Virus record (IMG/VR): IMGVR_UViG_2565956762_000002
Span: 1 to 35,833 of that record
Strand: one strand, 5' to 3'
DNA: 35,833 nt
Source of the DNA: a virus
Taxonomy: Duplodnaviria; Heunggongvirae; Uroviricota; Caudoviricetes
In this document: positions 1-35,833 of the stretch, in pieces
Numbering within the stretch: the first letter of the stretch is position 1
How the letters are laid out: each line of letters starts with the position of its first letter
Made by a program: the position numbers and the translations under genes
Notes under the pieces: model-generated
What the model was told of the DNA's origin: nothing
Databases searched by the model: none
Seen by the model: only the letters and a program-made list of their open reading frames with translations

Positions 1-1521
1 TTATTCAGGCTTTAATTTATTGATAATAGAATCTACCATTTTAATGCCTGCCTCATTGACTATGACTGAATTGACTACTCTATCAAAATAGTCTTCTATA
101 TGGTGGGAAAATAGGAAAGCAGCACTTGATGGTTTTTTGTTCTTTTCAACTGCAGATTGCAAGACTTCATGAGGCGGAATTTTAAACCTTTTGCATGATG
201 CAATGAGATATTCAAACTCTTCAAATGATAGACAAAAAATATTCTCTGTAGGGATATGATAGTTATGTTTAAACTTGTCATATATCTTATTCATCTCATC
301 TTTAGCATAAGTATTAGCTAGGATACTACCATTGCCTAAGAAAAGGTTTTTATATGTAATGCAAATGATATATGAGTTAGCCCTGAATGGAGCTATTATT
401 CGCTCATTAGAGTATATTTCTCGATTAACTTCGTGAGATTGTTCGATTGCTTTTAATACCGATTTCTTTATTTTTCCTGCAATATCCTCAGGGCGTAATG
501 TTACCATGCCTTTTTGGTGTATCTCAACGCCTTTAGCATCAATGAAAATATTTGCCTCAGTATGTGGAATGAAATAATCAACTACTTTATTATCTTTAGG
601 TAGTCGTTCTTTAAGGTATTTTTCGTTATGAAAATCAATTTCGCTTTCTTTTAGTATTAATTCCAGTGCATTTTCAAATACATTTCCAAAGCTATCCATG
701 AACTTCTCGGCATCAGTTCTTCTTAAAAGATCATATATGAACGTCTGTATGCTTGTTGAAGTCAGTTGTGTGTGTATCTGAAAATACTCTGAACCTTTTT
801 TTATTAATGGTTTTTCAAGAAAAGGTGATGATGAGTAGTATTCAAGCAAAGGTTTATCATAGGTTTTTGATTTGCAAAATGTAGATAGTTCATTGTAATT
901 TATTGATATTGCATCAAGAAATTTCTCAATGGTATTTCTAGGAATGATGTCAAATAATATAGTAAATGTATCTACATTCATTTTTCTCACGGGATGCTCT
1001 TCTGTTATGTGAGTTATTAATATGTAAGATAGCTTAAGAAAGTCTTCGATAGATACATTCGTGATAGTAAAAAAACTTGTCTTTATTTTATGGTTTTTTT
1101 CAAGTTCTGAAAATAGAAAGACTTGTCTGCTAATTGTGTTTAGAGCGTCAATTTTCTGGTAGATTCCTTGTTGGTATAGATTATTTCTAATGAAGAAATG
1201 CATGCCATTCTTCCTCTCAAGACCGATAGGAATAATGTTCAAGGTTTCATAAGTTTTTTGGAAGAGTTTTATTGCTTGATTTTTATCGAGGATTTTGAAT
1301 TTTTTATTCTTGCCAGTTACTGACGCAGACCACTTTAGACATAAATTAACAATCCAAGGCATGTGTCGTAACATGTGGATATTATCTTCAAATTTTTGTA
1401 AGTTATATTGCATACACAATTCGATAAATAAATCAGGGGAATAACCTTGGATTTCTGAACGAATAGCATCCATTCTTAACTTTGCAACCGCATCAGATTG
1501 AATATCTAATTTTTGAATCAC
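1..1521 (-). CDS. Hypothetical 506-aa protein, integrase-adjacent cargo gene
   Basis: Uninterrupted minus-strand ORF ending with TAA at 1-3. GTG start at 1519-1521 lies 13 nt downstream of the int stop and is preceded by GGAGA (revcomp of 1526-1530), suggesting co-transcription with int. Visibly AT-rich versus the phage backbone. No motif I can assign. Confidence 0.6.
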   Translation of the reverse strand: MIQKLDIQSDAVAKLRMDAIRSEIQGYSPDLFIELCMQYNLQKFEDNIHMLRHMPWIVNLCLKWSASVTGKNKKFKILDKNQAIKLFQKTYETLNIIPIGLERKNGMHFFIRNNLYQQGIYQKIDALNTISRQVFLFSELEKNHKIKTSFFTITNVSIEDFLKLSYILITHITEEHPVRKMNVDTFTILFDIIPRNTIEKFLDAISINYNELSTFCKSKTYDKPLLEYYSSSPFLEKPLIKKGSEYFQIHTQLTSTSIQTFIYDLLRRTDAEKFMDSFGNVFENALELILKESEIDFHNEKYLKERLPKDNKVVDYFIPHTEANIFIDAKGVEIHQKGMVTLRPEDIAGKIKKSVLKAIEQSHEVNREIYSNERIIAPFRANSYIICITYKNLFLGNGSILANTYAKDEMNKIYDKFKHNYHIPTENIFCLSFEEFEYLIASCKRFKIPPHEVLQSAVEKNKKPSSAAFLFSHHIEDYFDRVVNSVIVNEAGIKMVDSIINKLKPE

Positions 1522-1533
1522 AATAGGTCTCCA

Positions 1534-2547
1534 CTACAAATTATAAAGAGGATTTTTAGTCACCGCGTCTTCAAGGTGATCGGGCGAAAAGTGGGCGTAA
1601 ATCATGGTCATTTTTATATCGGCATGACCCAAAATATCACGCAGTACCAGTATGTTTCCGCCGTTCATCATAAAGTGACTGGCGAATGTATGGCGAAGCA
1701 CGTGGGTGCATTGGCCCTCCGGTAGGTCAATACCGGCCCGCTTTACTGCCCGCTCAAAGGCTTTTCTGCATGGCGTGAATAACTTTCCTCTGTTTTTGGG
1801 GAGTTCATCATACAGATCCTGAGATATCGGCACAGTACGGTTTTTCTTGCCTTTTGTTTTTGTATAAGTAATTCGGTATTTCGATATTTGATGGCCCTGC
1901 AGATTTTCGGCTTCACTCCACCGTGCGCCAGTAGCCAGGCATATTTTTGCAATCATTAGTAAGCTAGGGCTTTGAGATTCAGCACATGCCGCCAACAGGC
2001 GCTTGATTTCGTCCGTGGAAAGAAAAGCCAGCTCACCTTCGGCAATTTTGAAGGTCGGAAGTCCTGCCAGCGGGTTTGGTGCTGACCAGTGTCCTAGTTT
2101 TTTTAATGTACCGAACACAGATGATAGATTGCGCTGTTCAAGGTTTACCGTGCGGGGCTTAACGGGCGACATCAGCGTGCCATCTTCATTTCGCACTTCA
2201 CCTTTTAGCCGTGCTTCGCGGTATTTCGTAAAGTCACCGGCAGTCAGCTCTGAAGCGATGGGATCGCCCAGACCATTACAGATAATTCCAAGTTTCGCCA
2301 TGAGTCGCTTGGGGTCTGCGAGTGTTTGACCATACAGGGAATACCACAGCTCAATTAATTCTGATAGGTGTCGCCGATCTTCCTTTTCTCCCAGCCAAGG
2401 TTTCTTGTTTACCTCGTCCATGGTGAAATTCTCAAACGCAATGGCTTCGCCTTTCGTCGCAAATTGTTTGCGTACGCGTTTGCCATCTCGCCCGTTTGGG
2501 TAGCATTCACATAACCACTTTCCGTTCGGCTGTTTTCTGATGGTCAT
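1534..2547 (-). CDS. int: Tyrosine recombinase / phage integrase (P2/186 family)
   Basis: 337-aa ORF with the C-terminal catalytic region typical of tyrosine recombinases (HVLRHTFASHF ... DIKMTMIYAH). Sits divergent from the early operon, adjacent to the repressor, as in P2/186. Confidence 0.92.
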   Translation of the reverse strand: MTIRKQPNGKWLCECYPNGRDGKRVRKQFATKGEAIAFENFTMDEVNKKPWLGEKEDRRHLSELIELWYSLYGQTLADPKRLMAKLGIICNGLGDPIASELTAGDFTKYREARLKGEVRNEDGTLMSPVKPRTVNLEQRNLSSVFGTLKKLGHWSAPNPLAGLPTFKIAEGELAFLSTDEIKRLLAACAESQSPSLLMIAKICLATGARWSEAENLQGHQISKYRITYTKTKGKKNRTVPISQDLYDELPKNRGKLFTPCRKAFERAVKRAGIDLPEGQCTHVLRHTFASHFMMNGGNILVLRDILGHADIKMTMIYAHFSPDHLEDAVTKNPLYNL

Positions 2548-2548
2548 A

Positions 2549-3181
2549 TCAAAGGCTCTTAATGATTTTCAGTGCGCGGCCTATTACCTCAATGTCATCC
2601 AGTTCGCACTCAAACGATGAATCATCCTGATGCACTACTAATCTGTTTCCCGGGAGTCGTGTCAATTTTACAATGCTTTTTATCCCGTCGATGTCCACTA
2701 ACCACGTACCATTTACTGGTGGTGTTTGGTTGCGATCTATTAAATAAGAATCACCAGAAGTAGTCACCAGCAGCAGGTTGCTTGAGTCTGAGGGGAGTAT
2801 GCTGCTATCAATGATTGCTTTTCCAGCATCGATCAGCAAACCTCCGTTGAGAGTTGCCTTGTCAATTTCAGGAGATACAAGCTCCGAAAGAGGTTTAACT
2901 TTGCTAGAGTTCACGGAATTGATATTTTTTTTAGGGTCAATGTTTGAACCTGGATCGCCCTGTCCGGTAGTTAGCCACAGTAAAGAAACTCCTGTTTCCA
3001 AAGCGCACTGAATCACCCATTCTGCAGGAAAACTATCTCTTAAGTATCTGTTTGCCATAGTGCTTTTTGATGCGCCCAAGTGATCGCAAAGTTGCTGTCT
3101 GGACTTGAAATCATAGGCTGCCATTAGCCTATGGATAGCCTCTCTTCCCCCTGTATTCTCGCCAGCTTTTACTTGTATCAT
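2549..3181 (-). CDS. cI: Immunity repressor, 186 CI-like
   Basis: 210-aa ORF between int and the divergent early operon. Motifs recalled from 186 CI (NRYLR ... CALETG ... LWLTTGQG ... GTWLVDIDG ... LTRLPG ... FECELDDIEVIGR). Confidence 0.85.
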   Translation of the reverse strand: MIQVKAGENTGGREAIHRLMAAYDFKSRQQLCDHLGASKSTMANRYLRDSFPAEWVIQCALETGVSLLWLTTGQGDPGSNIDPKKNINSVNSSKVKPLSELVSPEIDKATLNGGLLIDAGKAIIDSSILPSDSSNLLLVTTSGDSYLIDRNQTPPVNGTWLVDIDGIKSIVKLTRLPGNRLVVHQDDSSFECELDDIEVIGRALKIIKSL

Positions 3182-3193
3182 TTTTTAATCCTG

Positions 3194-3245
3194 TTGACGT
3201 ATCAAATATTGGATCGTAGTATCTTGGTGTATCAAATATTGAATC
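3194..3245 (+). promoter_or_regulatory. Candidate rightward early promoter with two direct-repeat operator-like sites
   Basis: -35 TTGACG (3194-3199), 17-nt spacer, -10 TAGTAT (3217-3222). A 17-bp direct repeat GTATCAAATATTG(G/A)ATC occurs at 3199-3215 and 3229-3245, 30 bp apart, in the cI-apl intergenic region. Confidence 0.4.
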
Positions 3246-3300
3246 AAATAAAACAAGATAAAACGACGTAAACCAAACCTTAATCGAGAGATACTGCACT

Positions 3301-3549
3301 ATGAGCAACGACATTTCAATTCGTGTACCAAAAGTGATGGCGACACCAGCTGAGTTCGCGGAATGGGAAGGCCGCTCTCGCGGTTCGGTATATCAAATGA
3401 TTCATAATGGTAAACTCGCTAAATTCTTGGAAAGAAAAGAAAAACCGAAAGACAGAGTATGTATACGTTACCTTGAGTACAAAAAGGAACAAGTCAGGAA
3501 AAACATGGGCCAATCCAATTTCAACTTTAATGTCATCGTTGGTGACTAA
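3301..3549 (+). CDS. apl: Apl/Cox-like excisionase and transcriptional regulator (HTH)
   Basis: 82-aa first gene of the rightward operon, divergent from cI, with an Xis/AlpA-like HTH segment (TPAEFAEWEGRSRGSVYQMIHNGKL). Confidence 0.7.
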   Translation: MSNDISIRVPKVMATPAEFAEWEGRSRGSVYQMIHNGKLAKFLERKEKPKDRVCIRYLEYKKEQVRKNMGQSNFNFNVIVGD

Positions 3550-3581
3550 GTTCAATTATGAGAACTTTCTAAGGGGGCAGC

Positions 3582-4091
3582 ATGTTTGATTACAAGATTT
3601 CCAAACATCCGCATTTTGATGAAGCCTGTAGAGCTTTTGCACTACGTCACAATATGGCAAAGCTGGCAGAACGTGCAGGAATGAATGTTCAGACACTGCG
3701 AAACAAACTCAATCCAGATCAACCGCATCAGCTCACCGCACCAGAAATCTGGTTGCTTACCGATCTGACTGAAGATTCAACGTTGGTAGACGGTTTTCTG
3801 GCACAGATTCATTGTCTGCCATGTGTTCCGATTAATGAGGTGGCAAAAGAGAAACTGCCGCATTACGTCATGAGTGCAACTGCAGAGATCGGGCGTGTTG
3901 CTGCAGGTGCGGTATCTGGCGATGTAAAAACCAGTGCAGGTCGTCGTGATGCTATCAGCAGCATTAACTCTGTAACACGACTGATGGCGCTGGCGGCTGT
4001 TTCATTGCAGGCCCGTTTACAGGCTAATCCTGCGATGGCAAGTGCAGTTGATACTGTAACTGGCCTCGGTGCGTCATTCGGTTTGCTGTGA
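3582..4091 (+). CDS. cII: CII-like lysogeny establishment regulator (186 CII family)
   Basis: 169-aa ORF with RBS GGGGG upstream. Sequence (MFDYKISKHPHFDEACRAFALRHNMAKLAERAGMNVQTLRNKLNP ...) matches my recollection of 186 CII closely; same length and position. Confidence 0.88.
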   Translation: MFDYKISKHPHFDEACRAFALRHNMAKLAERAGMNVQTLRNKLNPDQPHQLTAPEIWLLTDLTEDSTLVDGFLAQIHCLPCVPINEVAKEKLPHYVMSATAEIGRVAAGAVSGDVKTSAGRRDAISSINSVTRLMALAAVSLQARLQANPAMASAVDTVTGLGASFGLL

Positions 4092-4098
4092 GGTGCTT

Positions 4099-4299
4099 AT
4101 GCTGACGAAAGAACCATCATTTGCATCGCTGCTGGTAAAACAAAGCCCGGCAATGCACTACGGTCACGGCTGGATCATGGGGGAGGATGGTAAACGCTGG
4201 CATCCGTGCCGTTCACAAGATGAATTGCTGGCAGAACTATCTACGAAAAAACGGGGGAACAAATGGCTATTGAAGGCGCTGCGGCGACTGTTCCATTAA
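4099..4299 (+). CDS. Hypothetical early protein (position of 186 fil)
   Basis: 66-aa ORF with ATG at 4099 preceded by GAGGTG; lies in the early operon after cII. Confidence 0.5.
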   Translation: MLTKEPSFASLLVKQSPAMHYGHGWIMGEDGKRWHPCRSQDELLAELSTKKRGNKWLLKALRRLFH

Positions 4300-4604
4300 G
4301 CCCCGGAGAACGCCTGAATGGACTTAACCATATTGCGGAGTTAAGGGCGAAAGTATTTGGCCTGAATATTGAGTCAGAGCTTGAGCGGTTTATTAAAGAT
4401 ATGCGTGATCCACGGGATATCAATAACGAACAAAATAAACGGGCACTGGCTGCTATATTCTTTATGGCAAAAATTCCAGCTGAACGTCATAGCATCAGCA
4501 TTAATGAGCTGACCACTGACGAAAAGCGGGAGTTGATTAAAGCAATGAATCATTTTCGTGCAGTGGTGAGCTTATTTCCCAGACGGCTAACCATGCCGAA
4601 TTAA
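4263..4604 (+). CDS. Hypothetical early protein
   Basis: 113-aa ORF with G-rich RBS upstream, in the early operon. Confidence 0.5.
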   Translation: MAIEGAAATVPLSPGERLNGLNHIAELRAKVFGLNIESELERFIKDMRDPRDINNEQNKRALAAIFFMAKIPAERHSISINELTTDEKRELIKAMNHFRAVVSLFPRRLTMPN

Positions 4605-4671
4605 CCAACTAATGAAATTAATGGCGTAAACCCGCCGGGTATCCCTTTATCTAAATTCAGGAGAATTGATT

Positions 4672-4905
4672 ATGCGTAATATTGAAACCCTCACGACTAA
4701 AACCGGACCGGATGATGCAGGGCTTAATATTTTACTGACAGAGGCTCGTCTGGAAGAACGCCGGGCAAGGGCTGAAGCAATGGCAGCTCGCCTTGATAGC
4801 CTGGCGTGTCATATCACATCCCGCCAGCTAAACCACGTCGAAGCAGCAGAACTACTGCGTGTAACTGCTGAAGCAATCCAGAACGAAGCGCAGGAGATCC
4901 ACTAA
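4672..4905 (+). CDS. Hypothetical early protein
   Basis: ATG at 4672 preceded by AGGAG about 8 nt upstream; 77 aa; the six-frame ORF extends to 4666. Confidence 0.5.
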   Translation: MRNIETLTTKTGPDDAGLNILLTEARLEERRARAEAMAARLDSLACHITSRQLNHVEAAELLRVTAEAIQNEAQEIH

Positions 4906-5132
4906 TGGCTGATGCAATGGATCTTGTACAGCAGCGCGTTGAAGAAGAACGCCAGCGCCATATTCGTGCTGCCCGTGCCAAAACGCCGGGCGTGTCCCGC
5001 GTGCTTTGCATTGAGTGTGAAGCGCCAATTCCGCCAGCACGCCGCCGCGCCATTCCAGGTGTGCAGCTTTGCATTACCTGTCAGGAAATCGCAGAGCTGA
5101 AAGGCAAACATTACAACGGAGGTGCTGTATGA
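4905..5132 (+). CDS. TraR/DksA-family C4 zinc-finger protein
   Basis: 75 aa with CxxC-(17)-CxxC (CIECEAPIPPARRRAIPGVQLCITC), typical of phage TraR-like proteins; start overlaps the previous stop. Confidence 0.8.
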   Translation: MADAMDLVQQRVEEERQRHIRAARAKTPGVSRVLCIECEAPIPPARRRAIPGVQLCITCQEIAELKGKHYNGGAV

Positions 5133-5986
5133 GCACCATCCTGAAATGGGCGGGAAATAAAACCGCCATTATGTCCGAACTGAAAAAACACCTTCCTGCT
5201 GGCCCGCGACTGGTTGAACCTTTCGCGGGTTCCTGTGCTGTGATGATGGAGACGGATTACCCCAGCTATCTGGTTGCGGATATTAATCCTGATTTAATCA
5301 ACCTCTATAAAAAGGTTGCCGCTGATTGTGAATCGTTTATATCTCGCGCCAGAGTTTTATTTGAGATCGCAAACAGGGAGGTGGCTTATTACAACATAAG
5401 GCAGGAGTTTAATTACTCCACTGAAATTACTGATTTCATGAAAGCGGTATATTTCCTGTATCTCAATCGTCACGGTTACCGTGGTTTATGTCGCTATAAC
5501 AAGAGCGGGCATTTCAACATTCCCTACGGTAATTATAAAAATCCGTATTTCCCTGAAAAAGAAATTCGCGCATTTGCAGAAAAAACCCAGCGGGCAACGT
5601 TTATTTGCGCCAGCTTTGATGAAACGCTGGCGATGTTGAAGGCGGGGGATGTGGTGTATTGCGATCCGCCGTATGACGGCACGTTTTCCGGTTATCACAC
5701 TGACGGCTTCACTGAAGATGACCAGTATCACCTGGCATCCGTTCTTGAACATCGGTCATCAGAAGGACATCCGGTCATTGTTTCTAACAGTGACACATCC
5801 CTGATCCGTTCGCTGTATCGCAATTTTACTCACCACTACATCAAGGCAAAACGCAACATCGGTGTGGCAGCTGGAGAGGGTAAATCAGCAACAGAAATCA
5901 TTGCTGTTTCCGGGCCGCGCTGCTGGGTGGGATTTGATTATTCGCGTGGCGTGGACAGTTCTGCCGTGTACGGAGTACGTGCATGA
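5129..5986 (+). CDS. dam: DNA adenine methyltransferase (Dam-like, N6-A MTase)
   Basis: N-terminal SAM motif region LKWAGNK, FAGSCAV and catalytic DPPY ([10 protein letters not shown]). Start chosen at ATG 5129 ([11 protein letters not shown]) rather than the upstream in-frame 5069. Confidence 0.9.
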
Positions 5987-8397
5987 GTCATGCCGATATG
6001 AACAACTGCTGCGGCTTTAACGAGGCTGCCGCAGCATTCTCATGGAACAGCCCGAAAAAGGCCATTAACCCTTATCTGGACCCGGCGGAAGTTGCGCCGG
6101 TTTCTGCGCTTTCAAACCTGATCACTCTGTACGCTGCCGATAACGAGCAGGAACAACTGCGCCGCGAGGCACTGAGTGATCAGGTCTGGGAGCGTTATTT
6201 CTTTAATGAATCCCGTGATCCTGTCCAGCGCGAAATGGAGCAGGATAAGCTAATTAGCCGGGCAAAGCTGGCGCATGAGCAGCAGCGTTTTAATCCAGAC
6301 ATGGTCATTCTGGCGGATGTCAACGCCCAGCCTTCCCATATCAGCAAGCCGCTGATGCAACGTATTAAATACTTCAGCAACCTGGGCAGGCCAAAGGCCT
6401 ATTCCCGCTATTTGCGTGAGACGATTAAGCCATGCCTGGAACGACTGGAGCATGTACGCGACAGCCAGCTATCTGCATCTTTTCGTTTTATGGCAAGCCA
6501 TGAAGGGCTGGACGGTCTGCTGAGCCTGCCTGAAATGAGTCAGGATCAGGTGAAACGCCTGTCCACCCTTGTCGCTGCGCATATGAGCATGTGTCTTGAT
6601 GCCGCTTGTGGTGATTTGTACGCCTCCGATGATGTTAAGCCGGAAGAAATCCGCAAGACATGGGAAAAGGTGGCAGCAGAAACCCTGCGACTGGATGTCA
6701 TACCGCCTGCGTTTGAGCAACTCCGCCGGAAAAGAAACCGCCGCAAACCTGTGCCCTATGAACTCATTCCGGGTTCGCTGGCGCGTATGCTGTGCGCCGA
6801 CTGGTGGTATCGGAAATTATGGAAGATGCGTTGCGAATGGCGGGAAGAGCAGTTGCGTGCTGTCTGTCTGGTCAGCAAAAAAGCATCTCCCTATGTCAGC
6901 TATGAAGCCGTGATGCATAAACGTGAGCAGCGCCGTAAGTCGCTGGAGTTTTTCCGTTCTCATGAACTGGTGAACGAAGACGGCGACACGCTGGACATGG
7001 AGGATGTGGTAAACGCCAGCAGCAGCAACCCTGCGCATCGCCGCAATGAGATGATGGCCTGTGTTAAAGGCCTGGAGCTTATCGCGGAAATGCGCGGTGA
7101 CTGCGCCGTTTTCTACACCATCACCTGTCCGTCACGTTTCCATTCCACGCTAAATAACGGCAGGCCCAACCCGACCTGGACAAATGCGACGGTAAGACAA
7201 AGCAGTGATTATCTGGTTGGCATGTTTGCTGCATTTCGTAAGGCGATGCACAAAGCCGGATTGCGCTGGTATGGCGTGCGGGTGGCTGAGCCGCATCATG
7301 ACGGTACAGTTCACTGGCACCTGTTGTGTTTTATGCGCAAAAAAGATCGCCGCGCCATTACTGCTTTGTTGCGTAAGTTTGCCATTCGTGAAGACCGCGA
7401 GGAGCTGGGGAATAACACGGGACCACGCTTTAAGTCTGAGTTGATTAACCCGCGCAAAGGAACGCCGACAAGCTACATCGCGAAATATATCAGTAAGAAC
7501 ATTGACGGGCGTGGTCTGGCTGGCGAGATCAGCAAGGAAACGGGTAAATCCCTGCGTGATAACGCTGAATACGTGAATGCCTGGGCGTCTCTGCATCGTG
7601 TTCAGCAATTCCGCTTCTTTGGCATTCCGGGGCGTCAGGCTTACCGTGAACTGCGATTGCTGGCTGGTCAGGCGGCAAGGCAACAGGGTGACAAAAAAGC
7701 AGGTGCGCCGGTACTGGATAACCCGCGCCTTGATGCAATCCTGGCTGCTGCTGATGCTGGTTGTTTTGCCACCTACATCATGAAGCAGGGCGGCGTACTG
7801 GTTCCCCGTAAATATCACCTCATCAGAACTGCTTATGAAATCAACGAAGAGCCGACCGCCTATGGCGATCACGGCATTCGTATTTATGGCATCTGGTCAC
7901 CTATTGCAGAGGGCAAGATCTGCACTCATGCCGTGAAGTGGAAAATGGTTCGTAAGGCCGTTGACGTTCAGGAGGCGGCAGCCGACCAGGGCGCTTGCGC
8001 CCCTTGGACTCGTGGCAATAACTGTCCCCTTGCTGAAAATTTGAACCAACAAGGGAAAGACAAATCAGCTGATGGGGATACCAGGACGGACATTACCCGC
8101 ATGGATGACAAGGAGTTGCACGATTACCTGCACAGTATGAGCAAAAAAGAGCGCCGGGAACTGGCTGCAAGGTTACGCCTGGTGAAACCGAAACGGCGTA
8201 AAGACTACAAACAGCGAATTACAGACCATCAGCGACAGCAGCTCGTCTATGAACTGAAGTCAAGAGGATTTGATGGCAGCGAGAAAGAGGTCGATCTGCT
8301 CCTTCGCGGTGGCAGTATTCCGTCAGGAGCAGGCCTGCGTATCTTCTGTCGGAACCAGCGTTTGCAGGAAGATGATAAGTGGCGAAACCTGTATTAA
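5983..8397 (+). CDS. A: Replication initiation protein A (rolling-circle initiator, P2 gpA family)
   Basis: 804-aa ORF at the conserved position after the early genes; HxH motif (VHWHLLCF) and size consistent with P2/186 A. Confidence 0.9.
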
Positions 8398-8489
8398 TTA
8401 CGCGGGTTAACAATTCGTGCTCTTAATAATACCAGGCATATCAGGCTGATGAACGTAAAAAAACGTTTTACATCAGTAAGATTATTATA

Positions 8490-8509
8490 TACTGTAAATA
8501 TAAACAGTG
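8490..8509. promoter_or_regulatory. LexA (SOS) box
   Basis: TACTGTAAATATAAACAGTG matches the CTGT-N8-ACAG consensus exactly; located upstream of the small ORF and DinI-like gene. Confidence 0.6.
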
Positions 8510-8550
8510 GCTATGCATACAGTGTTGCTTGTGGTGTCATAGGAGGAAAG

Positions 8551-8739
8551 ATGCAGGACTATTTTTTGGAGTCTTTGAAGCTCCAGCGCATTGATTTTTT
8601 TCTTAAGCTTGTAGCGGCTAGTGAGTGTAGTGATGAAGAGAAGGGGCTGGCTTTGCAGTGGGTTTCTGAACTGACAGATGAACTCATGGCAAAAATCAGA
8701 ACTCACGAATACAACCGCTCAATGGATGTCATCAGCTGA
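8551..8739 (+). CDS. Small hypothetical protein, possible Tum-like antirepressor N-terminal part
   Basis: ATG at 8551 preceded by strong RBS AGGAGG; 62 aa; immediately downstream of the LexA box. Confidence 0.5.
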   Translation: MQDYFLESLKLQRIDFFLKLVAASECSDEEKGLALQWVSELTDELMAKIRTHEYNRSMDVIS

Positions 8740-8749
8740 GGTGACTTTT

Positions 8750-8983
8750 ATGCGCATTGAAATAATGATCGATAAAGAGCAGAAGATTAGCCAGTCTACC
8801 CTGGACGCCCTTGAATCCGAGCTTTACCGCAATCTGCGCCCCCTGTATCCCAAGACGGCGATCCGCATTCGCAAAGGCAGTGCCAACGGTATCGAGTTGA
8901 CCGGCTTAAAACTTGATGAGGATAAGCAGCGGGTAATGGAAATTATGCAGAAGGTGTGGGAAGACGACAGCTGGCTGCATTAA
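8750..8983 (+). CDS. DinI-family protein
   Basis: MRIEIMIDK ... QRVMEIMQKVWEDDSWL resembles DinI; the frame is open upstream to 8678, overlapping the preceding ORF. Confidence 0.75.
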   Translation: MRIEIMIDKEQKISQSTLDALESELYRNLRPLYPKTAIRIRKGSANGIELTGLKLDEDKQRVMEIMQKVWEDDSWLH

Positions 8984-9117
8984 GAAACGTTGCTGGCGTC
9001 TGAACTTGTTTCTGGCGTCAGCAAGGTTGAACAACGAGCCCTTGCGAGGCGTTAGCTCTGTAGTGCATGTCTATGCTGCATGAGATCGCATGATCGTTTG
9101 AGGATCGTTTTTGCTAA

Positions 9118-9143
9118 GGCCCGCCAGAACTGGTGGGCTTTTG
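9118..9143 (+). terminator. Rho-independent terminator of the early operon
   Basis: GGCCCGCCAG-AA-CTGGTGGGC hairpin followed by TTTT. Confidence 0.5.
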
Positions 9144-9187
9144 CGTAGATCATGCAGGTGCATGAAAACCACTACATAAAGCGGGCA

Positions 9188-9206
9188 GGCGTGGCGGGGA
9201 TACGAG
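9188..9206. other. Candidate cos (cohesive-end) sequence
   Basis: GC-rich 19-mer GGCGTGGCGGGGATACGAG resembling the 186/P2 cohesive-end sequence as I recall it (GGCGTGGCGGGGAAAGCAT), about 13-15 of 19 positions. Confidence 0.35.
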
Positions 9207-9292
9207 CGCGCGCTTAGCCATGAATCTGTGGACTTGATGGTGAAGCTAAGGTAATTTGTATCAAAAAAAGCAGTACAATAGGGATATATAGA

Positions 9293-10372
9293 GTGGCGTT
9301 ATCAGATGCGTTAATTACAGTAAATCAAGCCGAACGGGGCGGTGAAAACGCGTTGAGAGGCTTTTCATATCAAGCCTCTTGGGGGATAAATTATTTACTT
9401 GAGAAACAAAAAGAAAAGGAGAAATATTTATTTCTATTTGAATATCATGACGATATTCTTGTATTGAATTCATCTGTTTCTCCGACTAGTGCTGAGTTTA
9501 TCCAAGTTAAAACAAAAAAAGATGGTAAATGGACACTCGCAGCAATAGTGAACGCAACAAAAGCTAAACCTAAATCATTTGTTGCAAAACTATATGACCA
9601 TTTCTATCAATTCGTTGGTCACGAAATTTATATGGTTCTGTTATCGAATGCTGGATTCGATTTCTTAAATGATAATAACGAAAAAGGTAGTGATCTTAAT
9701 AATGAGCATAAGGAAATTATAATTAGTAAGGTTCAAGAGCAGCTAAATACTAAAAAAGAAGTTCCTCTTGATAAAATAAAATTTAAAACATCTGATCTTA
9801 GTTTGTTAGATCCTAACTCACATTTATACGGGAAAGTTGCAGTTTTTTTGAATTCTTACTTTGGGGATGATCATGGTATTAATTCAACAGCATTCACTAA
9901 ATTATTAATCAATAAATGTAATGAGAAGGTTAGTGTTGCTTCTAGTGATATCAAAACTTTTGAAGATTTAGTACTAAAGAAAGGTATATCTTCAGAATTT
10001 GTAACTGATTTATTATCTGGACTCATTGCAAGCATAAAAATAACGCCAAAATGGGAACAGGTTTGTATGTTGCTTGGTACTTTCTCAGATCCTTATGAGG
10101 GGATTAAATTACAATCAGTTTTTACACGCATATCAATAAAAGTGCTCAATGTCAATTCAATATACTATCTTTATTTTCTGGAATTTCAATCGGCTCTAAA
10201 GATTATAGAGCATTATCGTGAGATACCTGTTCGAGACCTCTTCTTTACACTCGAAAAAACAATTGCAGCGGGGGGCGGGGATTTCTCTTTATTAAATCAA
10301 GAAGAGAAATTTATGATTGCTATATATGCAATTATAAAGTTGACTTTTGAGGATGTTTCTTATGAAGAATAA
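9293..10372 (+). CDS. Candidate defense effector: predicted PD-(D/E)xK-like (Cap4/DUF4297-like) nuclease
   Basis: 359-aa ORF with GTG start at 9293 in an AT-rich island. N-terminal motifs RGFSYQASW ... EYHDDILVL ... EFIQVKTKK resemble a restriction-endonuclease-like D...(E/Q)xK core. Confidence 0.7.
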   Translation: MALSDALITVNQAERGGENALRGFSYQASWGINYLLEKQKEKEKYLFLFEYHDDILVLNSSVSPTSAEFIQVKTKKDGKWTLAAIVNATKAKPKSFVAKLYDHFYQFVGHEIYMVLLSNAGFDFLNDNNEKGSDLNNEHKEIIISKVQEQLNTKKEVPLDKIKFKTSDLSLLDPNSHLYGKVAVFLNSYFGDDHGINSTAFTKLLINKCNEKVSVASSDIKTFEDLVLKKGISSEFVTDLLSGLIASIKITPKWEQVCMLLGTFSDPYEGIKLQSVFTRISIKVLNVNSIYYLYFLEFQSALKIIEHYREIPVRDLFFTLEKTIAAGGGDFSLLNQEEKFMIAIYAIIKLTFEDVSYEE

Positions 10373-12020
10373 CGTTAAATTTAAAAATATAAAAATACTC
10401 TCATTAAGAGACAGAAAAGCTTTTTCTTATGAGTTTTCAGAAGGGGTTAACTTCATATATGGTACAAATGATGTTGGTAAATCAAGCCTGATTAAAAGTC
10501 TTTATTACACATTAGGTGGAGATTTAAGGCTTGATGATGCTTGGAAATCAGATGATATAGTTACACTGGTGGAAATTAATAACGGGGAAAATGATTTTAT
10601 TTTTTTACGTTATAAAAAGATTATTGGTGTCTTTGATTTGAAGAATGATGATCTAGTCGTGTATAACACGATTTCGTCATTAGCATCTCGTGTTTCAAAT
10701 ATATTTGGTTTTAAACTGGAATTACATAATAAATATACGGGTGCTACGACTCAGGCAAACCCTGCTTGTTTGTTTGCCCCATTCTTTATTGATCAGGATG
10801 AAGGATGGAAAGCGGTGATAAATTCTTTCGAAAACATGAGTATGTACTCAGAATGGCAAAAAAACATTCTTTACTATCACTCTGGAATTAAGCCAAAGGA
10901 ATATTATACAGTTCAAGGGAAAATCAAAGAAATTAAAGTTAAAATTTCAGAGTTAGATGGTTTTGTTAAGGTTCTAAAAAGAAGCAAAAGTAAGATTGAT
11001 GAATCTTTTGGCGTGGTTTTATTTGATGTTGATTTGGATTTTTATAAATCAAAGTTGGAACGTATATTAAATGAATATTCTAATTTGAATTTAGTTCAGA
11101 CAGAATATAGATTGAATCTTTTGAGGTTATATTCTAGGAAGAATTTCCTTGAGAGTGAACTCAAAGAGATAACTGCGATTATTGATAATGAATTTGAGAT
11201 TTCGAATTTTCGAGATGATAATGTTGCTTATTCAGTAAATGAATATAATTATATAAACCATAGAGATGAAATGCTCAAAAACATTGCTGTTCTTGCAGAT
11301 GAGAAAAGCAAGATTGAGGAAAATATTCCTAAATTGAATCAAAAGCTAGAAGAGTCAAGGGCTGCTTCAGAGGCGTTGCAGGCGCTGATTTTAGAAACTC
11401 AATCGGAAATAACGCTTCATGATGTTATTAAATCTGCTGCATACCATGAAATTGAATCTACTTTTATTTCACAGTTAGATGAGTTATTCGTTGAGATTGG
11501 TCGAAAAGAAGGCGAGTTGACAGAGTTACAAGAAGAATTAGAAGTATACAATGATAAGAAAAGAACTGTTAAAATAAATGACTGTTTCAAAGAGTATTTC
11601 GCTAAAGCTCTTAAAGAGCTTGGTGTCGAAAATACAAAGGTAGGTGGCCTTAGTAGTTATAATAATATTACTAAGGGCAAGACTGGTAGTCGAGGTCCTC
11701 GAGGTATATTTGCATTTCACTACGCGCTGCTTAGTGTTATGAAAAGCAACGCTTCAGTTGAGAATATGCCTATAGTAATAGACTCTCCAAAGCAACAAGA
11801 TTTGGATCCAGAGCATACGCATAAGCTTATAAAACTATGCTTGGATGGGTTTTCCCTTACAAATCAGATTATTATTGGAACTGTTGGTTATGAGAGTTTC
11901 ATGGATGGTTTTAATAGCATCAAACTTGAAAATAAATATCATCTTTTAAATGATGAACATTATGATAATGTTTATTCTCAATTAATGCCATTGTTTGAAC
12001 GGGTGATACTTTCAAGATGA
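10362..12020 (+). CDS. Candidate defense partner: SMC/Rad50-like ABC ATPase with long coiled-coil
   Basis: ATG at 10362 overlaps the upstream stop (ATGAAGAATAA); GAGGA lies upstream. N-terminal P-loop GTNDVGKSS, about 250 aa of heptad-rich coiled-coil, and a C-terminal head with MPIVIDSPKQQDLDPEHTH. Confidence 0.75.
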   Translation: MKNNVKFKNIKILSLRDRKAFSYEFSEGVNFIYGTNDVGKSSLIKSLYYTLGGDLRLDDAWKSDDIVTLVEINNGENDFIFLRYKKIIGVFDLKNDDLVVYNTISSLASRVSNIFGFKLELHNKYTGATTQANPACLFAPFFIDQDEGWKAVINSFENMSMYSEWQKNILYYHSGIKPKEYYTVQGKIKEIKVKISELDGFVKVLKRSKSKIDESFGVVLFDVDLDFYKSKLERILNEYSNLNLVQTEYRLNLLRLYSRKNFLESELKEITAIIDNEFEISNFRDDNVAYSVNEYNYINHRDEMLKNIAVLADEKSKIEENIPKLNQKLEESRAASEALQALILETQSEITLHDVIKSAAYHEIESTFISQLDELFVEIGRKEGELTELQEELEVYNDKKRTVKINDCFKEYFAKALKELGVENTKVGGLSSYNNITKGKTGSRGPRGIFAFHYALLSVMKSNASVENMPIVIDSPKQQDLDPEHTHKLIKLCLDGFSLTNQIIIGTVGYESFMDGFNSIKLENKYHLLNDEHYDNVYSQLMPLFERVILSR

Positions 12021-12026
12021 AAATAT

Positions 12027-12044
12027 GGCCTCAGAAATGAGGCC
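12027..12044. terminator. Bidirectional terminator hairpin between convergent genes
   Basis: Perfect hairpin GGCCTCA-GAAA-TGAGGCC between the cassette ATPase (+) and portal Q (-). Confidence 0.55.
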
Positions 12045-12060
12045 GACTAAATTATCTTAA

Positions 12061-13095
12061 TTAAATTTTTAGTTCGTAGGTTGAAAAATTTATAATTCTA
12101 TCGTTTAACCAATTATTTATTTCTAGAAACATTTTTTGTAGAGGCAGTAGCTCATTTCGTACAAATACTGTGCTTGCCTTTTCGATATCCCCAAACCCCC
12201 CGACATTATTAGGCATTATCCCCATCATTTGTGGCGGCACACGATGCGCCGCCATCATGTCGTCCCGGCTCACGTTCTTGATGTTTAAAAACTCATCCTT
12301 CGCCGCCACTTCTGACAACGGGATAATCTGAAGCCCGTCCTTTTTACCGTTAGGCGAGTACATAAACAGGTTACGGAAGTTACCAGGACCTTTGGCGCTT
12401 TTCATCGCATTGCGGAGGTTGTTCACATCCTCCTGGTTCTGCGCAGCATCGGTCATGTACATGATGAAGCCTGCATGACTGCCGTTAATGTAATACTTGC
12501 GGCGGAACAGCGTGGCGGACTCGTTGAGCAGAGCTGACGGAATGGCAGAAAGATAACCGGGCAGGCCGTAGATCTCCTGGTTAATGTCCGGTTCCATCAG
12601 ATGAAAAATGCTGCCTTTCGTGAACTGATACGGCTGGGTTGTCATACCGTATTGCACAAACCAGTAGGTATCCAGGTCTAACCCGCGTCGGGTGTATTTT
12701 GCCAGTGCAGGCTCAAGGGCGATAACTTCACCGAAGCGGTTCGTGCGTTTCTCCAGGTAGGCGTTACCAAAAACCAGATAGTCCTGCACAAAACGCGAAA
12801 AAGCCTGCTGGCTGAGCAGCGGGTGAGGGATGTAGGTGCTGGTCAGAATGTTGCACTTCACTGCAATCGGTGAGCTGTGATGCACGGCGGCGCGGAAGGT
12901 TCGCGCCAGTCCGTCGAAACTCACAGGCGGCTCATACCAACGATCCATCTGTACGCATTCCACATAGTCCAGCAGTTCGCGGCGGTCCAGAACAGGAACG
13001 GGATCACCGAAGCTGAATGCTTCGGCTGAAGTCTGGCTTTTATGCTGGATCTGTTTCGTCGACGCAGCGCGGTTCTTCTTACTCTTTCCCATCAA
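12061..13095 (-). CDS. Q: Portal protein (P2 gpQ family)
   Basis: 344 aa, same length as P2 Q; divergent from O-N-M as in P2. Confidence 0.92.
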   Translation of the reverse strand: MMGKSKKNRAASTKQIQHKSQTSAEAFSFGDPVPVLDRRELLDYVECVQMDRWYEPPVSFDGLARTFRAAVHHSSPIAVKCNILTSTYIPHPLLSQQAFSRFVQDYLVFGNAYLEKRTNRFGEVIALEPALAKYTRRGLDLDTYWFVQYGMTTQPYQFTKGSIFHLMEPDINQEIYGLPGYLSAIPSALLNESATLFRRKYYINGSHAGFIMYMTDAAQNQEDVNNLRNAMKSAKGPGNFRNLFMYSPNGKKDGLQIIPLSEVAAKDEFLNIKNVSRDDMMAAHRVPPQMMGIMPNNVGGFGDIEKASTVFVRNELLPLQKMFLEINNWLNDRIINFSTYELKI

Positions 13096-14858
13096 AAAAT
13101 CTCCACAATATTGCTGGTATTGGCGGACTCGCCCTGCAGCGGTTCGTTAAACAGTGCGTGCATTGTTGCCCAGGCCAGATCGGCATGGCTGGCTTCTTCG
13201 CTGCGGCTGGCTTCATAGGTCGGGCGGTTGCCACTGGCAGTGGTAGCGCGACGGATTGCCATAAATGACTGCGCAATGTCGGTGTGCCCGGCGTCAAACT
13301 CCAGACGGCGGTGGCTGATAATGTCGTAGGCCTTGAGTACCAGGGCGTTTTTAACGTTGGGGTTGTAGACAAACTCCCTGACGGCAGGAAAAAACGCTTT
13401 CACGTTCTCGTAAACCCCGTGACCGACGCCGGTTGAGTCGATACCGATGTATGTCACGTTGTACTGTTCAGTCAGTTTTTTGATGGCGTCAGCCTGGGCG
13501 CGGAAGTCCATCCCGCGCCACTGGTGACGCTCAAGAATGCGGAACTTACCGCCCGGCACGGCTGGCGGTGCCACCACCACGCACCCGGCGCTGTCGCCGT
13601 TTTGCGTACCTTTTGCCGGGTCATAACCGATCCACACTTCGCGCCAGCCAAACGGGCGCAGGGCTAGTGCATGAAAGTCGGTCCAGACTTCCCAGCTGTC
13701 CACCATGCACGCCTGCAGCTCGCTGAGCGGAAACACGGACGCGAGATCGTCCACAAACTCGCACATCAGCAGGTTCTGGTATTCGTCCGGGCTGTACTCC
13801 ATGCGCAACTGGTCGAGATCGAACAGGTTACATCCGCCGCGCACAGCATCTTCCACGGTGACTATCTGGCGGTATTGCCCGTCTGCGCACAGCAGGCCGG
13901 GGGCCAGATTGCTGTGGGACAGGTCGATGTCCACCTTATCGGCTTTGTTGCGCCCACGGTTGAACAGCGCACCGGACCAGAACGGATAAGCACTGTGTGT
14001 CAGGCTGGATGGTGTGGAAAAATAGGTTTGTCGCCATTTTTTGTGAATAGCCATACCGGAAGCCACTTTGCGCAGCTCCTGGAATTTCGGTATCCAGAAA
14101 TATTCATCCAGATACAGGTTGCCGTGGTAACTCTGGGCCGTGCGGGCATTGGTGCCGAGGAAGTAAAGCGTAGCCCCGCTGGGAAGCACCATCGGATCGC
14201 CTTTCAGCTCCACTTCCACTTCTTTGGCGAAGTCGATGATGTACTGTTTAAAGACGTGGGCCTGTGCCTTACTGGCGGAAAGGAAAATCTGGTTACGTCC
14301 GGTAAGCAGGGCGTCAATCAGGGCTTCACGGGCAAAGTAAAAGGTCGCGCCGATCTGGCGTGACTTCAGCAGGTTGCGGATGCGGTTGGTTTTTCCGGCT
14401 TCCCACCAGTGGCGCTGGTAGTTGAACATGGAGGAATGGAAGATTTTTTCCAGCTTCTCAATCTGTTCATCGGTGAAAACGTTCTTTTCCGGCTGACGAC
14501 GCGGGCCTTTGTTGCGGTTGGCGACGTTAGGGTTTAAGTCGGCTTCGTTGCCGCCATTGTTAAACTTGCCGATCCGCGCGTGGCGCTCCGACTGGCGCGC
14601 CAGCAGGTCAATCTCTTTGAAATCTTTCCCTTCTTTGTGCTCCTTCATGATGAGCTGGCAGTAGCGTGCGGCGGTGGTGAGCTGCATCTGATCCAGCGGC
14701 CCATAGTCACCCCACTTGTCGCGTTTCTTCCAGCTGTGAACGGTTGCAACTTTCTCGCCCAGCATTTCAGCAATGCGGGCTACGCGATATCCCTGAAAGT
14801 ACAGCAGCATGGCCTGCCGACGGGGATCGAGATCTGCGGATGTCAGTGTGGTGTTCAT
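13092..14858 (-). CDS. P: Terminase large (ATPase) subunit (P2 gpP family)
   Basis: 588 aa, overlapping the Q start; conserved position. Confidence 0.92.
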   Translation of the reverse strand: MNTTLTSADLDPRRQAMLLYFQGYRVARIAEMLGEKVATVHSWKKRDKWGDYGPLDQMQLTTAARYCQLIMKEHKEGKDFKEIDLLARQSERHARIGKFNNGGNEADLNPNVANRNKGPRRQPEKNVFTDEQIEKLEKIFHSSMFNYQRHWWEAGKTNRIRNLLKSRQIGATFYFAREALIDALLTGRNQIFLSASKAQAHVFKQYIIDFAKEVEVELKGDPMVLPSGATLYFLGTNARTAQSYHGNLYLDEYFWIPKFQELRKVASGMAIHKKWRQTYFSTPSSLTHSAYPFWSGALFNRGRNKADKVDIDLSHSNLAPGLLCADGQYRQIVTVEDAVRGGCNLFDLDQLRMEYSPDEYQNLLMCEFVDDLASVFPLSELQACMVDSWEVWTDFHALALRPFGWREVWIGYDPAKGTQNGDSAGCVVVAPPAVPGGKFRILERHQWRGMDFRAQADAIKKLTEQYNVTYIGIDSTGVGHGVYENVKAFFPAVREFVYNPNVKNALVLKAYDIISHRRLEFDAGHTDIAQSFMAIRRATTASGNRPTYEASRSEEASHADLAWATMHALFNEPLQGESANTSNIVEIF

Positions 14859-14904
14859 GGCACAAACCTACAGCCTTGAATGAAGGCTTTCCCCGCCTGC
14901 GGTT

Positions 14905-14922
14905 TGTGTGGTTGTCGGTACA
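14905..14922. promoter_or_regulatory. Late-promoter activator (Ogr) site, TGT-N12-ACA
   Basis: TGTGTGGTTGTCGGTACA in the P/O divergent intergenic region, about 80 bp upstream of the O start. Confidence 0.45.
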
Positions 14923-15000
14923 AATACCGCGCATTGTTTCACTGCCCTCATCACCGCAACCATAAGGCTCCAGTAAGTTTTTTCTAACGGAGCACGGCTC

Positions 15001-15834
15001 ATGACAGTGAAAGCAAAGCGTTTTCGCATCGGGGTGGAAGGTGCCACCACCGACGGACGCGAAATCCAGCGTGAATGGCTGGAACAGATGGCAGCCAGCT
15101 ACAACCCGGCAGTGTATACCGCGCTGATTAACCTTGAGCACATCAAGTCTTATCTGCCGGACAGCACCTTTAACCGCTACGGCAAGGTAACGGCGCTGTT
15201 TGCTGAAGAAATCACGGAAGGTCCGCTGGCAGGCAAGATGGCGCTGTATGCCGACGTTGAGCCAACGGAGTCCCTGTTGGAGCTGGTGAAAAAAGGCCAG
15301 AAATTATTCACTTCTATGGAAGTCAGCCCGAAGTTCGCTGATACGGGCAAAGCCTACCTGGTTGGCCTGGCTGCCACTGATGATCCAGCCAGTCTGGGTA
15401 CGGAAATGCTGACATTCAGCGCCAGTGCAGCCCATAACCCGCTGGCAAACCGCAAGCAGAATCCCGCCAATCTCTTTACCGCCGCAGAGGAAACGGTGAT
15501 CGAACTGGAAGAAATCCAGGATGACAAACCGTCCCTGTTTGCCCGCGTCACGGCGCTGTTCACCAAAAAAGAGCAGTCCGACGATGCCCGGTTCTCTGAT
15601 GTGCATAAGGCCGTGGAGCTGGTCGCCACTGAGCAGCAAAACCTGAGCGCACGCACCGAAAAATCCCTGTCTGAGCAGGAAGAACGCCTGTCTGAGCTGG
15701 AGACAGCCCTGCAGGCACAACAGGCCGCCTTTAACGAACTGGTGGACAAGCTGAGCCATGAGGACTGCCGCCAGGACTACCGCCAGCGTGCAACAGGCGG
15801 TAACGCCCCCGCTGACACTCTGACCAATTGCTGA
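15001..15834 (+). CDS. O: Capsid scaffolding protein (P2 gpO family)
   Basis: 277 aa; FRIGVEG ... NLEH motifs and position. Confidence 0.9.
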   Translation: MTVKAKRFRIGVEGATTDGREIQREWLEQMAASYNPAVYTALINLEHIKSYLPDSTFNRYGKVTALFAEEITEGPLAGKMALYADVEPTESLLELVKKGQKLFTSMEVSPKFADTGKAYLVGLAATDDPASLGTEMLTFSASAAHNPLANRKQNPANLFTAAEETVIELEEIQDDKPSLFARVTALFTKKEQSDDARFSDVHKAVELVATEQQNLSARTEKSLSEQEERLSELETALQAQQAAFNELVDKLSHEDCRQDYRQRATGGNAPADTLTNC

Positions 15835-15850
15835 TGGAGCATAAAACCCG

Positions 15851-16909
15851 ATGAAGAAGAATACCCGCTTTGCTTTTAACGCTTACCTGCAGCAGCTGGC
15901 GCGTCTGAACGGTGTGGCAGTTGAAGAACTGTCCAGCAAGTTCACCGTAGAGCCGTCTGTGCAGCAGACGCTGGAAGACCAGATCCAGCAGTCCGCCGCT
16001 TTCCTGACGCTGATTAACGTCACGCCAGTGACTGAGCAGTCCGGTCAGCTGCTGGGGTTGGGTGTTGGTAGCACCATTGCCGGAACCACTGACACCACCG
16101 CGAAAGAGCGTGAACCTGTCGATCCTACGCTGATGGTCGATGTGGAATACAAATGCGAGCAGACCAACTTTGACACGGTACTGACCTACGCGAAGCTGGA
16201 CCTGTGGGCGAAGTTTCAGGATTTCCAGGTGCGTATCCGTGACGCCATCGTGAAACGTCAGGCACTGGACCGCATCATGATCGGCTTTAACGGCGTGAAG
16301 CGTGCGAAAACCTCCAACCGCAGCGAAAACCCGCTGCTGCAGGATGTGAACAAAGGCTGGCTGCAGAAAATCCGTGAGGATGCACCGGATCACGTCATGG
16401 GCAGCACCACCACGGGTGGTGAAACCACACCGGGTGCGGTGAAAGTCGGTAAAGGTGGCGAATATGCCAACCTGGACGCCGTGGTGATGGATGCCGTTAA
16501 TGAGCTTATCGACGTGGTCTACCAGGACGATGACGATCTGGTGGTGATTTGCGGTCGTGAACTGCTGTCTGACAAGTATTTCCCGCTGGTCAACAAAGAG
16601 CAGGAAAACAGTGAAAAACTGGCAGCCGATATGATTATCAGTCAGAAACGCATGGGCGGTCTGCAGGCCGTGCGTGCGCCGTTCTTCCCGCCGAATGCGC
16701 TGCTGATCACCCGTCTGGATAACCTGTCCATCTACTGGCAGGAAGACACCCGCCGCCGTTCAGTTATCGACAACCCGAAACGTGACCGGATTGAAAACTT
16801 TGAATCTGTTAACGAAGCCTATGTGGTTGAGGACTACCGCTGCGCCGCACTGGTGGAAAACATCCAGATTGGCGATTTCAGCGCCGCCGCAGCAGAAGCC
16901 GGAGCGTAA
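15851..16909 (+). CDS. N: Major capsid protein (P2 gpN family)
   Basis: 352 aa; FKFNAYL, GFNGVKRA and QKRMG motifs recalled from P2 N. Confidence 0.92.
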   Translation: MKKNTRFAFNAYLQQLARLNGVAVEELSSKFTVEPSVQQTLEDQIQQSAAFLTLINVTPVTEQSGQLLGLGVGSTIAGTTDTTAKEREPVDPTLMVDVEYKCEQTNFDTVLTYAKLDLWAKFQDFQVRIRDAIVKRQALDRIMIGFNGVKRAKTSNRSENPLLQDVNKGWLQKIREDAPDHVMGSTTTGGETTPGAVKVGKGGEYANLDAVVMDAVNELIDVVYQDDDDLVVICGRELLSDKYFPLVNKEQENSEKLAADMIISQKRMGGLQAVRAPFFPPNALLITRLDNLSIYWQEDTRRRSVIDNPKRDRIENFESVNEAYVVEDYRCAALVENIQIGDFSAAAAEAGA

Positions 16910-16912
16910 CCT

Positions 16913-17563
16913 ATGAGCCTGAGTCCCGCACGGCAGCATCGCCTGCGCGTTCAGGCTGAACAGGCCGCCCGTGAAGGCGGCAGTGTTCGCCACGCGTCGG
17001 GCTATGACCTGATGCTGCTGCAACTGGCGGAAGACCGCCGCCGTCTCAAGGGCGTTCAGTCCACGGTGAAAAAAGCGGAAATAAAGGTGGAGCTGCTGCC
17101 GAAATATGCCGCCTGGGCGGAGGGCGTCCTGGCTGCCGGAGGCGCTCAACAGGATGACGTGCTGATGTACGTGATGCTGTGGCGCATTGATGCCGGAGAT
17201 TATGCCGGGGCGCTGGAGATCGGGCGTCATGCCCTGCGTCATGGCTGGGTGATGCCGCTGGGTAACCGCAACGTGCAGACCGTGCTGGCAGAGGAAATGG
17301 CAGATGCAGCGCAGAGCGCAATGCTTGCCGCCACCGGCTTTGATGCCGATCTGTTGCTGCAGACGCTGGAGCTGACAGACGGTCTGGATATGCCGGACCA
17401 GTCACGGGCGCGTCTGCATAAAGCGATTGGCGCTGTCCTGAGTGAAAGCAATCCGGCTTCCGCCCTTAATCATCTCAACCATGCGTTACAGCTCGATCCC
17501 CGCTGTGGCGTGAAAAAAGACAAACAGCAGCTGGAGCGCAGACTGCGCAATGACAGCCGCTGA
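16913..17563 (+). CDS. M: Terminase small (endonuclease) subunit (P2 gpM family)
   Basis: 216 aa directly after N. Confidence 0.85.
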   Translation: MSLSPARQHRLRVQAEQAAREGGSVRHASGYDLMLLQLAEDRRRLKGVQSTVKKAEIKVELLPKYAAWAEGVLAAGGAQQDDVLMYVMLWRIDAGDYAGALEIGRHALRHGWVMPLGNRNVQTVLAEEMADAAQSAMLAATGFDADLLLQTLELTDGLDMPDQSRARLHKAIGAVLSESNPASALNHLNHALQLDPRCGVKKDKQQLERRLRNDSR

Positions 17564-17658
17564 CAGAACGTGCCCCCGCGCACGGGCGGCACGGGGTGGC
17601 GAAAGGCACCGCCACATCAAAACCCCGTCCACCGCCCTCTATTTCAGGAGAAAGCAGC

Positions 17659-18123
17659 ATGAAGTTTGTTGCGCCAGAACAGGCACCGGAACAGGCGGAA
17701 ATCATCAGAAATACGCCGTTCTGGCCTGATGTGGACCTGTCGGAGTTTCGCAGCGTGATGCGCACTGACGGCACGGTGACGCAGCCGCGTTTAAAGCAGG
17801 TTGCGCTGTCGGCAATTTCGGAGGTCAACGCAGAGCTGTATGAGTTTCGCAGACGCCAGCAGATGCTGGGGTATGCCTCGCTGGCAGAGGTTCCGGCAGA
17901 ACAGCTGGACGGGAAAAGTGAGCGCATTCAGCACTATTTCAACGCGGTTTACTGCTGGGCACGCGCCATGCTCAACGAACGATACCAGGACTATGACGCC
18001 ACGGCATCCGGTGTGAAGCGAGGTGAAGAACTGGCAGAAGCCAGCGGTGATTTGTGGCGTGACGCCCGCTGGGCCGTCAGCCGGGTGCAGGATGCGCCGC
18101 ACTGCACAGTGGAGCTTATCTGA
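17659..18123 (+). CDS. L: Head completion/stabilisation protein (P2 gpL family)
   Basis: Start at ATG 17659 preceded by AGGAG; NTPFWPD ... LWRDARWAV motifs. Confidence 0.8.
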   Translation: MKFVAPEQAPEQAEIIRNTPFWPDVDLSEFRSVMRTDGTVTQPRLKQVALSAISEVNAELYEFRRRQQMLGYASLAEVPAEQLDGKSERIQHYFNAVYCWARAMLNERYQDYDATASGVKRGEELAEASGDLWRDARWAVSRVQDAPHCTVELI

Positions 18124-18323
18124 TGAAAGTACGTGCGCATCAGTATGACACGGTGGACGCGCTTTGCTGGCGTCATTACGGACGTACACAGGGTGTCACG
18201 GAGCAGGTACTGAAGGCAAATCCGGGGCTTGCCGAACACGGCCCCTTTTTACCTCACGGGCTGCAGGTGGAGCTGCCGGACATTCCGACCACCACCGTGC
18301 AGACCGTCCAGCTATGGGACTGA
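18123..18323 (+). CDS. X: Tail protein X
   Basis: 66 aa, overlapping the L stop; conserved position. Confidence 0.8.
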   Translation: MKVRAHQYDTVDALCWRHYGRTQGVTEQVLKANPGLAEHGPFLPHGLQVELPDIPTTTVQTVQLWD

Positions 18324-18326
18324 ATT

Positions 18327-18542
18327 ATGACGCTTGAGCGAATCAGCGCCTTTATCACGTATTGCATCGCCGTCGTGCTGGCCTGGCTGGGCGATTTGTC
18401 CATCAAGGATGCCTCAACGCTGGGCGGCCTGATGATTGGTGTGCTGATGCTGGCTATCAACTGGTACTACAAACACAAAGCCTACCAGCTTCTGCGCGAC
18501 GGGCAGATCTCGCGGGAGGATTATGAATCCATCAATCGTTAA
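18327..18542 (+). CDS. Y: Holin
   Basis: 71 aa with two hydrophobic segments and a charged C-terminus, directly upstream of the endolysin. Confidence 0.7.
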   Translation: MTLERISAFITYCIAVVLAWLGDLSIKDASTLGGLMIGVLMLAINWYYKHKAYQLLRDGQISREDYESINR

Positions 18543-19035
18543 ACGCTGCCTTGTCGGGACCGTGCTGGCTATTGCTGCCACGCTGCCGGGTTTTCAGCAG
18601 CTTCACACCTCCGTGGAGGGACTGAAACTGATTGCCGATTACGAAGGCTGTCGTCTGCAGCCGTATCAGTGCAGCGCGGGTGTCTGGACCGACGGCATTG
18701 GTAATACGTCGGGCGTCATTCCCGGCAAAACCATTACGGAACGACAGGCAGCAGAAGGGCTGATCTCCAACGTGCTACGTGTGGAGCGGGTGCTGGAAAG
18801 GTGTGTGAAGCAACAGCCGCCGCAGAAGGTGTATGACGCGGTGGTGTCGTTTGCCTTCAACGTGGGAACGGGCAATGCCTGCAGTTCCACGTTGGTGAAA
18901 TTGCTCAACCAGCGGCGCTGGGCGGATGCGTGCCGACAGTTACCGCGCTGGGTGTATGTAAAAGGTGTGTTTAATCAGGGGCTGGATAACCGCCGTGCGC
19001 GGGAGATGGCCTGGTGTTTACAGGGAGCAAACTGA
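18523..19035 (+). CDS. K: Endolysin (lysozyme)
   Basis: 170 aa with lysozyme-like motifs (EGLKLIADYEGCRLQPYQCSAGVWTDGIGNT). Confidence 0.85.
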   Translation: MNPSIVKRCLVGTVLAIAATLPGFQQLHTSVEGLKLIADYEGCRLQPYQCSAGVWTDGIGNTSGVIPGKTITERQAAEGLISNVLRVERVLERCVKQQPPQKVYDAVVSFAFNVGTGNACSSTLVKLLNQRRWADACRQLPRWVYVKGVFNQGLDNRRAREMAWCLQGAN

Positions 19036-19036
19036 A

Positions 19037-19414
19037 ATGAAAAAGAAATTAATCAGCGGACTGTTTCTGATGTTATGGATGGCGCTGTTAATCGCAGCAA
19101 TGGTTTATCCGCAGGGGATTTTTCCGGTACTGGCAGCGTCCGGCGTTTGGGTAGCCTGTTTGCTGACATGGGCGGTAATTCCGGTAGCACTGGCTGCGTT
19201 AATTAAGAATGGCCCGCTCTGGCAGGAGTTAAGGGCATCTTTGCTGAAGACAATTACCCGAAAAGAAAACGTATTTATCAGTTGGGTGATGCGATTGCTG
19301 ATTGTCGTAAGTCTCGCCTGGACGGGGTGGGCTATTACCCTGGTCTTTTATCTGCTGACCGTTATTGCCTTCTGGATCACCCGTAATCAGATGGCGCAAC
19401 AGGTAGCAGCATGA
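19037..19414 (+). CDS. lysA: LysA-like lysis-timing membrane protein
   Basis: 125 aa, multi-TM, right after K; start chosen at ATG 19037 after the K stop. Confidence 0.6.
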   Translation: MKKKLISGLFLMLWMALLIAAMVYPQGIFPVLAASGVWVACLLTWAVIPVALAALIKNGPLWQELRASLLKTITRKENVFISWVMRLLIVVSLAWTGWAITLVFYLLTVIAFWITRNQMAQQVAA

Positions 19415-19839
19415 ACCGGTTGCTGCTGGTTGTGCTGGCGTTATTACTGGCGGCGCTGGGCTGGCAGACGTGGCGGCTGGCTGATGCCAGCCAGACCATT
19501 AGTACGCAGGCAGACGAGCTGCAGAGCAAAAGCCAGGCACTGGCAAAGAGCAACAGCCAGCTTATTAGCCTGTCCATTCTGACTGAAACCAATAACCGGG
19601 AGCAGGCGCGGCTCTATGCCGAAGCAGAACAGACCAGCGCGCTGCTGAGACAACGACAACACCGGATCGAGGAACTGAAACGTGAGAACGAGGATTTACG
19701 CCGCTGGGCTGATACTCCTTTGCCTGCTGACATTATCCGGCTGCGGGAACGTTCGGCACTCACCGGAGGTGCAGCTTATCGTCAGTGGTTGTCCGCGAGT
19801 GACACCGTGTCGGCTGGAGCAGGCAGCGCCGCGCACTAA
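19411..19839 (+). CDS. lysB: LysB, Rz-like i-spanin
   Basis: N-terminal TM followed by a coiled-coil, 142 aa. Confidence 0.7.
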   Translation: MNRLLLVVLALLLAALGWQTWRLADASQTISTQADELQSKSQALAKSNSQLISLSILTETNNREQARLYAEAEQTSALLRQRQHRIEELKRENEDLRRWADTPLPADIIRLRERSALTGGAAYRQWLSASDTVSAGAGSAAH

Positions 19840-19972
19840 CGGTGATCTGAACGCGTTGTTGGATGAAACGGAGGCCGCCTGGGCGGTCTGTGCAGACAAA
19901 GTGGACATGATTATTGCGTGTCAGGAGCGAAACAGTGAACAAACCACAATCCCTGCGCCACGCCCTCAATAA
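19682..19972 (+). CDS. lysC: LysC, Rz1-like o-spanin lipoprotein
   Basis: Overlaps lysB in another frame; lipobox LTLSGC. Confidence 0.6.
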   Translation: MRTRIYAAGLILLCLLTLSGCGNVRHSPEVQLIVSGCPRVTPCRLEQAAPRTNGDLNALLDETEAAWAVCADKVDMIIACQERNSEQTTIPAPRPQ

Positions 19973-20366
19973 AGCGGTGCCTTATGTCCGCAATAACCCG
20001 GACAAACTGCATCTGTTTGTGGATAACGGTTCGCTGGTTGCCACGGGGGCCAGCTCCATGTCATGGGAGTACCGCTATACCCTGAACGTGGTGATAGAGG
20101 ATTTCAGTGGCGACCAGAATCTGCTGATGGCCCCGGTTTTACTGTGGCTTCGGGATAACCAGCCCGATGCCATCAATAACCCGGCGTTACGGGAAAAGCT
20201 ATTCACCTTTGATGTGGATATTTTGCGCAACGATGTCTGTGATATCAGCCTTAACCTGCAACTGACGGAACGTGTGCTGGTCAGCACTGACGGCAGTGTG
20301 TCGAGCGTTGAAGCTGTAGCAGAACCCGATGAACCTGAAGAAATGTGGACGGTGAAACGTGGCTGA
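19935..20366 (+). CDS. R: Tail completion protein R
   Basis: GTG at 19935 preceded by AGGAG; conserved order. Confidence 0.75.
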   Translation: MNKPQSLRHALNKAVPYVRNNPDKLHLFVDNGSLVATGASSMSWEYRYTLNVVIEDFSGDQNLLMAPVLLWLRDNQPDAINNPALREKLFTFDVDILRNDVCDISLNLQLTERVLVSTDGSVSSVEAVAEPDEPEEMWTVKRG

Positions 20367-20805
20367 ACTGCAGAAGGTGGACGACTGGCTGAGTGCCTTG
20401 CTGGCGAATCTGGAACCAGCCACGAGAAGCCGCATGATGCGCCAGCTGGCGCAGGAACTGCGCCGGACACAGCAGCAGAATATCAGGATGCAGCGCAATC
20501 CAGATGGCAGCAGTTATGAACCGCGCAGGGTAACAGCACGCAGCAAGAAGGGGCGCATCAAACGTCAGATGTTTGCAAAGCTGCGCACCACAAAATACCT
20601 GAAAACTGCCGCCAGCGCCGACTCTGCCAGCGTACAGTTTGAAGGCAAGGTGCAGCGTATTGCCCGTGTTCACCATTATGGCCTGCGTGATCGCGTCAGT
20701 CGCAAAGGACCGGAGGTCCGTTACGCAGAGCGCCGCCTGCTGGGTGTAAATGATGATGTTGAGGCAATGACCCGCGACATGATTCTGCAATGGCTGGCGG
20801 GGTGA
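20359..20805 (+). CDS. S: Tail completion protein S
   Basis: 148 aa overlapping the R stop; conserved order. Confidence 0.75.
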   Translation: MAELQKVDDWLSALLANLEPATRSRMMRQLAQELRRTQQQNIRMQRNPDGSSYEPRRVTARSKKGRIKRQMFAKLRTTKYLKTAASADSASVQFEGKVQRIARVHHYGLRDRVSRKGPEVRYAERRLLGVNDDVEAMTRDMILQWLAG

Positions 20806-20809
20806 TCTT

Positions 20810-20827
20810 TGTATCAGCACTGATACA
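20810..20827. promoter_or_regulatory. Late-promoter activator (Ogr) site, TGT-N12-ACA
   Basis: TGTATCAGCACTGATACA, a near-perfect dyad, upstream of V. Confidence 0.5.
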
Positions 20828-20873
20828 AGTTGCAGCACTGCCGCCTTTCTTCCCCTGATGGCAACCTTTCCCT

Positions 20874-21452
20874 ATGAACGCACAACTAACCGAAATCATG
20901 CGCCTCATCACCAACCTGATCCGCACAGGGGTAGTCACCGAAGTGGACAGGGAAAACTGGCTTTGTCGGGTGAAAACGGGCGACCTTGAAACCAACTGGA
21001 TCAGCTGGCTGACGCTGCGTGCCGGGAATGCCCGCACATGGTGGCGACCAACGGAAGGTGAACAGGTGGTGCTGCTGAGTCTGGGCGGAAATCTTGAAAC
21101 CGCCTTTGCGTTGCCCGCTGTCTATTCGAATCAGTTCGCTCCACCGTCGACGTCGGCGGACGCCTGCGTGACAGAACATCCTGACGGTGGCTGGTTTGAA
21201 TACGAACCCGCCACCGGGCGCTGGTATGTCAGGGGCATCAAATCAATGGTCATTGAGGCTGCCGACAACATCACCATGAAAACCAGTGAGTTTGTACTGG
21301 AGGCTGACCGCACGCGCATTAACAGCGAAGTGGTGATCAATGGTGGCGTTACCCAGGGCGGCGGAGCGATGAGTTCTAACGGGATTGTGGTTGATGCGCA
21401 TCAGCATACTGGCGTCCTGAAAGGCGGCGACACAACCGGAGGTCCGGTATGA
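20874..21452 (+). CDS. V: Baseplate spike/assembly protein V
   Basis: 192 aa; conserved position and motifs (TWWRP, EGEQV). Confidence 0.85.
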   Translation: MNAQLTEIMRLITNLIRTGVVTEVDRENWLCRVKTGDLETNWISWLTLRAGNARTWWRPTEGEQVVLLSLGGNLETAFALPAVYSNQFAPPSTSADACVTEHPDGGWFEYEPATGRWYVRGIKSMVIEAADNITMKTSEFVLEADRTRINSEVVINGGVTQGGGAMSSNGIVVDAHQHTGVLKGGDTTGGPV

Positions 21453-21808
21453 CGCTTTATAGCGGGATGAATAATACCAGCGGCAAAGCCATTACTGATA
21501 TTGACCATCTGCGCCAGTCGGTGCGGGACATTCTGCTGACACCGCAGGGTAGCCGTATTGCCCGTCGGGAATATGGTTCTCTGCTGTCGGCACTGATAGA
21601 CCAGTCACAAAATCCGGCATTACGCCTGCAGGTCATGTCGGCAGTGTATGTGGCGCTGAGTCGCTGGGAGCCACGGCTGACGCTGGATTCCATCACCATT
21701 AACAGCAATTTTGACGGTTCAATGGTGGTGGAGCTGACCGGGCGGCGTAATAACGGTGTGCCTGTTTCCCTTTCCGTATCAACAGGAGCAGAGAATGGCA
21801 GTGATTGA
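21449..21808 (+). CDS. W: Baseplate wedge protein W (gp25-like)
   Basis: 119 aa overlapping the V stop. Confidence 0.8.
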   Translation: MTLYSGMNNTSGKAITDIDHLRQSVRDILLTPQGSRIARREYGSLLSALIDQSQNPALRLQVMSAVYVALSRWEPRLTLDSITINSNFDGSMVVELTGRRNNGVPVSLSVSTGAENGSD

Positions 21809-22703
21809 CCTTTCGCAGTTGCCTGCGCCGCAGATTGTGGATGTGCCGGACTTTGAGACGCTGCTTGCCGAACGCAAGGCCGAATTTGTGGCGCTTCATC
21901 CGAAAGATGAACAGGAGGCTGTGATGCGTACCCTGGAACTGGAATCTGAACCCGTCACCAAATTGTTGCAGGAGAATGCTTATCGTGAGTTGCTTCTGCG
22001 CCAGCGCATTAACGAAGCCGCGCAGGCGGTGATGGTGGCTTATGCCATAGGGAGCGATCTGGACCAGCTCGCTGCCAACTACAACGTGACACGCCTGACG
22101 GTGACGCCTGCTGATAATGATGCTGTGCCGCCCGTTGCAGCTGTGATGGAAAGCGATGAAGCGTTACGCCTGCGTGTGCCTGCAGCCTTTGAAGGGCTTT
22201 CTGTTGCGGGGCCAACTGCAGCTTATGAATTTCATGCCCGAAGCGCCGACGGTCGGGTGGCGGATGCCAGTGCAACCAGCCCGGCACCTGCAGAGGTGGT
22301 GCTGACTGTCCTGAGCCGCGAAGGCGACGGAACGGCAGAAAAAGACCTGCTGGACGTGGTGGAAAAAGCTCTGAACAGTGAGAACGTCCGCCCGGTGGCT
22401 GACCGTCTGACGGTTCGCAGCGCAGAAATCATCCCGTACCGCGTGGAAGCCACCATTTTTCTCTATCCGGGGCCGGAAGCAGAGCCGGTAATGGCAGCGG
22501 CAAAAGCCAGTCTGCAGAAGTACATTGCCAGCCAGACGAGGCTTGGTCGGGATATTCGCCGTAGCGCCATCTTTGCTGCTCTGCATGTTGAGGGTGTTCA
22601 ACGTGTGGAACTGGCTTCTCCGCTGGCGGATGTGGTCCTGAACAAAACACAGGCGGCATCATGTACGCAGTGGAGCGTAACCAACGGAGGAACGGATGAA
22701 TAG
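21795..22703 (+). CDS. J: Baseplate protein J
   Basis: Start at ATG 21795 after GGAGCAGAGA; about 302 aa. Confidence 0.85.
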   Translation: MAVIDLSQLPAPQIVDVPDFETLLAERKAEFVALHPKDEQEAVMRTLELESEPVTKLLQENAYRELLLRQRINEAAQAVMVAYAIGSDLDQLAANYNVTRLTVTPADNDAVPPVAAVMESDEALRLRVPAAFEGLSVAGPTAAYEFHARSADGRVADASATSPAPAEVVLTVLSREGDGTAEKDLLDVVEKALNSENVRPVADRLTVRSAEIIPYRVEATIFLYPGPEAEPVMAAAKASLQKYIASQTRLGRDIRRSAIFAALHVEGVQRVELASPLADVVLNKTQAASCTQWSVTNGGTDE

Positions 22704-23301
22704 TCTGCTGCCACCGGGTTCAACTTCACTGGAGCGCCGACTGGCGCAAACCTGTAGCGGGATTTCTGATCTGCAGGTGCCGCTGCGTGACTTGTGGAAT
22801 CCGGCTACCTGTCCGGTCAGCTTCCTGCCTTATCTCGCCTGGGCGTTCTCTGTGGATCGCTGGGACGAGGGCTGGACAGAAAGCGTCAAACGCCATGTAG
22901 TGAAGGATGCTTTTTATATTCATCAGCATAAAGGAACTACCAGTGCCGTGCGGCGGGTGGTGGAACCGTTCGGATTCCTGATCCGCATTATTGAGTGGTG
23001 GCAGACCGGAGAAACACCGGGCACGTTTCGCCTGGATATCGGCGTGCAGGACCAGGGCATCACTGAAGATACCTATCTGGAACTTGAGCGGCTGATAAGC
23101 GATGCCAAACCATGTAGCCGTCACATGATCGGCATGTCCATCAATCTGCAGACTAGCGGTCCGCATTGGGTGGGGGCCGCCAGCTATCTTGGCGAAGAAA
23201 TCACGATCTATCCGTATATCAACGAAACAATTATTTCTGGCGGCACCGCGCATGAAGGCGGGGCGGTCCATGTTATTGACACAATGAGAGTGAATCCATG
23301 A
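22696..23301 (+). CDS. I: Baseplate/tail formation protein I
   Basis: 201 aa, overlapping neighbours. Confidence 0.8.
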   Translation: MNSLLPPGSTSLERRLAQTCSGISDLQVPLRDLWNPATCPVSFLPYLAWAFSVDRWDEGWTESVKRHVVKDAFYIHQHKGTTSAVRRVVEPFGFLIRIIEWWQTGETPGTFRLDIGVQDQGITEDTYLELERLISDAKPCSRHMIGMSINLQTSGPHWVGAASYLGEEITIYPYINETIISGGTAHEGGAVHVIDTMRVNP

Positions 23302-24704
23302 GCACAAAATTTTATACCCTGCTGACGGATATTGGCGCGGCGAAACTTGCCAGCGCCGCCGCGCTCGGTGTGCCGCTAAAAATTACCCATATGGCGGTCG
23401 GCGATGGCGGCGGAGTATTGCCAACGCCAGACTCAAAGCAGACTGCACTGGTAAATGAGAAACGCCGGGCTGCGCTGAATATGCTCTATATCGACCCGCA
23501 GAACAGCAGTCAGATTATTGCCGAACAGGTGATCCCTGAAAACGAGGGCGGTTGGTGGATACGTGAAGTGGGCTTGTTTGATGAGTCCGGGGCATTGATT
23601 GCCGTGGGCAACTGCCCGGAAAGCTATAAGCCGCAACTGGCTGAAGGTAGCGGGCGCACTCAGACCGTGCGCATGGTGCTGATTACCAGCAGCACGGACA
23701 ATATCACCCTGAAAATCGACCCTGCTGTAGTGCTGGCAACCCGCAAGTATGTGGATGACAAGGCACTGGAGCTGAAGGTGTACGCGGATGATCAGATGGC
23801 AAAACATCTTGCCGCACCGGACCCGCATTCACAGTATGCACCCAAAGAAAGTCCGACGTTTACCGGGACACCCAAAGCGCCAACGCCAGCAGCAGGGAAT
23901 AACACCACGCAGATTGCGACCACCGAGTTTGTTCAGGCGGCTCTGACGGCTCTTATTAATGGTGCGCCAGCCACGCTGGACACGCTGAAAGAAATAGCCG
24001 CAGCCATTAACAATGATCCGAAATTCAGTACCACCATTAACAATGCGCTGGCACTGAAAGCGCCGCTGTCGAGTCCGACACTCACCGGAACGCCAACCGC
24101 ACCTACTGCGGCACAGTCGGTCAACAATACACAAATTGCCACCACGGCATTTGTGAAATCGGCGATTGCGGCAATGGTGGGGTCTGCACCTGCGGCACTG
24201 GATACACTGAACGAACTGGCGGCGGCGCTGGGGAATGACCCGAACTTTGCCACGACAATGCTTAATGCACTGGCAGGTAAACAACCGCTGGACAATACGC
24301 TGACTAATTTGAGTGGAAAGGATGTAACTGGTCTTCTCACATACCTTGGTTTAGGAGAAGCGGCGAAAAGGGATGTGGGCACAGGAGATAATCAGATACC
24401 GGATATGGGAGCATTCGCTTCTGGTTCGGGATGGTTCAGGCTACCAGGTGGATATATTGTTCAGTTTGGCACTTTTTCAGGAAACACGACCCGCTTTATC
24501 AGTGGACACTTCCCTATACCATTCCCTAATCAGCCGATGGTTTCAGTCAGTGTTATGTCTGATGCCGTTCAGTCAGACCCGTCGAATCCTGCCCCGCAGG
24601 TTTTGTCTGTAAATTTTGAACATATCAGTAATTCAGCGTGGCGTGTGGCAACCAGTGATATCTCACAGCAATACAGATTCAGTTATATTTCGATAGGACG
24701 GTAG
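23298..24704 (+). CDS. H: Tail fibre protein H (currently expressed C-terminal variant)
   Basis: 468 aa; N-terminus matches P2 H as recalled (MSxKF ... MAVGDGGG ... ESYKPxLAEGSGR). The C-terminal about 120 aa lies inside the invertible segment. Confidence 0.88.
   Translation: MSTKFYTLLTDIGAAKLASAAALGVPLKITHMAVGDGGGVLPTPDSKQTALVNEKRRAALNMLYIDPQNSSQIIAEQVIPENEGGWWIREVGLFDESGALIAVGNCPESYKPQLAEGSGRTQTVRMVLITSSTDNITLKIDPAVVLATRKYVDDKALELKVYADDQMAKHLAAPDPHSQYAPKESPTFTGTPKAPTPAAGNNTTQIATTEFVQAALTALINGAPATLDTLKEIAAAINNDPKFSTTINNALALKAPLSSPTLTGTPTAPTAAQSVNNTQIATTAFVKSAIAAMVGSAPAALDTLNELAAALGNDPNFATTMLNALAGKQPLDNTLTNLSGKDVTGLLTYLGLGEAAKRDVGTGDNQIPDMGAFASGSGWFRLPGGYIVQFGTFSGNTTRFISGHFPIPFPNQPMVSVSVMSDAVQSDPSNPAPQVLSVNFEHISNSAWRVATSDISQQYRFSYISIGR
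24334..24359. other. Invertase crossover site (left), Hin/Gin/Cin-type
   Basis: TTCTCACATACCTTGGTTTAGGAGAA; it is the inverted repeat of the site at 26210-26235 and resembles hix/gix sites. Confidence 0.6.
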
Positions 24705-24706
24705 AA

Positions 24707-25147
24707 ATGCAGAAATATATTTTCAGTGCCGATAAAAATGCGTTTTTCCCTGTGGAGCTTAAAATCGCTTATCAGGAATCCGGCGAATGGCCCGATGATG
24801 GAATCGAAATTGACGACACTGTTGCCGCCGAATTTATGAAGGAAGCACCAGAAGGAAAATACAGATGTGTCATCGACGGAATGCCTGCATGGATTGATAT
24901 TCCACCGCCGACTCATGAGGAACAAATTGCCGCAGCCGAACTGGAAAAGCAGCAATTGATTAATCAGGTCAACGAATACATAAACAGTAAGCAATGGCCT
25001 GGTAAAGCAGCGATTGGTCGCCTGAAAGGTGAGGAACTGGCGCAATATAATTTGTGGCTGGATTATCTGGACGCACTGGAACTGGTTGATTCCTCCAGTG
25101 CTCCAGATATTGAATGGCCTACGCCTCCGGCAGTTCAGGCCAGATGA
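24707..25147 (+). CDS. G: Tail fibre assembly chaperone (G, expressed orientation)
   Basis: 146 aa directly after H; Tfa-like C-terminus. Confidence 0.8.
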   Translation: MQKYIFSADKNAFFPVELKIAYQESGEWPDDGIEIDDTVAAEFMKEAPEGKYRCVIDGMPAWIDIPPPTHEEQIAAAELEKQQLINQVNEYINSKQWPGKAAIGRLKGEELAQYNLWLDYLDALELVDSSSAPDIEWPTPPAVQAR

Positions 25148-25721
25148 CATCCGGTGCGGTGCTGGTATCTGTTGCCGTCACCGCGTCAATGTAATCCAGC
25201 ACGGCGTTAAGTCGGGTTGTTTCTGCCTGCGTCAGCTTCCGCCCGGCCCGTAATTTCAGTTGAATCAGACTGATGGAAGCCATTGCTGCATCAATCAGTG
25301 ACTGGCGCTGTGCTTCTGCCGCTTCTACTGCGGCGCTATGCTGTGCCTCAGTATCCGTCACCCATTTCTCACCATCCCATTTATCATATGGCGTTAACGG
25401 GGCGATAGTGGTTGTATTTTCAGGGTAATCACCCGGAGCTGTGATTTCTTTCGATTCTCCTGTTTCGGTGCTATAGATGATTTCACCGCGATGGTCTGGT
25501 ACATATTCCCATGAGTTACAATCTGCAGAACGGCAGATTGCATAACCAGCTTTATGTGTAACTGGTGCATCTAAACAAGAACATGCCGGGATACCGACGC
25601 CAACGGCAAGATATTCTGTTGATGATGAAATGTATTCCCGTGTCGTGTTGTCATAGTTATAGACGGTAATATCACCCGCTACTGTGGCAATAAATTCACT
25701 GTTTAATTTTGCCTGTGTCAT
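25119..25721 (-). CDS. Alternative tail fibre assembly chaperone (silent orientation)
   Basis: 200 aa on the minus strand, converging on G with a 29-bp overlap; Tfa-like C-terminus (LDYIDAVTATDTSTAPDVIWPELP). Confidence 0.75.
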   Translation of the reverse strand: MTQAKLNSEFIATVAGDITVYNYDNTTREYISSSTEYLAVGVGIPACSCLDAPVTHKAGYAICRSADCNSWEYVPDHRGEIIYSTETGESKEITAPGDYPENTTTIAPLTPYDKWDGEKWVTDTEAQHSAAVEAAEAQRQSLIDAAMASISLIQLKLRAGRKLTQAETTRLNAVLDYIDAVTATDTSTAPDVIWPELPEA

Positions 25722-26235
25722 TATGCAGCCCTCACGATGTAGTTAAATGCAATGTTGCGCGGGCGGGTTTCAGTGCTAATATTCGCTGCATTGTCAGAAG
25801 CAACCCCACGAGTGCTGATAGCTCTTACTGCTGAAGGTAGGCTTTGAGGCTCCCGGTCAGTATAGGCAATCCCCCCATCCCCTCCAGTTACTAGCGGACC
25901 ATAATTCCCGGTCTGACCAATAGTTGACGATGTTGTATTTGAACCTGTCCAGAACTCTTGGTTATGTGAGTGGTCTCTGAGTGAATGGCCTTGAGATGAA
26001 AGCAGCGCACGCCCGTTGTCGATACCACGACTATCATCCCATCCACGGATAAACTCACCGCGTAAATCAGGTAATTTATTTGTTGGATAAGCCTTTGCCA
26101 GTTCCGGGTATTCTTCAGCAGAAAATGCCGCACCGTTGCATTTCAGCCAGCCTGTTGGCGGTGTGGCTGAAGGCCATGGAACAGGCACACCAACAGGTAA
26201 TGCAGAGCCTTCTCCCAAACCAACGTTTATGAAAA
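25721..26235 (-). CDS. Alternative tail-fibre C-terminal segment (promoterless, P2 H-type ending)
   Basis: Minus-strand ORF ending NIAFNYIVRAA, as in P2 H; begins at the right crossover site (LGEG ... PVPWPS) and would fuse to the H constant region after inversion. Confidence 0.65.
26210..26235. other. Invertase crossover site (right)
   Basis: TTCTCCCAAACCAACGTTTATGAAAA; about 20 of 26 positions match the reverse complement of 24334-24359. Confidence 0.6.
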
Positions 26236-26290
26236 TGCAGAGATAATGGCTAACTGGCATCATCCACGGTTTTTATTCAGGGGATTGATC

Positions 26291-26857
26291 ATGCTTATTG
26301 GCTATGTACGCGTGTCAACAAATGACCAGAACACCGATTTGCAACGTAATGCACTGAACTGCGCGGGATGTGAGCGGATTTTTGAGGATAAAATCAGTGG
26401 CACTAAGTCCGACAGACCGGGGCTTAAAAAACTGCTCAGGACACTATCGGCAGGAGACACTCTGGTTGTCTGGAAGCTGGACAGGTTGGGGCGCAGTATG
26501 CGGCATCTTGTTACACTGATAGAAGAGTTGCGTCAGCGTGGCGTGAATTTCCGAAGCCTGACTGACAGTATTGATACCAGCACCCCAATGGGCCGTTTCT
26601 TTTTTCATGTCATGGGGGTCCTGGCTGAAATGGAACGCGAACTGATAGTTGAACGTACCATGGCAGGGCTGGCTGCAGCTCGTGCCAAAGGCAGAGTAGG
26701 TGGACGCCGTCCTAAGTTGACCACCGAACAGTGGGCACAGATTGGGCGTTTACTCGAGGCCGGAGAATCAAGACAGCGTATTGCACTGATTTTTGATGTA
26801 GGCGTTTCTACCATTTATAGAAAATTTCCGGCAAATAAGAGCAATGAATCCCCCTGA
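26291..26857 (+). CDS. Serine DNA invertase (Hin/Gin/Cin/Pin family)
   Basis: MLIGYVRVSTNDQNTDLQ with catalytic Ser and a C-terminal HTH; start at ATG 26291. Confidence 0.9.
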   Translation: MLIGYVRVSTNDQNTDLQRNALNCAGCERIFEDKISGTKSDRPGLKKLLRTLSAGDTLVVWKLDRLGRSMRHLVTLIEELRQRGVNFRSLTDSIDTSTPMGRFFFHVMGVLAEMERELIVERTMAGLAAARAKGRVGGRRPKLTTEQWAQIGRLLEAGESRQRIALIFDVGVSTIYRKFPANKSNESP

Positions 26858-26905
26858 ATCAGCATTATTTTGATTATCCCTGCAAGTAGACAAATACCGT
26901 CATTT

Positions 26906-26923
26906 TGTGTGAATAACGACACA
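26906..26923. promoter_or_regulatory. Late-promoter activator (Ogr) site, TGT-N12-ACA
   Basis: TGTGTGAATAACGACACA, about 80 bp upstream of FI. Confidence 0.5.
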
Positions 26924-26999
26924 ACCGCGCTTAGCTGTTTGTCAGGCACAATCACTTCAACATAGGGCGAAGCCTAATCCAATCAGGAGGTTCGCCACT

Positions 27000-28172
27000 A
27001 TGGCTCAGGATTACCACCACGGGGTGCGCGTTGTTGAAGTCAACGAAGGCACCCGATCCATTACCACGGTGAGCACCGCCATCGTGGGCATGGTCTGCAC
27101 GGGCGATGATGCCGATGCAAAAATGTTTCCTCTTAATAAACCCGTGCTGATCACTGATGTGCTTACCGCCAGTGGTAAAGCGGGTGAGTCCGGCACACTG
27201 GCCCGTTCGCTGGATGCCATCGCTGACCAGGCAAAACCCGTGACCATTGTTGTGCGTGTGCCGCAGGGTGAAACGGAAGAAGAAACCACGACCAATATCA
27301 TCGGCGCAGTGACTGCTGAAGGTAAAAAAACAGGCATGAAAGCCCTGTTATCTGCCCAGTCACAGCTCGGCGTTAAACCGCGCATTCTCGGCGTGCCAGG
27401 CCACGACACCAAGGCGGTAGCGACTGAGTTGCTGAGCGTGGCGCAAAGCCTGCGTGGGTTTGCTTACCTGTCAGCGTATGGCTGCAAGACGGTACAGGAG
27501 GCGATCACTTACCGTGAAAACTTCAGCCAGCGCGAAGGGATGCTGATCTGGCCCGACTTTACTGGCTGGGACACGGTGCTGAATGCCGAAGCAACGGCTT
27601 ATGCCACCGCCCGTGCGCTTGGTCTGCGCGCTAAAATTGACGAGCAGACCGGATGGCACAAAAGCCTGTCCAACGTGGGCGTTAACGGTGTCACCGGAAT
27701 TTCTGCTGATGTGTTCTGGGATCTGCAGGACACGGCAACAGATGCGGGACTGCTGAACCAGAACGACGTCACCACCCTTATCCGCAAAGACGGTTTCCGC
27801 TTCTGGGGTTCCCGCTGCCTGAGTGATGACCCGTTCTTTGCCTTCGAAAACTACACCCGCACGGCGCAGGTACTTATGGACACAATGGCAGAAGCGCATA
27901 TGTGGGCGGTGGACAAACCGCTGAACCCGTCGTTGGCCCGCGACATTATCGAAGGTATCCGCGCCAAAATGCGCAGCCTGGTCAGTCAGGGCTATCTCAT
28001 TGGTGGTGATTGCTGGCTGGATGAGTCGGTGAACGACAAAGATACTCTGAAAGCCGGGAAGCTCACCATCGACTACGACTACACGCCAGTGCCGCCACTT
28101 GAAAACCTGATGCTGCGTCAGCGCATCACCGATCAGTACCTGGTGAATTTCTCCAGCCAGGTCAGCGCGTAA
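27000..28172 (+). CDS. FI: Tail sheath protein FI
   Basis: 390 aa with RBS AGGAGG upstream; conserved position. Confidence 0.92.
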
Positions 28173-28181
28173 GGGGATAAC

Positions 28182-28697
28182 ATGGCTTTACCACGCAAAT
28201 TAAAACACCTGAACCTGTTTAACGACGGGAACAACTGGCAGGGGATCGTTGAGTCGCTGACGCTGCCGAAATTCACCCGCAAATATGAGAAGTATCGCGG
28301 CGGCGGAATGCCGGGGGCGGTGGATGTGGATCTGGGGCTTGATGACAGTGCTCTGGACACAGAATTTTCCATTGGTGGTACTGAACTGCTGCTGTTTAAG
28401 CAGATGGGCAAATCCACGGTGGATGGCATCCAACTGCGCTTTACCGGCTCTATCCAGCGTGACGATACCGGGGAAGTGCAGGCCGTGGAGCTTGTCGTGC
28501 GTGGGCGTCACAAAGAAGTGGATTCCGGCGAGTGGAAGACGGGCGAAAGCAACACCACCAAAGTGACCAGTACCAACAGCTACGCGAAGCTGACCATCAA
28601 TGGTGAGGTGCTCTATGAAGTGGACCTTATCAACATGGTGGAAATTGTGGACGGTGTGGACCTGATGGAAGCGCACCGCAACGCCCTCGGCCTCTGA
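28182..28697 (+). CDS. FII: Tail tube protein FII
   Basis: 171 aa directly after the sheath gene. Confidence 0.9.
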   Translation: MALPRKLKHLNLFNDGNNWQGIVESLTLPKFTRKYEKYRGGGMPGAVDVDLGLDDSALDTEFSIGGTELLLFKQMGKSTVDGIQLRFTGSIQRDDTGEVQAVELVVRGRHKEVDSGEWKTGESNTTKVTSTNSYAKLTINGEVLYEVDLINMVEIVDGVDLMEAHRNALGL

Positions 28698-28751
28698 TGT
28701 ATCTGAACGGCGCGGAATGCCGCGCCAGGACCCAATTTACAGGACAGCAAA

Positions 28752-29054
28752 ATGAGCGATAAGCAGACTGAAAAGACCATTCAACTGGATACCCCCATCA
28801 AGCGTGGTAAAACTGAAATCACCGAAATTGTGCTGCGTAAACCGCAGTCCGGTGCGCTGCGCGGTACACGCCTGCAGGCCATTATGGATATGGATGTGAA
28901 CGCGATGATGACCGTGATCCCCCGCATCTCCAGCCCGGCACTGACCGCACAGGAAATTGCAGAGATGGACCCGGCAGATCTCACTGCCATGTCGGTTGAG
29001 GTTGTCACTTTTTTGTTGAAGAAGTCGGTGCTTGCCGGTTTACCGACAGCCTGA
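28752..29054 (+). CDS. E: Tail assembly chaperone E
   Basis: 100 aa between the tube and tape-measure genes. Confidence 0.8.
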   Translation: MSDKQTEKTIQLDTPIKRGKTEITEIVLRKPQSGALRGTRLQAIMDMDVNAMMTVIPRISSPALTAQEIAEMDPADLTAMSVEVVTFLLKKSVLAGLPTA

Positions 29055-29188
29055 CGGTTGACGATCTGGTGGCAGATATCGCCACCATTTTTCACTGGCC
29101 GCCATCCGTTACTGACGTTATGCCGCTGACAGAAGTGCTGGAATGGCGGTATAAAGCGATTCAGAGAAGCGGGGCCAACGATGAGTGA
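28752..29188 (+). CDS. Tail assembly chaperone E+E' (programmed -1 frameshift product)
   Basis: Slippery heptamer T_TTT_TTG at 29009-29015 in the E frame; the -1 frame stays open to TGA at 29186-29188, overlapping the T start. Confidence 0.6.
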
Positions 29189-32100
29189 TAATAACCTGCG
29201 CCTGCAGGTCATTCTTAATGCGGTTGACAAACTCACCCGCCCATTCCGTGCTGCACAGGCCAGTTCGAAAGAGCTGGCTGGCGCAATCAGAAACTCCCAT
29301 GACGCATTAAAGCAACTCAATCAGGCGGGTAACAGCCTGGAAAAATTTCGCAAGCTGCAGGCCGATAACAAAAGGTTAGGCGACAGGCTGAACTATGCCA
29401 GACAGAAGGCAAATTTGCTTAGTTCTGAGCTGGAAGCGATGGAACAACCATCACAACGGCACCTTGTGGCTTTAGGTCGGCAAACGCTGGCAGTCCAACG
29501 CCTGGAAGAACAACAAAAATATTTGCAGAAGCAAACGGCGCTTGTGCGTGCAGAACTGTATCGGGCGGGAATTTCTGCGAACGATGATGCGGGAGCAACT
29601 GCCCGTTTAGCCCGTGAAACATCACGTTATAACCAGGAATTGTCGAAACAGGAGGCGCGGCTGAAGCGACTGGGGGAAGCTCAGCGCAGGATGAATGCGG
29701 CGCGTGCCAGTTATGCCCGTTCGCTGGAGGTGCGTGATCGTATTGCAGGAGCCGGAGCCACCACCACGGCTGCAGGGCTGGCAATGGGGACACCAGTGAT
29801 GGCGGCAGTAAAAAGCTATACCAGCATGGAAGATGCCATGAAAGGTGTGGCAAAGCAGGTCAATGGTCTGCGTGACGATAATGGCAACCGCACTGCACGT
29901 TTTTATGAAATGCAGGATGCCATCAAGGCTGCCAGCGAACAGTTGCCGATGGAAAACGGTGCGGTGGACTTCGCTGCACTGGTTGAAGGTGGTGCGCGTA
30001 TGAACGTCGCAAACCCTGACGACAGCTGGGAAGACCAGAAACGTGACCTGCTGGCCTTCGCCAGTACGGCGGCAAAGGCGGCAACAGCCTTTGAGCTGCC
30101 AGCGGATGAACTGTCAGAAAGTCTGGGGAAAATCGCCCAGCTCTACAAAATACCTACCCGCAATATTGAACAGCTCGGCGATGCGCTGAACTATCTGGAT
30201 GATAACGCCATGTCGAAAGGGGCGGACATCATTGATGTCATGCAACGTCTGGGCGGTGTGGCTGACCGTCTGGATTATCGTAAAGCGGCGGCACTGGGTT
30301 CCACCTTTCTGACACTGGGCGCTGCGCCGGAGGTTGCAGCCAGTGCAGCAAACGCGATGGTGCGTGAATTGTCCATTGCCACCATGCAAAGCAAGAGTTT
30401 CTTTGAAGGGATGAATCTGCTGAAACTCAATCCTGAAGTGATTGAAAAGCAGATGACGAAGGATGCGATGGGAACTATCCAGCGTGTGCTGGAGAAGGTG
30501 AACGCACTGCCGCAGGACAAGCGTCTGTCTGCCATGACCATGTTGTTTGGTAAAGAGTTTGGTGATGACGCGGCGAAACTGGCAAACAACCTGCCGGAAC
30601 TGCAGCGCCAGCTAAAACTGACAGCGGGCAATGATGCGCTCGGTTCCATGCAGAAAGAGTCCGACATCAACAAGGACTCACTTTCTGCTCAGTGGTTGCT
30701 GGTTAAAACCGGAGCGCAGAACACCTTCAGCAGCCTGGGCGAAACGCTGCGCCAGCCGCTGATGGATATTCTGTACACGGTGAAAAGCATTACGGGGGCG
30801 TTGCGCCGCTGGGTGGAAGCTAACCCGGAACTGACAGGCACACTGATGAAAGTAGCGGCTGTTGTGGCTGCGGTTACCGTAGGCCTCGGCACCTTAGCGG
30901 TGGCGCTGGCTGCAGTGCTGGGGCCGCTGGCAGTGATCCGTCTGGGATTCTCTGTGCTGGGTATCAAAACGTTACCTTCCGTTACGGCAGCAGTAACCCG
31001 AACCAGCAGCGCGTTGTCCTGGCTGGCTGGCGCTCCACTGGCACTGCTGCGACGCGGGCTTGCTTCATCGGGCAACGCAGCGGGTTTACTTACTGCGCTG
31101 TTGTCGTCTTTGCACCGCACGGCATCACTGACGGGAAATGTCCTGAAAACTGTAGCAGGTGCGCCGGTTGCACTGTTGCGGTCTGGATTATCCGGTTTAC
31201 GTGCGGTTGCTGTGATGTTTATGAATCCACTGGCAGCACTACGCGGCGGGCTGGCTGCCACAGGCACGGTGCTGCGAGTACTGGCATCTGGTCCACTGGC
31301 GATGTTGCGCGTTGCCCTGTATGCCGTATCTGGTCTGTTAGGTGCTCTGCTCAGTCCGATAGGTCTTGTGGTTACTGCACTGGCGGGTGTGGCACTGGTT
31401 GTCTGGAAATACTGGCAACCCATCACCGCATTTCTCGGTGGCGTGGTGGAAGGATTCAAAGCGGCGGCAGGTCCCATCAGTGCAGCGTTCGAACCGCTTA
31501 AGCCTGTGTTCCAGTGGATTGGCGACAAAGTGCAGGCGCTGTGGGGCTGGTTTACTGATCTGCTGACGCCCGTTAAGTCGACCTCTGCCGAACTGCAGAG
31601 TGCAGCGGCAATGGGGCGGAGATTCGGGGAGGCACTGGCGGAAGGGCTGAATATGGTCATGCATCCGCTGGACTCCCTGAAATCTGGCGTTTCCTGGTTG
31701 CTGGAGAAACTCGGCATTGTCAGTAAAGAGGCTGCAAAGGCGAAACTGCCGGAAAGCGTGACGCGTCAGCAACCTGCGACGGTGAATGCAGACGGTAAAG
31801 TGATGATGCCATTGGGTGGTTTTCCGTCATGGGGATATGGCTTTGCGGGGATGTATGACAGCGGCGGCTATATCCCGCGCGGGCAGTTTGGCATCGTCGG
31901 TGAAAACGGGCCGGAAATTGTTAACGGCCCGGCAAATGTGACCAGCCGGAGAAATACAGCTGCACTGGCTGCCGTTGTTGCCGGAATGATGGGTGTTGCT
32001 GCCGCGCCTGCAGAGCTTCCACCGTTGCATCCGTTGGCACTTCCCGCGAAAGGCGGCGAAGCGATGTTGAGTCGTGCAGCCACTGTGTCGCCCGTTCAAC

Positions 32101-32258
32101 GGATTGAGGCACCGACGCAGATCATCATTCAGACGCAGCCAGGACAAAGTGCGCAGGATATTGCGCGGGAGGTGGCCCGCCAGCTTGATGAACGTGAACG
32201 CAGGCTGAAGGCAAAAGCCAGGAGTAACTACAGCGATCAGGGGGGATACGACGCATGA
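29181..32258 (+). CDS. T: Tail tape-measure protein T
   Basis: 1025 aa, Ala/Leu-rich with a hydrophobic central region; conserved position. Confidence 0.9.
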   Translation: MSDNNLRLQVILNAVDKLTRPFRAAQASSKELAGAIRNSHDALKQLNQAGNSLEKFRKLQADNKRLGDRLNYARQKANLLSSELEAMEQPSQRHLVALGRQTLAVQRLEEQQKYLQKQTALVRAELYRAGISANDDAGATARLARETSRYNQELSKQEARLKRLGEAQRRMNAARASYARSLEVRDRIAGAGATTTAAGLAMGTPVMAAVKSYTSMEDAMKGVAKQVNGLRDDNGNRTARFYEMQDAIKAASEQLPMENGAVDFAALVEGGARMNVANPDDSWEDQKRDLLAFASTAAKAATAFELPADELSESLGKIAQLYKIPTRNIEQLGDALNYLDDNAMSKGADIIDVMQRLGGVADRLDYRKAAALGSTFLTLGAAPEVAASAANAMVRELSIATMQSKSFFEGMNLLKLNPEVIEKQMTKDAMGTIQRVLEKVNALPQDKRLSAMTMLFGKEFGDDAAKLANNLPELQRQLKLTAGNDALGSMQKESDINKDSLSAQWLLVKTGAQNTFSSLGETLRQPLMDILYTVKSITGALRRWVEANPELTGTLMKVAAVVAAVTVGLGTLAVALAAVLGPLAVIRLGFSVLGIKTLPSVTAAVTRTSSALSWLAGAPLALLRRGLASSGNAAGLLTALLSSLHRTASLTGNVLKTVAGAPVALLRSGLSGLRAVAVMFMNPLAALRGGLAATGTVLRVLASGPLAMLRVALYAVSGLLGALLSPIGLVVTALAGVALVVWKYWQPITAFLGGVVEGFKAAAGPISAAFEPLKPVFQWIGDKVQALWGWFTDLLTPVKSTSAELQSAAAMGRRFGEALAEGLNMVMHPLDSLKSGVSWLLEKLGIVSKEAAKAKLPESVTRQQPATVNADGKVMMPLGGFPSWGYGFAGMYDSGGYIPRGQFGIVGENGPEIVNGPANVTSRRNTAALAAVVAGMMGVAAAPAELPPLHPLALPAKGGEAMLSRAATVSPVQRIEAPTQIIIQTQPGQSAQDIAREVARQLDERERRLKAKARSNYSDQGGYDA

Positions 32259-32740
32259 TGATGGTGCTGGGATTATACGTGTTTATGCTGCGCACCGTGC
32301 CGTATCAGGAGCTGCAGTATCAGCGCAGCTGGCGACATGCGGCTAACAGCCGGGTTAACCGACGCCCGTCAACGCAGTTTCTGGGACCGGATAACGACAT
32401 GCTGACGCTTTCTGGCGTTCTTATGCCGGAAATAACAGGCGGCAGGCTGTCGTTGCTGGCACTGGAGCAGATGGCAGAACAGGGGAAAGCATGGCCCCTG
32501 ATTGAAGGCAGCGGCACGATTTACGGCATGTATGTGATTGAGGGACTGAATCAGACTAAAACGGAGTTTTTCCGCGACGGTATGCCGCGCAGGATTGAGT
32601 TCACCCTGTCGCTAAAACGCGTGGATGAATCCCTGTCCGATATGTTCGGTGATCTCAGTGCGCAACTGAATAATCTGCAGGGAACGGCAACATCTGCCTT
32701 AAGCGATATCAGTAAAACGGTGGGAGGGCTGCTGTCGTGA
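32255..32740 (+). CDS. U: Tail protein U
   Basis: 161 aa overlapping the T stop. Confidence 0.85.
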   Translation: MMMVLGLYVFMLRTVPYQELQYQRSWRHAANSRVNRRPSTQFLGPDNDMLTLSGVLMPEITGGRLSLLALEQMAEQGKAWPLIEGSGTIYGMYVIEGLNQTKTEFFRDGMPRRIEFTLSLKRVDESLSDMFGDLSAQLNNLQGTATSALSDISKTVGGLLS

Positions 32741-33837
32741 ATTTCAGCTCTGAACTGCTTAACAAAGGCAACAAAACTCCGGCATTCAGCATCAGTATTG
32801 AAGGCAGGGATATCACCACTGTGCTGGACAACCGCCTGATGGGGCTGACGCTGACGGATAACCGGGGATTTGAAGCGGACCAGCTTGATCTGGAGCTGGA
32901 CGACGCCGATGGAAAAATCGTGCTGCCGCGCCGTGGTGCGGTCATTACGCTGGCGCTGGGCTGGAAGGGGCAGCCGCTTTTCCCGAAAGGGGCATTCACG
33001 GTGGACGAGATTGAACACACTGGCGCACCGGACCGCCTGACTATCCGGGCGCGAAGTGCTGATTTTCGGGAAACCCTGAATACCCGCCGTGAAAAATCGT
33101 GGCATAACACCACCATCGGGGAAGTGGTGAAGGAAATAGCCGCGCGGCACAAGCTGAAGATGGCACTGGGTAAAGAGCTGTCGGATAAGCCCGTGGAGCA
33201 TATAGACCAGACTAATGAGAGTGACGGCAGTTTTCTGATGCGACTGGCGCGACAGTACGGTGCCATCGCGTCGGTGAAAAATGGCAATCTGTTATTCATC
33301 CGGCAGGGGCAGGGCAAAAGCGCCACTGGTAAACCACTGCCAGTGATCACTATCACACGCAAGGACGGCGACAGTCACCGCTTTACCCTGGCAGATCGCG
33401 GAGCCTACACGGGCGTAATTGCCAGCTGGTTGCATACCCGTGAACCTGCGAAGAAAGAAAGCACCACGGTGAAGCGTAAGCGCAGAACTAAGAAGCAGAA
33501 GAAAGAGCCTGAAGCGAAGCAGGGCGATTACCTGGTGGGTACGGATGAAAACGTGCTGGTACTTAATCGCACTTATGCCAACCGGAGCAACGCCGAACGA
33601 GCGGCGAAAATGCAGTGGGAACGCCTGCAACGCGGCGTTGCGTCATTCTCGCTACAACTGGCGGAAGGGCGGGCAGATCTCTACACGGAAATGCCAGTGA
33701 AAGTCAGTGGCTTTAAACAGCAGATAGATGATGCGGAATGGACTATTACCACCCTGACGCATACTGTCAGCCCGGATAACGGTTTTACGACCAGTCTGGA
33801 GCTTGAAGTGAAGATTGATGATTTCGAAATGGAATGA
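32737..33837 (+). CDS. D: Tail protein D (late control D)
   Basis: 366 aa overlapping the U stop. Confidence 0.9.
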   Translation: MNFSSELLNKGNKTPAFSISIEGRDITTVLDNRLMGLTLTDNRGFEADQLDLELDDADGKIVLPRRGAVITLALGWKGQPLFPKGAFTVDEIEHTGAPDRLTIRARSADFRETLNTRREKSWHNTTIGEVVKEIAARHKLKMALGKELSDKPVEHIDQTNESDGSFLMRLARQYGAIASVKNGNLLFIRQGQGKSATGKPLPVITITRKDGDSHRFTLADRGAYTGVIASWLHTREPAKKESTTVKRKRRTKKQKKEPEAKQGDYLVGTDENVLVLNRTYANRSNAERAAKMQWERLQRGVASFSLQLAEGRADLYTEMPVKVSGFKQQIDDAEWTITTLTHTVSPDNGFTTSLELEVKIDDFEME

Positions 33838-33927
33838 TTCTTCGCAATGGAGAACTTTTAAGTTTTCAAAATGGAATAATGCGGTATCATTATTGTGAAT
33901 TTAGCAAAAATGGGGAGAACTCGAAAA

Positions 33928-34146
33928 ATGATGATTTGCCCACTGTGTGGAAGTGCCGCCCATACTCGCAGCAGTTTTCAGGTATCTTCATTGACCAAAG
34001 AGCGTTACAACCAGTGCCAGAACATTAACTGCAGCCATACTTTTGTTACCCATGAAACTTTTGTTCGTTCGATTGCAACGCCAAAAGAGTCAAATCCGGT
34101 TCAGCCGCATCCTCATAAATTTAAACAGGTGGGTTTGCCGATTTAA
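33928..34146 (+). CDS. ogr: Ogr/Delta zinc-finger late-gene activator
   Basis: MMICPLCGSAAHTRSS ... ERYNQCQNINCSHTF is the Ogr C2C2 zinc finger; start placed at 33928 rather than the upstream in-frame ATGs. Confidence 0.85.
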   Translation: MMICPLCGSAAHTRSSFQVSSLTKERYNQCQNINCSHTFVTHETFVRSIATPKESNPVQPHPHKFKQVGLPI

Positions 34147-34209
34147 ATGGCGACATAACTACATGATTTAAAACTATACTTTTCTATAAGTTGAGGTTAA
34201 ATTAACAAT

Positions 34210-34388
34210 GCCTGACGTTAGCGGGGATTTATCCCCACTCCGTAGATATGTAGTTTGTCGCTTTGCGACTGCGGACCGATTACCTGATTGCCATGTAATC
34301 GGACGCCGACTTGTTAAGCTTTCTGGGCTAACTGGTTGTTATTTTTTATTTAGTTAGGGCCATGCGCTTGCGCTAAGAGACGTCAGGT
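34210..34388 (+). ncRNA. Candidate structured non-coding RNA upstream of the RT (retron msr/msd-like or DRT-type)
   Basis: 8-bp inverted repeat CCTGACGT (34211-34218) / ACGTCAGG (34380-34387) flanks about 160 nt with hairpins at 34223-34236, 34257-34269 and 34276-34302 (8-bp stem CCGATTAC/GTAATCGG). Confidence 0.25.
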
Positions 34389-34407
34389 ATCTATGGAGGA
34401 ACAAGTT

Positions 34408-34581
34408 ATGGATACAAACGAACTTGGCTTAGTTAAGGCGCGTGTTGAACTGATCACCGCTATGCTCAAATGCGCAACCGCGTTTGTTGGCTTAGTTGGT
34501 GCGGTTTACGCCGTTCTTAACATGGCCTTCAACTACAACAATTTAACTCATGACAATAGAAGTTCAAAGGTGGGAAGATAA
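34408..34581 (+). CDS. Small single-TM protein (57 aa), possible RT-associated effector
   Basis: ATG at 34408 preceded by GGAGG at 8 nt; hydrophobic segment ATAFVGLVGAVYAVLNMAF; the 3' end overlaps the RT start. Confidence 0.4.
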   Translation: MDTNELGLVKARVELITAMLKCATAFVGLVGAVYAVLNMAFNYNNLTHDNRSSKVGR

Positions 34582-35323
34582 ATTTGAGATTAAGCCCGGG
34601 GTTTGGGTTTATGTCCCAAGCGTTGAGGCACGTAAAGTCGGAGGGAAGATACTTCAGGCTGTCAGAAACAAGTGGATTCCGCCACTCTATTTTTACCATC
34701 TAAGAACTGGTGGGCATCTTAAAGCTGCCAGATTACACTTAAAAAGTGATTTTTTTGCCGTTGTTGATATTAAACATTTTTTTCAGTCAACGAGCCGTAG
34801 TCGTATCACCCGTGATCTAAAGAGCTACTTCACCTATTCTCAAGCGCGGGAAATCTCAACATTTTCAACTGTAAGAAACTTGTCCCATAGTCCACATAAG
34901 CATGTCCTCCCTTTTGGTTTTGTTCAATCTCCAATACTTGCAACCCTCTGCTTAGATAAAAGTTATTTTGGTAGCTTACTACGCCGATTGAACAAACATC
35001 ATGATCTCAAGCTAAGTGTGTTTATGGATGATGTGATCATCTCGTCAAACGATTTGGCCCAATTACAAGCGGCTTACGACGAAGCACTAGTGGCAATGCG
35101 TAAATCTGGTTATCAAGCCAACATGAGTAAAACTCAGGCACCATCGTCAAAGATTAGCGTGTTTAATTTAACTTTGAGTAAGGGAGTTATGAAAGTCACA
35201 TCTCAGAAAATGAGTGACTTCCTGATTGATTTCTATTCAAGCAATTATGAGCCGCACAGAATAGGGGTCAAAAACTACGTCGAAGCTGTTAATCCAGGGC
35301 AAGCGAAACTCTTTAAGTTGTAA
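34550..35323 (+). CDS. Compact reverse transcriptase (257 aa)
   Basis: RT motifs in order: RKVGGKIL, VVDIKHFFQS, PFGFVQSPILATLCL, FMDDVIISS (YxDD-like), then SKT and KVTS. Confidence 0.75.
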   Translation: MTIEVQRWEDKFEIKPGVWVYVPSVEARKVGGKILQAVRNKWIPPLYFYHLRTGGHLKAARLHLKSDFFAVVDIKHFFQSTSRSRITRDLKSYFTYSQAREISTFSTVRNLSHSPHKHVLPFGFVQSPILATLCLDKSYFGSLLRRLNKHHDLKLSVFMDDVIISSNDLAQLQAAYDEALVAMRKSGYQANMSKTQAPSSKISVFNLTLSKGVMKVTSQKMSDFLIDFYSSNYEPHRIGVKNYVEAVNPGQAKLFKL

Positions 35324-35397
35324 TTGCGATCGCATGTAGTAGCAACTGGGCTTGACTGAATGCCTGCCGCCATTTTGCCGCCACTACCAAAGAAAAA

Positions 35398-35421
35398 GGG
35401 GCTACGCTTTCACGTAGCCCC
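35398..35421. terminator. Hairpin terminator downstream of ssrA (also terminates the RT transcript)
   Basis: GGGGCTACG-CTTTCA-CGTAGCCCC flanked by T-runs on both strands. Confidence 0.6.
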
Positions 35422-35431
35422 TTGATTTATT

Positions 35432-35794
35432 TGGTGGAGCTGGCGGGAGTTGAACCCGCGTCCGAAATTCCTACATCCTCGGTACTACATGCTTAGTCAG
35501 TCTTTACATTCGCTTGCCAGCTGCGGACGGACACGCCACTAACAAACTAGCCTGATTAAGTTTTAACGCTTCAACCCCAGGCAGGGCTTCCACGCGATCT
35601 CTTTTGGGTTTGACCTCTCTTGATCCCCGTCCTAAGAGCGGAGGCTAGGGAGAGAGGGCTCTAAGCAGGTTATTAAGCTGCTAAAGCGTAGTTTTCGTCG
35701 TTTGCGACTATTTTTTGCGGCTTTTTACGAGGCCAACCGCCCCTCGGCATGCACCTTGGGTTTCGCAAATCCCGTCGAATCCAGAATCAGCCCC
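35432..35794 (-). ncRNA. ssrA: tmRNA (SsrA), 363 nt
   Basis: Minus strand reads GGGGCTGATTCTGGATTCGACGGG ... GGACGCGGGTTCAACTCCCGCCAGCTCCACCA, the enterobacterial ssrA 5' and 3' ends as recalled; length 363 nt. Confidence 0.95.
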
Positions 35795-35833
35795 AATGTG
35801 TAACGGCAAGTATACCAGATTTATGAGCGCCAT

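Follow-up and report, generated by a model that had tools for sequence, protein, structure and literature searches.

The window, as we call the whole 35,833-nt stretch of viral DNA that was analysed, begins with a gene that very probably encodes a single-protein anti-phage nuclease of the previously described GapS1 (GAPS1) family; the gene lies in a known cargo slot between the integrase gene and the attachment site of a prophage. Our analysis itself establishes that the product belongs to this family, what its catalytic motif and fold are, where the slot lies and how variable it is. The features at this end of the window are:

Positions 1-1521, minus strand: gapS1 coding sequence, 506 aa, with its stop at 1-3 and a GTG start at 1519-1521 (open reading frame list, NF047931, PHROG 14259, RefSeq).
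Positions 1522-1533, minus strand: 12-nt spacer between int and gapS1, carrying the Shine-Dalgarno sequence GGAGA (1528-1532), 6 nt 5' of the GTG (read from the sequence).
Positions 1534-2547, minus strand: int, a P2/186-type tyrosine integrase gene directly upstream of gapS1 (open reading frame; RefSeq 'site-specific integrase').
Positions 2549-3181, minus strand: 186-type CI repressor gene, with which the presumed cI-int-gapS1 lysogenic operon begins (open reading frame; RefSeq 'phage repressor protein CI').

Assignment to the family comes from several resources. The NCBIfam model NF047931, 'antiphage_GapS1', matches the protein with a score of 429 bits, above its cutoff of 320 (E 2e-128), with residues 20-474 covering model positions 1-455 of 455. 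A 99.9% identical E. coli gene (NZ_CP067399) is named gapS1 in RefSeq, its product a 'GapS1 family protein' (WP_000615103.1), and an identical Klebsiella protein carries the GapS1 name in UniRef. The protein also matches PHROG 14259 (E 5e-165), a family that is unnamed, and near-identical sequences (99.9-100%) occur in many E. coli and Klebsiella genomes. Searching 1.84 billion cluster representatives with a profile returned 1568 relatives (639 at E <= 1e-30), nearly all about 500 aa long and with one full-length match each. Family members are stand-alone single-gene systems whose product is about 500 aa long and has its nuclease in the C-terminal half, which is what we found here (506 aa; core ~270-390), and a partner gene would not fit because the cargo occupies the whole slot from int to the attP arm. 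The carrier is an ssrA-bounded 186/Fels-2-like prophage rather than an island marked by the GmtY/Z/X trio, a distinction that concerns the carrier only and has no bearing on membership of the family. PADLOC gave no GapS1 match for the window protein, as expected of a 2023 library that predates the family's addition elsewhere, and the available part of the supplements of Mahata et al. (bioRxiv 10.1101/2023.03.28.534373) does not contain WP_000615103. Three other candidate matches were rejected: Pfam TPD (E 0.027, 14.7 bits against a cutoff of 27), a PADLOC TIR 'Effector' (E 0.042, no stretch passing) and an NCBIfam Maf-like family (14 bits against a cutoff of 273). An earlier note on this DNA had guessed at superinfection exclusion or abortive infection, and this proved apt: GapS1 is a validated defence family in which activation leads to growth arrest, as in abortive infection.

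The catalytic residues belong to a PD-(D/E)xK nuclease domain and are encoded at two places within the gene:

Positions 532-579, minus strand: codons of the PD-(D/E)xK catalytic core, D315 at 577-579, D328 at 538-540 and K330 at 532-534.
Positions 673-675, minus strand: codon of the helix glutamate E283 (from the alignment of relatives).

Where the earlier note had recognised no motif, a clear one is present, and the core has the alpha-beta-beta-beta-alpha-beta order of the superfamily, in which strand 2 bears the aspartate and strand 3 the (D/E)xK residues. Aligning 20 relatives showed no variation at E283, D315, D328, K330 and E333. Among 118 distant representatives (20-39% identity), conservation is 100% at D315, K330, P238 and Q361 and 94% at E283, and residue 328 is D or E without exception. 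The window protein (VVD315...IFID328AK330GVE) shares its 15-residue spacing from D to K and its IFIDAKGVE strand with Vibrio GAPS1 over the stretch compared, which was translated from mutagenesis primers (KVVD313FLHQRNGTSIFIDAK328GVE). Several non-catalytic residues, namely R112, Q117, Q118, Q122, P238 and Q361, are also conserved family-wide, down to 20% identity; the first four form a motif, RNxxYQQxxYQ, in the N-terminal domain (residues 112-122).

A confident AlphaFold model of the product comprises a helical part (residues ~1-260) and a nuclease core (~270-390). Its structural matches are N.BspD6I (9.0), the small subunit of R.BspD6I (8.2), HindIII, Bse634I, FokI and the nuclease part of Avs3, with Can2, Shedu and LmuA as further Foldseek matches; the model resembles restriction-endonuclease folds. 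Since type II/IIS restriction enzymes and nickases (BspD6I, HindIII, Bse634I, FokI) are the top matches, and the prophage also has a gene for a DNA adenine methylase, one might see in gapS1 an orphan restriction or nicking enzyme that cuts unmodified DNA, perhaps with the phage Dam methylase and with no triggered sensing. We regard this as very unlikely. Dam is a conserved backbone gene of these phages, there with or without gapS1, and a profile search of PDB sequences detected no similarity to any solved restriction enzyme. That search returned nothing meaningful for the product (PilX, NSE1 and DivIVA at E > 0.1), and no solved GapS1 structure was found among the PDB sequences. The GapS1 model, by contrast, is matched over its full length and above cutoff, the characterised GapS1 members are capsid-activated and cause dormancy, and GapS1 expression was tolerated by the E. 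coli hosts studied (bioRxiv 10.1101/2023.03.28.534373).

The gene for this GapS1 nuclease is intact and sharply set off from its neighbour. The TAG stop of int is followed by TGGAGACCTATT and then by GTG, which begins at the 13th base past the stop; GC content is 0.31 in gapS1 against 0.48 in int, with the shift located at the int stop. The earlier description of an AT-rich 506-aa gene with a GTG start and a GGAGA ribosome-binding site right after int agrees with our reading in its coordinates, its 31% GC and the 12-nt spacer. The same description called the gene translationally coupled to int, of which the adjacency stands but the coupling is overstated, given the 12-nt gap and the gene's own Shine-Dalgarno sequence. 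RNA across the junction forms no stable hairpin (z = +0.9 against shuffles). Sequence comparison makes the long form of the protein, from the GTG, likely, because the 16 N-terminal residues ahead of Met17 are kept in relatives of 58% identity, whose ATG sits at the equivalent position, and because the 77%-identical allele has the same layout (TGGAGA-N6-GTG), likewise with a GTG start. A tested homologue cloned from the Met17 equivalent retained activity (Mahata et al., bioRxiv 10.1101/2023.03.28.534373).

A gene at the very edge of a prophage, with so strongly deviant a composition, could also be a decaying or non-functional remnant that is tolerated there. That is extremely unlikely. A frame of 506 open codons would arise by chance with P ~9e-19, the expected open run being ~13 codons at the gene's own base composition, and dN/dS against the 77%-identical allele is ~0.07, with dS near saturation in that pair. 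This is the single usable value, because dS is saturated in all but the closest allele pair. Invariant catalytic residues, copies 99.9-100% identical in many genomes and the confident structural model argue in the same direction.

The prophage that carries gapS1 is a 186/Fels-2-like member of the Peduoviridae, with the gene order cI, int, an Apl/Cox-like gene, cII, fil, Dam, gpA and P2-type late genes; its major capsid gene is at 15851-16909. Twelve Klebsiella phage records (Kp4845-2 and others, 35,561 bp each) match the window at 100% identity, and the window's int DNA is 81-87% identical to that of Fels-2, RE-2010 and Cartapus. In the relatives, Int matches Pfam Int_N and Phage_integrase, and CI matches Phage_CI_repr and Phage_CI_C. 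The opposite end of the element is also in the window:

Positions 35365-35794, minus strand: other prophage end, with two TGCCGCCA arm-type-like repeats (35365-35383), a terminator hairpin (35393-35421) and an intact ssrA (35432-35794).

ARAGORN and Rfam both detected the intact ssrA tmRNA, and the hairpin, which the phage supplies, has a folding energy of -22.2 kcal/mol (z = -5.8). The repeats, the hairpin and the intact ssrA at the far end place the integration of the element in ssrA. On the gapS1 side the att site falls outside the window, which starts exactly at the gapS1 stop codon, and we therefore located it in relatives. In E. coli NZ_CP067399 (99.9% identical; locus L001), ~130 nt lead from the gapS1 stop to a 45-nt copy of the ssrA 3' end, and the Klebsiella phage record OK490395 (100% identical) begins 132 nt past that stop. 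ARAGORN found neither a tRNA nor a tmRNA beside gapS1 in locus L001, because just the last ~45 nt of ssrA are present there. Aligning the region from int to att in six phages and prophages showed that the ~115 nt adjoining the ssrA-derived core are conserved in all, with or without cargo. This conserved attP arm ends in two TGCCGCCA repeats, which resemble the arm-type consensus of 186 Int, and the stop codon of the cargo abuts the arm. Paired TGCCGCCA repeats are present in each attP arm (L001 5873-6000; window 35365-35421). The phage brings the last 45-48 nt of ssrA together with a strong hairpin, which becomes the ssrA terminator once the element is integrated.

What lies between int and this arm differs from one prophage to the next. 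Four other GapS1 alleles (77%, 58%, 51% and 49% identity) all sit directly past int in a cI-int-X arrangement, and all enterobacterial relatives examined occupy this slot in 186/Fels-2-like prophages in ssrA; a 31%-identical Photobacterium homologue lies outside that arrangement, in a defence-island-like context. The slot is empty in P2 and Fels-2, holds just a 48-aa ORF on the int strand in SEN8, and contains unrelated genes in gapS1's place in RE-2010, Cartapus and many other relatives. Homology to prophages with other cargo breaks at the int stop. The slot exists in type phage 186 as well, since Orf69 (83 aa, 14 nt past int; L017 1658-1909, NC_001317 21157-21408) sits in the annotated lysogenic operon. 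The earlier statement that P2 and 186 lack a gene between int and att thus holds for P2 and fails for 186. Its conclusion that gapS1 is att-proximal cargo is borne out by the absence of the gene from Fels-2, SEN8 and P2 and by its replacement with unrelated genes in relatives.

We gauged this variability by collecting 160 loci with related integrases and seeking an ORF that starts near the int stop, all counts being given without dereplication. In 73 IMG/VR contigs, int is at least 90% identical and is followed by 400 nt or more of sequence; 52 of them contain an ORF of 150 aa or more that begins from -30 to +120 nt of the int stop, and 18 have none. GapS1 accounts for 8 of the 52. Across both collections, 69 complete ORFs starting -30 to +40 nt of the int stop fall into 20 unrelated protein clusters. 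Occupants include an OLD-family nuclease, PDC-S49 (KAP NTPase), PDC-S15 (FRG domain), TIR and dCTP-deaminase-like proteins. The gapS1 locus thus has the position, the variable occupancy and the defence occupants of the int-att defence hotspot, described as a minor hotspot of P2 that holds 3% of P2 defence systems (bioRxiv 10.64898/2026.02.27.708500). GAPS1 goes unmentioned in that preprint's text and in the available part of its supplements. The two commonest slot clusters hold proteins that are 395-424 aa long at 22 loci and 327-380 aa long at 18 loci, and neither has a match in Pfam, PADLOC or NCBIfam. Their location makes both families candidate uncharacterised defence genes. A Cartapus gene of similar size is annotated 'putative RES protein'. 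Example loci of the slot families are:

L020, 7022-8296.
L022, 7014-8045.
L003, 204-1409.
L002, 4729-5985.
IMG/VR loci L102 and L106.

Such turnover also bears on whether gapS1 might serve the prophage's own cycle, as a nuclease aiding integration, excision or replication. Its nuclease fold, its shared strand with int and the 12-nt spacer would suit such a role, yet Fels-2, SEN8 and P2 manage without a comparable gene, and relatives with an int at least 90% identical have many unrelated proteins or nothing in the slot. Distant GapS1 homologues are found outside P2-like prophages, for example in Photobacterium, and a GC content of 31% against 48% marks gapS1 as foreign. We accordingly give a role in the prophage cycle hardly any credence and favour a defence gene carried as cargo.

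How this cargo is expressed can be judged from anatomy and from phage 186. In the 186 annotation, the lysogenic operon (pL/pE, cI, int) extends across this slot as far as a predicted terminator on the other side of attP. With the cargo reaching from the int stop to the attP arm, no separate non-coding space is left for a cargo promoter or terminator. At the 20 junctions compared, the cargo begins anywhere from 29 nt of overlap with int to 25 nt past the int stop, although the largest overlaps may overstate the true start, since the junction script takes the longest ORF. Scanning for consensus promoters yielded 13 sites against 10.5 expected, no excess over chance and no promoter signal for gapS1. 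A transcript leaving gapS1 in the prophage state would cross attL and then reach a strong host hairpin terminator, a hairpin in the host DNA past attL (L001 5670-5695, minus strand) that has -17.4 kcal/mol when folded separately and was missed by the terminator scan. Most likely, gapS1 is the last gene of the lysogenic cI-int operon and co-transcribed with it, a reading well supported by the anatomy and by the analogy with 186. The earlier suggestion of expression from the lysogenic int transcript is likewise favoured by the anatomy, namely the 12-nt spacer, the junction free of a hairpin and the cargo that abuts the arm.

The operon position might further act as a self-tolerance device, with gapS1 made while the prophage is silent and shut off at induction. 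Production limited to lysogeny would follow from reliance on the cI-int transcript in a gene that appears to lack separate non-coding space for signals of its own. We consider this possible but rather doubtful. If true, a phage with an HK97-fold capsid could bear a capsid-sensing suicide nuclease and have its own progeny spared, and the presence of many unrelated toxic effectors in one slot would be explained.

Work on relatives suggests how the protein could act. GAPS1 of Vibrio parahaemolyticus guards E. coli against several coliphages; its PD-(D/E)xK domain is required in that the D313A and K328A mutants are both inactive, T7 escape mutants map to capsid gene 10, and co-expression with T7 Gp10 leads to dormancy (Mahata et al., bioRxiv 10.1101/2023.03.28.534373). 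In the same study, three E. coli homologues, 24-29% identical to Vibrio GAPS1, protect; deletion of the native homologue sensitised ZH142-A, and growth arrest was seen in E. coli ZH142-A too. A 2025 meeting report describes a K. pneumoniae GAPS1 as protective against many phages. By analogy with the Vibrio and E. coli members, the gapS1 product would be sensor and effector in a single polypeptide, inactive in the lysogen, with the N-terminal helical part (~1-260) as the putative sensor. A component of an infecting phage would switch the nuclease on, which for Vibrio GAPS1 is the T7 major capsid protein. The activated nuclease (E283, D315, D328-x-K330) would then stop the infected cell from growing, and the phage that had entered it would fail. 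Throughout, gapS1 would be a passenger of the int-att slot, as last gene of the cI-int operon. For this allele we infer the trigger, the nucleic-acid target, growth arrest and co-transcription, and its trigger may differ from that of Vibrio GAPS1, since the E. coli homologues are just 24-29% identical to the latter.

The prophage holds cargo at two further places:

Positions 9293-12020, plus strand: two-gene Lamassu system in the gpA-portal hotspot (GC 0.30-0.33).
Positions 34195-35323, plus strand: retron-like cassette between ogr and the attR arm.

The Lamassu genes encode LmuA (359 aa; PADLOC PDLC00243, E 2e-142; Pfam Cap4_nuclease) and LmuB (557 aa; PADLOC PDLC00255, E 2e-253). In a 2026 survey of INPHARED, 'GAPS1 + Lamassu-Fam (n=12)' is one of the most frequent pairings of defence systems in phage genomes; these 12 records are most likely the window's phage, because their number equals that of the identical Klebsiella records and Lamassu is present. 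Ahead of Lamassu and just past the replication gene lies a DinI-like gene (8678-8983, plus strand; Pfam DinI, E 2.5e-24). The retron-like cassette begins with a non-coding stretch (34208-34390) closed by the inverted repeat ATGCCTGACGT/ACGTCAGGTAT and with a minimum free energy of -67.7 against -52.3 for shuffled sequence (z -3.7). A 62-aa ORF (34393-34581) has a hydrophobic stretch resembling a single membrane helix, and the reverse transcriptase (34550-35323), at 257 aa, is unusually short; RefSeq names it 'reverse transcriptase domain-containing protein'. The enzyme stays under the NCBIfam retron cutoffs and the cassette has no Rfam hit. Found in 33 of 5426 E. coli genomes, the cassette may be an unclassified retron type.

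The E. coli NZ_CP067399 prophage (1100500-1130500), whose cI-int-gapS1 module is 99.9% identical, has other cargo at the remaining two slots. Compared with window positions 8400-12100 and 33840-35430, a 671-aa AAA ATPase replaces Lamassu and a 160-aa hypothetical protein replaces the reverse transcriptase cassette. Evidently, the three cargo modules are exchanged independently of one another and move between Klebsiella and E. coli. The E. coli prophage also has an IS66 in the tail-fibre region. In the window, a serine invertase gene (26246-26857, plus strand; Pfam Resolvase and HTH_7) adjoins minus-strand ORFs (24683-26263) after the tail-fibre gene; the ORFs at this place in the E. coli relative, also on the minus strand, are gp53-like and hypothetical. 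The region 24683-26857 resembles the invertible tail-fibre segments of Gin/Cin/Pin systems.

As a discovery, gapS1 itself has little value: RefSeq already names GapS1, the family is experimentally validated and the int-att slot is published. The context that we add is that the enterobacterial GapS1 clade, including two clusters with tested homologues, rides the cI-int operon of ssrA-integrating 186/Fels-2-like prophages, a passenger context that goes unstated in the paper on the Gamma-Mobile-Trio (GMT) islands (bioRxiv 10.1101/2023.03.28.534373). The two abundant unrecognised slot families are better leads than GapS1.

Among the closest known systems is the type member, Vibrio GAPS1 (WP_005477165.1, VPaI-6), which like the window protein is a single protein of ~500 aa with a PD-(D/E)xK core. 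It resides on a Gamma-Mobile-Trio island, whereas the window's gapS1 is in a P2/186-like prophage, and overall identity is low. Nearer relatives are the clusters of WP_152927281.1 and EJP5250929.1, which share the cI-int-gapS1 position in 186-like prophages and whose tested homologues block coliphages; these two are alleles different from the window's, and WP_152927281.1 was cloned from the Met17-equivalent start. The cloned WP_152927281.1 shows no difference from the P0004 cluster over the part compared, its first 126 aa. Full-length identity of this cluster to the window protein is 77%, and the figure for WP_152927281.1 itself rests on the cluster. EJP5250929.1 is P0063 and belongs to the P0017 cluster, for which the corresponding full-length value is 58%. 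In the Klebsiella prophage ST437-OXA245phi4.1 (NC_049448), also of the Peduoviridae, gp49 is a GapS1 homologue directly past int, which Phold called GAPS1-like (10.1101/2025.08.05.668817). Identity is 49%, the prophage belongs to a different genus (Gegevirus), and where the window has its 12-nt spacer, the gp49 start and the int stop share 4 nt (ATGA).

Upx (PMC13099982, PMC13601566; PDB 9wuf) is likewise a single-protein PD-(D/E)xK defence nuclease and senses phage terminase or gp16. With 1212 aa and two nuclease domains it differs from the 506-aa, single-core window protein, and membership of the Upx family was ruled out by 11% identity in a structural alignment, no sequence-level match and no PADLOC Upx hit. 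For the slot itself, the parallel is the old/tin cargo region between gpA and the portal gene of P2-like phages (Rousset 2022, PMC9122126), a hypervariable defence slot of the same kind as the one that gapS1 occupies beside int.

Follow-up and report, generated by a model that had tools for sequence, protein, structure and literature searches.

Two small open reading frames follow a LexA box in this temperate-phage sequence, in different frames from one another. Do they form a genuine two-gene module or the halves of a single tum gene broken by a frameshift, and which of their products would act on the phage repressor? An initial annotation of the window, by which we mean the entire 35,833-nucleotide stretch of viral DNA analysed here, raised both options by comparison with the Tum antirepressor of phage 186, described there as one LexA-controlled protein of about 146 residues with a DinI-like C-terminal half; that description agrees with the 186 record (146 residues) and with Pfam and alignment results. 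We find two cistrons, each with its own Shine-Dalgarno sequence and start codon, behind one predicted LexA-controlled promoter. With good confidence, we interpret them as a two-cistron (tumA-tumB) SOS operon of a Fels-2/186-like temperate phage, in which TumA would be the antirepressor and TumB an accessory. The features of the locus are as follows.

8467–8472, + strand: TTTACA, the −35 hexamer of an SOS promoter corresponding to 186 p95, 17 nt 5′ of TACTGT and near-invariant in 35 sequences
8490–8495, + strand: −10 hexamer TACTGT, the left arm of the LexA box, in the same place as the annotated p95 −10 of 186
8490–8509, no strand assigned: predicted LexA operator (SOS box) TACTGTAAATATAAACAGTG, the sole CTGT-N8-ACAG of the window, with the box kept in relatives
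8541–8546, + strand: Shine-Dalgarno sequence AGGAGG of tumA, read directly from the sequence
8551–8739, + strand: tumA, encoding a 62-residue acidic helical-hairpin protein and putative CI antirepressor (homology to the N-terminal half of Tum, dN/dS, structural model)
8738–8743, + strand: tumB Shine-Dalgarno sequence GAGGTG, which overlaps the stop codon of tumA, read directly from the sequence
8750–8983, + strand: tumB, encoding a 77-residue DinI-family protein (Pfam DinI, alignments, dN/dS)
8990–9024, + strand: long hairpin without a U-tract, directly after tumB (RNA fold of 8975–9160, z = −4.4)
9116–9145, + strand: probable intrinsic terminator, a G+C-rich stem followed by UUUUG (RNA fold)

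The surrounding genes place the operon in a familiar setting. The window carries an integrase gene together with homologues of CI, Apl and CII, and a gpA homologue (804 residues, Pfam Phage_GPA) ends at 8397, directly upstream of the operon. Over the 601 bases around tumA-tumB, twelve prophage records from Klebsiella pneumoniae (Kp4845-2 and others) show 100% identity, the paper describing these identical prophages being a purely in silico study, and many P2-like phages of Klebsiella, Escherichia and Salmonella show 92–98% identity. The CI of the window (210 residues, Pfam Phage_CI_repr and Phage_CI_C) shares 32% identity with 186 CI over its full length (E = 6e-34), and its CII is 71% identical to 186 CII. 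By gene content, the window is a Fels-2/186-like temperate Klebsiella prophage with a 186-type CI/Apl/CII switch. A Pfam search of the window CI detected no peptidase or self-cleavage domain, and SOS induction of a prophage with such a repressor would therefore need an antirepressor.

The LexA box had been called perfect, a description that fits its core and not its full length. In the candidate operator at 8490–8509, TACTGTAAATATAAACAGTG, the CTGT-N8-ACAG core is intact, whereas the 20-mer as a whole agrees at 17 of 20 positions with TACTGTATATATATACAGTA, which we take to be the LexA consensus. One copy of the core motif is present in the 35.8-kb window, with 0.56 copies expected by chance, and this count by itself is not significant. 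The box is nevertheless more than a chance match, because it is conserved across orthologous loci. With a single protein of the window, we found 33 such loci in one-genome-per-species data, from Escherichia, Citrobacter, Klebsiella, Raoultella, Enterobacter, Lelliottia, Leclercia, Kluyvera, Buttiauxella, Serratia, Pantoea, Tatumella, Erwinia and Siccibacter. In 31 of the 33, a CTG-N10-CAG box lies no more than 220 nt 5′ of the small gene; of the other two, one is on a contig that stops 53 nt upstream and one has a disrupted copy. A LexA-type box also precedes the gene in 186, in PSP3 and in Yersinia phage vB_YenM_06.16-2.

In an alignment of 35 distinct upstream regions, the TACTG and CAGT arms and the TTTACA −35 hexamer are near-invariant, and the TACTGT −10 hexamer is invariant among relatives, whereas the sequences of the 17-nt spacer and of the flanks are free to differ; the box averages 1.55 bits of information per position, compared with 0.80 and 0.83 in its flanks. 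This pattern is, to all appearances, the footprint of a promoter whose −10 element is buried in the LexA site, as annotated for 186 p95. The layouts match: TTCACA, 18 nt and TACTGT in 186, and TTTACA, 17 nt and TACTGT in the window. Transcription would start at about position 8502. A generic promoter scan did not report the SOS promoter at 8467–8495, because TACTGT agrees with TATAAT at only three of six positions.

Behind this promoter, the 62-residue frame with a strong ribosome-binding site described by the initial annotation is present as stated, with AGGAGG at 8541–8546 before the ATG at 8551 and a TGA stop codon at 8737–8739. The left boundary at 8449 that had been given for the module does not hold for the gene. 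It is the first ATG of the longest open reading frame in the same frame (96 residues), and it is not the tumA start because it lies upstream of the promoter. Similarly over-extended calls of 84–109 residues are present in several database entries. At 90% identity the family falls into 484 clusters, and at 50% identity into 66 (from 1.8 billion representatives), of which almost all are 50–100 residues long; TumA is exactly 62 residues in 29 of the 31 loci examined. Relative to the window copy, tumA has dN/dS values of 0.04–0.14, with synonymous sites near saturation. An AlphaFold model (pLDDT 85.7) contains two helices, at residues 2–22 and 28–61, and TumA is accordingly predicted to be an acidic two-helix hairpin, a generic fold. 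A Foldseek search of this model against the PDB returned nothing at E ≤ 0.001, and the family profile found no relative among PDB sequences. There is no curated family for TumA in Pfam or NCBIfam, and PHROGs gives the label ‘unknown function’. In hundreds of records, the small gene is named ‘hypothetical protein’ or, wrongly, ‘levan regulatory protein’.

The DinI-like frame continues without a stop codon as far back as an ATG at 8678 and overlaps the first frame, as the initial annotation noted. The real start of tumB, however, is the ATG at 8750, which follows the tumA stop codon after a 10-nt gap and opens a frame that closes with the TAA ending at 8983. In relatives, the corresponding gap of 9–12 nt holds a purine-rich GGGGA or GAGG motif. 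The Pfam DinI family (PF06183) matches TumB over its full length with E = 1.4e-24, and TumB aligns with residues 71–145 of 186 Tum (40% identity, E = 1e-24), the alignment beginning exactly at the internal GTG start of 186 tum. TumB is also 84% identical to PSP3 TumB and 88% identical to Fels-2 STM2726.1. Values of dN/dS relative to the window copy are 0.02–0.08, and by this comparison TumB is more strongly conserved than TumA. With E. coli chromosomal DinI, TumB shares the Pfam domain, including the acidic C-terminal ...VWEDDSW; its score of 54.1 bits, however, does not reach the 111-bit cut-off of NF007893, the NCBIfam equivalog for chromosomal DinI. By these scores, TumB is a member of the Pfam DinI family that would represent a phage paralogue and not an orthologue of DinI. 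The upstream in-frame extension of tumB (72 nt) was present in our first open-reading-frame scan only in the window and in two of the orthologous loci (L009 and L029), and the remaining copies found in that scan start at MRIEIM.

Are these two frames the remnants of one gene? In the window, the TGA at 8737–8739, the 10-nt gap and a change of frame part TumA from TumB, and the single-frame form is absent. A single 186-like tum of 146 residues, broken by a frameshift or a sequencing error to leave a pseudogene or a crippled induction system, would account for halves that lie in different frames and for a DinI frame that is open for 72 nt 5′ of its ATG and overlaps the first frame, and the fused form does exist in 186. 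The same two-gene arrangement, however, is shared by the 12 Klebsiella phage records of identical sequence and by some 55 further phage records, and the split recurs in the 33 genomes of many genera; both frames are under strong purifying selection, with dN/dS of 0.02–0.14 across the two, and each has its own Shine-Dalgarno sequence and ATG. Moreover, none of the 66 clusters at 50% identity joins a TumA N-terminus to a DinI C-terminus, and fusion is limited to a tight clade in which the N-terminal half shares at least 90% identity with that of 186, with more distant relatives being small stand-alone genes. The conservation data have already refuted this account, to which we attach a negligible probability.

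A programmed +1 frameshift at the tumA UGA (AGC U GAG GUG ACU UUU AUG), adding a 143-residue fusion to the separate products, is conceivable in that skipping the U of UGA enters the tumB frame with no stop codon between, and in that 186 yields full-length and truncated products from one locus. Against it, the distance from the tumA stop codon to the tumB ATG is 9, 10, 11 or 12 nt in relatives, so that all three relative frames (0, 1 and 2) occur and a fusion would require read-through, +1 or −1 shifting depending on the phage, with no single conserved mechanism. The junction contains no slippery sequence, its hairpin is not conserved in relatives, and re-pairing of the P-site codon AGC in the +1 frame is not possible. 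In addition, tumB is missing from 14 of the 33 loci, and we regard recoding as extremely unlikely. As judged from the aligned loci, none of mutation, sequencing error and programmed frameshifting can serve as a general explanation. Of the two options in the initial annotation, the two-gene module is thus the one borne out, by its occurrence in many genera, by purifying selection on both frames, by their varying frame relation and by descriptions of a split form in the literature; the frameshift option is contradicted by the conserved arrangement, the selection on both frames and the variable frame relation. The two genes are probably co-transcribed, and a promoter scan reported no promoter on the + strand between them.

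The orthologous loci also point to an unequal relationship between the two genes. In the same 14 loci that were counted against recoding, it is the position directly downstream of tumA that holds no tumB, and LexA-boxed tumA also stands alone in ESSI-2-like phages and in Yersinia phage vB_YenM_06.16-2. Across this set, TumA is the constant element and TumB is, by its distribution, an optional accessory.

Whether the first frame resembles the N-terminal part of Tum depends on the method of comparison. Pairwise BLASTP of the 62-residue protein against 186 Tum gave no alignment, and in this form the similarity suggested by the initial annotation fails; it is recovered by three independent profile methods and by a bridging sequence. 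A hidden Markov model built from the window protein and 29 relatives matches residues 6–48 of 186 Tum with 35 bits (E = 2.7e-9), whereas the highest-scoring of 10,000 shuffled decoys reached 10.7 bits. Alignment of the family to 186 Tum with hhalign gave a probability of 94.9% (E = 4.7e-8). In PHROGs, the N-terminal half of 186 Tum matches phrog_698, the family of the window TumA, with E = 5.9e-6, and the window TumA in turn matches phrog_8554, the family of the 186 N-terminal half, as well as phrog_1993, the family of PSP3 TumA (E = 0.0022). Finally, a 60-residue Yersinia phage ‘tum protein’ bridges the two, matching both by plain BLASTP (E = 2e-10 and 9e-8). TumA and Tum have in common the approximate motif L-[QE]-R-[IV]-x-[LMF]-x-[AL]-[RK]-L-x-A-x3-C-x3-[DE]-[KR]-x-[LI]-A-[LI]-x-[WL]-[IV]-[AS]-E-[LI]. 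On this profile evidence, we regard the homology of TumA to residues ~3–48 of 186 Tum as real.

The split two-gene Tum module is already known, the window copy being one more instance of the Fels-2 module. Tum has the look of an antirepressor joined to DinI, as Lemire et al. 2011 (PMC3121763) noted, and the portion of that paper dealing with Tum describes tum as split in two in Fels-2 and PSP3, with reference to Bunny et al. 2002 and to a personal communication by G. E. Christie. The Fels-2 operon likewise follows gpA, its promoter, LexA box and gene junction are almost base-for-base like those of the window, and its STM2728 product is identical to the window TumA at 61 of 62 residues, the sole change being S62N. 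In the Fels-2 record, a 62-residue ‘hypothetical protein’ precedes a DinI-family protein, itself annotated as ‘similar to TumB [PsP3]’. The two phages differ in CI (59% identity) and downstream of the operon, where Fels-2 keeps a 243-residue frame (the length of 186 orf97) and the window has a Lamassu defence system. In Salmonella LT2, according to the passage in which PMC12626290 summarises Bunny et al. 2002, all lexA-null survivors had lost Fels-2. A literature search on the names TumA and TumB returned unrelated papers only.

PSP3 resembles the window in having a two-cistron SOS operon with a LexA box after gpA, and its GenBank record describes tumA as ‘similar to 5' end 186 tum; UV induction of prophage’ and includes tumB. 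The PSP3 genes share a frame, with TAG and 3 nt between them, whereas those of the window lie in different frames across the 10-nt gap. PSP3 TumA (60 residues) belongs to the other subfamily, phrog_1993, and is weakly linked to the window TumA (E = 0.0022); the window-family model did not detect it (4.3 bits), and the link is drawn through PHROG 1993 and through 186 Tum as an intermediate. The portion of PMC3121763 concerned reports, second-hand and from a personal communication, that the upstream gene of PSP3 has antirepressor activity. The direct antirepressor evidence therefore comes from a phage whose TumA is of another subfamily, an observation that counts against our model.

In 186, the established route to induction runs from the LexA-regulated p95 promoter through Tum to sequestration of CI (PMC7708051). 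The 186 record annotates p95, a LexA site overlapping its −10 (TACTGT) and tum, together with three shorter in-frame tum products, the shortest from an internal GTG; this GTG has its own Shine-Dalgarno sequence and aligns with the tumB ATG of the window. The two phages share a promoter with the LexA box over the −10 element and a CI of the same Pfam families, that of 186 being non-cleavable. They differ in that 186 Tum is one polypeptide, with an extra linker of ~12 codons relative to PSP3, and in that 186 has orf97 downstream within the same operon. The clade of fused tum genes includes those of 186, BIS20 and EtG, of a series of Yersinia pestis phages and of some Klebsiella prophages. Because this clade is narrow and the internal Shine-Dalgarno sequence and GTG start have been retained, we infer that evolution ran toward the fusion, making 186 Tum the derived form.

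More distantly, the dinI-gfoA/gftA operons of Gifsy-1, -2 and -3 (Lemire et al. 2011, PMC3121763) are LexA-repressed and pair a DinI homologue with a small antirepressor of a non-cleavable repressor. By contrast with the window, dinI comes first in these operons, the phages are lambdoid and the repressor belongs to an unrelated family.

We propose the following sequence of events. In the lysogen, host LexA bound to the box overlapping the −10 element would keep the operon off, as it appears to do in homologues. Upon DNA damage, LexA would cleave itself and the operon would be transcribed. TumA, as homology and the work on 186, PSP3 and Fels-2 suggest, would then bind the 186-type CI and block it from its operators, and removal of CI would free the lytic promoter and lead to prophage induction. 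TumB, translated from its own ribosome-binding site, would probably modulate RecA filament activity and thereby the strength or duration of the SOS signal, acting as an optional accessory and not as an antirepressor. E. coli DinI modulates RecA filaments, and for its phage paralogue TumB this activity serves as an analogy only.

Could the roles be distributed differently? One reading is that TumB, or a complex of TumA and TumB, is the true antirepressor, with TumA, insufficient by itself, serving as a leader, a chaperone or a specificity subunit. In favour of this reading, 186 carries both parts in one polypeptide, the full-length Tum is annotated as inhibiting CI binding, and TumB is even better conserved than TumA. 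This assignment is nevertheless difficult to reconcile with LexA-boxed tumA genes that lack tumB (14 of the 33 loci, and the ESSI-2-like and Yersinia phages), and the annotation of 186 gives its DinI-only product a modulating and not a causal role in induction. In Gifsy prophages, non-polar dinI deletions leave induction unaffected (PMC3121763), and the antirepressor activity mentioned in the relevant portion of the same paper is that of the PSP3 upstream gene. We consider a TumB-centred antirepressor unlikely. It is very unlikely, in our judgement, that the SOS function of the 62-residue protein is unrelated to CI, for example that of a host-directed effector or of the ‘levan regulatory protein’ named in some sources. 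That TumA is without a curated family or solved structure and that its sequence does not co-vary with CI would fit such a role; the levan label, however, is without any support, TumA is homologous to the N-terminal half of 186 Tum, and a CI with no detected self-cleavage domain needs some antirepressor in a window where this operon carries the sole CTGT-N8-ACAG box.

A TumA antirepressor acting on CI would explain how this Klebsiella prophage responds to DNA-damaging antibiotics, and the same explanation would apply to a very common class of P2/186-like prophages in Enterobacterales. In this scheme, the repressor would remain uncleaved and a LexA-controlled antirepressor of 62 residues would act instead. 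The biology of the module was worked out two decades ago in 186, PSP3 and Fels-2, and the practical value of the present analysis is one of annotation, as no name for the tumA family exists in Pfam, NCBIfam or PHROGs, and its members are often called with a false upstream start that takes in their own promoter.

The pairing of TumA with CI may be the sole element with some novelty, in that a TumA identical to that of the window occurs beside CI proteins only 40–52% identical to the window CI. TumA is 100% identical in Klebsiella phage 4LV2017, Escherichia phage Cartapus and locus L009, whose CI proteins share 40%, 52% and 43% identity, respectively, with that of the window, and in a Pantoea stewartii prophage a Fels-2-type TumA (84% identical) stands beside a CI that is 60% identical to 186 CI. 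Across 24 loci, pairwise identities of TumA and CI showed no co-variation (Spearman rho −0.07), either for the N-terminal domain of CI (rho −0.01) or for the C-terminal domain (rho −0.10). Median pairwise identity in these loci is 84% for TumA and 45% for CI, and within CI the N-terminal domain is better conserved than the C-terminal domain (medians of 64% and 35%). The absence of co-variation is unlike what a simple one-to-one cognate antirepressor–repressor pair would give and, in this respect, counts against our model. We found no discussion of this mismatch in the literature.

Part of the mismatch is linkage, as tumA belongs to a conserved gpA block and the immunity region is exchanged. 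Beyond this, either TumA might recognise a surface that many 186-type repressors share, or certain combinations might not be SOS-inducible. Because identical TumA proteins stand beside divergent CI proteins and the two do not correlate across the 24 loci, it is possible, if on balance doubtful, that Fels-2-type TumA is a broad-specificity antirepressor directed at a surface conserved across heteroimmune 186-type CI proteins, the likeliest being the N-terminal DNA-binding domain. Were this so, one SOS-induced TumA could induce several P2-like prophages in a cell, in a cross-talk like that of the Gifsy phages, and immunity modules could be swapped without loss of SOS inducibility.

Several RNA elements accompany the operon. 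A hairpin at 8728–8745, reported by the terminator scan at the tumA-tumB junction, was considered as a translational-coupling element and rejected, as it is not conserved in relatives. The probable terminator at 9116–9145 went unflagged by the same scan because its T run consists of only four Ts. The long hairpin that directly follows tumB in the window lies directly 3′ of tumA in three of the loci that lack tumB (L018, L028 and L041).

Across the orthologous loci (L009-L041), TumA is highly conserved, with a median identity of 84% and often 100%, and the CI repressors that adjoin it are 34-93% identical to the CI of the window. The following features enter this and the next comparisons:

2549-3181, CI gene, compared with tumA (8551-8739)
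8728-8745, small hairpin that covers the stop codon of tumA and the Shine-Dalgarno sequence of tumB, flagged by a terminator scan
8990-9024, long hairpin 3' of tumB in the window

We looked among the loci for co-variation between the two proteins and found none (Spearman rho -0.07 for pairwise TumA against CI identity, 24 loci). At one locus, L030 of Pantoea stewartii, a 186-like CI is paired with a window-type TumA. Taken together, the presence of a conserved TumA beside divergent CI proteins, the lack of co-variation and the L030 pairing suggest either that TumA acts as an antirepressor of broad specificity or that modules are often swapped.

tumB, which together with the long hairpin 3' of it takes up 8750-9024 in the window, behaves as a presence/absence cassette. 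It is missing directly 3' of tumA in 14 of the 33 loci, and in three of these 14 (L018, L028 and L041) the long hairpin found 3' of tumB in the window directly follows tumA. The small hairpin at the tumA-tumB junction also occurs in L009, and Fels-2 has the same stem bases; in the more distant relatives checked it is not conserved, which makes a regulatory role improbable.

In P0139, a 52-aa metagenomic protein, residues ~1-36 of TumA run on in frame into residues ~11-26 of TumB, either through a natural deletion-fusion or as an artefact of assembly. In many public gene calls the TumA-type small protein is 84-109 aa long (8449-8739 in the window; database entries P0005, P0007, P0012 and others) because the ATG chosen as its start lies further upstream, ahead of the LexA-controlled promoter or inside it. 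In some sources the protein is called 'levan regulatory protein'.

Three further loci of the window concern genes outside the operon:

1-1521, minus strand, 506-aa ORF beside the integrase, located at the edge of the prophage and reaching the end of the window
5069-5986, plus strand, D12-class N6-adenine DNA methyltransferase (Pfam PF02086, E 2.3e-76)
9293-12020, plus strand, Lamassu anti-phage defence system, LmuA and LmuB (PADLOC matches)

The 506-aa ORF has no match in Pfam or PADLOC and is possibly cargo. The methyltransferase gene and the beginning of gene A overlap, an arrangement also seen in Fels-2; the gene annotated at this position in 186 is PAPS-reductase-like. The Lamassu system lies directly 3' of the tumA-tumB operon and comprises LmuA (359 aa; PDLC00243, E 1.7e-142) and LmuB (557 aa; PDLC00255, E 2.3e-253). 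In 186, by contrast, this position is occupied by orf97, and the ORFs found there in Fels-2 and EtG have the same 243-aa length as orf97.

Follow-up and report, generated by a model that had tools for sequence, protein, structure and literature searches.

The reference for type I Lamassu is the two-protein LmuAB of Bacillus cellulasensis NIO-1130 (PDB 9ux7/9ux8; Doron 2018; bioRxiv 10.1101/2025.06.23.660979). Type II Lamassu, or DdmABC, is represented by the LmuACB complexes of Vibrio cholerae (PDB 9nyg/9uxh) and Salmonella (PDB 9hqu/9hqx), and it differs in that LmuC joins as a third subunit and LmuB is longer, at ~630–660 aa. Short Lamassus are described by Haudiquet et al. (PMC12663957) as having an LmuB of ~600 aa with a Walker B motif of the form hhhhD[Q/S/T/E]. 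The zinc hook varies from zero to two copies in their LmuBs, so it is not strictly defining, and VcLmuB has none (PMC12663957).

More distant is Rad50/SbcC-Mre11/SbcD, the proposed source of Lamassu, whose ABC ATPase heads likewise carry an antiparallel coiled coil and which also recognizes DNA ends. Its coiled coil is far longer and includes a zinc hook, its nuclease partner is Mre11/SbcD rather than a Cap4-type PD-(D/E)xK enzyme, and it is a housekeeping complex. PMC9122126 and PMC13586616 describe a cos-proximal defense hotspot in P2-like prophages. In P2 itself the cargo genes tin and old lie between gpA/orf91 and cos.

Here we analyze a two-gene cassette in a viral DNA of 35,833 nucleotides, referred to as the window. 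The cassette is, with high confidence, a type I Lamassu (the short, two-gene form that lacks LmuC) with a Cap4 effector, carried as a moron in the gpA–gpQ hotspot of a P2-like Klebsiella prophage. It differs from Bacillus LmuAB in its gammaproteobacterial host and its P2-like prophage carrier, and the identity of its proteins to those of Bacillus is only ~13–20%. What the analysis shows is membership of the family, the domain architecture, the conserved catalytic and ATPase motifs, the fold, that the two genes form a module, that selection on them is purifying, and where the cassette lies.

The cassette and its borders

The features of the locus are as follows.

9118–9143, plus strand: intrinsic terminator hairpin (dG -21.5 kcal/mol, z -3.85), followed by UUUU
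9188–9206, strand not assigned: 19-nt cos cohesive-end sequence, GGCGTGGCGGGGATACGAG
9212–9292, plus strand: conserved 5′ leader and putative promoter region, from alignment across contexts
9293–10372, plus strand: lmuA, GTG start, 359 aa (ORF call)
10362–12020, plus strand: lmuB, ATG start, 552 aa (ORF call)
12027–12044, both strands folded: GC-rich hairpin closing the module on its 3′ side, GGCCTCAgaaaTGAGGCC, from folding and a terminator scan

The first-pass annotation had described two overlapping, AT-rich ORFs, and this description is accurate. lmuA and lmuB share 11 nt, ATGAAGAATAA, with the lmuB ATG at 10362 inside the overlap and the lmuA TAA at 10370–10372. A GAGGA Shine-Dalgarno sequence stands 8–9 nt 5′ of that ATG, and the two genes are probably translationally coupled, as had been proposed. 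The family profile gives no support to a TTG at 10347 as an alternative lmuB start, and in an E. coli copy of 99.7% identity RefSeq PGAP has annotated these same two CDSs. The GC content is 32.1% in the cassette versus 54.9% in the phage backbone (12061–33837). No further ORF longer than 60 aa is found in 9293–12020, a PADLOC search of the adjoining ORFs returned zero matches, and neither the ORF list nor the PADLOC results for the neighbors show an lmuC-like ORF next to the two genes or between them. An Rfam scan of the window gave a tmRNA as its only match.

On the left, the 9118–9143 hairpin ends the early operon (gpA, a small ORF and DinI) and is part of the P2-like backbone rather than of the cassette; the segment from 9100 to 9227 is common to over 1200 P2-like prophages of E. 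coli with different cargo. The cos sequence aligns with P2 cosR/cosL (GGCGAGGCGGGGAAAGCAC) and with the flanking ggtgcat..aaaacc..aagcgggc, and both the E. coli and the Salmonella copy have it 5′ of lmuA. The cargo slot is bounded by it on the left. Since cos is upstream of the cassette, the cassette lies between cos and Q. The earlier placement at the tin/old position thus holds for the gpA–gpQ hotspot and fails for the side of cos. That is, the P2 cargo (old, tin and others) is likewise AT-rich and exchangeable, located between gpA and gpQ and adjoining cos, but old and tin are on the gpA side and transcribed leftward, whereas the cassette is on the Q side and transcribed rightward. The Old and Tin proteins are unrelated to LmuA and LmuB.

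The leader is conserved in a Salmonella P2-like copy and in a non-P2 Providencia island, and partly in a Cronobacter lambdoid copy. It includes a Shine-Dalgarno-like AGGGA (9280–9284) and a -10-like TACAAT (9274–9279), the latter seen on manual inspection upstream of lmuA without a -35 element. A promoter scan from cos to the lmuA GTG detected no consensus sigma-70 promoter, and for this reason the leader is put forward only as a putative promoter region.

Both hairpins said to bracket the cassette are real. The one at 12027–12044 folds with a dG of -13.7 on the plus strand and -12.8 on the minus strand (z about -4.3 to -4.5), but the terminator scan matches it on the minus strand, where the T-run is, and the T-tract of the plus strand is poor. 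Given this minus-strand T-run, the hairpin is also at the place of P2 tQ, which terminates the P-Q operon. The hairpin is kept downstream of lmuB in the Providencia and Cronobacter contexts, and the 3′ hairpin travels with the Lamassu module.

LmuA, LmuB and the family assignment

Protein 1 is matched over its full length by the PADLOC LmuA model (E 1.7e-142), and Pfam places Cap4_nuclease at aa 15–212 with 117 bits versus a gathering cutoff of 26. The motifs RGFSYQ (22–27), EYHDDILVL (50–58) and EFIQVKTKK (68–76) are where the first-pass annotation had them, and among homologues the invariant residues include Y51 H52 D53 D54 and Q71 V72 K73, in the region of the nuclease triad. The N-terminal part of LmuA (~aa 15–212) is thus a predicted Cap4-type (Cap4/DUF4297) PD-(D/E)xK dsDNA nuclease. 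The C-terminal part, ~aa 213–355, is a helical domain. By analogy with solved Lamassus, LmuA is predicted to be the effector, its C-terminal domain serving for LmuB docking and oligomerization. A single-sequence phmmer search with LmuA against the PDB found nothing; profile and structure searches did reach solved Lamassu chains, with ~13% identity to solved Bacillus LmuA in the structure alignment. The PHROGs search with LmuA returned no family.

Protein 2 matches PADLOC LmuB (PDLC00255) at E 2.3e-253 over residues 3–550 of 552. Its Walker A GTNDVGKSS (34–42), Q-loop DQD (144–146) and Walker B PIVIDS (470–475) are invariant among homologues, in the case of PIVIDS across a set of 35, and a signature-like TGSRGPR occupies 441–447. 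The AF2 model (pLDDT 84.6) contains the anticipated coiled coil as antiparallel helices at ~179–419 with an apex at ~278–287, and has low confidence at the apex loop, 280–284. Foldseek with this model retrieves LmuBs as its best matches (9ux7_A, 1.1e-23), then Rad50/SMC proteins; identity to solved Bacillus LmuB is ~20% in the structure alignment. LmuB is thus a short SMC/Rad50-like ABC ATPase and the predicted sensor. Single-sequence phmmer against the PDB finds Rad50 P-loop matches only, PHROGs places LmuB in a family of ‘unknown function’, and NCBIfam has no specific model for LmuA or LmuB, giving only sub-threshold Rad50/SMC/RecF matches.

The locus has the features of the Lamassu family, namely an LmuB ATPase with a coiled coil, an LmuA effector with a C-terminal domain, and adjoining lmuA and lmuB genes. 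The earlier proposal of a nuclease and an SMC-like ATPase forming an anti-phage-type cassette in a variable cos-proximal region is supported, and the resemblance to Lamassu proves to be correct. What is not supported is the idea of divergent heads and of a cassette that may be a new variant or distinct system. The first-pass annotation had itself stated that matches of both proteins to established Lamassu models would make the cassette known rather than novel; both do match such models with strong full-length scores, and the solved type I structures are matched as well. The cassette is an already catalogued Lamassu, neither divergent nor new.

Regarding type, no lmuC is present, and therefore the architecture is the two-gene type I. 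The LmuB of 552 aa with Walker B PIVIDS (hhhhDS) agrees with the description of short Lamassus. A profile built from LmuB homologues matches 9ux7_A (‘Lamassu protein LmuB’, type I) at E 2.3e-50 (8–546/5–555), and its similarity to type II LmuB is marginal (6e-5 and 4e-4 for 9hqu_A and 9ny5_D). By these profile scores LmuB appears to be nearer type I than type II, in line with the ‘clade S’ criterion. Type II Lamassu/DdmABC was rejected, as no LmuC (DdmB) ORF lies beside or between lmuA and lmuB. An OLD-family system was also considered and rejected. One type I feature, the zinc hook, is lacking: BcLmuB has a CxxC hook, and none is found in the window LmuB or in its homologues of at least 36% identity.

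Proposed mechanism and alternative readings

From the solved B. cellulasensis LmuAB and Vibrio/Salmonella LmuACB we infer by homology the stoichiometry, trigger, abortive outcome, lysogen expression and target phages of the present system. The type I mechanism is taken from bioRxiv 10.1101/2025.06.23.660979 and PMC12663957; according to these sources an LmuA1:LmuB2 complex, activation by DNA ends and ATP, an LmuA tetramer and an anti-phage phenotype are known for BcLmuAB and VcLmuACB only. In the lysogen, lmuA and lmuB would be co-expressed, with translation coupled through the 11-nt overlap. An LmuB dimer would bind one LmuA monomer by way of its helical C-terminal domain, keeping the nuclease inactive. 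The LmuB ATPase heads would scan DNA and sense an invading phage or plasmid by its dsDNA ends or replication intermediates. LmuA would then be set free to tetramerize through its C-terminal domain, allowing the Cap4 nuclease domains to dimerize, and the active nuclease would degrade DNA non-specifically, aborting the infection.

The hook that BcLmuB dimerizes by is absent from the window LmuB; it follows that the apex interface must differ. This raises the possibility, which we regard as the less probable one, that the cassette is a minimal Lamassu, without LmuC or zinc hook, in which LmuB dimerizes and LmuA is sequestered through an apex interface seen in no solved Lamassu, and in which activation may not follow the models from Bacillus and Vibrio. 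Equally tentatively, such a reading would extend to the enterobacterial and vibrio subclade that holds this cassette. The distribution of the hook is consistent with it, in that a single CPxC near residue 294 is confined to homologues of at most 29% identity and to BcLmuB, as are the lack of lmuC in every context examined and the low model confidence at the apex loop. On the other hand, hook number is known to vary among short LmuBs, VcLmuB included (PMC12663957), the remainder of LmuB aligns end to end with BcLmuB, and there is no sign of another trigger or effector logic. A silent or decaying remnant, without current function in the lysogen, is improbable. AT-rich cargo is often silenced by H-NS, and the missing consensus promoter and a frameshifted lmuA in E. 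coli L73 fit such a state; but both ORFs are intact with every catalytic motif, dN/dS is about 0.1, and conservation across contexts extends to the 5′ leader and the Shine-Dalgarno sequence.

The remaining two readings assign the cassette to another function or family, and type I Lamassu is preferred over both. LmuB is distantly related to Rad50/SbcC, and SbcCD has been proposed as the origin of Lamassu (PMC12663957), so that a housekeeping or repair module acting in Rad50/SbcC-like recombination for the P2-like phage itself might be imagined. It is very improbable and was rejected: the Mre11/SbcD partner is absent, the cassette is mobile, AT-rich foreign cargo missing from P2 and from the more than 1200 flank-sharing E. 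coli prophages, and lambdoid prophages, P4-like satellites and plain chromosomal sites carry it just as well. Least probable of all is another Cap4-nuclease defense, of the Hachiman HamA or CBASS Cap4 kind, beside an unrelated ABC ATPase; both the profile searches and the gene contexts refute it. LmuA does have weak N-terminal similarity to HamA (PADLOC E 4.7e-11; PDB 8zue_A E 1.2e-3) and structural similarity to Cap4. Against this, the LmuA model scores 130 orders of magnitude better and covers the whole protein, C-terminal domain included, and the locus has no helicase gene, such as the HamB that accompanies HamA in Hachiman. In CBASS, Cap4 is fused to a SAVED sensor and a CD-NTase gene is nearby; Pfam finds no SAVED domain in LmuA and no cyclase (CD-NTase) is encoded in the window region. 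Moreover, the ATPase is a full-length LmuB, and its pairing with LmuA is kept in all contexts.

Spread, selection and annotation

Beyond the window, P2-like, P4-like and lambdoid elements and an integrase island carry the LmuAB module, and it is also present at chromosomal sites. The lmuA-lmuB order, with overlap or adjacency, is kept in six unrelated contexts, and those six contain no third conserved gene and no lmuC. A megablast search of a plasmid collection gave no match to the cassette. Together with the minimal reading, and with the same reserve, we suggest that the module may be compact and self-contained, comprising the 5′ leader, two genes and the hairpin in ~2.84 kb, and may move as such between elements and islands. 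It is under purifying selection, with dN/dS versus the Salmonella copy of 0.12 for lmuA and 0.08 for lmuB. The P2 hotspot table of Rousset et al. 2022 (PMC9122126) holds a 99%-identical copy from E. coli L73 (NZ_CP033378), labeled ‘... DUF4297 + DinI’. In this strain lmuA is split in two by the frameshift, so the Lamassu system can decay.

The records of Klebsiella phage Kp4845-2 and its relatives were deposited unannotated, and RefSeq names the proteins only as ‘dsDNA nuclease domain-containing protein’ and ‘AAA family ATPase’; naming the genes lmuA/lmuB (type I Lamassu, Cap4 effector) thus has a use. The new label serves defense-system censuses and the prediction of phage-therapy resistance in K. 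pneumoniae lysogens, and beyond correct annotation its importance is small. The subclade of LmuBs with neither hook nor LmuC could provide a compact model of dimerization in short Lamassus. A point for specialists is that the cargo slot of this P2-like lineage is on the Q side of cos.

The two genes and their products

The cassette consists of two overlapping genes, as follows.

9293–10372, + strand, lmuA ORF (protein 1), GTG start, 359 aa
10362–12020, + strand, lmuB ORF (protein 2), ATG start, 552 aa

The 11 nt overlap (ATGAAGAATAA) and the low GC content noted in the first-pass annotation are both confirmed, the cassette having 32.1% GC versus 54.9% for the structural-gene backbone, and all of the peptide motifs listed there are found in place. 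A GAGGA Shine-Dalgarno sequence lies 5′ of the lmuB start. The two hairpins said to bracket the cassette are also real by folding, in that both fold far better than shuffled controls. The minus strand carries the T-run of the hairpin at 12027–12044, and the hairpin sits at the site equivalent to P2 tQ; it is therefore probably the terminator of the cassette and of the convergent P-Q operon alike. No consensus promoter for the cassette was found.

Protein 1 matches the PADLOC LmuA model PDLC00243 (E 1.7e-142) over residues 1–356 of 359, and scores 117 bits against Pfam Cap4_nuclease (PF14130, formerly DUF4297), for which the gathering cutoff is 26.2. Across 13 aligned homologues, with identities as low as 20%, residues Y51-H52-D53-D54 and Q71-V72-K73-T74-K75 do not vary; they are the PD-(D/E)xK-type core that a Cap4 nuclease should have. 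The AlphaFold2 model is confident (pLDDT 83.5). The earlier reading of protein 1 as a nuclease stands, and the nuclease fold is present.

Protein 2 matches the PADLOC LmuB model PDLC00255 (E 2.3e-253) over residues 3–550 of 552. Its Pfam matches are to SMC_N and AAA_23 only, both sub-threshold, which accounts for the uninformative public annotation; in the E. coli copies, PGAP annotates both CDSs, under the names “dsDNA nuclease domain-containing protein” and “AAA family ATPase” or “hypothetical protein”. A profile built from 35 LmuB homologues aligns end to end with PDB 9ux7_A, “Lamassu protein LmuB” (E 2.3e-50), whereas its matches to type II LmuB chains reach only 6e-5 to 4e-4. The AlphaFold2 model of LmuB, likewise confident (pLDDT 84.6), gives the same order in Foldseek: 9ux7_A is best (1.1e-23), then come type II LmuBs, then Rad50, SMC and SbcC. 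The motifs are a Walker A GTNDVGKSS, a Q-loop DQD and a Walker B PIVIDS. Thus, the first-pass annotation was right to call the cassette Lamassu-like; its further suggestion of a new or distinct system fails, as both proteins match established Lamassu models.

Position at cos and mobility of the pair

The prophage in the window is P2-like, with genes in the order integrase, CI-type repressor, Dam methylase, gpA-like replication endonuclease (5983–8397), a small ORF, DinI and the cassette, followed by portal Q and terminase P, both minus-strand, and then capsid and tail genes. The orphan Dam-type N6-adenine methyltransferase gene (5069–5986, +) is directly 5′ of the gpA-like gene and overlaps it, and the DinI-family gene (8750–8983, +) is the last early-operon gene ahead of the terminator and cos. 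Both belong to the conserved backbone common to E. coli relatives. Twelve GenBank records without annotation, of Klebsiella phage Kp4845-2 and similar, match the cassette region at 100% identity, and 11 of the 5426 complete genomes of E. coli have the cassette at ≥99% identity.

Positions 9188–9206 (GGCGTGGCGGGGATACGAG) correspond by alignment to the P2 cohesive end, as does their left flank to that of P2; the comparison covered P2 (loci L002 and L003) and loci L004 (4829–4847) and L010 (about 3838–3856). P2 has tin and old in the interval from gpA/orf91 to cos, and its gap from cos to Q is only ~160 nt and contains terminator tQ. In the window, it is the cos-to-Q interval that holds the cassette, on the opposite side of cos from tin and old. 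The hotspot is broadly defined as the cos-proximal region from gpA to gpQ (PMC9122126; PMC13586616), so that the placement “at the P2 tin/old position” is right at the level of the hotspot but imprecise in detail.

The exchangeable cargo slot of this P2-like lineage is on the Q side of cos, which would put it at the far left of the packaged genome, that of P2 tin/old being on the gpA side. Escherichia phage vB_EcoM-813R9, with flanks in common, has a Hypoth_Ymh-domain protein gene in the same slot, and the terminator-plus-cos segment, 9100–9227, is common to >1200 E. coli genomes, which diverge beyond it. Extra genes on the gpA side of cos, a 225-aa ORF without Pfam hits in the Salmonella relative and an HNH endonuclease gene in the E. 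coli L73 relative, indicate that two sub-slots flank cos. At the 3′ end of Q (12061–12200, −), the last ~25 codons are AT-rich (29–37% GC) and differ from those of a phage with other cargo, whose Q is otherwise 94% identical; this suggests that the boundary of recombination in cargo exchange falls within this end of the gene.

LmuA (357–371 aa), directly before or overlapping LmuB (549–562 aa), recurs in six other contexts, and none of these has a third conserved gene beside the pair.

Salmonella P2-like prophage, same slot, again 3′ of cos
Providencia integrase/AlpA island
Cronobacter lambdoid prophage, between replication genes and antiterminator Q
Vibrio cholerae, plain chromosomal site
Serratia P4-like satellite, directly after the satellite's cos
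Integrase-bearing island on a contig of a mine-drainage metagenome

In the Serratia satellite, the Lamassu is of type I and the LmuB identity is 40%. The 3′ hairpin is conserved in non-P2 contexts, as are the ~80 nt 5′ of lmuA (9212–9292), which include a −10-like hexamer and a conserved AGGGA Shine-Dalgarno sequence; therefore, the mobile unit is roughly 9212–12045. Compared with the Salmonella copy, lmuA has a dN/dS of 0.12 and lmuB one of 0.08, so both genes are under purifying selection.

Lamassu type, prior record and predicted action

No lmuC is found at the locus, nor is there room for one, since the two ORFs occupy the whole cos-to-Q interval; the small ORFs adjoining the cassette have no defence-model matches. 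The LmuC-less architecture is that of type I, or clade S (PMC12663957; bioRxiv 10.1101/2025.06.23.660979), and the window LmuB agrees with “short” Lamassu (PMC12663957) in length and in the hhhhD[S] form of Walker B. A CxxC zinc hook is absent from the window LmuB and from every homologue at ≥36% identity, whereas the solved Bacillus BcLmuB and more distant homologues have one CPxC near residue 294. The hookless form is within known variation, as a published survey records zero, one or two zinc hooks in short LmuBs (PMC12663957). No solved structure represents a Lamassu that lacks both the hook and LmuC. That this subclade uses a dimerisation or sequestration interface so far unseen is conceivable though rather unlikely.

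Neither the type of system nor the hotspot is new. PADLOC models that predate 2023 recognise LmuA and LmuB with near-maximal score. In the supplementary tables of Rousset et al. 2022, the P2 hotspot of E. coli L73 (NZ_CP033378) is entered as “... DUF4297 + DinI”, with accessions; these are the proteins under our 99.1%-identical match (H10), and thus the cassette was already catalogued as P2-hotspot cargo. Our literature search found no paper with an experimental test of this orthologue. In the L73 copy (locus L013, 1695–2775), lmuA is annotated as two overlapping CDSs of 579 and 525 nt. The gene is apparently split by a frameshift, and the system is therefore probably inactivated in that strain.

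The present analysis establishes membership, architecture, motifs, fold, modularity and selection; the complex, its trigger, the outcome and gene expression in the lysogen are inferred, the mechanism by homology. An LmuB dimer would sequester one LmuA monomer via the LmuA C-terminal domain. The LmuB heads, under ATP control, would bind dsDNA ends or replication intermediates of the invader. LmuA, once freed, would tetramerise via its C-terminal domain, and dimerisation of the Cap4 domains would lead to non-specific DNA cutting and abortive infection.

A candidate cargo gene, a reverse transcriptase and a predicted host-range segment

A 506-aa ORF (1–1521, −; ~31% GC) adjoins the integrase gene (1534–2547) at the int-att end of the prophage. 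Sequence searches of Pfam, PADLOC and PDB gave no match; the sole match is to PHROG 14259, “unknown function” (E 4.7e-165). Records of the Kp48xx phages contain the ORF, and a few other Klebsiella phages have it at <60% identity. A minor P2 defence hotspot has been reported at int-att (PMC13586616), making the ORF an uncharacterised candidate cargo gene.

A 257-aa reverse transcriptase (34550–35323, +; Pfam RVT_1, 76 bits; FMDD motif) is encoded in a lower-GC stretch, 33900–35400, between an ogr-like zinc-finger gene (33895–34146) and the tmRNA gene ssrA (35432–35794, −). Its best PADLOC matches are to retron-type RTs but score low (RT_VI, 62 bits). A retron RT would usually be longer, and Rfam detects no msr or other RNA apart from the tmRNA. 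In the phage collection, it occurs only in these Klebsiella phages.

A resolvase/invertase gene (26246–26857, +) adjoins oppositely oriented tail-collar and tail-fibre-assembly genes (24683–26263, −), and the segment 24683–26857 is a predicted Gin/Cin-type invertible host-range segment.

What the first reader, a model, noticed from the sequence alone, without database searches (positions are those of the whole stretch)
11700..11900. Atypical Walker B region in the cassette ATPase (IVIDSP rather than hhhhDE)
The only hydrophobic-stretch-plus-Asp candidate in the C-terminal head is MPIVIDSPKQQDLDPEHTH. The position normally held by the catalytic Glu after the Walker B Asp is Ser, followed by a Q-rich stretch and a His-containing segment. 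This could mean a hydrolysis-impaired sensor-type ATPase or a divergent motif arrangement; either would separate it from canonical SMC/RecN proteins.
Basis: inference. Interest (0 to 1): 0.45.

Follow-up and report, generated by a model that had tools for sequence, protein, structure and literature searches.

The report
Lamassu LmuB's known deviant Walker B
The odd ATP-hydrolysis motif (Asp-Ser instead of Asp-Glu) is real, but it is the normal, already published hallmark of the LmuB sensor ATPase of a two-gene Lamassu anti-phage system, here carried as cargo by a P2-like prophage.

Summary
Observation confirmed. MPIVIDSPKQQDLDPEHTH is encoded at nt 11766-11822. IVID474 is the Walker B strand, and Ser475 (TCT, 11784-11786) sits where the catalytic Glu normally is.

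The protein (10362-12020, 552 aa) is LmuB. With the overlapping upstream Cap4-nuclease gene lmuA (9293-10372) it forms a type I "short" Lamassu defence system with no LmuC. The cassette is AT-rich cargo in the GpA-portal hotspot of a P2-like prophage. It is 100% identical to Klebsiella phage Kp4845-2 and 99.6% identical to copies in 11 E. coli genomes.

The Walker B assignment rests on four things:
- a full-length profile match to solved type I BcLmuB (9ux7), which has PFCMDS at the same place;
- the AlphaFold2 strand and helix pattern;
- Foldseek top hits to LmuB structures, then Rad50 and SMC;
- signature-to-Walker B spacing identical to E. coli SbcC.

In 233 family representatives the Asp is invariant. 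The next residue is S 203, A 16, T 9, E 4, N 1. The H-loop position is never His.

Three 2025 papers already report the deviant LmuB Walker B (hhhhD[Q/S/T/E]) with slow but real ATP hydrolysis. Verdict: already known, an ordinary member of a known system, low interest.

The parts
9293..10372 (+). lmuA: effector with an N-terminal Cap4-type dsDNA nuclease domain (E50, D53/D54, Q71-x-K73 by eye) and a C-terminal domain
   Evidence: Pfam PF14130 Cap4_nuclease, E=1.6e-33, residues 15-212. PADLOC LmuA PDLC00243, 473 bits, full length.
10362..12020 (+). lmuB: SMC/Rad50-like ABC ATPase, 552 aa. Split head with an antiparallel coiled coil at about residues 179-419. No CxxC zinc hook.
   Evidence: PADLOC LmuB PDLC00255, 840 bits, 8-555 of the 557-aa ORF. 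Family profile matches solved BcLmuB 9ux7_A at E=1.2e-49 over the full length. AF2 pLDDT 86.6. Foldseek top hits are LmuB structures. ATG 10362 with a GAGGA SD.
10461..10487 (+). Walker A / P-loop, G34-TNDV-G39-K40-S41-S42
   Evidence: N36, G39, K40 and S41 are invariant in the family. The segment aligns to the Rad50 and RecF P-loops.
10791..10808 (+). Q-loop region, D144-Q145-D146-E-G-W149
   Evidence: D144, Q145 and W149 are invariant or nearly so in 233 representatives. The region is conserved with BcLmuB (LPFYIDQDDSW) in the profile alignment. The Q-loop assignment is by analogy and is an inference.
11682..11702 (+). Signature-motif equivalent, T441-G442-S443-R-G-P446-R447 (canonical LSGGE/Q)
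   Evidence: G442, S443 and R447 are invariant or nearly so. The motif sits at the N-terminus of helix 444-462. It aligns to the SGSG of BcLmuB. Ser443 is 31 residues before the Walker B Asp, the same spacing as in E. coli SbcC.
11769..11789 (+). Walker B, P470-I-V-I-D474, followed by Ser475-Pro476. Ser replaces the catalytic Glu. This is the finding.
   Evidence: Predicted beta-strand 471-474. D474 is invariant and S475 is present in 203 of 233 representatives. Aligns to PFCMDS of solved BcLmuB.
11793..11807 (+). D-loop region, Q478-Q479-D480-L-D482, one residue longer than in SbcC, RecN and RecF
   Evidence: Q478, Q479 and D482 are nearly invariant. D482 aligns to the D-loop Asp of P. furiosus Rad50 (weak local alignment).
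11865..11885 (+). Strand Q502-IIIGT-V508, ending at the H-loop position, which is Val and not His
   Evidence: Strand 503-507. 'QlilGsv' aligns to Rad50 'QVILVSH'. The column is V 172, E 40 and never H in 233 representatives.
12027..12044 (.). GC-rich hairpin between the convergent stops of lmuB and the portal gene; a likely terminator
   Evidence: Terminator-like site in the consensus scan. This is a pattern match only.

Best explanation
Nucleotides 9293-12020 encode a type I ('short', LmuC-less) Lamassu anti-phage system carried as cargo in the GpA-portal hotspot of a P2-like prophage.

LmuB is a Rad50/SbcC-derived ABC ATPase. In this family the catalytic Glu after the Walker B Asp is naturally replaced, here by Ser475, and the H-loop His is replaced by Val508. 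The ATP-binding elements are kept: the Walker A Lys, the Walker B Asp, the Q-loop Gln and the signature Ser.

By homology to the solved BcLmuAB complex, an LmuB dimer holds one LmuA monomer on its coiled coil in an inactive state and binds dsDNA ends with a head domain. ATP binding and slow hydrolysis by the deviant site then govern release of LmuA. Released LmuA oligomerises into an active Cap4 nuclease tetramer and degrades DNA, aborting the infection. On this reading the D-S motif makes LmuB a slow ATP-gated switch or safeguard rather than a fast motor.

Shown here: the identity of the genes, the motif assignments and their conservation. Inferred from homologs: the complex, DNA-end sensing, slow hydrolysis and LmuA release.
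For: Family identity:
- PADLOC gives LmuB 840 bits and LmuA 473 bits.
- Pfam gives Cap4_nuclease at 1.6e-33.
- The family profile matches solved type I BcLmuB 9ux7_A at E=1.2e-49 end to end.
- Foldseek of the AF2 model (pLDDT 86.6) ranks 9ux7_A first (4e-24), then type II LmuB structures 9uxh, 9hqu and 9nyg, then Rad50/SMC.

Walker B assignment:
- IVID is strand 471-474, between the signature helix 444-462 and strand 503-507.
- It aligns to PFCMDS of BcLmuB.
- Signature-Ser to Walker B Asp spacing is 31, the same as in SbcC.
- D474 is invariant; S/A/T/E/N follow it in 203/16/9/4/1 of 233 representatives.

Architecture and context:
- The two genes overlap by 11 nt, with no gene between them.
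- The same Cap4 plus LmuB pair occurs in V. cholerae and Elizabethkingia homologs at 43% and 26% identity.
- The cassette lies between GPA and the portal gene, at GC 0.29-0.34 against about 0.53-0.6 in the flanks.
- This position is a documented P2 defence hotspot (PMC13586616).

Mechanism, from the literature:
[quoted passage not shown] Walker A K-to-A abolishes this. The complex is LmuB2:LmuA1, binds DNA ends, and releases LmuA, which forms tetramers (10.1101/2025.06.23.660979).
- Short-Lamassu Walker B is hhhhD[Q/S/T/E], and hydrolysis is 'likely ... at a slow rate' (PMC12663957).
- SalEnt LmuACB hydrolyses about 1 ATP per minute with DNA (10.1101/2025.03.14.643221).
Against: - No experiment exists on this protein. 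It is only 19% identical to BcLmuB in the structural alignment.
- It lacks the CxxC zinc hook that BcLmuB uses at the dimerisation apex, so dimer geometry could differ.
- Reports disagree on the rate: 'moderate' for BcLmuAB against about 1 per minute for SalEnt.
- Whether hydrolysis, as opposed to ATP binding and head engagement, matters for defence is stated to be unresolved.
- The C-terminal head could not be aligned by sequence to E. coli SbcC, RecF or RecN. The link to canonical motifs therefore rests on BcLmuB, a weak Rad50 local alignment, the predicted fold and motif spacing.
Confidence: 0.85

Rival explanations
1. LmuB here is a pure ATP-binding switch. With Ser at the catalytic-base position and Val at the H-loop, both composite sites of the homodimer are non-hydrolytic, like the degenerate site 1 of CFTR. 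ATP-driven head engagement alone would release LmuA, and hydrolysis would be irrelevant.
For: - CFTR NBD1 has the same D-S substitution (S573) at a site where hydrolysis is 'essentially absent' (PMC8640958).
- 16 of 233 family members carry Ala at this position, and none has an H-loop His.
- The Gruber-lab preprint says head engagement 'might be sufficient' for unlocking.
Against: - BcLmuAB, which has the same D-S, shows Walker A-dependent ATP hydrolysis.
- ATPgammaS does not reproduce the effect of ATP on nuclease regulation.
Confidence: 0.2
2. Catalysis is rescued by a relocated catalytic residue. One of the invariant polar residues peculiar to this family (D146 next to the Q-loop Gln, Q478/Q479 in the extended D-loop, or the E/D/H three residues after the H-loop position) would activate the water, so the site would be a rearranged but competent ATPase.
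For: - D144-Q145-D146, Q478, Q479 and Q502 are invariant or nearly so in 233 representatives, while the residue after the Walker B Asp tolerates S, A, T, N and E.
- The D-loop is one residue longer than in SbcC, RecN and RecF.
- BcLmuAB is reported to hydrolyse at a rate similar to Smc-ScpAB.
Against: - No coordinates were available to measure distances.
- BcLmuB lacks the KQQ motif (it has DSFIKNE) yet hydrolyses ATP.
- Type II LmuB with D-Q is very slow.
Confidence: 0.1
3. The Walker B is mis-assigned. The true motif would be elsewhere (LCLD495 or LLND531-E532), with a functional acidic pair.
For: Both strings exist in the C-terminal head.
Against: - Both lie in predicted helices, 483-497 and 531-551, not in a strand.
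- D495 is Asp in only 94 of 233 representatives, and position 531 is E70/K32/S25 and others.
- LLNDE lies after the H-loop strand, which is the wrong order for an ABC fold.
- BcLmuB aligns its DS to IVIDS.
Confidence: 0.02
4. The cassette is a decaying relic, and the Ser is a disabling mutation in an inactive gene.
For: None beyond the non-canonical residue.
Against: - Both ORFs are intact and translationally coupled.
- Ser is conserved in 203 of 233 representatives across phyla.
- The cassette is 99-100% conserved in Klebsiella phages and in 11 E. coli genomes.
Confidence: 0.02

Closest known systems
Type I Lamassu LmuAB of Bacillus cellulasensis NIO-1130 (BcLmuAB; PDB 9ux7/9ux8; Doron 2018; Li et al. 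bioRxiv 10.1101/2025.06.23.660979)
   Same: - Two-gene lmuA (Cap4 nuclease) plus lmuB operon without lmuC.
- LmuB of about 555 aa with the same domain order.
- Walker B Asp followed by Ser (PFCMDS against PIVIDS).
- No His at the H-loop position (…SIV… against …GTV…).
- Full-length profile match at E=1e-49 and best Foldseek hit.
   Different: - Only about 19% identity.
- BcLmuB has a CQYC zinc hook, and this protein has none.
- BcLmuB lacks the invariant SPKQQDxD and TGSRxPR strings of this subfamily.
- Gram-positive chromosome against an enterobacterial P2-like prophage.
Type II Lamassu / DdmABC (VcLmuACB, SalEnt LmuACB; PDB 9uxh, 9hqu, 9nyg)
   Same: - Rad50-like LmuB with a deviant Walker B.
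- Cap4 LmuA sequestered as a monomer and released to form a tetramer.
- DNA-end sensing.
- Structural hits at 1e-12 to 4e-16.
   Different: - Has LmuC.
- LmuB is about 650 aa, with Gln rather than Ser after the Walker B Asp.
- Only a weak sequence match to our profile, E=3e-7.
Rad50/SbcC, RecN, SMC (canonical SMC-like ABC ATPases)
   Same: - Fold, Walker A, Q-loop Gln, signature Ser, and Walker B strand with Asp.
- The order and spacing of motifs match: signature Ser to Walker B Asp is 31 residues in both SbcC and this LmuB.
   Different: - Catalytic Glu replaced by Ser.
- H-loop His replaced by Val.
- Signature LSGGE replaced by TGSRGPR.
- D-loop one residue longer.
- Coiled coil much shorter, with no zinc hook or hinge.
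CFTR NBD1 degenerate ATP site (Walker B D572-S573)
   Same: The same Asp-Ser-Pro replacement of the catalytic Glu. In CFTR that site binds ATP with essentially no hydrolysis (PMC8640958).
   Different: An unrelated ABC transporter. In CFTR the degenerate site pairs with a competent site 2, whereas an LmuB homodimer would have two identical deviant sites. This is an analogy only.

Membership tests
Lamassu type I (LmuA + LmuB, no LmuC) | LmuB: SMC/Rad50-like ABC ATPase with a split head and an intervening coiled coil | tested here: met
   PADLOC LmuB at 840 bits. Profile match to 9ux7_A LmuB at E=1.2e-49. AF2 helices 179-419 lie between the N- and C-terminal head halves. Foldseek ranks LmuB, then Rad50/SMC.
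Lamassu type I (LmuA + LmuB, no LmuC) | LmuA: N-terminal effector domain (Cap4/DUF4297 nuclease) plus a C-terminal domain, encoded immediately upstream | tested here: met
   PF14130 at E=1.6e-33 over residues 15-212 of 359. PADLOC LmuA at 473 bits. An 11-nt overlap with lmuB.
Lamassu type I (LmuA + LmuB, no LmuC) | Absence of an lmuC gene between or beside lmuA and lmuB | tested here: met
   The genes overlap. Upstream is a 309-nt non-coding stretch and then a DinI-like gene. Downstream is a 40-nt spacer and then the portal gene. Homologs have the same layout.
Lamassu type I (LmuA + LmuB, no LmuC) | Deviant Walker B, hhhhD[Q/S/T/E], as reported for short Lamassu LmuB | tested here: met
   IVID-S. 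S is present in 203 of 233 representatives. The published consensus is in PMC12663957.
Lamassu type I (LmuA + LmuB, no LmuC) | Anti-phage or abortive-infection activity; LmuB2:LmuA1 complex; activation by DNA ends | not testable with these tools
   Known only for BcLmuAB and the type II systems.
Lamassu type I (LmuA + LmuB, no LmuC) | CxxC zinc hook at the coiled-coil apex (present in BcLmuB; variable and not strictly defining in short Lamassu) | tested here: not met
   There is no CxxC anywhere in the protein. It is absent in 71 of 233 representatives (the subclade with 35% or more identity to this protein) and present once in 162. PMC12663957 reports zero, one or two copies in short LmuB.
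Canonical SMC/Rad50/RecN ABC ATPase | Walker A, GxxxxGK[ST] | tested here: met
   G34-TNDV-GKSS, with K40 invariant.
Canonical SMC/Rad50/RecN ABC ATPase | Walker B hhhhDE with a catalytic Glu | tested here: not met
   D474-S475. Glu occurs in only 4 of 233 representatives.
Canonical SMC/Rad50/RecN ABC ATPase | H-loop histidine after the strand that follows the D-loop helix | tested here: not met
   Val508. The column is never His in 233 representatives.
Canonical SMC/Rad50/RecN ABC ATPase | Signature motif LSGG[EQ] | tested here: inconclusive
   Only G442-S443 are kept (TGSRGPR). Position and spacing fit. Function in head engagement was not tested.
   No PF12532 hit at E<=0.1. Only sub-threshold SMC_N, AAA_23 and AAA_15 matches at the N-terminus. 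The type II LmuB chain 9hqu carries the DUF3732 name.
OLD / AAA_15 / Gabija GajA ATPases | Full-length match to the AAA_15 or GajA models, and a Toprim partner domain | tested here: not met
   AAA_15 at E=0.099, 12.7 bits against a cut-off of 32.1. GajA matches at about 20 bits cover the P-loop segment only. There is no Toprim domain.

The most novel reading that the evidence does not exclude
The type I LmuB family lacks both classical catalytic residues. The base position is S, A, T or N in 229 of 233 representatives, and the H-loop His is absent in all 233. Yet its one characterised member turns over ATP.

The family may therefore use an undescribed catalytic arrangement. The candidates are its own invariant residues: D146 beside the Q-loop Gln, and the Q478-Q479 pair of the lengthened D-loop. 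Alternatively, in the zinc-hook-less enterobacterial subclade, LmuB may work as a purely nucleotide-binding latch.

The main texts of the three structure papers do not discuss the H-, Q- or D-loops.
Probability: 0.12. Interest if true: 0.45.

Novelty: already known. Interest (0 to 1): 0.12.

Why it matters
It matters little as a discovery. The deviant Walker B of LmuB is published, and this cassette is detected by standard defence-system models.

The annotation is still useful. RefSeq labels these genes only 'AAA family ATPase' or 'hypothetical protein' and 'dsDNA nuclease domain-containing protein'. They can be named lmuB and lmuA of a type I Lamassu carried by a P2-like prophage that circulates in Klebsiella and E. 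coli.

There is one modest addition. Across 233 representatives of this LmuB family the catalytic-base position tolerates Ser, Ala, Thr and Asn, and the H-loop His is always absent. The field states that it is unresolved whether hydrolysis, or only ATP binding, is needed for Lamassu activation, and this pattern bears on that question. It also supplies natural S/A/E variants to test.

Tried and rejected
1. Single-sequence phmmer of LmuB against PDB sequences matched only the Rad50/RecF P-loop end. The family profile was needed to reach BcLmuB.
2. A profile of the C-terminal head alone (A2) found nothing in the PDB at E<=10.
3. hhalign of the family profile against E. coli SbcC and RecF, and local hmmsearch --max against SbcC, RecF and RecN, aligned only the Walker A end and coiled-coil noise. 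No residue-level sequence alignment of the C-terminal head to these canonical proteins was obtained. Motif spacing was compared instead.
4. Alternative Walker B candidates LCLD495 and LLND531-E532 were rejected. They are helical, not conserved, and in the wrong order.
5. LmuA had no PDB sequence hit by phmmer. Its identity rests on Pfam and PADLOC.
6. Model coordinates are not exposed by the tools, so distances from D146, Q478 and Q479 to the nucleotide site could not be measured.
7. OLD/AAA_15, GajA and DUF3732 membership was rejected on scores.
8. Rousset et al. 2022 (PMC9122126) does not name Lamassu among the P2 hotspot systems.
Full report
**What is at the coordinates.** The + strand ORF 10347-12020 contains MPIVIDSPKQQDLDPEHTH. 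The functional start is ATG 10362. It has a GAGGA Shine-Dalgarno 8 nt upstream and overlaps the stop codon of the upstream gene by 11 nt. This gives a 552-aa protein identical to database cluster P0001. In that numbering the peptide is residues 469-487 (nt 11766-11822), Asp474 is GAC 11781-11783 and Ser475 is TCT 11784-11786.

**What the genes are.**
- PADLOC models identify the 552-aa protein as LmuB (PDLC00255, 840 bits, nearly end to end). They identify the overlapping upstream 359-aa protein (9293-10372) as LmuA (PDLC00243, 473 bits).
- Pfam finds a Cap4 dsDNA-nuclease domain in LmuA (E=1.6e-33). In LmuB it finds only sub-threshold SMC_N, AAA_23 and AAA_15 matches at the P-loop end, and no DUF3732.
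- There is no room for an lmuC gene. lmuA and lmuB overlap. Upstream is about 300 nt of non-coding DNA and a DinI-like gene. Downstream are 40 nt with a hairpin, then the convergent portal gene.
- This is the two-gene 'type I' architecture, called clade S of the short Lamassu systems in PMC12663957.
- Homologs from V. cholerae (43% identity) and Elizabethkingia (26%) show the same Cap4-nuclease plus LmuB pair.

**Genomic setting.**
- The window is a P2/186-like prophage. It carries an integrase, a CI repressor, a Dam methylase, GPA, portal, terminase, GPO and a P2 capsid protein. A tmRNA gene sits at the right edge.
- The cassette lies between GPA and the portal gene. This is the documented main defence hotspot of P2-like phages (PMC13586616).
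- It is compositionally foreign, at GC 0.29-0.34 against about 0.53-0.6 in the flanks.
- The 3.1-kb cassette is 100% identical in a set of 35.6-kb Klebsiella phage records (Kp4845-2 and others). It is 98.9-99.6% identical over its full length in 11 of 5,426 complete E. coli genomes, where RefSeq calls the genes only 'AAA family ATPase' or 'hypothetical protein' and 'dsDNA nuclease domain-containing protein'.

**Is IVID-S really the Walker B?** Four lines of evidence agree.
1. A profile of 62 family members matches the solved type I LmuB of Bacillus cellulasensis (9ux7_A) over the full length at E=1.2e-49. It aligns 'llPiVIDSP' to 'IIPFCMDSF', so the solved relative also has Asp-Ser. The same search weakly aligns the segment after the motif to P. 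furiosus Rad50. The family's 'lD' pairs with the Rad50 D-loop LD, and 'QlilGsv' pairs with 'QVILVSH'.
2. An AlphaFold2 model (pLDDT 86.6, pTM 0.70) puts IVID in beta-strand 471-474. That strand is preceded by helix 444-462, which starts at G442-S443, the signature position. It is followed by helix 483-497 and strand 503-507, which is the canonical ABC order.
3. Foldseek against the PDB ranks 9ux7_A first (4e-24), then type II LmuB structures (9uxh, 9hqu, 9nyg) and YydD, then Rad50, SMC, SbcC and RecN.
4. Motif spacing fits. Signature Ser to Walker B Asp is 31 residues in this protein and in E. coli SbcC (27 in RecN, 32 in RecF). Walker B Asp to D-loop Asp is 8 against 7. Walker B Asp to the H-loop position is 34 against 30-33.

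The two other candidate strings in the head are LCLD495 and LLND531-E532. Both lie in predicted helices, are poorly conserved, and in the second case come after the H-loop strand.

**Conservation.**
- In 91 word-index homologs down to 23% identity the string P-[IV]-V-I-D-S-P-K-Q-Q-D-x-D is almost invariant (S 90, T 1).
- An exhaustive profile search of 1.84 billion representatives finds 858 clusters at E<=1e-30.
- In 233 aligned representatives D474 is invariant and the following residue is S 203, A 16, T 9, E 4, N 1.
- The H-loop column is V 172 or E 40 and never His.
- K40, D144-Q145-D146, W149, G442-S443, R447, Q478, Q479 and Q502 are invariant or nearly so.
- The protein thus keeps the nucleotide-binding and head-engagement elements, while both classical catalytic residues are systematically absent. 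Natural Ala variants indicate that the side chain after the Walker B Asp is not a catalytic base in this family. That last point is an inference.

**What is already known.** Three 2025 studies describe exactly this feature.
- PMC12663957 states that short-Lamassu LmuB has Walker B hhhhD[Q/S/T/E], against hhhhDD in long Lamassu. [quoted passage not shown]
- 10.1101/2025.03.14.643221 notes the Glu-to-Gln variant Walker B. It measures about 1 ATP per minute with DNA for the Salmonella LmuACB and calls the complexes 'active if inefficient ATP hydrolases'. It points out that whether hydrolysis matters for defence is unresolved.
- 10.1101/2025.06.23.660979 reports the following for type I BcLmuAB, which has the same D-S as here:
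  - moderate ATPase activity, abolished by Walker A K37A;
  - an LmuB2:LmuA1 complex with LmuA bound on the coiled coil;
  - binding of dsDNA ends by one LmuB head;
  - release of LmuA to form the active tetramer.

It is a family trait rather than a peculiarity of this gene, and for the closest D-S relative hydrolysis is reduced rather than absent.

**Most likely mechanism.** The gene identities and motifs are shown here. The mechanism is inferred from homologs.
- An LmuB dimer sequesters one LmuA monomer.
- A head domain binds a free dsDNA end produced during phage replication.
- ATP binding and head engagement, followed by slow hydrolysis at the D-S site, control dissociation of LmuA.
- LmuA then tetramerises into an active Cap4 nuclease that degrades DNA and aborts infection.

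**Rivals.**
- A non-hydrolytic latch, by analogy with CFTR NBD1, which has the same D-S-P at a site where hydrolysis is essentially absent (PMC8640958).
- Rescue by a relocated catalytic residue such as D146 or Q478/Q479.

Neither can be excluded without biochemistry or coordinates.

**Differences from the characterised type I system.**
- Identity to BcLmuB is low, about 19%.
- This protein and its subclade, the 71 representatives with 35% or more identity to it, have no CxxC zinc hook. The other 162 representatives have one CPxC at about residue 294.
- Variable hook copy number in short LmuB is itself published.
- The main texts of the three papers do not discuss the H-, Q- or D-loops. The consistent loss of the H-loop His is a small addition, not a new kind of thing.

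**Verdict.** The feature is the known deviant Walker B of LmuB in an ordinary type I Lamassu cassette carried by a P2-like prophage. Novelty: already known. Interest: low.

Noticed in passing
window 34550-35323 (+), next to the tmRNA gene at 35432-35794 (-): A 257-aa reverse transcriptase (Pfam RVT_1, 4e-21; best PADLOC match is retron-type RT_VI at 62 bits) sits at the right end of the prophage, just inside the tmRNA gene that probably marks the attachment site. It may be a second defence cargo, a retron or a DRT-like system. No Rfam msr/msd family reached threshold.
   Followed up: partly
window 1-1521 (-): A 506-aa ORF runs off the left edge of the window, outside the integrase gene (1534-2547). 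It has no Pfam or PADLOC match. It could be host DNA or cargo between the integrase and att.
   Followed up: partly
LmuB residues about 275-290 (nt about 11185-11230) and homologs P0001-P0233: The coiled-coil apex has no CxxC zinc hook in this protein or in the 71 representatives of its subclade. The 162 more distant family members keep one CPxC at about residue 294. The apex is the only very low-confidence stretch of the AF2 model (residues 280-282, pLDDT below 50). How the hook-less LmuB dimerises is open.
   Followed up: partly
LmuB family alignment (proteins P0112, P0147, P0152, P0156): Four of 233 representatives carry a canonical Asp-Glu Walker B (…IDEPNQQGQD…) while still lacking the H-loop His. 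Sixteen carry Asp-Ala. These natural variants could be used to test whether hydrolysis rate matters.
   Followed up: no
window 5069-5986 (+) and 8678-8983 (+): A D12-class Dam methyltransferase gene lies immediately upstream of, and overlapping, the GPA replication gene. A DinI-like gene lies between GPA and the Lamassu cassette. Both are accessory genes of the prophage.
   Followed up: no
Foldseek hit 9a6c_A: The third-best structural match to the LmuB model is the B. subtilis YydD-YydB integrative model (E=1e-14). It ranks above most type II LmuB chains, which suggests YydD is a Lamassu-like SMC ATPase.
   Followed up: no

Follow-up and report, generated by a model that had tools for sequence, protein, structure and literature searches.

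The locus described here belongs to a P2-like (Peduoviridae) prophage integrated next to ssrA. It lies in a 35,833-nt stretch of viral DNA that was analysed at its full length and is called the window hereafter. Genes run in the order V-W-J-I-H-G-(cargo)-FI-FII with P2-family proteins, Pfam matches in the window include Tail_P2_I, Phage_tail_fib, sheath, tube, GpU, GPD and Ogr_Delta, and near-identical records are classed as Peduoviridae. Since int, CI, gpA, capsid, lysis and tail genes are all present, the prophage looks complete, and near-identical copies have been classified as intact prophages (PMC8617712). The phage cargo comprises Lamassu and a retron-type reverse transcriptase, and an Rfam search of the window returned tmRNA alone. 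P2 itself has the order H-G-fun(Z)-FI, whereas the window reads H-G-[second chaperone, second tip]-invertase-FI. The features between H and FI are the following:

23298-24704, plus strand: tail-fibre gene H, full length, 468 aa, its C-terminal part inside the invertible segment
23298-24346, plus strand: constant part of H, its first 349 codons, as far as the crossover point (Pfam Phage_tail_fib, E 8e-65)
24334-24359, plus strand: left crossover site (L), within H; TTCTCACATACC-TT-GGTTTAGGAGAA, coding for ..LTYLGLGE..
24346-26223: invertible segment of 1,878 bp, measured between the two central dinucleotides and delimited by in-silico inversion against OK490395.1 and CP079692.1
24347-24704, plus strand: variable H C-terminus, expressed now, a Gp53-like_C tip (Pfam PF21882, E 7e-8; PHROG tail-fibre families)
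24707-25147, plus strand: tail-fibre assembly chaperone, 146 aa, partner of the expressed tip (Pfam Caudo_TAP, E 3e-34; phrog_188, E 8e-63)
25119-25721, minus strand: alternative chaperone, 200 aa, silent here (Pfam Caudo_TAP, E 1e-32; phrog_105, E 1e-97)
25721-26222, minus strand: alternative H C-terminus, a silent, promoterless exon (Pfam Collar, E 1e-15; T4 gp37-like), ending NIAFNYIVRAA
26210-26235, minus strand: right crossover site (R), reverse complement TTTTCATAAACG-TT-GGTTTGGGAGAA, 55 bp 5′ of the invertase start
26291-26857, plus strand: serine DNA invertase, 188 aa, Gin/Cin/Hin family (PF00239 Resolvase, E 1e-52; PF02796 HTH_7, E 1.5e-15)
27000-28172, plus strand: tail sheath gene FI, the right neighbour that defines the Z/fun slot (Pfam Phage_sheath_1, sheath_1C)

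Tail-fibre tips and chaperones

Between the sites lie two convergent cassettes, each pairing a fibre tip with its own chaperone; the constant N-terminus of H is outside and both fusions are in frame. Over residues 1-332, the constant part and P2 H share 53% identity. When the segment is flipped in silico at the central dinucleotide, H stays in frame and becomes a 516-aa product. Gene packing is tight on both strands: the start codon of the 146-aa chaperone is found 2 nt past the H stop codon, and the silent tip's stop codon and the ATG of the 200-aa chaperone overlap in TAATG. The two chaperones are alike only over the C-terminal 80 aa of the 200-aa one (34% identity), and the two tips belong to unrelated fold families, Gp53-like_C versus Collar/gp37-like. 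This pair of cassettes is one among many combinations seen in relatives.

Among PDB structures, the silent tip matches the 9CUY short tail fibre (E 2e-18) and T4 gp37 (2XGF, E 3e-16), whose C-terminus reads ...NIAFNYIVRLA. Likeness of this exon to P2 H was considered and rejected; no similarity was found, and P2 H ends ...INGTWYNVAQV (...KYINGTWYNVAQV). Gene callers turn the silent exon into a separate 180-aa “phage tail protein”, an annotation artefact.

Crossover sites, invertase and predicted enhancer

Compared in inverted orientation, L and R agree at 21/26 positions and both carry the central TT. Dyad symmetry between the 12-bp half-sites is 9/12 and 8/12 for the two sites, and the match to the invertase-site consensus TTCTCNNAAACCNNGGTTTNNGAGAA is 19/20 for L and 18/20 for R. 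Apart from these two, no position in the whole 35.8-kb window reached at least 14/20 in the consensus scan, while shuffled sequence gave 0.25 sites per window at ≥15/20. A repeat search with a 9-nt seed did not list the L/R pair because its exact runs are shorter than 9 nt; the pair was checked by direct comparison and by the consensus scan. With just two sites in the entire window, the locus has fewer than the more than two expected of a shufflon-like array. Three IMG/VR relatives (L033, L040 and L066) have 3-4 crossover sites each, and nearly all related IMG/VR loci have a site beginning 81 nt before the invertase ATG, as R does.

The invertase aligns over its full length with the Mu Gin structures 3UJ3 and 4M6F (E 4e-93, Ser9 aligned), and alignment to Gin places its true start at the ATG at 26291. 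Ser9 and Arg7 are present. H106 and M114, positions at which Fis-independent mutants arise, are wild-type. In Hin, K47/R48/K51 and Q151/R154/L155 are invertase-specific residues tied to activation by Fis and the enhancer (PMC3798978), and the window invertase has K46/K47/R50 and Q150/R153/L154 as their equivalents. These features suggest that inversion depends on Fis. A recombinational enhancer of this family carries a pair of Fis sites spaced by about 48 bp and acts in cis from within the 5′ part of the invertase gene; the elements predicted here are the following:

26309-26380, plus strand: predicted Fis-dependent recombinational enhancer, gapless alignment to nt 19-90 of P1 cin
26312-26326: predicted Fis I, GTGTCAACAAATGAC, invertase codons 8-12
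26361-26375: predicted Fis II, GCGCGGGATGTGAGC

The NC_005856 record annotates nt 19-90 of P1 cin as the enhancer, and the window is identical there at 56/72 positions. Among 50 distinct genes, synonymous constraint is evident at predicted Fis I (normalised codon entropy 0.24 versus 0.83 over codons 8-12, p = 2e-4); for the whole 72-nt predicted enhancer it is not significant in the same number of genes (p = 0.10), with just 2 usable codons in Fis II. A synonymous-site test on 68 closely related genes, a less diverse set than these 50, gave variable codons at 15/18 versus 64/68. Judged from these alignments, support for the predicted enhancer is solid only at Fis site I. No convincing sigma-70 promoter was found for the invertase (3 matches in the scan versus 4 expected by chance), and a promoter and terminator scan around the switch returned nothing above chance. 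Reading by eye, we noted a putative late-promoter activator box, TGT-N12-ACA, at 26906-26923.

The first-pass annotation had proposed this layout from the letters, and its parts were confirmed: the inverted 26-bp sites at 24334-24359 and 26210-26235 by direct comparison, the H C-terminal exon plus G on the plus strand and the alternative chaperone plus H C-terminus on the minus strand by Pfam, and the serine invertase gene at 26291-26857 by its Resolvase and HTH_7 domains and Ser9. It had also read the silent exon as ending in NIAFNYIVRAA, as in P2 H; the ending stands, but the resemblance is to T4 gp37 and not to P2 H.

Orientations of the segment and the proposed switch

The window is 99.98% identical over 35.4 kb to OK490395.1 (Klebsiella phage Kp4845-2), except that 24346-26235 is reversed. 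Once inverted in silico, the window agrees with OK490395.1 at all 9,890 nt compared, predicted hybrid sites included, and differs from CP079692.1 at 1 of 9,551 nt. The comparison with Kp4845-2 places the exchange point between site positions 12 and 20. These alignments are direct comparative evidence of inversion of the segment, with exchange at the site centre. Prophage records that are nearly identical but disagree in this region, among them the unannotated “UNVERIFIED” Kp48xx-2 GenBank entries, represent one phage in its opposite switch state.

Both forms are found in public assemblies. The exact 468-aa H occurs in 14 contigs (29 index blocks) and the exact 516-aa fusion in 238 contigs (405 index blocks), i.e., about 7% versus 93% of index blocks; slow or biased inversion could be the reason for this skew. 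A second lineage, defined by 30 shared SNPs, also shows both orientations (L010 versus L094), and so do Klebsiella-type chromosomes with the prophage at the same ssrA site (L182 versus L175, flanks 99.9% identical). Because each of two SNP lineages is found in both orientations, the segment must have flipped more than once in nature. An exact-pattern scan for the left junction in species-representative genomes gave no match.

Very probably, the locus switches the tail fibre of a P2-like prophage between two states by site-specific inversion of the Gin/Cin type. A fixed promoter would lie upstream of the segment, with H transcribed as part of the late operon. The 1.88-kb segment between the inverted 26-bp sites carries the final ~115-165 codons of H together with the chaperone gene that follows. 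The adjacent serine invertase would bind both sites as dimers, be activated by host Fis on an enhancer in the 5′ end of its own gene, cut at the central TT, turn one subunit pair by 180 degrees and religate, leaving the segment inverted. In the window orientation, H would be made with the Gp53-like tip (468 aa), followed by the 146-aa chaperone; in the opposite one, H (516 aa) would end in the T4-gp37-like collar tip, with the 200-aa chaperone next. Since the segment has two orientations, one lysogen population would release two kinds of virion with different receptor-binding tips, a form of host-range bet-hedging. By homology to Mu, P1 and T4, we infer that the two tips recognise different receptors and that inversion affects host range.

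The Hin/Gin-type invertible tail-fibre switch put forward in the first-pass annotation agrees with this interpretation, as all structural elements are intact and database comparison places inversion at the proposed sites; the Mu and P2 gene maps likewise back its description of a Mu G-like layout in the P2 Z/fun position.

One alternative is that the switch is a fossil, i.e., that the architecture was inherited, inversion was lost in this prophage and the database orientations are ancient events fixed in each lineage. Decay of this kind does occur among relatives: the invertase of p13P477T-2 is frameshifted, an IS1 remnant replaces the cassettes in one relative (L179), and IS66 sits within H in two others (L181 and L183). 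The strong skew of orientation counts is also compatible with it. In the window, however, the two sites are undamaged, as are the invertase ORF and the catalytic residues it encodes, opposite-orientation copies are just 0-1 nt apart over 9.5-9.9 kb, and both states exist in each of two SNP lineages. Taken together, these observations require recent and repeated inversion, and we regard a lost switch as very improbable.

It is also conceivable that inversion is real but that its main effect is not on host range, the invertase acting in trans on host invertible loci or the prophage serving as a domesticated, tailocin-like element that is retargeted. Hin, Gin, Cin, Pin and Fin are known to cross-react, and Fels-2 Fin reportedly acts in trans at the Salmonella hin locus. 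Trans action is made plausible by the up to 5 invertase-region matches per E. coli genome, but such activity would add to a host-range role and not replace it. Moreover, only tail-fibre tip and chaperone DNA lies between the sites, and the completeness of the prophage, like the intact status of its near-identical copies, does not fit domestication well. We hold a different main effect to be very unlikely.

Extremely unlikely is the remaining explanation, in which RecA recombination between the inverted repeats or an assembly error, and not the invertase, lies behind the opposite database orientations: a segment between inverted repeats can be placed the wrong way round by short-read assemblers and 6/80 IMG/VR contigs end ≤50 nt from a crossover site, but the longest identical run shared by the sites is 7-8 bases, far too short for RecA or assembler collapse, the exchange falls around the central dinucleotide (site positions 12 to 20), and the alternative orientation is present in finished chromosomes, e.g., CP079692.1 and CP083796.1. 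Contig ends at the sites, looked at as a sign of mixed populations, carry no weight here: the small NCBI contigs L184-L188 stop elsewhere, and in IMG/VR only the 6/80 just mentioned come close.

Returning to the two-state inversion switch, the sequence comparisons indicate that it is real and evidently active. The same phage occurs in both E. coli-type and Klebsiella-type chromosomes. All typed E. coli-type copies (5/5: the window, L180 and three complete genomes at 99.6% identity) have the Gp53-like orientation, and the gp37-like collar orientation dominates in Klebsiella-type hosts (405 versus 29 index blocks overall), where the Gp53-like one also occurs. A strict rule linking host genus to orientation was rejected, as both orientations are found with Klebsiella-type flanks. 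If a prophage's orientation reflects which tip the infecting particle bore, as it does in Mu lysogens, such a bias would show which tip is used for each genus. That the two tips partition host genera, with one P2-like phage shuttling between Escherichia and Klebsiella, is a speculative idea that we think rather doubtful.

Relation to known inversion systems

Phage host-range switches of this kind have long been known, and the present one is an ordinary and very common example. Invertase-region matches are present in 2,165 of 5,426 complete E. coli genomes, and a protein-guided scan of species-representative genomes finds the invertase family spread across Enterobacterales. Little is added to biology here, as Mu G and P1 C made invertible tail-fibre segments textbook material, and the same arrangement in the Z/fun slot of P2-like prophages is documented and annotated in many records. 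Its practical side is that the phage carries two receptor-binding tips, so host-range prediction from a single assembly is incomplete; this matters for engineering or typing Klebsiella and E. coli P2-like phages.

The Mu G segment with Gin has the same plan: the constant fibre N-terminus is outside, two convergent tip and chaperone cassettes are inside, and the invertase lies directly to the right of the segment and reads away from it. Both systems use 26-bp sites (Mu gix, TTATCCAAAACCTCGGTTTACAGGAA) that encode an ..LGL.. hinge motif, and the invertases are 74% identical. The two differ in segment length (1.9 kb here versus 3 kb in Mu), in their tips, which are unrelated to Mu S and S′, and in their sites, which differ from each other at 5/26 positions here but are identical in Mu; in addition, Mu is a transposing phage and the present one a P2-type prophage. 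With the P1 C segment and Cin, the similarity is in the invertase (76% identical) and in the gapless alignment to the annotated cin enhancer. Unlike here, cin is on the other side of the 4.2-kb C segment and reads toward it. The Min system of p15B has six sites, in contrast to the two in the window.

Salmonella Hin and its H segment share the recombinase family, the 26-bp hix-like sites, the conserved Fis-contact residues and an enhancer (a predicted one here) within the recombinase gene. Hin, however, inverts a promoter and is encoded within the segment that it turns, whereas a coding exon and a chaperone are swapped here and the invertase is outside. T4 gp37 resembles the silent tip in the alignment to 2XGF and in the terminal NIAFNYIVR(L/A)A, and its gp38/Tfa-type chaperones have a counterpart in the Caudo_TAP chaperone (lambda Tfa / P2 G family) paired with that tip; the silent tip is far shorter (~165 aa), has only one HxH motif and is joined to a shaft of the P2 type.

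The P2-like loci of EPEC E2348/69 and Fin of Salmonella Fels-2 belong to the same phage family and have a switch of the same type. In P2-like prophages of E. coli E2348/69, sequencing of cultures revealed the orientations side by side (Goldberg et al. 2014, PMC4272514), and a DNA invertase is “often” present in the P2 Z/fun hotspot with adjacent genes inverted, according to a 2024 preprint (bioRxiv 10.1101/2024.10.15.618418). The architecture described here is thus already known from these two sources. One EPEC P2-like locus has three inverted repeats and four variants (PMC4272514); in contrast, the window holds the simple, two-state form.

Crossover sites and natural inversion

The 3′ end of the tail-fibre gene H (23298-24704, + strand), which encodes its variable tip, falls in a segment bounded by inverted crossover sites.

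Features of the invertible locus
24334-24359, + strand: left crossover site, TTCTCACATACC-TT-GGTTTAGGAGAA
26210-26235, - strand: right crossover site, reverse complement TTTTCATAAACG-TT-GGTTTGGGAGAA
within the segment, + strand: expressed tip, the final 119 codons of H (Gp53-like_C)
within the segment, + strand: chaperone paired with the expressed tip, 146 aa (Caudo_TAP)
within the segment, - strand: alternative chaperone, 200 aa (Caudo_TAP)
within the segment, - strand: alternative tip, a promoterless exon (Collar domain)
26291-26857, + strand: serine invertase, 188 aa, resolvase family, C-terminal HTH_7

The two sites agree in 21 of 26 positions, both carry TT at the centre, and are each an imperfect dyad built of 12-bp half-sites. 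Scored against the DNA-invertase site consensus TTCTCNNAAACCNNGGTTTNNGAGAA, the left site reaches 19/20 and the right 18/20; shuffled sequence yields 0.25 hits per window at ≥15/20, and the pair is far beyond chance. A consensus scan of the 35.8-kb window returned no further site at ≥14/20; with a single pair, this is therefore a two-state system and not a shufflon. Inside the segment, the chaperone genes are convergent with a 29-nt overlap, each with its start coupled to the stop of the tip that precedes it. For the silent exon, gene callers give a 180-aa ORF; it begins at an ATG at 26263, outside the segment, and is an annotation artefact. The first-pass annotation had placed both sites correctly, as an inverted pair; we found the same content that it described (H C-terminal exon and chaperone on the plus strand, opposite an alternative chaperone and tip) and confirmed its serine invertase gene, with Ser9 in place.

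Cutting in silico at both central dinucleotides and reversing the 1,878 bp keeps H in frame and turns the 468-aa protein of the window into one of 516 aa. The Klebsiella prophage record OK490395.1 (Kp4845-2) is 99.98% identical to the window over 35.4 kb, save for the reversed stretch 24346-26235, and on this identity we regard the two as the same prophage. Against that record the inverted model shows 0 mismatches in 9,890 nt, predicted hybrid sites included, which narrows the exchange to the interval from site position 12 to 20, around the core. A public protein collection holds the 468-aa H on 14 contigs (29 index blocks) and the predicted 516-aa H on 238 contigs (405 blocks), finished chromosomes among them. 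A second lineage with the same 30 SNPs is known in both orientations (loci L010 and L094), and another pair of loci (L182 and L175) stands in opposite orientations at the same ssrA integration site of Klebsiella-type chromosomes, with flanks 99.9% identical. These four lines of comparison therefore establish, at the level of sequence, recent and repeated inversion at the two sites.

It is possible that the invertase also acts in trans on other invertible loci, which would add to its host-range role and not replace it. A frozen fossil is unlikely: although decayed relatives exist, the parts are intact here and zero-distance copies occur in opposite states. Among those relatives, the invertase is frameshifted in p13P477T-2 (CP019275.1; locus L002, 4961-5519), a 37-kb circular record resembling a phage-plasmid; in a Klebsiella-type prophage (L179, 855-3215) the invertase is kept but the cassettes have given way to a 573-aa H and an IS1 remnant; and an IS66-family element lies within H, directly upstream of the Gp53-like tip, in two Klebsiella-type relatives (L181, 12035-14370, and L183), a variant that is presumably fibre-less and locked. 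The latter two are GCA_054399675.1 and GCA_054407885.1, and a contig of this kind has been reported from 12 samples. Neither RecA recombination nor misassembly is a likely source of the opposite orientations, since the longest uninterrupted identity between the repeats is 7-8 bases and finished genomes also contain the alternative state. The case against a switch had been put at first pass as a single orientation with a dead invertase; both orientations occur in public records, and Ser9 is intact. Judged from these comparisons, we consider the locus a real, intact and demonstrably invertible Gin/Cin-type tail-fibre switch.

Invertase, predicted enhancer and proposed mechanism

The invertase gene follows the right site after 55 bp. 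Crystal structures of Mu Gin align end to end with its product (E 4e-93), which is 74% identical to Mu Gin and 76% to P1 Cin and has Ser9, Arg7 and Tyr5 all present. The Johnson laboratory found Hin K47/R48/K51 and Q151/R154/L155 to be specific to Fis/enhancer-activated invertases (PMC3798978); the counterparts here are K46/K47/R50 and Q150/R153/L154. A promoter scan gave no credible candidate for the invertase. Read by eye, a TGT-N12-ACA box at 26906-26923, ~80 nt upstream of the tail sheath gene FI (27000-28172, + strand), resembles in form the site at which Ogr/Delta activates P2 late promoters; this would therefore place the invertase gene after the V-H-G late operon and before the promoter of the F operon.

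In the P1 record, nt 19-90 of cin are annotated as the Cin enhancer. Across this stretch the window gene is gapless against cin and gin, with 56 of 72 positions equal to cin.

Predicted Fis cores
26312-26326: Fis I core (15-mer), GTGTCAACAAATGAC
26361-26375: Fis II core (15-mer), GCGCGGGATGTGAGC

Because the enhancer region also codes for the catalytic N-terminus, we examined synonymous sites. A set of 68 close relatives gave the test no power, and it was repeated on 50 distinct, more diverse Enterobacterales genes. In these, codons 8-12, exactly Fis I, have a degeneracy-normalised codon entropy of 0.24 versus 0.83 elsewhere in the gene (p = 2e-4); the Ser9 codon, six-fold degenerate, is invariantly TCA, and spacer codons 13-23 are without constraint. 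The whole enhancer region is not significant (p = 0.10), with only two testable codons in Fis II. On this conservation the predicted enhancer is probable, but no more than half verified.

In the mechanism we propose, late transcription would enter H from upstream; the cassette (tip plus chaperone) facing H would be expressed and the other would be silent. Activated by Fis at the enhancer, the invertase would exchange strands at the central TT and flip the segment, and a lysogen population would release two forms of virion, one with the Gp53-like tip and the other with the T4-gp37-like collar. The anatomy, reading frame, residues and natural inversion are directly visible in the records compared. 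Fis dependence, switching rate and a difference in receptor would follow the Mu, P1 and Hin paradigms. This mechanism is the best explanation and, as a whole, very probable.

Tips, hosts and other prophage cargo

The silent exon does end in NIAFNYIVRAA, as the first-pass annotation stated; the accompanying likeness to P2 H does not hold. P2 H ends in ...KYINGTWYNVAQV, resembling the ends of Mu S and S′, and BLASTP found no similarity between the silent exon and P2 H; on these two grounds a P2 H-like silent tip was rejected. The T4 gp37 tip structure 2XGF ends in ...NIAFNYIVRLA and aligns to the silent exon (E 3e-16), and the motif is of the T4 gp37 type. The closest solved relative of the silent tip is the short tail fibre 9CUY (E 2e-18); none was found by sequence for the currently expressed Gp53-like tip. 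Homology to P2 H is confined to the constant part of H (53% identity over 332 residues). The crossover site encodes a hinge motif both in Mu ('IQNLGLQETVN') and in the window ('LTYLGLGE'), and P2 H (L008, residues ~375-385) carries 'EYLGLQETVN' at the equivalent hinge, though it has no invertase. This may be what remains of an ancestral junction that could invert, or else a preferred splice point for tip exchange.

Integration site and further cargo
35432-35794, - strand: tmRNA gene ssrA, tag ANDENYALAA
34550-35323: reverse-transcriptase ORF (RVT_1 E 4e-21; best PADLOC model RT_VI E 1e-17)
9293-10372: Lamassu LmuA, Cap4 nuclease domain (PADLOC 1.7e-142)
10347-12020: Lamassu LmuB (PADLOC 2.3e-253)
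5069-5986: Dam-type N6-adenine methyltransferase (MethyltransfD12 E 2e-76; PADLOC 'orphan MTase')
1-1521, - strand: 506-aa ORF adjoining the integrase

The prophage ends 2-3 nt from the ssrA 3′ end. The ssrA flank of the window is 100% E. coli-type, and chromosomes of 5.2-5.5 Mb with a near-identical prophage in the other orientation have an ssrA of Klebsiella type, 96% identical; one phage thus forms lysogens in two genera, integrating at the same site in both. Five E. coli-type copies were typed, the window, L180 and three complete genomes (99.6%), and all show the Gp53-like orientation; the collar-type junction at ≥99% is absent from the complete E. coli genomes searched. Klebsiella-type hosts show both states, with the collar state dominant. 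All these counts are small and uncorrected for clonality. An association of orientation with host genus is speculative and rather unlikely.

A Lamassu anti-phage system (9293-12020) lies in the old/tin hotspot of P2, with gpA on one side and the portal gene on the other. The reverse-transcriptase ORF occupies the third P2 hotspot, between ogr/gpD and the attachment end, and looks like retron-type cargo; no msr/msd RNA was found near it at the Rfam gathering threshold. In relatives, a 57-aa ORF is called just upstream of it (e.g., L175, 11672-11845). The methyltransferase gene lies directly upstream of gpA and overlaps it. The 506-aa ORF has no Pfam or PADLOC match and lies within the prophage limits of OK490395.1, which reaches 132 nt further left.

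Related switches in other phages

The locus is laid out like the Mu G segment, and the switch occupies the slot between G and FI that holds Z/fun in P2; layout and gene order thus bear out the Mu G-like architecture in the Z/fun position proposed at first pass. In EPEC E2348/69, Goldberg et al. detected different orientations side by side for two P2-like prophages, one locus two-state and the other with three repeats (PMC4272514). According to a 2024 preprint, the Z/fun hotspot of P2-like phages often encodes a DNA invertase, with adjacent genes inverted (bioRxiv 10.1101/2024.10.15.618418). Among annotated relatives, Escherichia phage Cartapus, for example, has a 'Mu phage Gin invertase homolog' between tail-fibre genes and FI.

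Close relatives of the invertase occur on at least 596 IMG/VR contigs. Where there is enough flank, one site precedes the invertase start by 81 nt and the other falls within H, 1.1-2 kb upstream. Chaperone modules of the same kinds recur in both orientations, and the cassette pairs are many and varied. Three IMG/VR relatives (L033, L040 and L066) have 3-4 crossover-type sites, L040 with an additional invertase copy on the opposite strand, and may represent chimeric assemblies or variants with multiple inversions. The invertase region is matched in 2,165 of 5,426 complete E. coli genomes, and the family is spread across Enterobacterales. The paper releasing the Kp48xx Klebsiella prophages mentions neither invertase nor inversion (PMC8617712), and this phage's own switch is therefore undescribed. 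This reflects a gap in annotation, not a novel type of system: Gin/Cin-type tail-fibre switches are already known and abundant.

Follow-up and report, generated by a model that had tools for sequence, protein, structure and literature searches.

The right end of the window (the whole 35,833-nucleotide stretch of DNA analyzed here) is the right arm of a P2-type prophage. Beyond the ogr gene lie, in order, a 246-nt gap, a small open reading frame (ORF) termed SP, a reverse transcriptase (RT) of 257 amino acids, a terminator, and the tmRNA gene:

32737–33837, gpD, in the prophage right arm
33928–34146, ogr, encoding the zinc-finger activator Ogr (Pfam Ogr_Delta, 6.7e-22)
34408–34581, plus strand, SP, 57 amino acids with a hydrophobic core (...LNMAFNY), overlapping the RT start by 32 nt
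34550–35323, plus strand, compact RT, 257 amino acids (Pfam RVT_1, 4.4e-21), with a catalytic FMDD motif whose DD codons lie at 35027–35032
35396–35423, bidirectional terminator hairpin between the RT and the tmRNA gene
35432–35794, minus strand, tmRNA gene ssrA (296 bits)

This gene order indicates that the module is cargo, placed between ogr and an attR site at ssrA. Klebsiella pneumoniae prophage records carry the same 1.3 kb with 100% identity and stop at window position 35429, while the listed Escherichia coli genomes carry it with 99.5 to 99.7% identity. The whole module is present in 28 of 5426 E. coli genomes, and 747 match parts of the 1331-bp query. RefSeq annotates the E. coli copies as ogr, a 57-amino acid hypothetical protein, an “RT domain-containing protein,” ssrA, and smpB. 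Among viral contigs in IMG/VR, many copies of the RT locus sit at the ends of 33- to 37-kb contigs. An Rfam search of positions 33800–35833 (E ≤ 1) returned tmRNA-related hits and one small RNA only, with no retron family.

Homologs of the RT are numerous. A word-indexed search returned 72 and a profile search 596, all of about 250 to 265 amino acids and without specific names; an exhaustive profile search of 1.84 billion representatives returned 282 clusters (50% identity) at E ≤ 1e-30. We fetched 80 loci from species-representative genomes (Gamma-, Beta-, and Alphaproteobacteria, together with some metagenome-assembled genomes of other phyla), giving 81 genome loci with the window included. 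A plain MAFFT alignment of 53 loci (A2) was used to build a covariance model (R1), and a further 52 loci from IMG/VR viral contigs were kept out of model building. R1 matches 72 of the 81 genome loci and 49 of the 52 independent viral loci; every match is on the RT strand, about 130 to 150 nt upstream of the RT start. The window contains a single match, at 34205–34422 (78 bits, E 3.5e-16). Thus, the RNA is conserved, keeps one orientation, and always goes with an RT of this family. An initial annotation of this DNA had proposed covariance analysis across homologous loci as a check on a structured region upstream of the RT, and that analysis finds a conserved, covarying structure.

These distributions bear on what else the region might be. 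The initial annotation allowed that it could contain the phage attR or the terminator of ogr, and its position between ogr (33928–34146) and the prophage end is what phage housekeeping sequence would occupy. However, no terminator was found at 34147–34210, directly after ogr, and the attR junction lies at the tmRNA 3′ end, at about 35400–35431, roughly 1 kb downstream. When the ORFs lying within 1.8 kb of the RT in 80 loci were clustered all against all, no neighbor gene recurred, and the RNA travels with the RT into loci that lack ogr. Dozens of loci with no other gene in common carry this RNA together with the RT, and both readings are excluded. The occurrence of the whole module in only 28 E. 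coli genomes, against 747 that match parts of the query, also argues against a housekeeping role, to which we assign a vanishingly small probability.

Across loci, the RNA has a shared order of elements: 5′ arm, UAG, stem-loop SL1, strand X, stem-loop SL2, a hypervariable segment, motif U, a GCGC hairpin followed by U-ARG, 3′ arm, and then the Shine-Dalgarno sequence (SD) and start of SP. Those of its 5′ part, with a candidate promoter element, are as follows in the window:

34198–34203, plus strand, candidate −10 hexamer TAAATT, a weak, putative assignment (4/6 match)
34208–34219, plus strand, 5′ arm (a2-like) of a long-range helix, pairing with 34379–34390 and covarying
34219–34221, plus strand, U-A-G motif after the 5′ arm, candidate priming-G region, with A34220 and G34221 invariant in 53 sequences
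34223–34236, plus strand, SL1, GGGGA-UUUA-UCCCC, a hairpin predicted in nearly all loci
34257–34269, plus strand, SL2, GUCRC-NNN-GYGAY, the most conserved hairpin
34270–34346, plus strand, hypervariable stable segment with hairpins at 34276–34302 and 34307–34338, candidate msd stem-loops
34360–34378, plus strand, GCGC-loop-GCGC hairpin followed by U-ARG, invariant
34379–34390, plus strand, 3′ arm (a1-like) of the long-range helix, pairing with 34208–34219 and covarying

Upstream of the 5′ arm, positions 34147–34207 form an A+T-rich spacer with a weak promoter at most; a strict sigma-70 consensus scan of the window found no plus-strand promoter. In most homologous loci, an extended −10 element of the TGnTAnnnT type lies 6 to 9 nt before the 5′ arm and is often itself preceded, at a distance of about 17 nt, by a TTGACA-like hexamer.

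The initial annotation had described an 8-bp inverted repeat bracketing several hairpins. The repeat is real and longer than stated, with arms of 11 nt (34208–34218 and 34380–34390) that are 91% complementary; in the minimum free energy (MFE) fold, 34208–34219 pairs with 34379–34390 over 12 bp, including G-U. Its hairpin at 34276–34302 is likewise present (arms 34276–34286 and 34292–34302, with an 8-bp stem in the MFE fold). The 34147–34410 region folds better than its dinucleotide shuffles (z = −3.5), with 1 of 200 shuffles as good. Taken by itself, the repeat could be a chance feature of an A+T-rich intergenic spacer, and the original caution that the evidence was weak was justified: at this length the repeat alone is not significant, about 0.4 perfect 8-bp inverted repeats being expected by chance in some 250 nt (~3 × 10^4 position pairs × 4^-8), and the same 500 nt contain 30 inverted repeats of at least 7 nt. 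The repeat rises above chance because of covariation across homologous loci. That covariation refutes a chance origin, as do the independent matches of the covariance model and the fold z-score; we regard such an origin as extremely improbable.

The a2/a1 helix is paired in 84.9% of alignment cells and shows compensatory double changes in eight of nine pairs (A2, 53 loci); one pair is U-A in 29 sequences and C-G in 19, another G-C in 41 and A-U in 10. The covariation score of the whole tested structure is 0.283, compared with 0.190 ± 0.009 for shuffles (none of 500 scores as high), and slid-partner controls give at most 0.133. RNAalifold independently recovers the a2/a1 helix, SL2, and the GCGC hairpin. 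Thus, the structured RNA is real and strongly supported.

Individual elements differ in how they vary. SL2 is paired in 94.7% of cells, with compensatory changes from A-U to G-C and from U-A to C-G, and is a candidate RT-recognition element. The GCGC hairpin keeps its four G-C pairs in 51 to 53 of the 53 sequences, with a variable loop. The stems and loops of SL1 differ in sequence among loci, and the hairpin begins at the UAGG motif. The hypervariable segment ranges from 36 to 86 nt and has no sequence conservation, although it folds stably (mean folding z = −2.0, 48 loci). In classical retrons, the branching G adjoins the 5′ repeat. By analogy with that position, the UAG motif may be a branching or priming site; the base before it is a purine, mostly G, in most loci. 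The invariant UAG is itself predicted to lie inside the SL1 stem, and which G, if any, primes cannot be read from the sequence.

SP lies between this RNA and the RT. Nearly every locus has an ORF of 40 to 60 codons that ends at or overlaps the RT start and encodes a hydrophobic core and a C-terminal ...L(N/S)(M/V)(A/T)FNY; an ORF with the NY motif is found in 68 of 81 loci, the window counted. The ORF is preceded by a strong SD and an ATG, in the window GGAGG at 34395–34399 and ATG at 34408. An earlier ATG (34393) was rejected, since homologs start at the second ATG, behind the GGAGG, and RefSeq agrees, placing the start of the hypothetical protein WP_000380485.1 at 34408. A 49-amino acid ORF inside the RNA (34208–34357) was also rejected. 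In close locus pairs, differences fall at codon positions 1, 2, and 3 in a ratio of 30/18/39, and changed codons are synonymous in 31 cases and nonsynonymous in 41 (31/72 synonymous). This pattern provides modest evidence that SP is coding. L-V and N-Y, the residues of SP with the strongest conservation, are exactly those encoded by strands of RNA helices, a coincidence which suggests that part of the apparent protein conservation may be RNA constraint.

Those helices reach from the 5′ part of the RNA into SP through the following elements:

34238–34248, plus strand, strand X, anti-Shine-Dalgarno, CUCCGUAGAUA, complementary to 34388–34398 and C/U-rich across loci
34350–34364, plus strand, motif U, UUAGUU-AGGG-CCAUG, pairing with the SP codons for N-M-A-F-N-Y
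34388–34399, plus strand, strand Y with the SD GGAGG (34395–34399), overlapping the a1 arm by 3 nt
34429–34439, plus strand, motif V, UUAGUUAAGGC, a direct repeat of U within SP (Leu-Val codons), complementary to N
34519–34536, plus strand, motif N, codons AAC AUG GCC UUC AAC UAC, the common partner of U and V

Motif U has the form UURGUU...CAUG among loci. A third UUAGUU copy occurs at 34492.

We compared the duplex energy of each pairing within its own locus with that of cross-locus partners (2000 permutations) and of shuffled or reversed partners from the same locus, an approach that requires no alignment. The energies (kcal/mol), and the number of permutations that reached the own-locus value, were as follows:

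a2:a1, own locus −16.3 (−16.5 in the shuffle-control subset), other loci −10.5, shuffled −7.9; 0 of 2000
X:SD, own locus −13.3 (−13.4 in the shuffle-control subset), other loci −8.6, shuffled −8.1; 0 of 2000
U:N, own locus −14.5, other loci −10.8, shuffled −8.4; 0 of 2000
V:N, own locus −16.3, other loci −11.6, shuffled −10.8; 0 of 2000

All four pairings beat their same-locus shuffled partners by at least 14 standard deviations. The U:N helix is maintained by compensatory change, GGCCAUG:CAUGGCC in the window becoming GGCUAUG:CAUAGUC in another locus (L001), where the protein reads NIVPNY. In the window, X:SD covers GGAG of the SD. Counted by column in the MAFFT alignment, X:SD is paired in 49.6%; this value is low because of register shifts, and so the alignment-free swap and shuffle tests were used instead. 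In at least 26 of 44 loci the X:Y duplex takes in the SD, a lower bound given that the start-codon heuristic failed in some. A pairing of the SD with GCCUUC (34526–34531), seen in the MFE fold, is not conserved elsewhere and was not counted.

Covariation of X:SD, U:N, and V:N indicates that the SP ORF is embedded in a structured RNA. The initial annotation was right that 34147–34392 is structured, but the element begins at about 34205–34208 and extends past 34392: it takes in the SD (34395–34399) and pairs with SP-internal sequence as far as 34536. The region had also been described as non-coding and upstream of the RT. A conserved 57-amino acid ORF sits between the RNA and the RT, and with the ribosome-binding site and 3′ codons of SP within the RNA structure, the region is not simply non-coding.

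The a2:a1, X:SD, and U:N helices are mutually crossing and have no common nested fold. Because they cross, and because the a1 and SD strands share 3 nt, they must form pseudoknots or represent alternative states. Constrained folds of 34205–34549 are nearly isoenergetic, at −118.2 (a2:a1), −115.8 (X:SD), and −113.6 kcal/mol (U:N).

The RT has a retron-like fold. Its AF2 model has a pLDDT of 95, and the best 18 PDB matches in Foldseek are all retron RTs (Ec86, Ec83, Eco7/Ec78, Eco8, and Eco2; TM 0.67 to 0.77), led by Ec86 (E 1.7e-15, TM 0.73). By fold, retron RTs rank before G2L4, DRT9, and group II intron RTs, with DRT9 at ranks 20–21. Retron RTs also lead a profile search of the PDB (4.6e-13 to 1e-8), in weak agreement with the fold.

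Curated models place the RT less readily. PADLOC puts RT_VI, the model for the type VI clade (Mestre clade 3), first for the window RT, at only 62.3 bits; the best of 27 family members matches RT_VI at E 1.9e-24, with RT_I-B close behind. NCBIfam retron models score far below cut-off (retron_St85_RT, 48.7 bits versus a cut-off of 235). The exact retron signatures NAxxH and VTG are absent from the RT family, which instead has the consensus GGHVAAxxxH (A59 and H63 invariant, without the N) and, in place of VTG, V-F-N (F205 and N206 invariant). As a positive control we used the gp45-gp44 pair of KS5, a P2-like Burkholderia phage, located via the literature (PMC3091744). KS5 gp44, which has NAEAH and KVTG, reaches 260 bits on RT_VI, and gp45 reaches 117 bits on HTH_VI. 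Identity between the window RT and gp44 (339 amino acids) is 24%.

DRT2 and DRT9 also consist of a stand-alone RT with a conserved structured noncoding RNA (ncRNA) immediately upstream, and have a role in phage defense. We considered whether the RNA is the template or scaffold of such an RT, which would make concatemeric or homopolymeric cDNA rather than branched msDNA. The layout, an ncRNA with a stand-alone RT directly after it, is shared. The direct repeats U, V, and the UUAGUU at 34492 could in principle support template jumping, and DRT9 structures do appear among the fold hits. However, PADLOC DRT/UG models match weakly (best UG33, 6e-9), as does NCBIfam Drt3a (0.0028); no UG2 or UG28 match was among the PADLOC hits shown. 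In its sequence and fold matches the window RT is closer to retrons than to UG/DRT, all of the 18 best fold hits being retron RTs. The locus further differs in its terminal inverted repeat, which with the adjacent conserved G is a retron feature, and in its embedded small ORF. Type VI retrons are known to embed a small ORF whose translation is occluded; we know of none in DRT2 or DRT9. A DRT2- or DRT9-type system is thus very unlikely here.

Compared with classical retrons such as Eco1 (Ec86), the window has a similar terminal inverted repeat and a conserved G-containing motif just 3′ of the 5′ arm, which reads GACGUUAGCG; the corresponding Ec86 msr sequence is CCCUUAGCG. Conserved, msr-like hairpins precede a variable, msd-like one, the ncRNA and the RT share a strand with the ncRNA first, and the closest RT fold is that of Ec86. 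In contrast to classical retrons, the window has an effector ORF between ncRNA and RT, structurally embedded in the RNA, and no separate large effector. Its RT is shorter by about 60 residues, and the signature motifs are altered. The likeness to retron a1/a2 repeats that the initial annotation had noticed therefore stands as far as the architecture goes (covarying helix, UAG, stem-loops, enclosed hairpin, and a retron-fold RT downstream), but the RT lies outside every modeled retron type.

Type VI retrons, among them Retron-Vpa2, Retron-Sen3, and Retron-Eco12, offer the closest parallels in layout. The order given for them is ncRNA-SP-HTH-RT. Retron-Vpa2 joins its msr-msd to the coding sequence of SP in a single “hybrid RNA”; its SP is a toxin held untranslated until msDNA derepresses it, and msDNA appears only after phage triggers (10.1101/2025.10.22.683967). 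The ncRNA of Retron-Sen3 sequesters the ribosome-binding site of SP (10.64898/2026.04.27.721009). The window shares the order, with ncRNA and then SP first and the RT last, and an SP ORF within a structured transcript whose ribosome-binding site is base-paired. Further shared traits are a1/a2-type inverted repeats and the presence of direct repeats within the RNA. Both are prophage-borne, a canonical type VI retron residing in the P2-like Burkholderia phage KS5. The SPs have a hydrophobic C-terminal core in common (...WFNF... at residues 42–45 in Vpa2 and ...AFNY... at 40–43 in the window); with the Vpa2 SP sequence of Table S3, only this F-N-aromatic motif is shared, at the same position.

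The differences are equally clear. The window module has no Cro/C1-type HTH gene, and there is no room for one because the SP stop (34581) overlaps the RT start (34550), although about 22% of published type VI entries also lack the HTH. The RT has 257 amino acids and 62 bits on RT_VI, compared with 339 amino acids and 260 bits for KS5 gp44. In Vpa2 the repeats close the RNA after SP, whereas in the window the ncRNA domain closed by the a1/a2-like helix lies before SP. R1 does not match the canonical type VI locus of KS5, and none of five family accessions checked is in the published type VI tree of the Sen3 paper. The locus thus departs from type VI retrons in two defining respects (RT clade and HTH) and from classical retrons in one (RT motifs). 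Features of retron membership that it does have are an a1/a2-flanked ncRNA upstream of the RT, an SP between ncRNA and RT, and the pairings of a hybrid RNA.

Taken together, we propose that the region is probably the 5′ domain of a retron-like hybrid RNA, within a three-part defense module of ncRNA, SP, and compact RT that lacks an HTH and is carried as cargo by a P2-type prophage. We hold this explanation with moderate confidence. From its complementarity to the SD, the RNA is predicted to hide the ribosome-binding site of SP by pairing, and by analogy with retrons it probably also serves as the RT template. Judged against the PADLOC and NCBIfam models, the KS5 locus, and the type VI tree of the Sen3 paper, the module is apparently a new, regulator-less relative of type VI retrons; Retron-Eco12 or the 779-member “type VI clade” of Zhang et al. 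may already cover this family.

In the proposed mechanism, the RT would bind the conserved hairpins, SL2 and/or the GCGC hairpin, and prime on a G next to the 5′ arm when a2:a1 forms. It would then copy the region of the GCGC hairpin, motif U, and the variable hairpins into single-stranded DNA, as retron RTs do. At rest, X:SD pairing would keep SP untranslated, and a switch to a2:a1 would expose the SD. Since X:SD and a2/a1 are exclusive in a nested fold, share 3 nt, and are almost isoenergetic, priming-competent folding and SD release might be coupled. Synthesis of cDNA and removal of the template by RNase H would destroy motif U, free or re-pair the 3′ codons of SP, and fix the “on” state. 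SP, as a small hydrophobic protein, could then kill or arrest the infected cell (abortive infection). This switch would follow the logic published for the type VI Retron-Vpa2, minus the HTH co-repressor.

The same pairings could alternatively belong to a purely cis-regulatory leader, a translational switch for the SP-RT operon that is not reverse transcribed, with the RT using another template or only binding the RNA. The best-supported functional pairing is indeed the one that occludes the SP ribosome-binding site, and the competing U/V/N repeats resemble a classical alternative-pairing switch. Type VI retrons have no detectable msDNA at rest, and the RT here lacks canonical retron motifs. 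Yet a leader would not need a hypervariable stable hairpin bracketed by a covarying terminal helix, nor an invariant UAG next to that helix, nor strict co-inheritance with a retron-fold RT in more than 120 loci, and the Vpa2 counterpart serves as template and regulator at once. We therefore consider a leader alone unlikely, and prefer the hybrid RNA that is both template and regulator.

More tentatively, the module could represent an unclassified two-gene retron lineage without an HTH, in which one RNA is template, primer, translational repressor, and toxin mRNA. The exclusive helices (a2:a1 versus anti-SD:SD, and U:N versus V:N) would then act as a single switch, and the L-V and N-Y residues of SP would be dictated by the helices. 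This extended version is possible, though we would not count it as probable.

If the hybrid-RNA explanation is correct, regulation by RNA structure alone would make this a simple test system for the coupling of reverse transcription to toxin translation, a question left by two conflicting type VI studies (Vpa2 and Sen3). A 257-amino acid RT whose cognate RNA is defined may also interest developers of retron-based genome editing, and the SP ORF offers a clear case of overlapping protein and RNA-structure constraints. The module would also be a widespread, minimal retron-like defense system, represented by 282 clusters at 50% identity, for which the scores of the curated PADLOC and NCBIfam models stay far below family level. 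Members of the RT family are frequent in P2-like prophages of Klebsiella, E. coli, and Salmonella Typhi.

The small protein (57 aa), whose ORF lies within the retron-like structured RNA, is strongly conserved at only two points in the window and the homologous loci: Leu-Val near its N-terminus and Asn-Tyr near its C-terminus. In both the window (34429-34439 and 34519-34536) and the homologous loci, the codons for these residues pair with each other in an RNA helix that covaries, UAGUU:AACUA. Since AAY-UAY can encode only Asn-Tyr, protein and RNA constraint are inseparable at these codons. The UUAGUU motif occurs three times in the window (34350-34355, 34429-34434, and 34492-34497), with the third copy also falling within the small ORF. 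A longer repeat, TTGGCTTAGTT, is present in two copies, at 34424-34434 and 34487-34497.

We find no recognizable Shine-Dalgarno sequence at the start codon of the reverse transcriptase (RT; window 34550). The RT gene overlaps the last 32 nt of the small ORF (34550-34581), and in most loci the distance from the Asn codon of the Asn-Tyr motif to the RT start downstream of it is 4-37 nt. Together, these features suggest that RT translation might be coupled to that of the small protein, or governed by the same helices, in which upstream repeats pair with the Asn-Tyr region. Three RT homologues (P0036, P0019, and P0113) are 302-309 aa long, about 45-50 residues above the rest of the family. Their extra length may come from start-codon calls that reach back across the small ORF region, thus masking the small ORF.

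Two features follow the RT:

35396-35423, bidirectional terminator hairpin between the RT and the tmRNA (ssrA) gene
35432-35794, minus strand, complete tmRNA (ssrA) gene, directly after the RT (296 bits)

The prophage is inserted at the ssrA 3' end, where phages of the Fels-2/SopE-phi type also integrate, and the Klebsiella prophage records stop at window position 35429.

Burkholderia phage KS5, another P2-like phage, carries a canonical type VI retron:

GU911303, 35144-36443, minus strand, type VI retron (PADLOC profiles HTH_VI, 117 bits; RT_VI, 260 bits)

This retron adjoins the portal gene. P2-like phages thus carry retron-like modules of two kinds, located at opposite ends of the phage genome. 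An ORF of 84 codons lies upstream of the KS5 HTH gene; its product, basic at the N-terminus and hydrophobic at the C-terminus, could be the small protein of the KS5 retron.

The RT protein WP_000151541.1 has S. Typhi CT18 entries among its cluster members; the module therefore occurs in Typhi prophages. The same accession reportedly turns up in a Salmonella Typhi LAMP assay paper from 2015 (PMC4409374). Alphaproteobacterial loci (L062-L078) score only 14-30 bits with the covariance model of the upstream RNA, and their small protein ends in ...GEVTNY, which points to a putatively diverged version of the RNA.

The mechanically called Ogr ORF (33895-34146) has a GTG start at 33895 and encodes 83 aa. 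The equivalent E. coli Ogr gene in RefSeq has an ATG start corresponding to window position 33928 and encodes 72 aa.

Follow-up and report, generated by a model that had tools for sequence, protein, structure and literature searches.

A retron-like reverse transcriptase cassette as probable cargo of a P2-like prophage in the 3' end of ssrA

The stretch of DNA analyzed here (the window, 35,833 nucleotides in full) is very probably a complete-looking P2-like prophage of the Fels-2/SopEPhi type, inserted in the 3' end of ssrA and carrying the reverse transcriptase (RT) locus at its ogr end as phage cargo. The prophage belongs to the family Peduoviridae, its integrase is of the 186 type, and the host gene is the Escherichia coli tmRNA gene ssrA. 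A preliminary description of the window had left the right prophage boundary and its relation to ssrA unresolved. That question can now be answered, as the boundary lies within positions 35430 to 35476; the prophage border is thereby placed to the base and the RT locus assigned to the phage. The integration biology of Fels-2/SopEPhi-type phages in ssrA is already known.

The ORF map and Pfam matches show a P2-like gene order in which a tyrosine integrase and CI stand at one end and D-ogr at the opposite one, and the order is corroborated by the PGAP annotation of the right prophage end of E. coli EcPNK004, which is 99.5% identical. The integrase gene (1534-2547, minus strand; Pfam Int_N and Phage_integrase) is found at the prophage end opposite ogr. 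Between int and the int-side att copy lies a cargo gene, gapS1 (1-1521, minus strand, 506 aa; 429 bits for NCBIfam antiphage_GapS1, whose cut-off is 320), giving the order CI-int-cargo-att that is also seen in SopEPhi and Cartapus. As the preliminary description had stated, the window begins at the stop of this int-adjacent gene, position 1 being the first base of the stop codon of the 506-aa ORF. At the other end, the late-gene activator gene ogr (33928-34146, plus strand; Pfam Ogr_Delta, 6.7e-22) is the final conserved phage gene ahead of the RT cargo. The P2-like gene set is full from int/CI to D/ogr, the arms on both sides are intact, and the inter-core genome length is 35.6 kb, compared with 35.2 kb in both SopEPhi and SEN8.

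A full-length ssrA gene was identified at 35432-35794 by ARAGORN and Rfam (RF00023, 295.8 bits with a gathering score of 47, model positions 1-374; tag ANDENYALAA). It is on the minus strand and its 3' end therefore points toward the prophage, in agreement with the preliminary description. At Rfam gathering thresholds the tmRNA was the sole match in the window, which therefore has no match to an msr or retron RNA family already described. The att core of the ogr-side junction (attR; 35430-35476, minus strand) consists of the ssrA 3' end plus 1 to 2 nt. By the SopEPhi definition it is 47 bp long, nucleotides 1 to 47 of the SopEPhi record matching window positions 35430-35476 at 100%, and in E. 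coli lysogens 46 bp of it (35431-35476) form an exact direct repeat. The attP of the Fels-2 record is annotated there as 23+24 nt, and both SopEPhi and Fels-2 integrate into ssrA (PMC3448106). The ogr-side prophage boundary is inside 35430-35476, and the DNA from ogr to ssrA is all phage; the 5' part of ssrA is host DNA, and its last 45 nt, inside the att core, may be of host or phage origin. The 46-bp core occurs once in the window, at 35431-35476, and the earlier observation that the window contains no att direct repeat was borne out: searches with the exact core, blastn-short and shared k-mers found no second att copy above chance in the window, where the longest core matches elsewhere were 11 nt, at chance level (E 0.25-0.76). 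An attR repeat between ogr and the RT, which according to the preliminary description would place the RT outside the prophage, was likewise not found, as 33800-35429, a range that covers ogr to RT, holds no piece of the core of at least 9 nt. No integrase was identified between ogr and ssrA by ORF map or Pfam.

The segment next to the core is the ogr-side phage attP arm (35364-35429, plus strand), which is kept among ssrA-integrating P2-like phages. Window positions 35364-35476 are 95.5 to 97.3% identical to Cartapus, SopEPhi, SEN8 and Fels-2, with the match starting at 35364 in all four, and each of these phages has the arm and lacks the RT. A synthetic attP assembled from the ogr-side arm, the core and the int-side arm gave one contiguous match in the free phage genomes of Cartapus, SEN8 and MLG42, where it is positioned between the ogr/D end and int. 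The cargo ends at the left edge of the arm, where two arm-type integrase sites stand in tandem, CTGCCGCCATT and TTGCCGCCACTA (35364-35386, plus strand), in agreement with the consensus of the 186 type, tgccGCCActt (Nilsson et al. 2011, PMC3448106). The sequence TGCCGCCA is present at 35365 and 35376, with a window total of 11 sites against 2.1 expected. Two more arm-site copies were found in the int-side arm (L003, about nt 92-115), and direct repeats of the 186 arm-site type flank the core on both sides; in the prophage at the ybjL site, arm-site copies also stand behind the RT.

Within the arm is a G+C-rich, bidirectional terminator-like hairpin (35396-35423, both strands), which was positive in a terminator scan on either strand and is formed on the ssrA strand by 12 pairs followed by TTTCTTTGGT and on the RT strand by 11 pairs ahead of GATTTATTTG; the RT gene has its stop codon at 35321-35323. 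The preliminary description had reported a terminator hairpin of ssrA at 35398-35421 that is shared with the RT gene. The hairpin is real and scores as terminator-like on both strands, but it is phage attP-arm DNA and not a host terminator borrowed by the RT gene, and it is kept in the attP arm of related phages without the RT. It terminates the restored ssrA and probably the RT/ogr-side transcript too.

The int-side att copy should lie 133 to 178 nt left of position 1, beyond the window, judging from near-identical public prophages. E. coli EcPNK004 has the 46-bp repeat at both prophage ends, and its int-end core (L001 39510-39555) is followed by ypjA. XJW9B263, which is 99.9% identical to window positions 1-1600, has the core at L091 2323-2368, 133-178 nt past the gapS1 stop codon and adjoining ypjA. 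The duplicate of the ssrA 3' end that was to be sought left of position 1 is therefore present in these near-identical genomes, and for the window itself the int-side core is predicted as TTGGTGGAGCTGGCGGGAGTTGAACCCGCGTCCGAAATTCCTACAT at -178 to -133, with the ypjA-side sequence ...CCGTCCAATCATGA before the core. Twelve curated prophage records (OK490395 and others) are 100% identical and span exactly from core to core, equivalent to window positions -131 to 35429, OK490395 beginning directly after the int-side core copy. The records named 'Klebsiella phage Kp4845-2' were extracted from draft genomes on the basis of PHASTER and curated by hand, and therefore support only the att-to-att span; for this reason they were rejected as independent evidence of a free phage. 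The exact gapS1 end and RT end occur together only in the Kp4845-2 records; among the complete E. coli genomes of the collection, none combines them. The uninterrupted ssrA region that had been suggested for comparison was found in relatives, as 2512 of 5426 E. coli genomes have no insert between ssrA and the ypjA flank, and in these empty-site genomes the sequence after ssrA differs from the attP-arm hairpin.

Together, these features indicate how the present arrangement very probably arose. The attP core of 46 to 47 bp has the same sequence as the 45 nt at the end of ssrA and 1 to 2 further nt, and integrase exchange within it would rebuild an intact ssrA that gains phage DNA downstream, hairpin 35396-35423 included. 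The displaced host copy of the core would come to lie beyond int and gapS1, adjoining ypjA. On this reading, the 3' end and the terminator of a housekeeping RNA gene are phage supplied in this strain. Lying between ogr and the integrase arm-type sites, the RT cassette should excise, package and re-integrate together with the phage, and the prophage in the window may be inducible today. Excision of the element to a circle that restores attP and attB has indirect support from the contiguous attP of the related free phages and from the empty attB of the 2512 genomes.

At about 34113-35363, the RT locus forms a cassette of 1.2 kb between ogr and the integrase sites of the attP arm, a slot in which Fels-2 has only about 50 nt. 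Its left edge is marked by the last 11 codons of ogr, which are variable (about 34113-34146), and 99.7% identity to retron-less Klebsiella P2-like phages stops at 34112. The cassette is present in 34 of the 5426 E. coli genomes, and none was found away from P2-like prophage DNA in this species. The order ogr-ncRNA-small ORF-RT was also found in a P2-like prophage at ybjL in E. coli (L006), at tRNA-Met in Kalamiella (L014), and in K. michiganensis (L055), where no tRNA or tmRNA gene is nearby. Of the two placements considered in the preliminary description, that of phage cargo between ogr and attR is supported by the att cores, the position of the arm, the absence of an internal repeat, and a cargo that follows the phage across sites. 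As the records that carry the cassette are computational prophage extractions, we infer its mobility with the phage from the anatomy and the relatives.

The other placement, a separate ssrA islet that integrated alone and now stands in tandem with the prophage at one att site, is extremely improbable. ssrA is a hotspot at which several unrelated phage or prophage records end and which is used by many different elements, and the RT family is found mostly outside P2-like prophages, with P2 D/U genes within 6 kb in only 3 of 80 other-species loci. However, a tandem array needs an att copy between its elements, and the ogr-RT interval searched above holds none; nor does the RT locus have an integrase of its own, and the arm-type sites and the conserved attP arm are between RT and ssrA, not between ogr and RT. 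The presence of the cassette after ogr in prophages at ybjL, tRNA-Met and elsewhere, and its restriction in E. coli to sites beside P2-like prophage DNA, also argue against an islet. With no att copy, no integrase and the arm on the wrong side of the RT, this reading is largely refuted. It is also quite unlikely that the cassette lies within the prophage borders as a fixed insert and not as a transmissible moron, the prophage being defective or the cassette having arrived after lysogeny. The cassette-carrying records are all computational extractions, none derived from virions, and decay in some lineages is indicated by IS421 inside the cassette in several E. coli genomes and by one genome with a truncated RT only. 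Against this stand the full gene set from int/CI to D/ogr, the two intact arms, an inter-core length near that of SopEPhi and SEN8, and D-ogr-ncRNA-small ORF-RT blocks of 81% identity at different att sites in different genera, which are most simply explained by transfer with phage genomes. Cargo that travels with the phage is thus the reading retained here.

The cassette encodes a compact RT of 257 aa (34550-35323, plus strand; Pfam RVT_1, 4.4e-21) with the catalytic motif FMDD; almost all relatives have YMDD or YVDD. A total of 72 RT homologues of about 255 aa were found, and members of the family occur in no fewer than 145 species-level genomes of Proteobacteria. Among solved structures, that of the retron Ec86 RT is the nearest (E 4e-13). 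Against the PADLOC retron RT models the protein gave weak and similar matches to all, the top one being RT_VI at 62 bits, and each of 31 family members examined (31/31) matched every retron RT model weakly (best E-values, RT_VI 1.9e-24, I-B 3.7e-22 and IX 2.3e-21). In NCBIfam it was below every cut-off, those for retrons included. Assignment to a named retron type was rejected, as the PADLOC, NCBIfam and Pfam matches are only generic or weak. Protein accessions of the family were found in no paper searched, and a search of the literature on new retron types found nothing matching it. The start of the RT gene overlaps the small ORF upstream and no Shine-Dalgarno sequence of its own was seen by eye, so the RT is probably translationally coupled to the small ORF.

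Upstream of the RT gene is a retron-like ncRNA (34208-34398, plus strand; MFE -67.7 kcal/mol, z = -2.95). It is closed by a covarying helix of a1 (34208-34219) and a2 (34378-34389), which was examined across 29 loci: 99% of cells were paired, compensatory changes were found in six of seven pairs, and double-change cells numbered 44, against 10.3 +/- 2.6 in shuffled alignments and at most 9 in slid controls. A candidate priming G at 34221 (plus strand) is invariant and lies in UAGC just past a1, the A and G of the UAG after a1 being invariant in the 29 loci. The plus-strand RNA also contains hairpins at 34223-34236 and 34257-34269 and an invariant GCGC hairpin within 34362-34377. An anti-Shine-Dalgarno helix, in which 34238-34249 pairs with 34387-34398 (plus strand), is conserved and masks the ribosome-binding site of the small protein; it measures 7 to 12 bp in all 29 loci, with differing sequences. 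A promoter scan found no convincing plus-strand promoter ahead of the ncRNA, and the ncRNA, small ORF and RT would be on one transcript.

The small hydrophobic protein is 57 aa long (34408-34581, plus strand), or 62 aa if the ATG at 34393 is used, and 32 nt of its ORF overlap the start of the RT gene. At its C terminus the protein has a conserved NMAFNY motif, given for the family of small ORFs as (L/V)(N/S)(M/V)A(F/S)NY, and most of 80 related loci have an ORF of 39 to 107 aa in the same position that encodes a hydrophobic helix followed by the motif. No family match was obtained in Pfam, PADLOC or NCBIfam, and the protein is a candidate membrane effector. Just three ORFs of at least 50 aa lie in 34147-35363, encoding the small protein, the RT and, within the RT gene but antisense to it, a product of 56 aa; no HTH match was obtained with Pfam or PADLOC.

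We regard the cassette, with its ncRNA, 57-aa hydrophobic protein and 257-aa RT, as retron-like. It is unlikely that the RT is instead of a non-retron kind, either Abi/DRT type or a remnant of a group II intron, with the upstream RNA merely a leader. The weakness of the retron-model matches (best 62 bits, with a CRISPR-associated RT model at 58 bits), scores under every NCBIfam retron cut-off, the short length of 257 aa, and a VTG motif past the RT domain that is not obvious by eye in the family alignment would all be compatible with this. Even so, 14 of the best 15 solved-structure matches are retron RTs (Ec86, Kva2, Eco8, Ec78, Ec67 and Ec83), which rank ahead of group II intron and Cas-linked RTs, and the DRT/UG models score lower (best UG33, 33 bits). 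The upstream RNA also has a retron layout, with the long-range a1/a2 helix covarying in six of seven pairs and the invariant UAG after a1. Within the retron-like reading, the cassette fits no named type and may be a new retron variant. More specifically, and tentatively, with the balance slightly against it, it could represent an unclassified retron lineage that lacks an HTH gene and combines a compact RT (about 255 aa, motif Y/F-M/V-DD) with a membrane-type NMAFNY protein of 40 to 60 aa. In such a lineage the anti-Shine-Dalgarno helix, which crosses the a1/a2 stem, would gate the small protein and probably the overlapping RT too, and in Enterobacterales P2-like phages may have acquired the lineage as a moron in their ogr-attP slot.

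By analogy with type VI retrons, reverse transcription or a phage trigger may open the anti-Shine-Dalgarno helix and release a membrane-active small toxin. Toxin release could then protect the lysogen by abortive infection, a defense reported for type VI retrons, and the RT would be expected to produce msDNA. If the cassette does represent an unclassified lineage, it would be related to type VI retrons as a minimal form whose toxin is kept silent by RNA structure alone. Recent work on type VI retrons has reverse transcription controlling small-toxin translation, and a compact, widespread RT system with clear RNA features could extend that work. The phage itself has three separate cargo slots, all holding defense-type genes: gapS1 occupies the one from att to int, the retron-like module the one from ogr to att, and Lamassu the one adjacent to cos. 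The pair of slots that flank att are less studied than the cos-adjacent hotspot.

Comparison with known systems places the prophage closest to other P2-like phages that integrate into ssrA, namely the Salmonella phages Fels-2 and SopEPhi (Felsduovirus), their relatives SEN8 and RE2010, and Escherichia phage Cartapus. The likeness extends to the 47-bp core identical to the ssrA 3' end, the ogr-side arm with its hairpin and arm sites of the 186 type (95.5-97.3% identity, as above), the order ...D-ogr-attP-int-CI..., and a lysogen with an intact ssrA at the ogr end and a displaced fragment at the int end. The differences are in the cargo. In the slot between ogr and the arm, the window phage has the 1.2-kb retron-like cassette, whereas Fels-2 and SopEPhi have a short spacer only, Cartapus a putative exonuclease gene and SEN8 a 48-aa ORF; between core and int, it has gapS1, SopEPhi has orfY, Cartapus has a RES-domain gene, and Fels-2 and SEN8 have nothing. 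The host of the window phage, of the E. coli type, is a further difference. CP4-57 and other E. coli prophages or islands at ssrA use the ssrA 3' end as attB, which is duplicated. Elements of the CP4-57 type have their own integrase beside ssrA, and the window has none between ssrA and ogr.

Retrons are also known from temperate coliphages; in work from the Inouye laboratory and by Dodd and Egan (1996), Ec67 and Ec86 are reportedly in 186-related prophages and Ec73 in the P4-like phiR73. The window resembles these cases in that a retron or retron-like module is cargo of a P2/186-family or satellite prophage at a tRNA-type gene. It differs in that Ec67, Ec86 and Ec73 are in the cos-adjacent region, where the window holds Lamassu, the RT cassette being in the ogr-attP slot; its RT is also much shorter than theirs and belongs to no named type. 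The cos-adjacent variable region is a hotspot (Rousset et al. 2022, PMC9122126).

Among retron types, the cassette was compared with type VI, represented by Retron-Vpa2 (bioRxiv 10.1101/2025.10.22.683967) and Retron-Sen3 (bioRxiv 10.64898/2026.04.27.721009). A Cro/C1-type HTH gene is present in about 78% of type VI entries (Retron-Sen3 preprint, bioRxiv 10.64898/2026.04.27.721009), whereas the cassette is without one. The type VI small protein is 75 to 79 aa, compared with 40 to 60 aa and the NMAFNY motif in the cassette family, and the catalytic motif is YADD in Vpa2 and Y/F-M-DD in the cassette family. RT_VI was the top PADLOC model, but RT_I-B, IX and II-A score almost as high, so membership in the type VI clade is not established. 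The cassette nevertheless shares with type VI retrons the order of ncRNA, small hydrophobic protein and RT, as well as a ribosome-binding site of the small protein located within a conserved RNA structure, as in the 'hybrid RNA' of that type.

The ssrA (tmRNA) gene at the right end of the window is full length (35432-35794, minus strand; tag ANDENYALAA; 295.8 bits), and its placement by ARAGORN and Rfam confirmed that its 3' end is directed at the prophage. Searches with the att core and with shared words found this 3' end in a single copy, in agreement with the preliminary description, which had seen no att direct repeat within the window. An att repeat between ogr and the reverse transcriptase (RT), which would place the RT outside the prophage, was also sought, but from D/ogr to ssrA no fragment of the ssrA 3' end of at least 9 nt occurred, and across the whole window matches reached 11 nt at most, which is chance level. 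The host part of ssrA and the smpB-side flank (35477-35833) are of E. coli type: they match E. coli at 99% or higher, whereas identity to the ssrA of Klebsiella prophage records is approximately 95%.

The second copy was identified in public genomes. Twenty-eight complete E. coli genomes share 99.2 to 99.5% identity with the rightmost 2 kb of the window, which comprises D, ogr, the RT locus, and ssrA. The annotated order in E. coli EcPNK004 is smpB, ssrA, RT, small open reading frame (ORF), ogr, D, the remaining prophage, CI, int, a hypothetical gene, a partial "ssrA," and ypjA. An identical 46-bp sequence, ATGTAGGAATTTCGGACGCGGGTTCAACTCCCGCCAGCTCCACCAA, is repeated in direct orientation at both junctions and consists of the final 45 nt of ssrA and one further base. 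The RefSeq partial "ssrA" at the int-side junction (177 nt; 39378-39554 of the EcPNK004 region) holds only these 45 nt of ssrA, the remainder being phage attP arm. For gapS1 and int, which make up the leftmost 1.6 kb of the window, 15 other E. coli genomes show 99.9% identity, and in XJW9B263 the 46-bp core lies 133 to 178 nt past the gapS1 stop codon, adjoining the ypjA flank. The duplicate of the ssrA 3' end expected to the left of position 1 was therefore found in near-identical genomes, and the int-side att copy of the present genome would, judged from these prophages, lie outside the window. This gapS1 end and this RT end occur together in no complete E. coli genome of the collection. Twelve 100%-identical GenBank records of 35,561 bp ("Klebsiella phage Kp4845-2" and others) correspond to window positions -131 to 35429, exactly the DNA between the cores; these records are PHASTER-derived, manually curated extractions rather than virion genomes. 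The sole records 100% identical across the prophage (OK490395 and others) are labeled as Klebsiella pneumoniae prophages (PMC8617712). Using the ssrA 3' half fused directly to the ypjA-side flank as a query, the uninterrupted ssrA region proposed for comparison was found in 2,512 of 5,426 complete E. coli genomes, often at 100% identity.

Positions 35364 to 35476 share 95.5 to 97.3% identity with Escherichia phage Cartapus and Salmonella phages SopEPhi, SEN8, and Fels-2, the homology beginning at 35364 in all four. The first 47 nt of the SopEPhi record equal positions 35430 to 35476, and the ends of the Fels-2 record (23 and 24 nt) are annotated as attP halves. A synthetic attP (ogr-side arm, core, and int-side arm) aligned without a break to the genomes of Cartapus, SEN8, and Yersinia phage MLG42, where it is flanked by int on one side and by the ogr/D end on the other. 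The integrase arm site of 186 type (published consensus, tgccGCCActt [Nilsson et al. 2011, PMC3448106]) is present twice in tandem at 35364 to 35386, as CTGCCGCCATT and TTGCCGCCACTA, and twice more in the int-side arm. By these alignments, the ogr-side flank of ssrA is phage attP arm, and the ogr-side prophage border is placed within 35430 to 35476, in the ssrA 3' end. A terminator scan identified a hairpin at 35396 to 35423 that is terminator-like in either direction, the ssrA strand having the better T-run. The hairpin previously described as a terminator shared by ssrA and the RT gene is thus real, but it is also present in the RT-less Fels-2 and SopEPhi, where ogr faces it. As empty-site genomes have TCATGATTGGACGG... 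after ssrA instead, the hairpin is phage DNA, brought in along with the ssrA 3' end of the phage, and serves the restored ssrA as its terminator. Integration of SopEPhi and Fels-2 in ssrA has been reported (Nilsson et al. 2011, PMC3448106); this mode of integration was known before, and the phage joins the group as a new member that carries other cargo.

The right edge of the RT cassette (noncoding RNA [ncRNA], small ORF, and RT) is at 35363/35364, where the conserved arm begins, while its left edge lies inside the variable last 11 codons of ogr, with 99.7% identity to retron-less Klebsiella P2-like phages stopping at 34112. The same interval holds about 50 nt in Fels-2, a putative exonuclease gene in Cartapus, and a 48-amino-acid ORF in SEN8; these differing contents mark the ogr-to-arm interval as a variable cargo slot. 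The cassette is present in 34 of 5,426 E. coli genomes. In four of these, a version of 76% identity immediately follows the gene for a 100%-identical Ogr, within a P2-like prophage integrated beside ybjL, and is itself followed by arm-type sites and then host DNA. Another E. coli relative adjoins P2 remnants near mntR. The order D, ogr, ncRNA, small ORF, RT recurs in Klebsiella michiganensis, where the vicinity holds neither a tRNA nor a tmRNA gene, and in Kalamiella, with a tRNA-Met gene facing the RT as ssrA does in the window. Of the two origins offered in the preliminary description, cargo between ogr and attR agrees with this recurrent order and with the lack of an internal att. The other, a separate ssrA-associated islet abutting the prophage, is very improbable, as ogr and ssrA would then have to be separated by an att copy and an integrase, and the ORF map, Pfam, and core-word searches found neither. 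The cassette tracks the phage end rather than ssrA, and the RT locus is cargo of a P2-like phage of the Fels-2/SopEPhi type.

The window was correctly described as starting on the stop codon of the int-adjacent gene. This 506-amino-acid ORF (gapS1; 1-1521, minus strand) matches the NCBIfam GapS1-family anti-phage protein (429 bits; cutoff, 320) and occupies the slot between the att core and the tyrosine integrase gene int (1534-2547, minus strand; Pfam). That slot contains orfY in SopEPhi, a RES-domain gene in Cartapus, a different 343-amino-acid gene in EcPNK004, and nothing in Fels-2 and SEN8. A Lamassu pair (9293-12020, plus strand; LmuA, 1.7e-142; LmuB, 2.3e-253) lies between the replication and portal genes, at the cos-adjacent P2 hotspot of Rousset et al. 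2022 (PMC9122126), so that with gapS1 and the RT cassette the prophage carries three defense-type cargo loci. In the EcPNK004 prophage (11301-13323 of its region), a recombinase-family gene lies beside oppositely oriented tail-fiber and tail-fiber-assembly genes, which from annotation looks like an invertible host-range segment.

Comparison of 29 aligned loci revealed, upstream of the small ORF, an ncRNA closed by a long-range a1/a2 helix with a conserved 7-bp part (34211-34217 with 34381-34387; in the window, pairing continues to 34208-34219 with 34378-34389). In this helix 99% of cells are paired, and six of seven pairs show compensatory changes; double-change cells number 44, where shuffles gave 10.3 ± 2.6 and slid controls no more than 9. 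Directly after a1 comes an invariant AG (G at 34221), which is part of UAG in every locus but one, a conserved hairpin has the form GUCAC/GUGAY (GTCGC/GCGAC in the window), and an invariant GCGC hairpin lies immediately 5' of a2. After the first hairpin, 34238 to 34249 pair with the Shine-Dalgarno region of the small ORF (34387-34398); this anti-Shine-Dalgarno helix of 7 to 12 bp occurs in 29/29 loci despite differing sequences, a median of 4% of shuffles being as good in individual tests. As it crosses the a1/a2 stem, it would form either a pseudoknot or an alternative fold. IS421 (1.35 kb) is inserted at about cassette position 64/65 (about 34211) in approximately 7 to 9 of some 29 cassette-bearing E. 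coli genomes (e.g., NZ_CP154887 and NZ_CP042892); placed in the a1 arm, it should break the helix.

In nearly every locus, a small ORF (34408-34581; 57 amino acids) lies directly upstream of the RT and overlaps its start; its product has a hydrophobic helix and, after it, a conserved motif (e.g., LNMAFNY). Since no Shine-Dalgarno sequence was seen by eye in the stretch leading up to the RT start codon (stretch inspected, 34520-34552) and this codon lies 32 nt within the small ORF, the RT is probably translated in a manner coupled to that ORF and hence also gated by the anti-Shine-Dalgarno helix. The small-protein frame is annotated as continuous with the RT in two homologues from the family alignment, P0036 (302 amino acids; Klebsiella pneumoniae, >1,000 contigs) and P0019 (309 amino acids; Serratia), and in such lineages an N-terminal extension (...LSLFNIVPNY...) runs into the RT, which suggests a fusion, read-through, or a start codon that was assigned too far upstream. 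The RT (257 amino acids; Pfam RVT_1) belongs to a well-conserved family of about 255 amino acids, with 72 clusters found, that extends over at least 145 species-level genomes, chiefly of Gamma- and Betaproteobacteria. In E. coli H1, the RT gene is reduced to its 3' half.

The closest solved structures to the RT are retron RTs (best, Ec86; E value, 4e-13). The PADLOC retron models all match it weakly and about equally, with RT_VI best, and no NCBIfam model reaches its cutoff, so that these models do not place the RT in type VI. In its layout, the cassette nevertheless resembles type VI retrons: the ncRNA is followed by a small hydrophobic protein, whose ribosome-binding site is occluded, and by the RT. 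In Retron-Vpa2, a small toxin is under translational repression in a "hybrid RNA" until msDNA accumulates (bioRxiv 10.1101/2025.10.22.683967), and in Retron-Sen3 the toxin is neutralized by an HTH protein (bioRxiv 10.64898/2026.04.27.721009). The cassette may produce msDNA, its small protein may be toxic, and it could defend the lysogen by abortive infection. Unlike type VI retrons, it lacks an HTH gene, and its small protein is shorter and its catalytic motif different; we therefore do not class it as a type VI retron, yet the similar layout suggests that it works like one.
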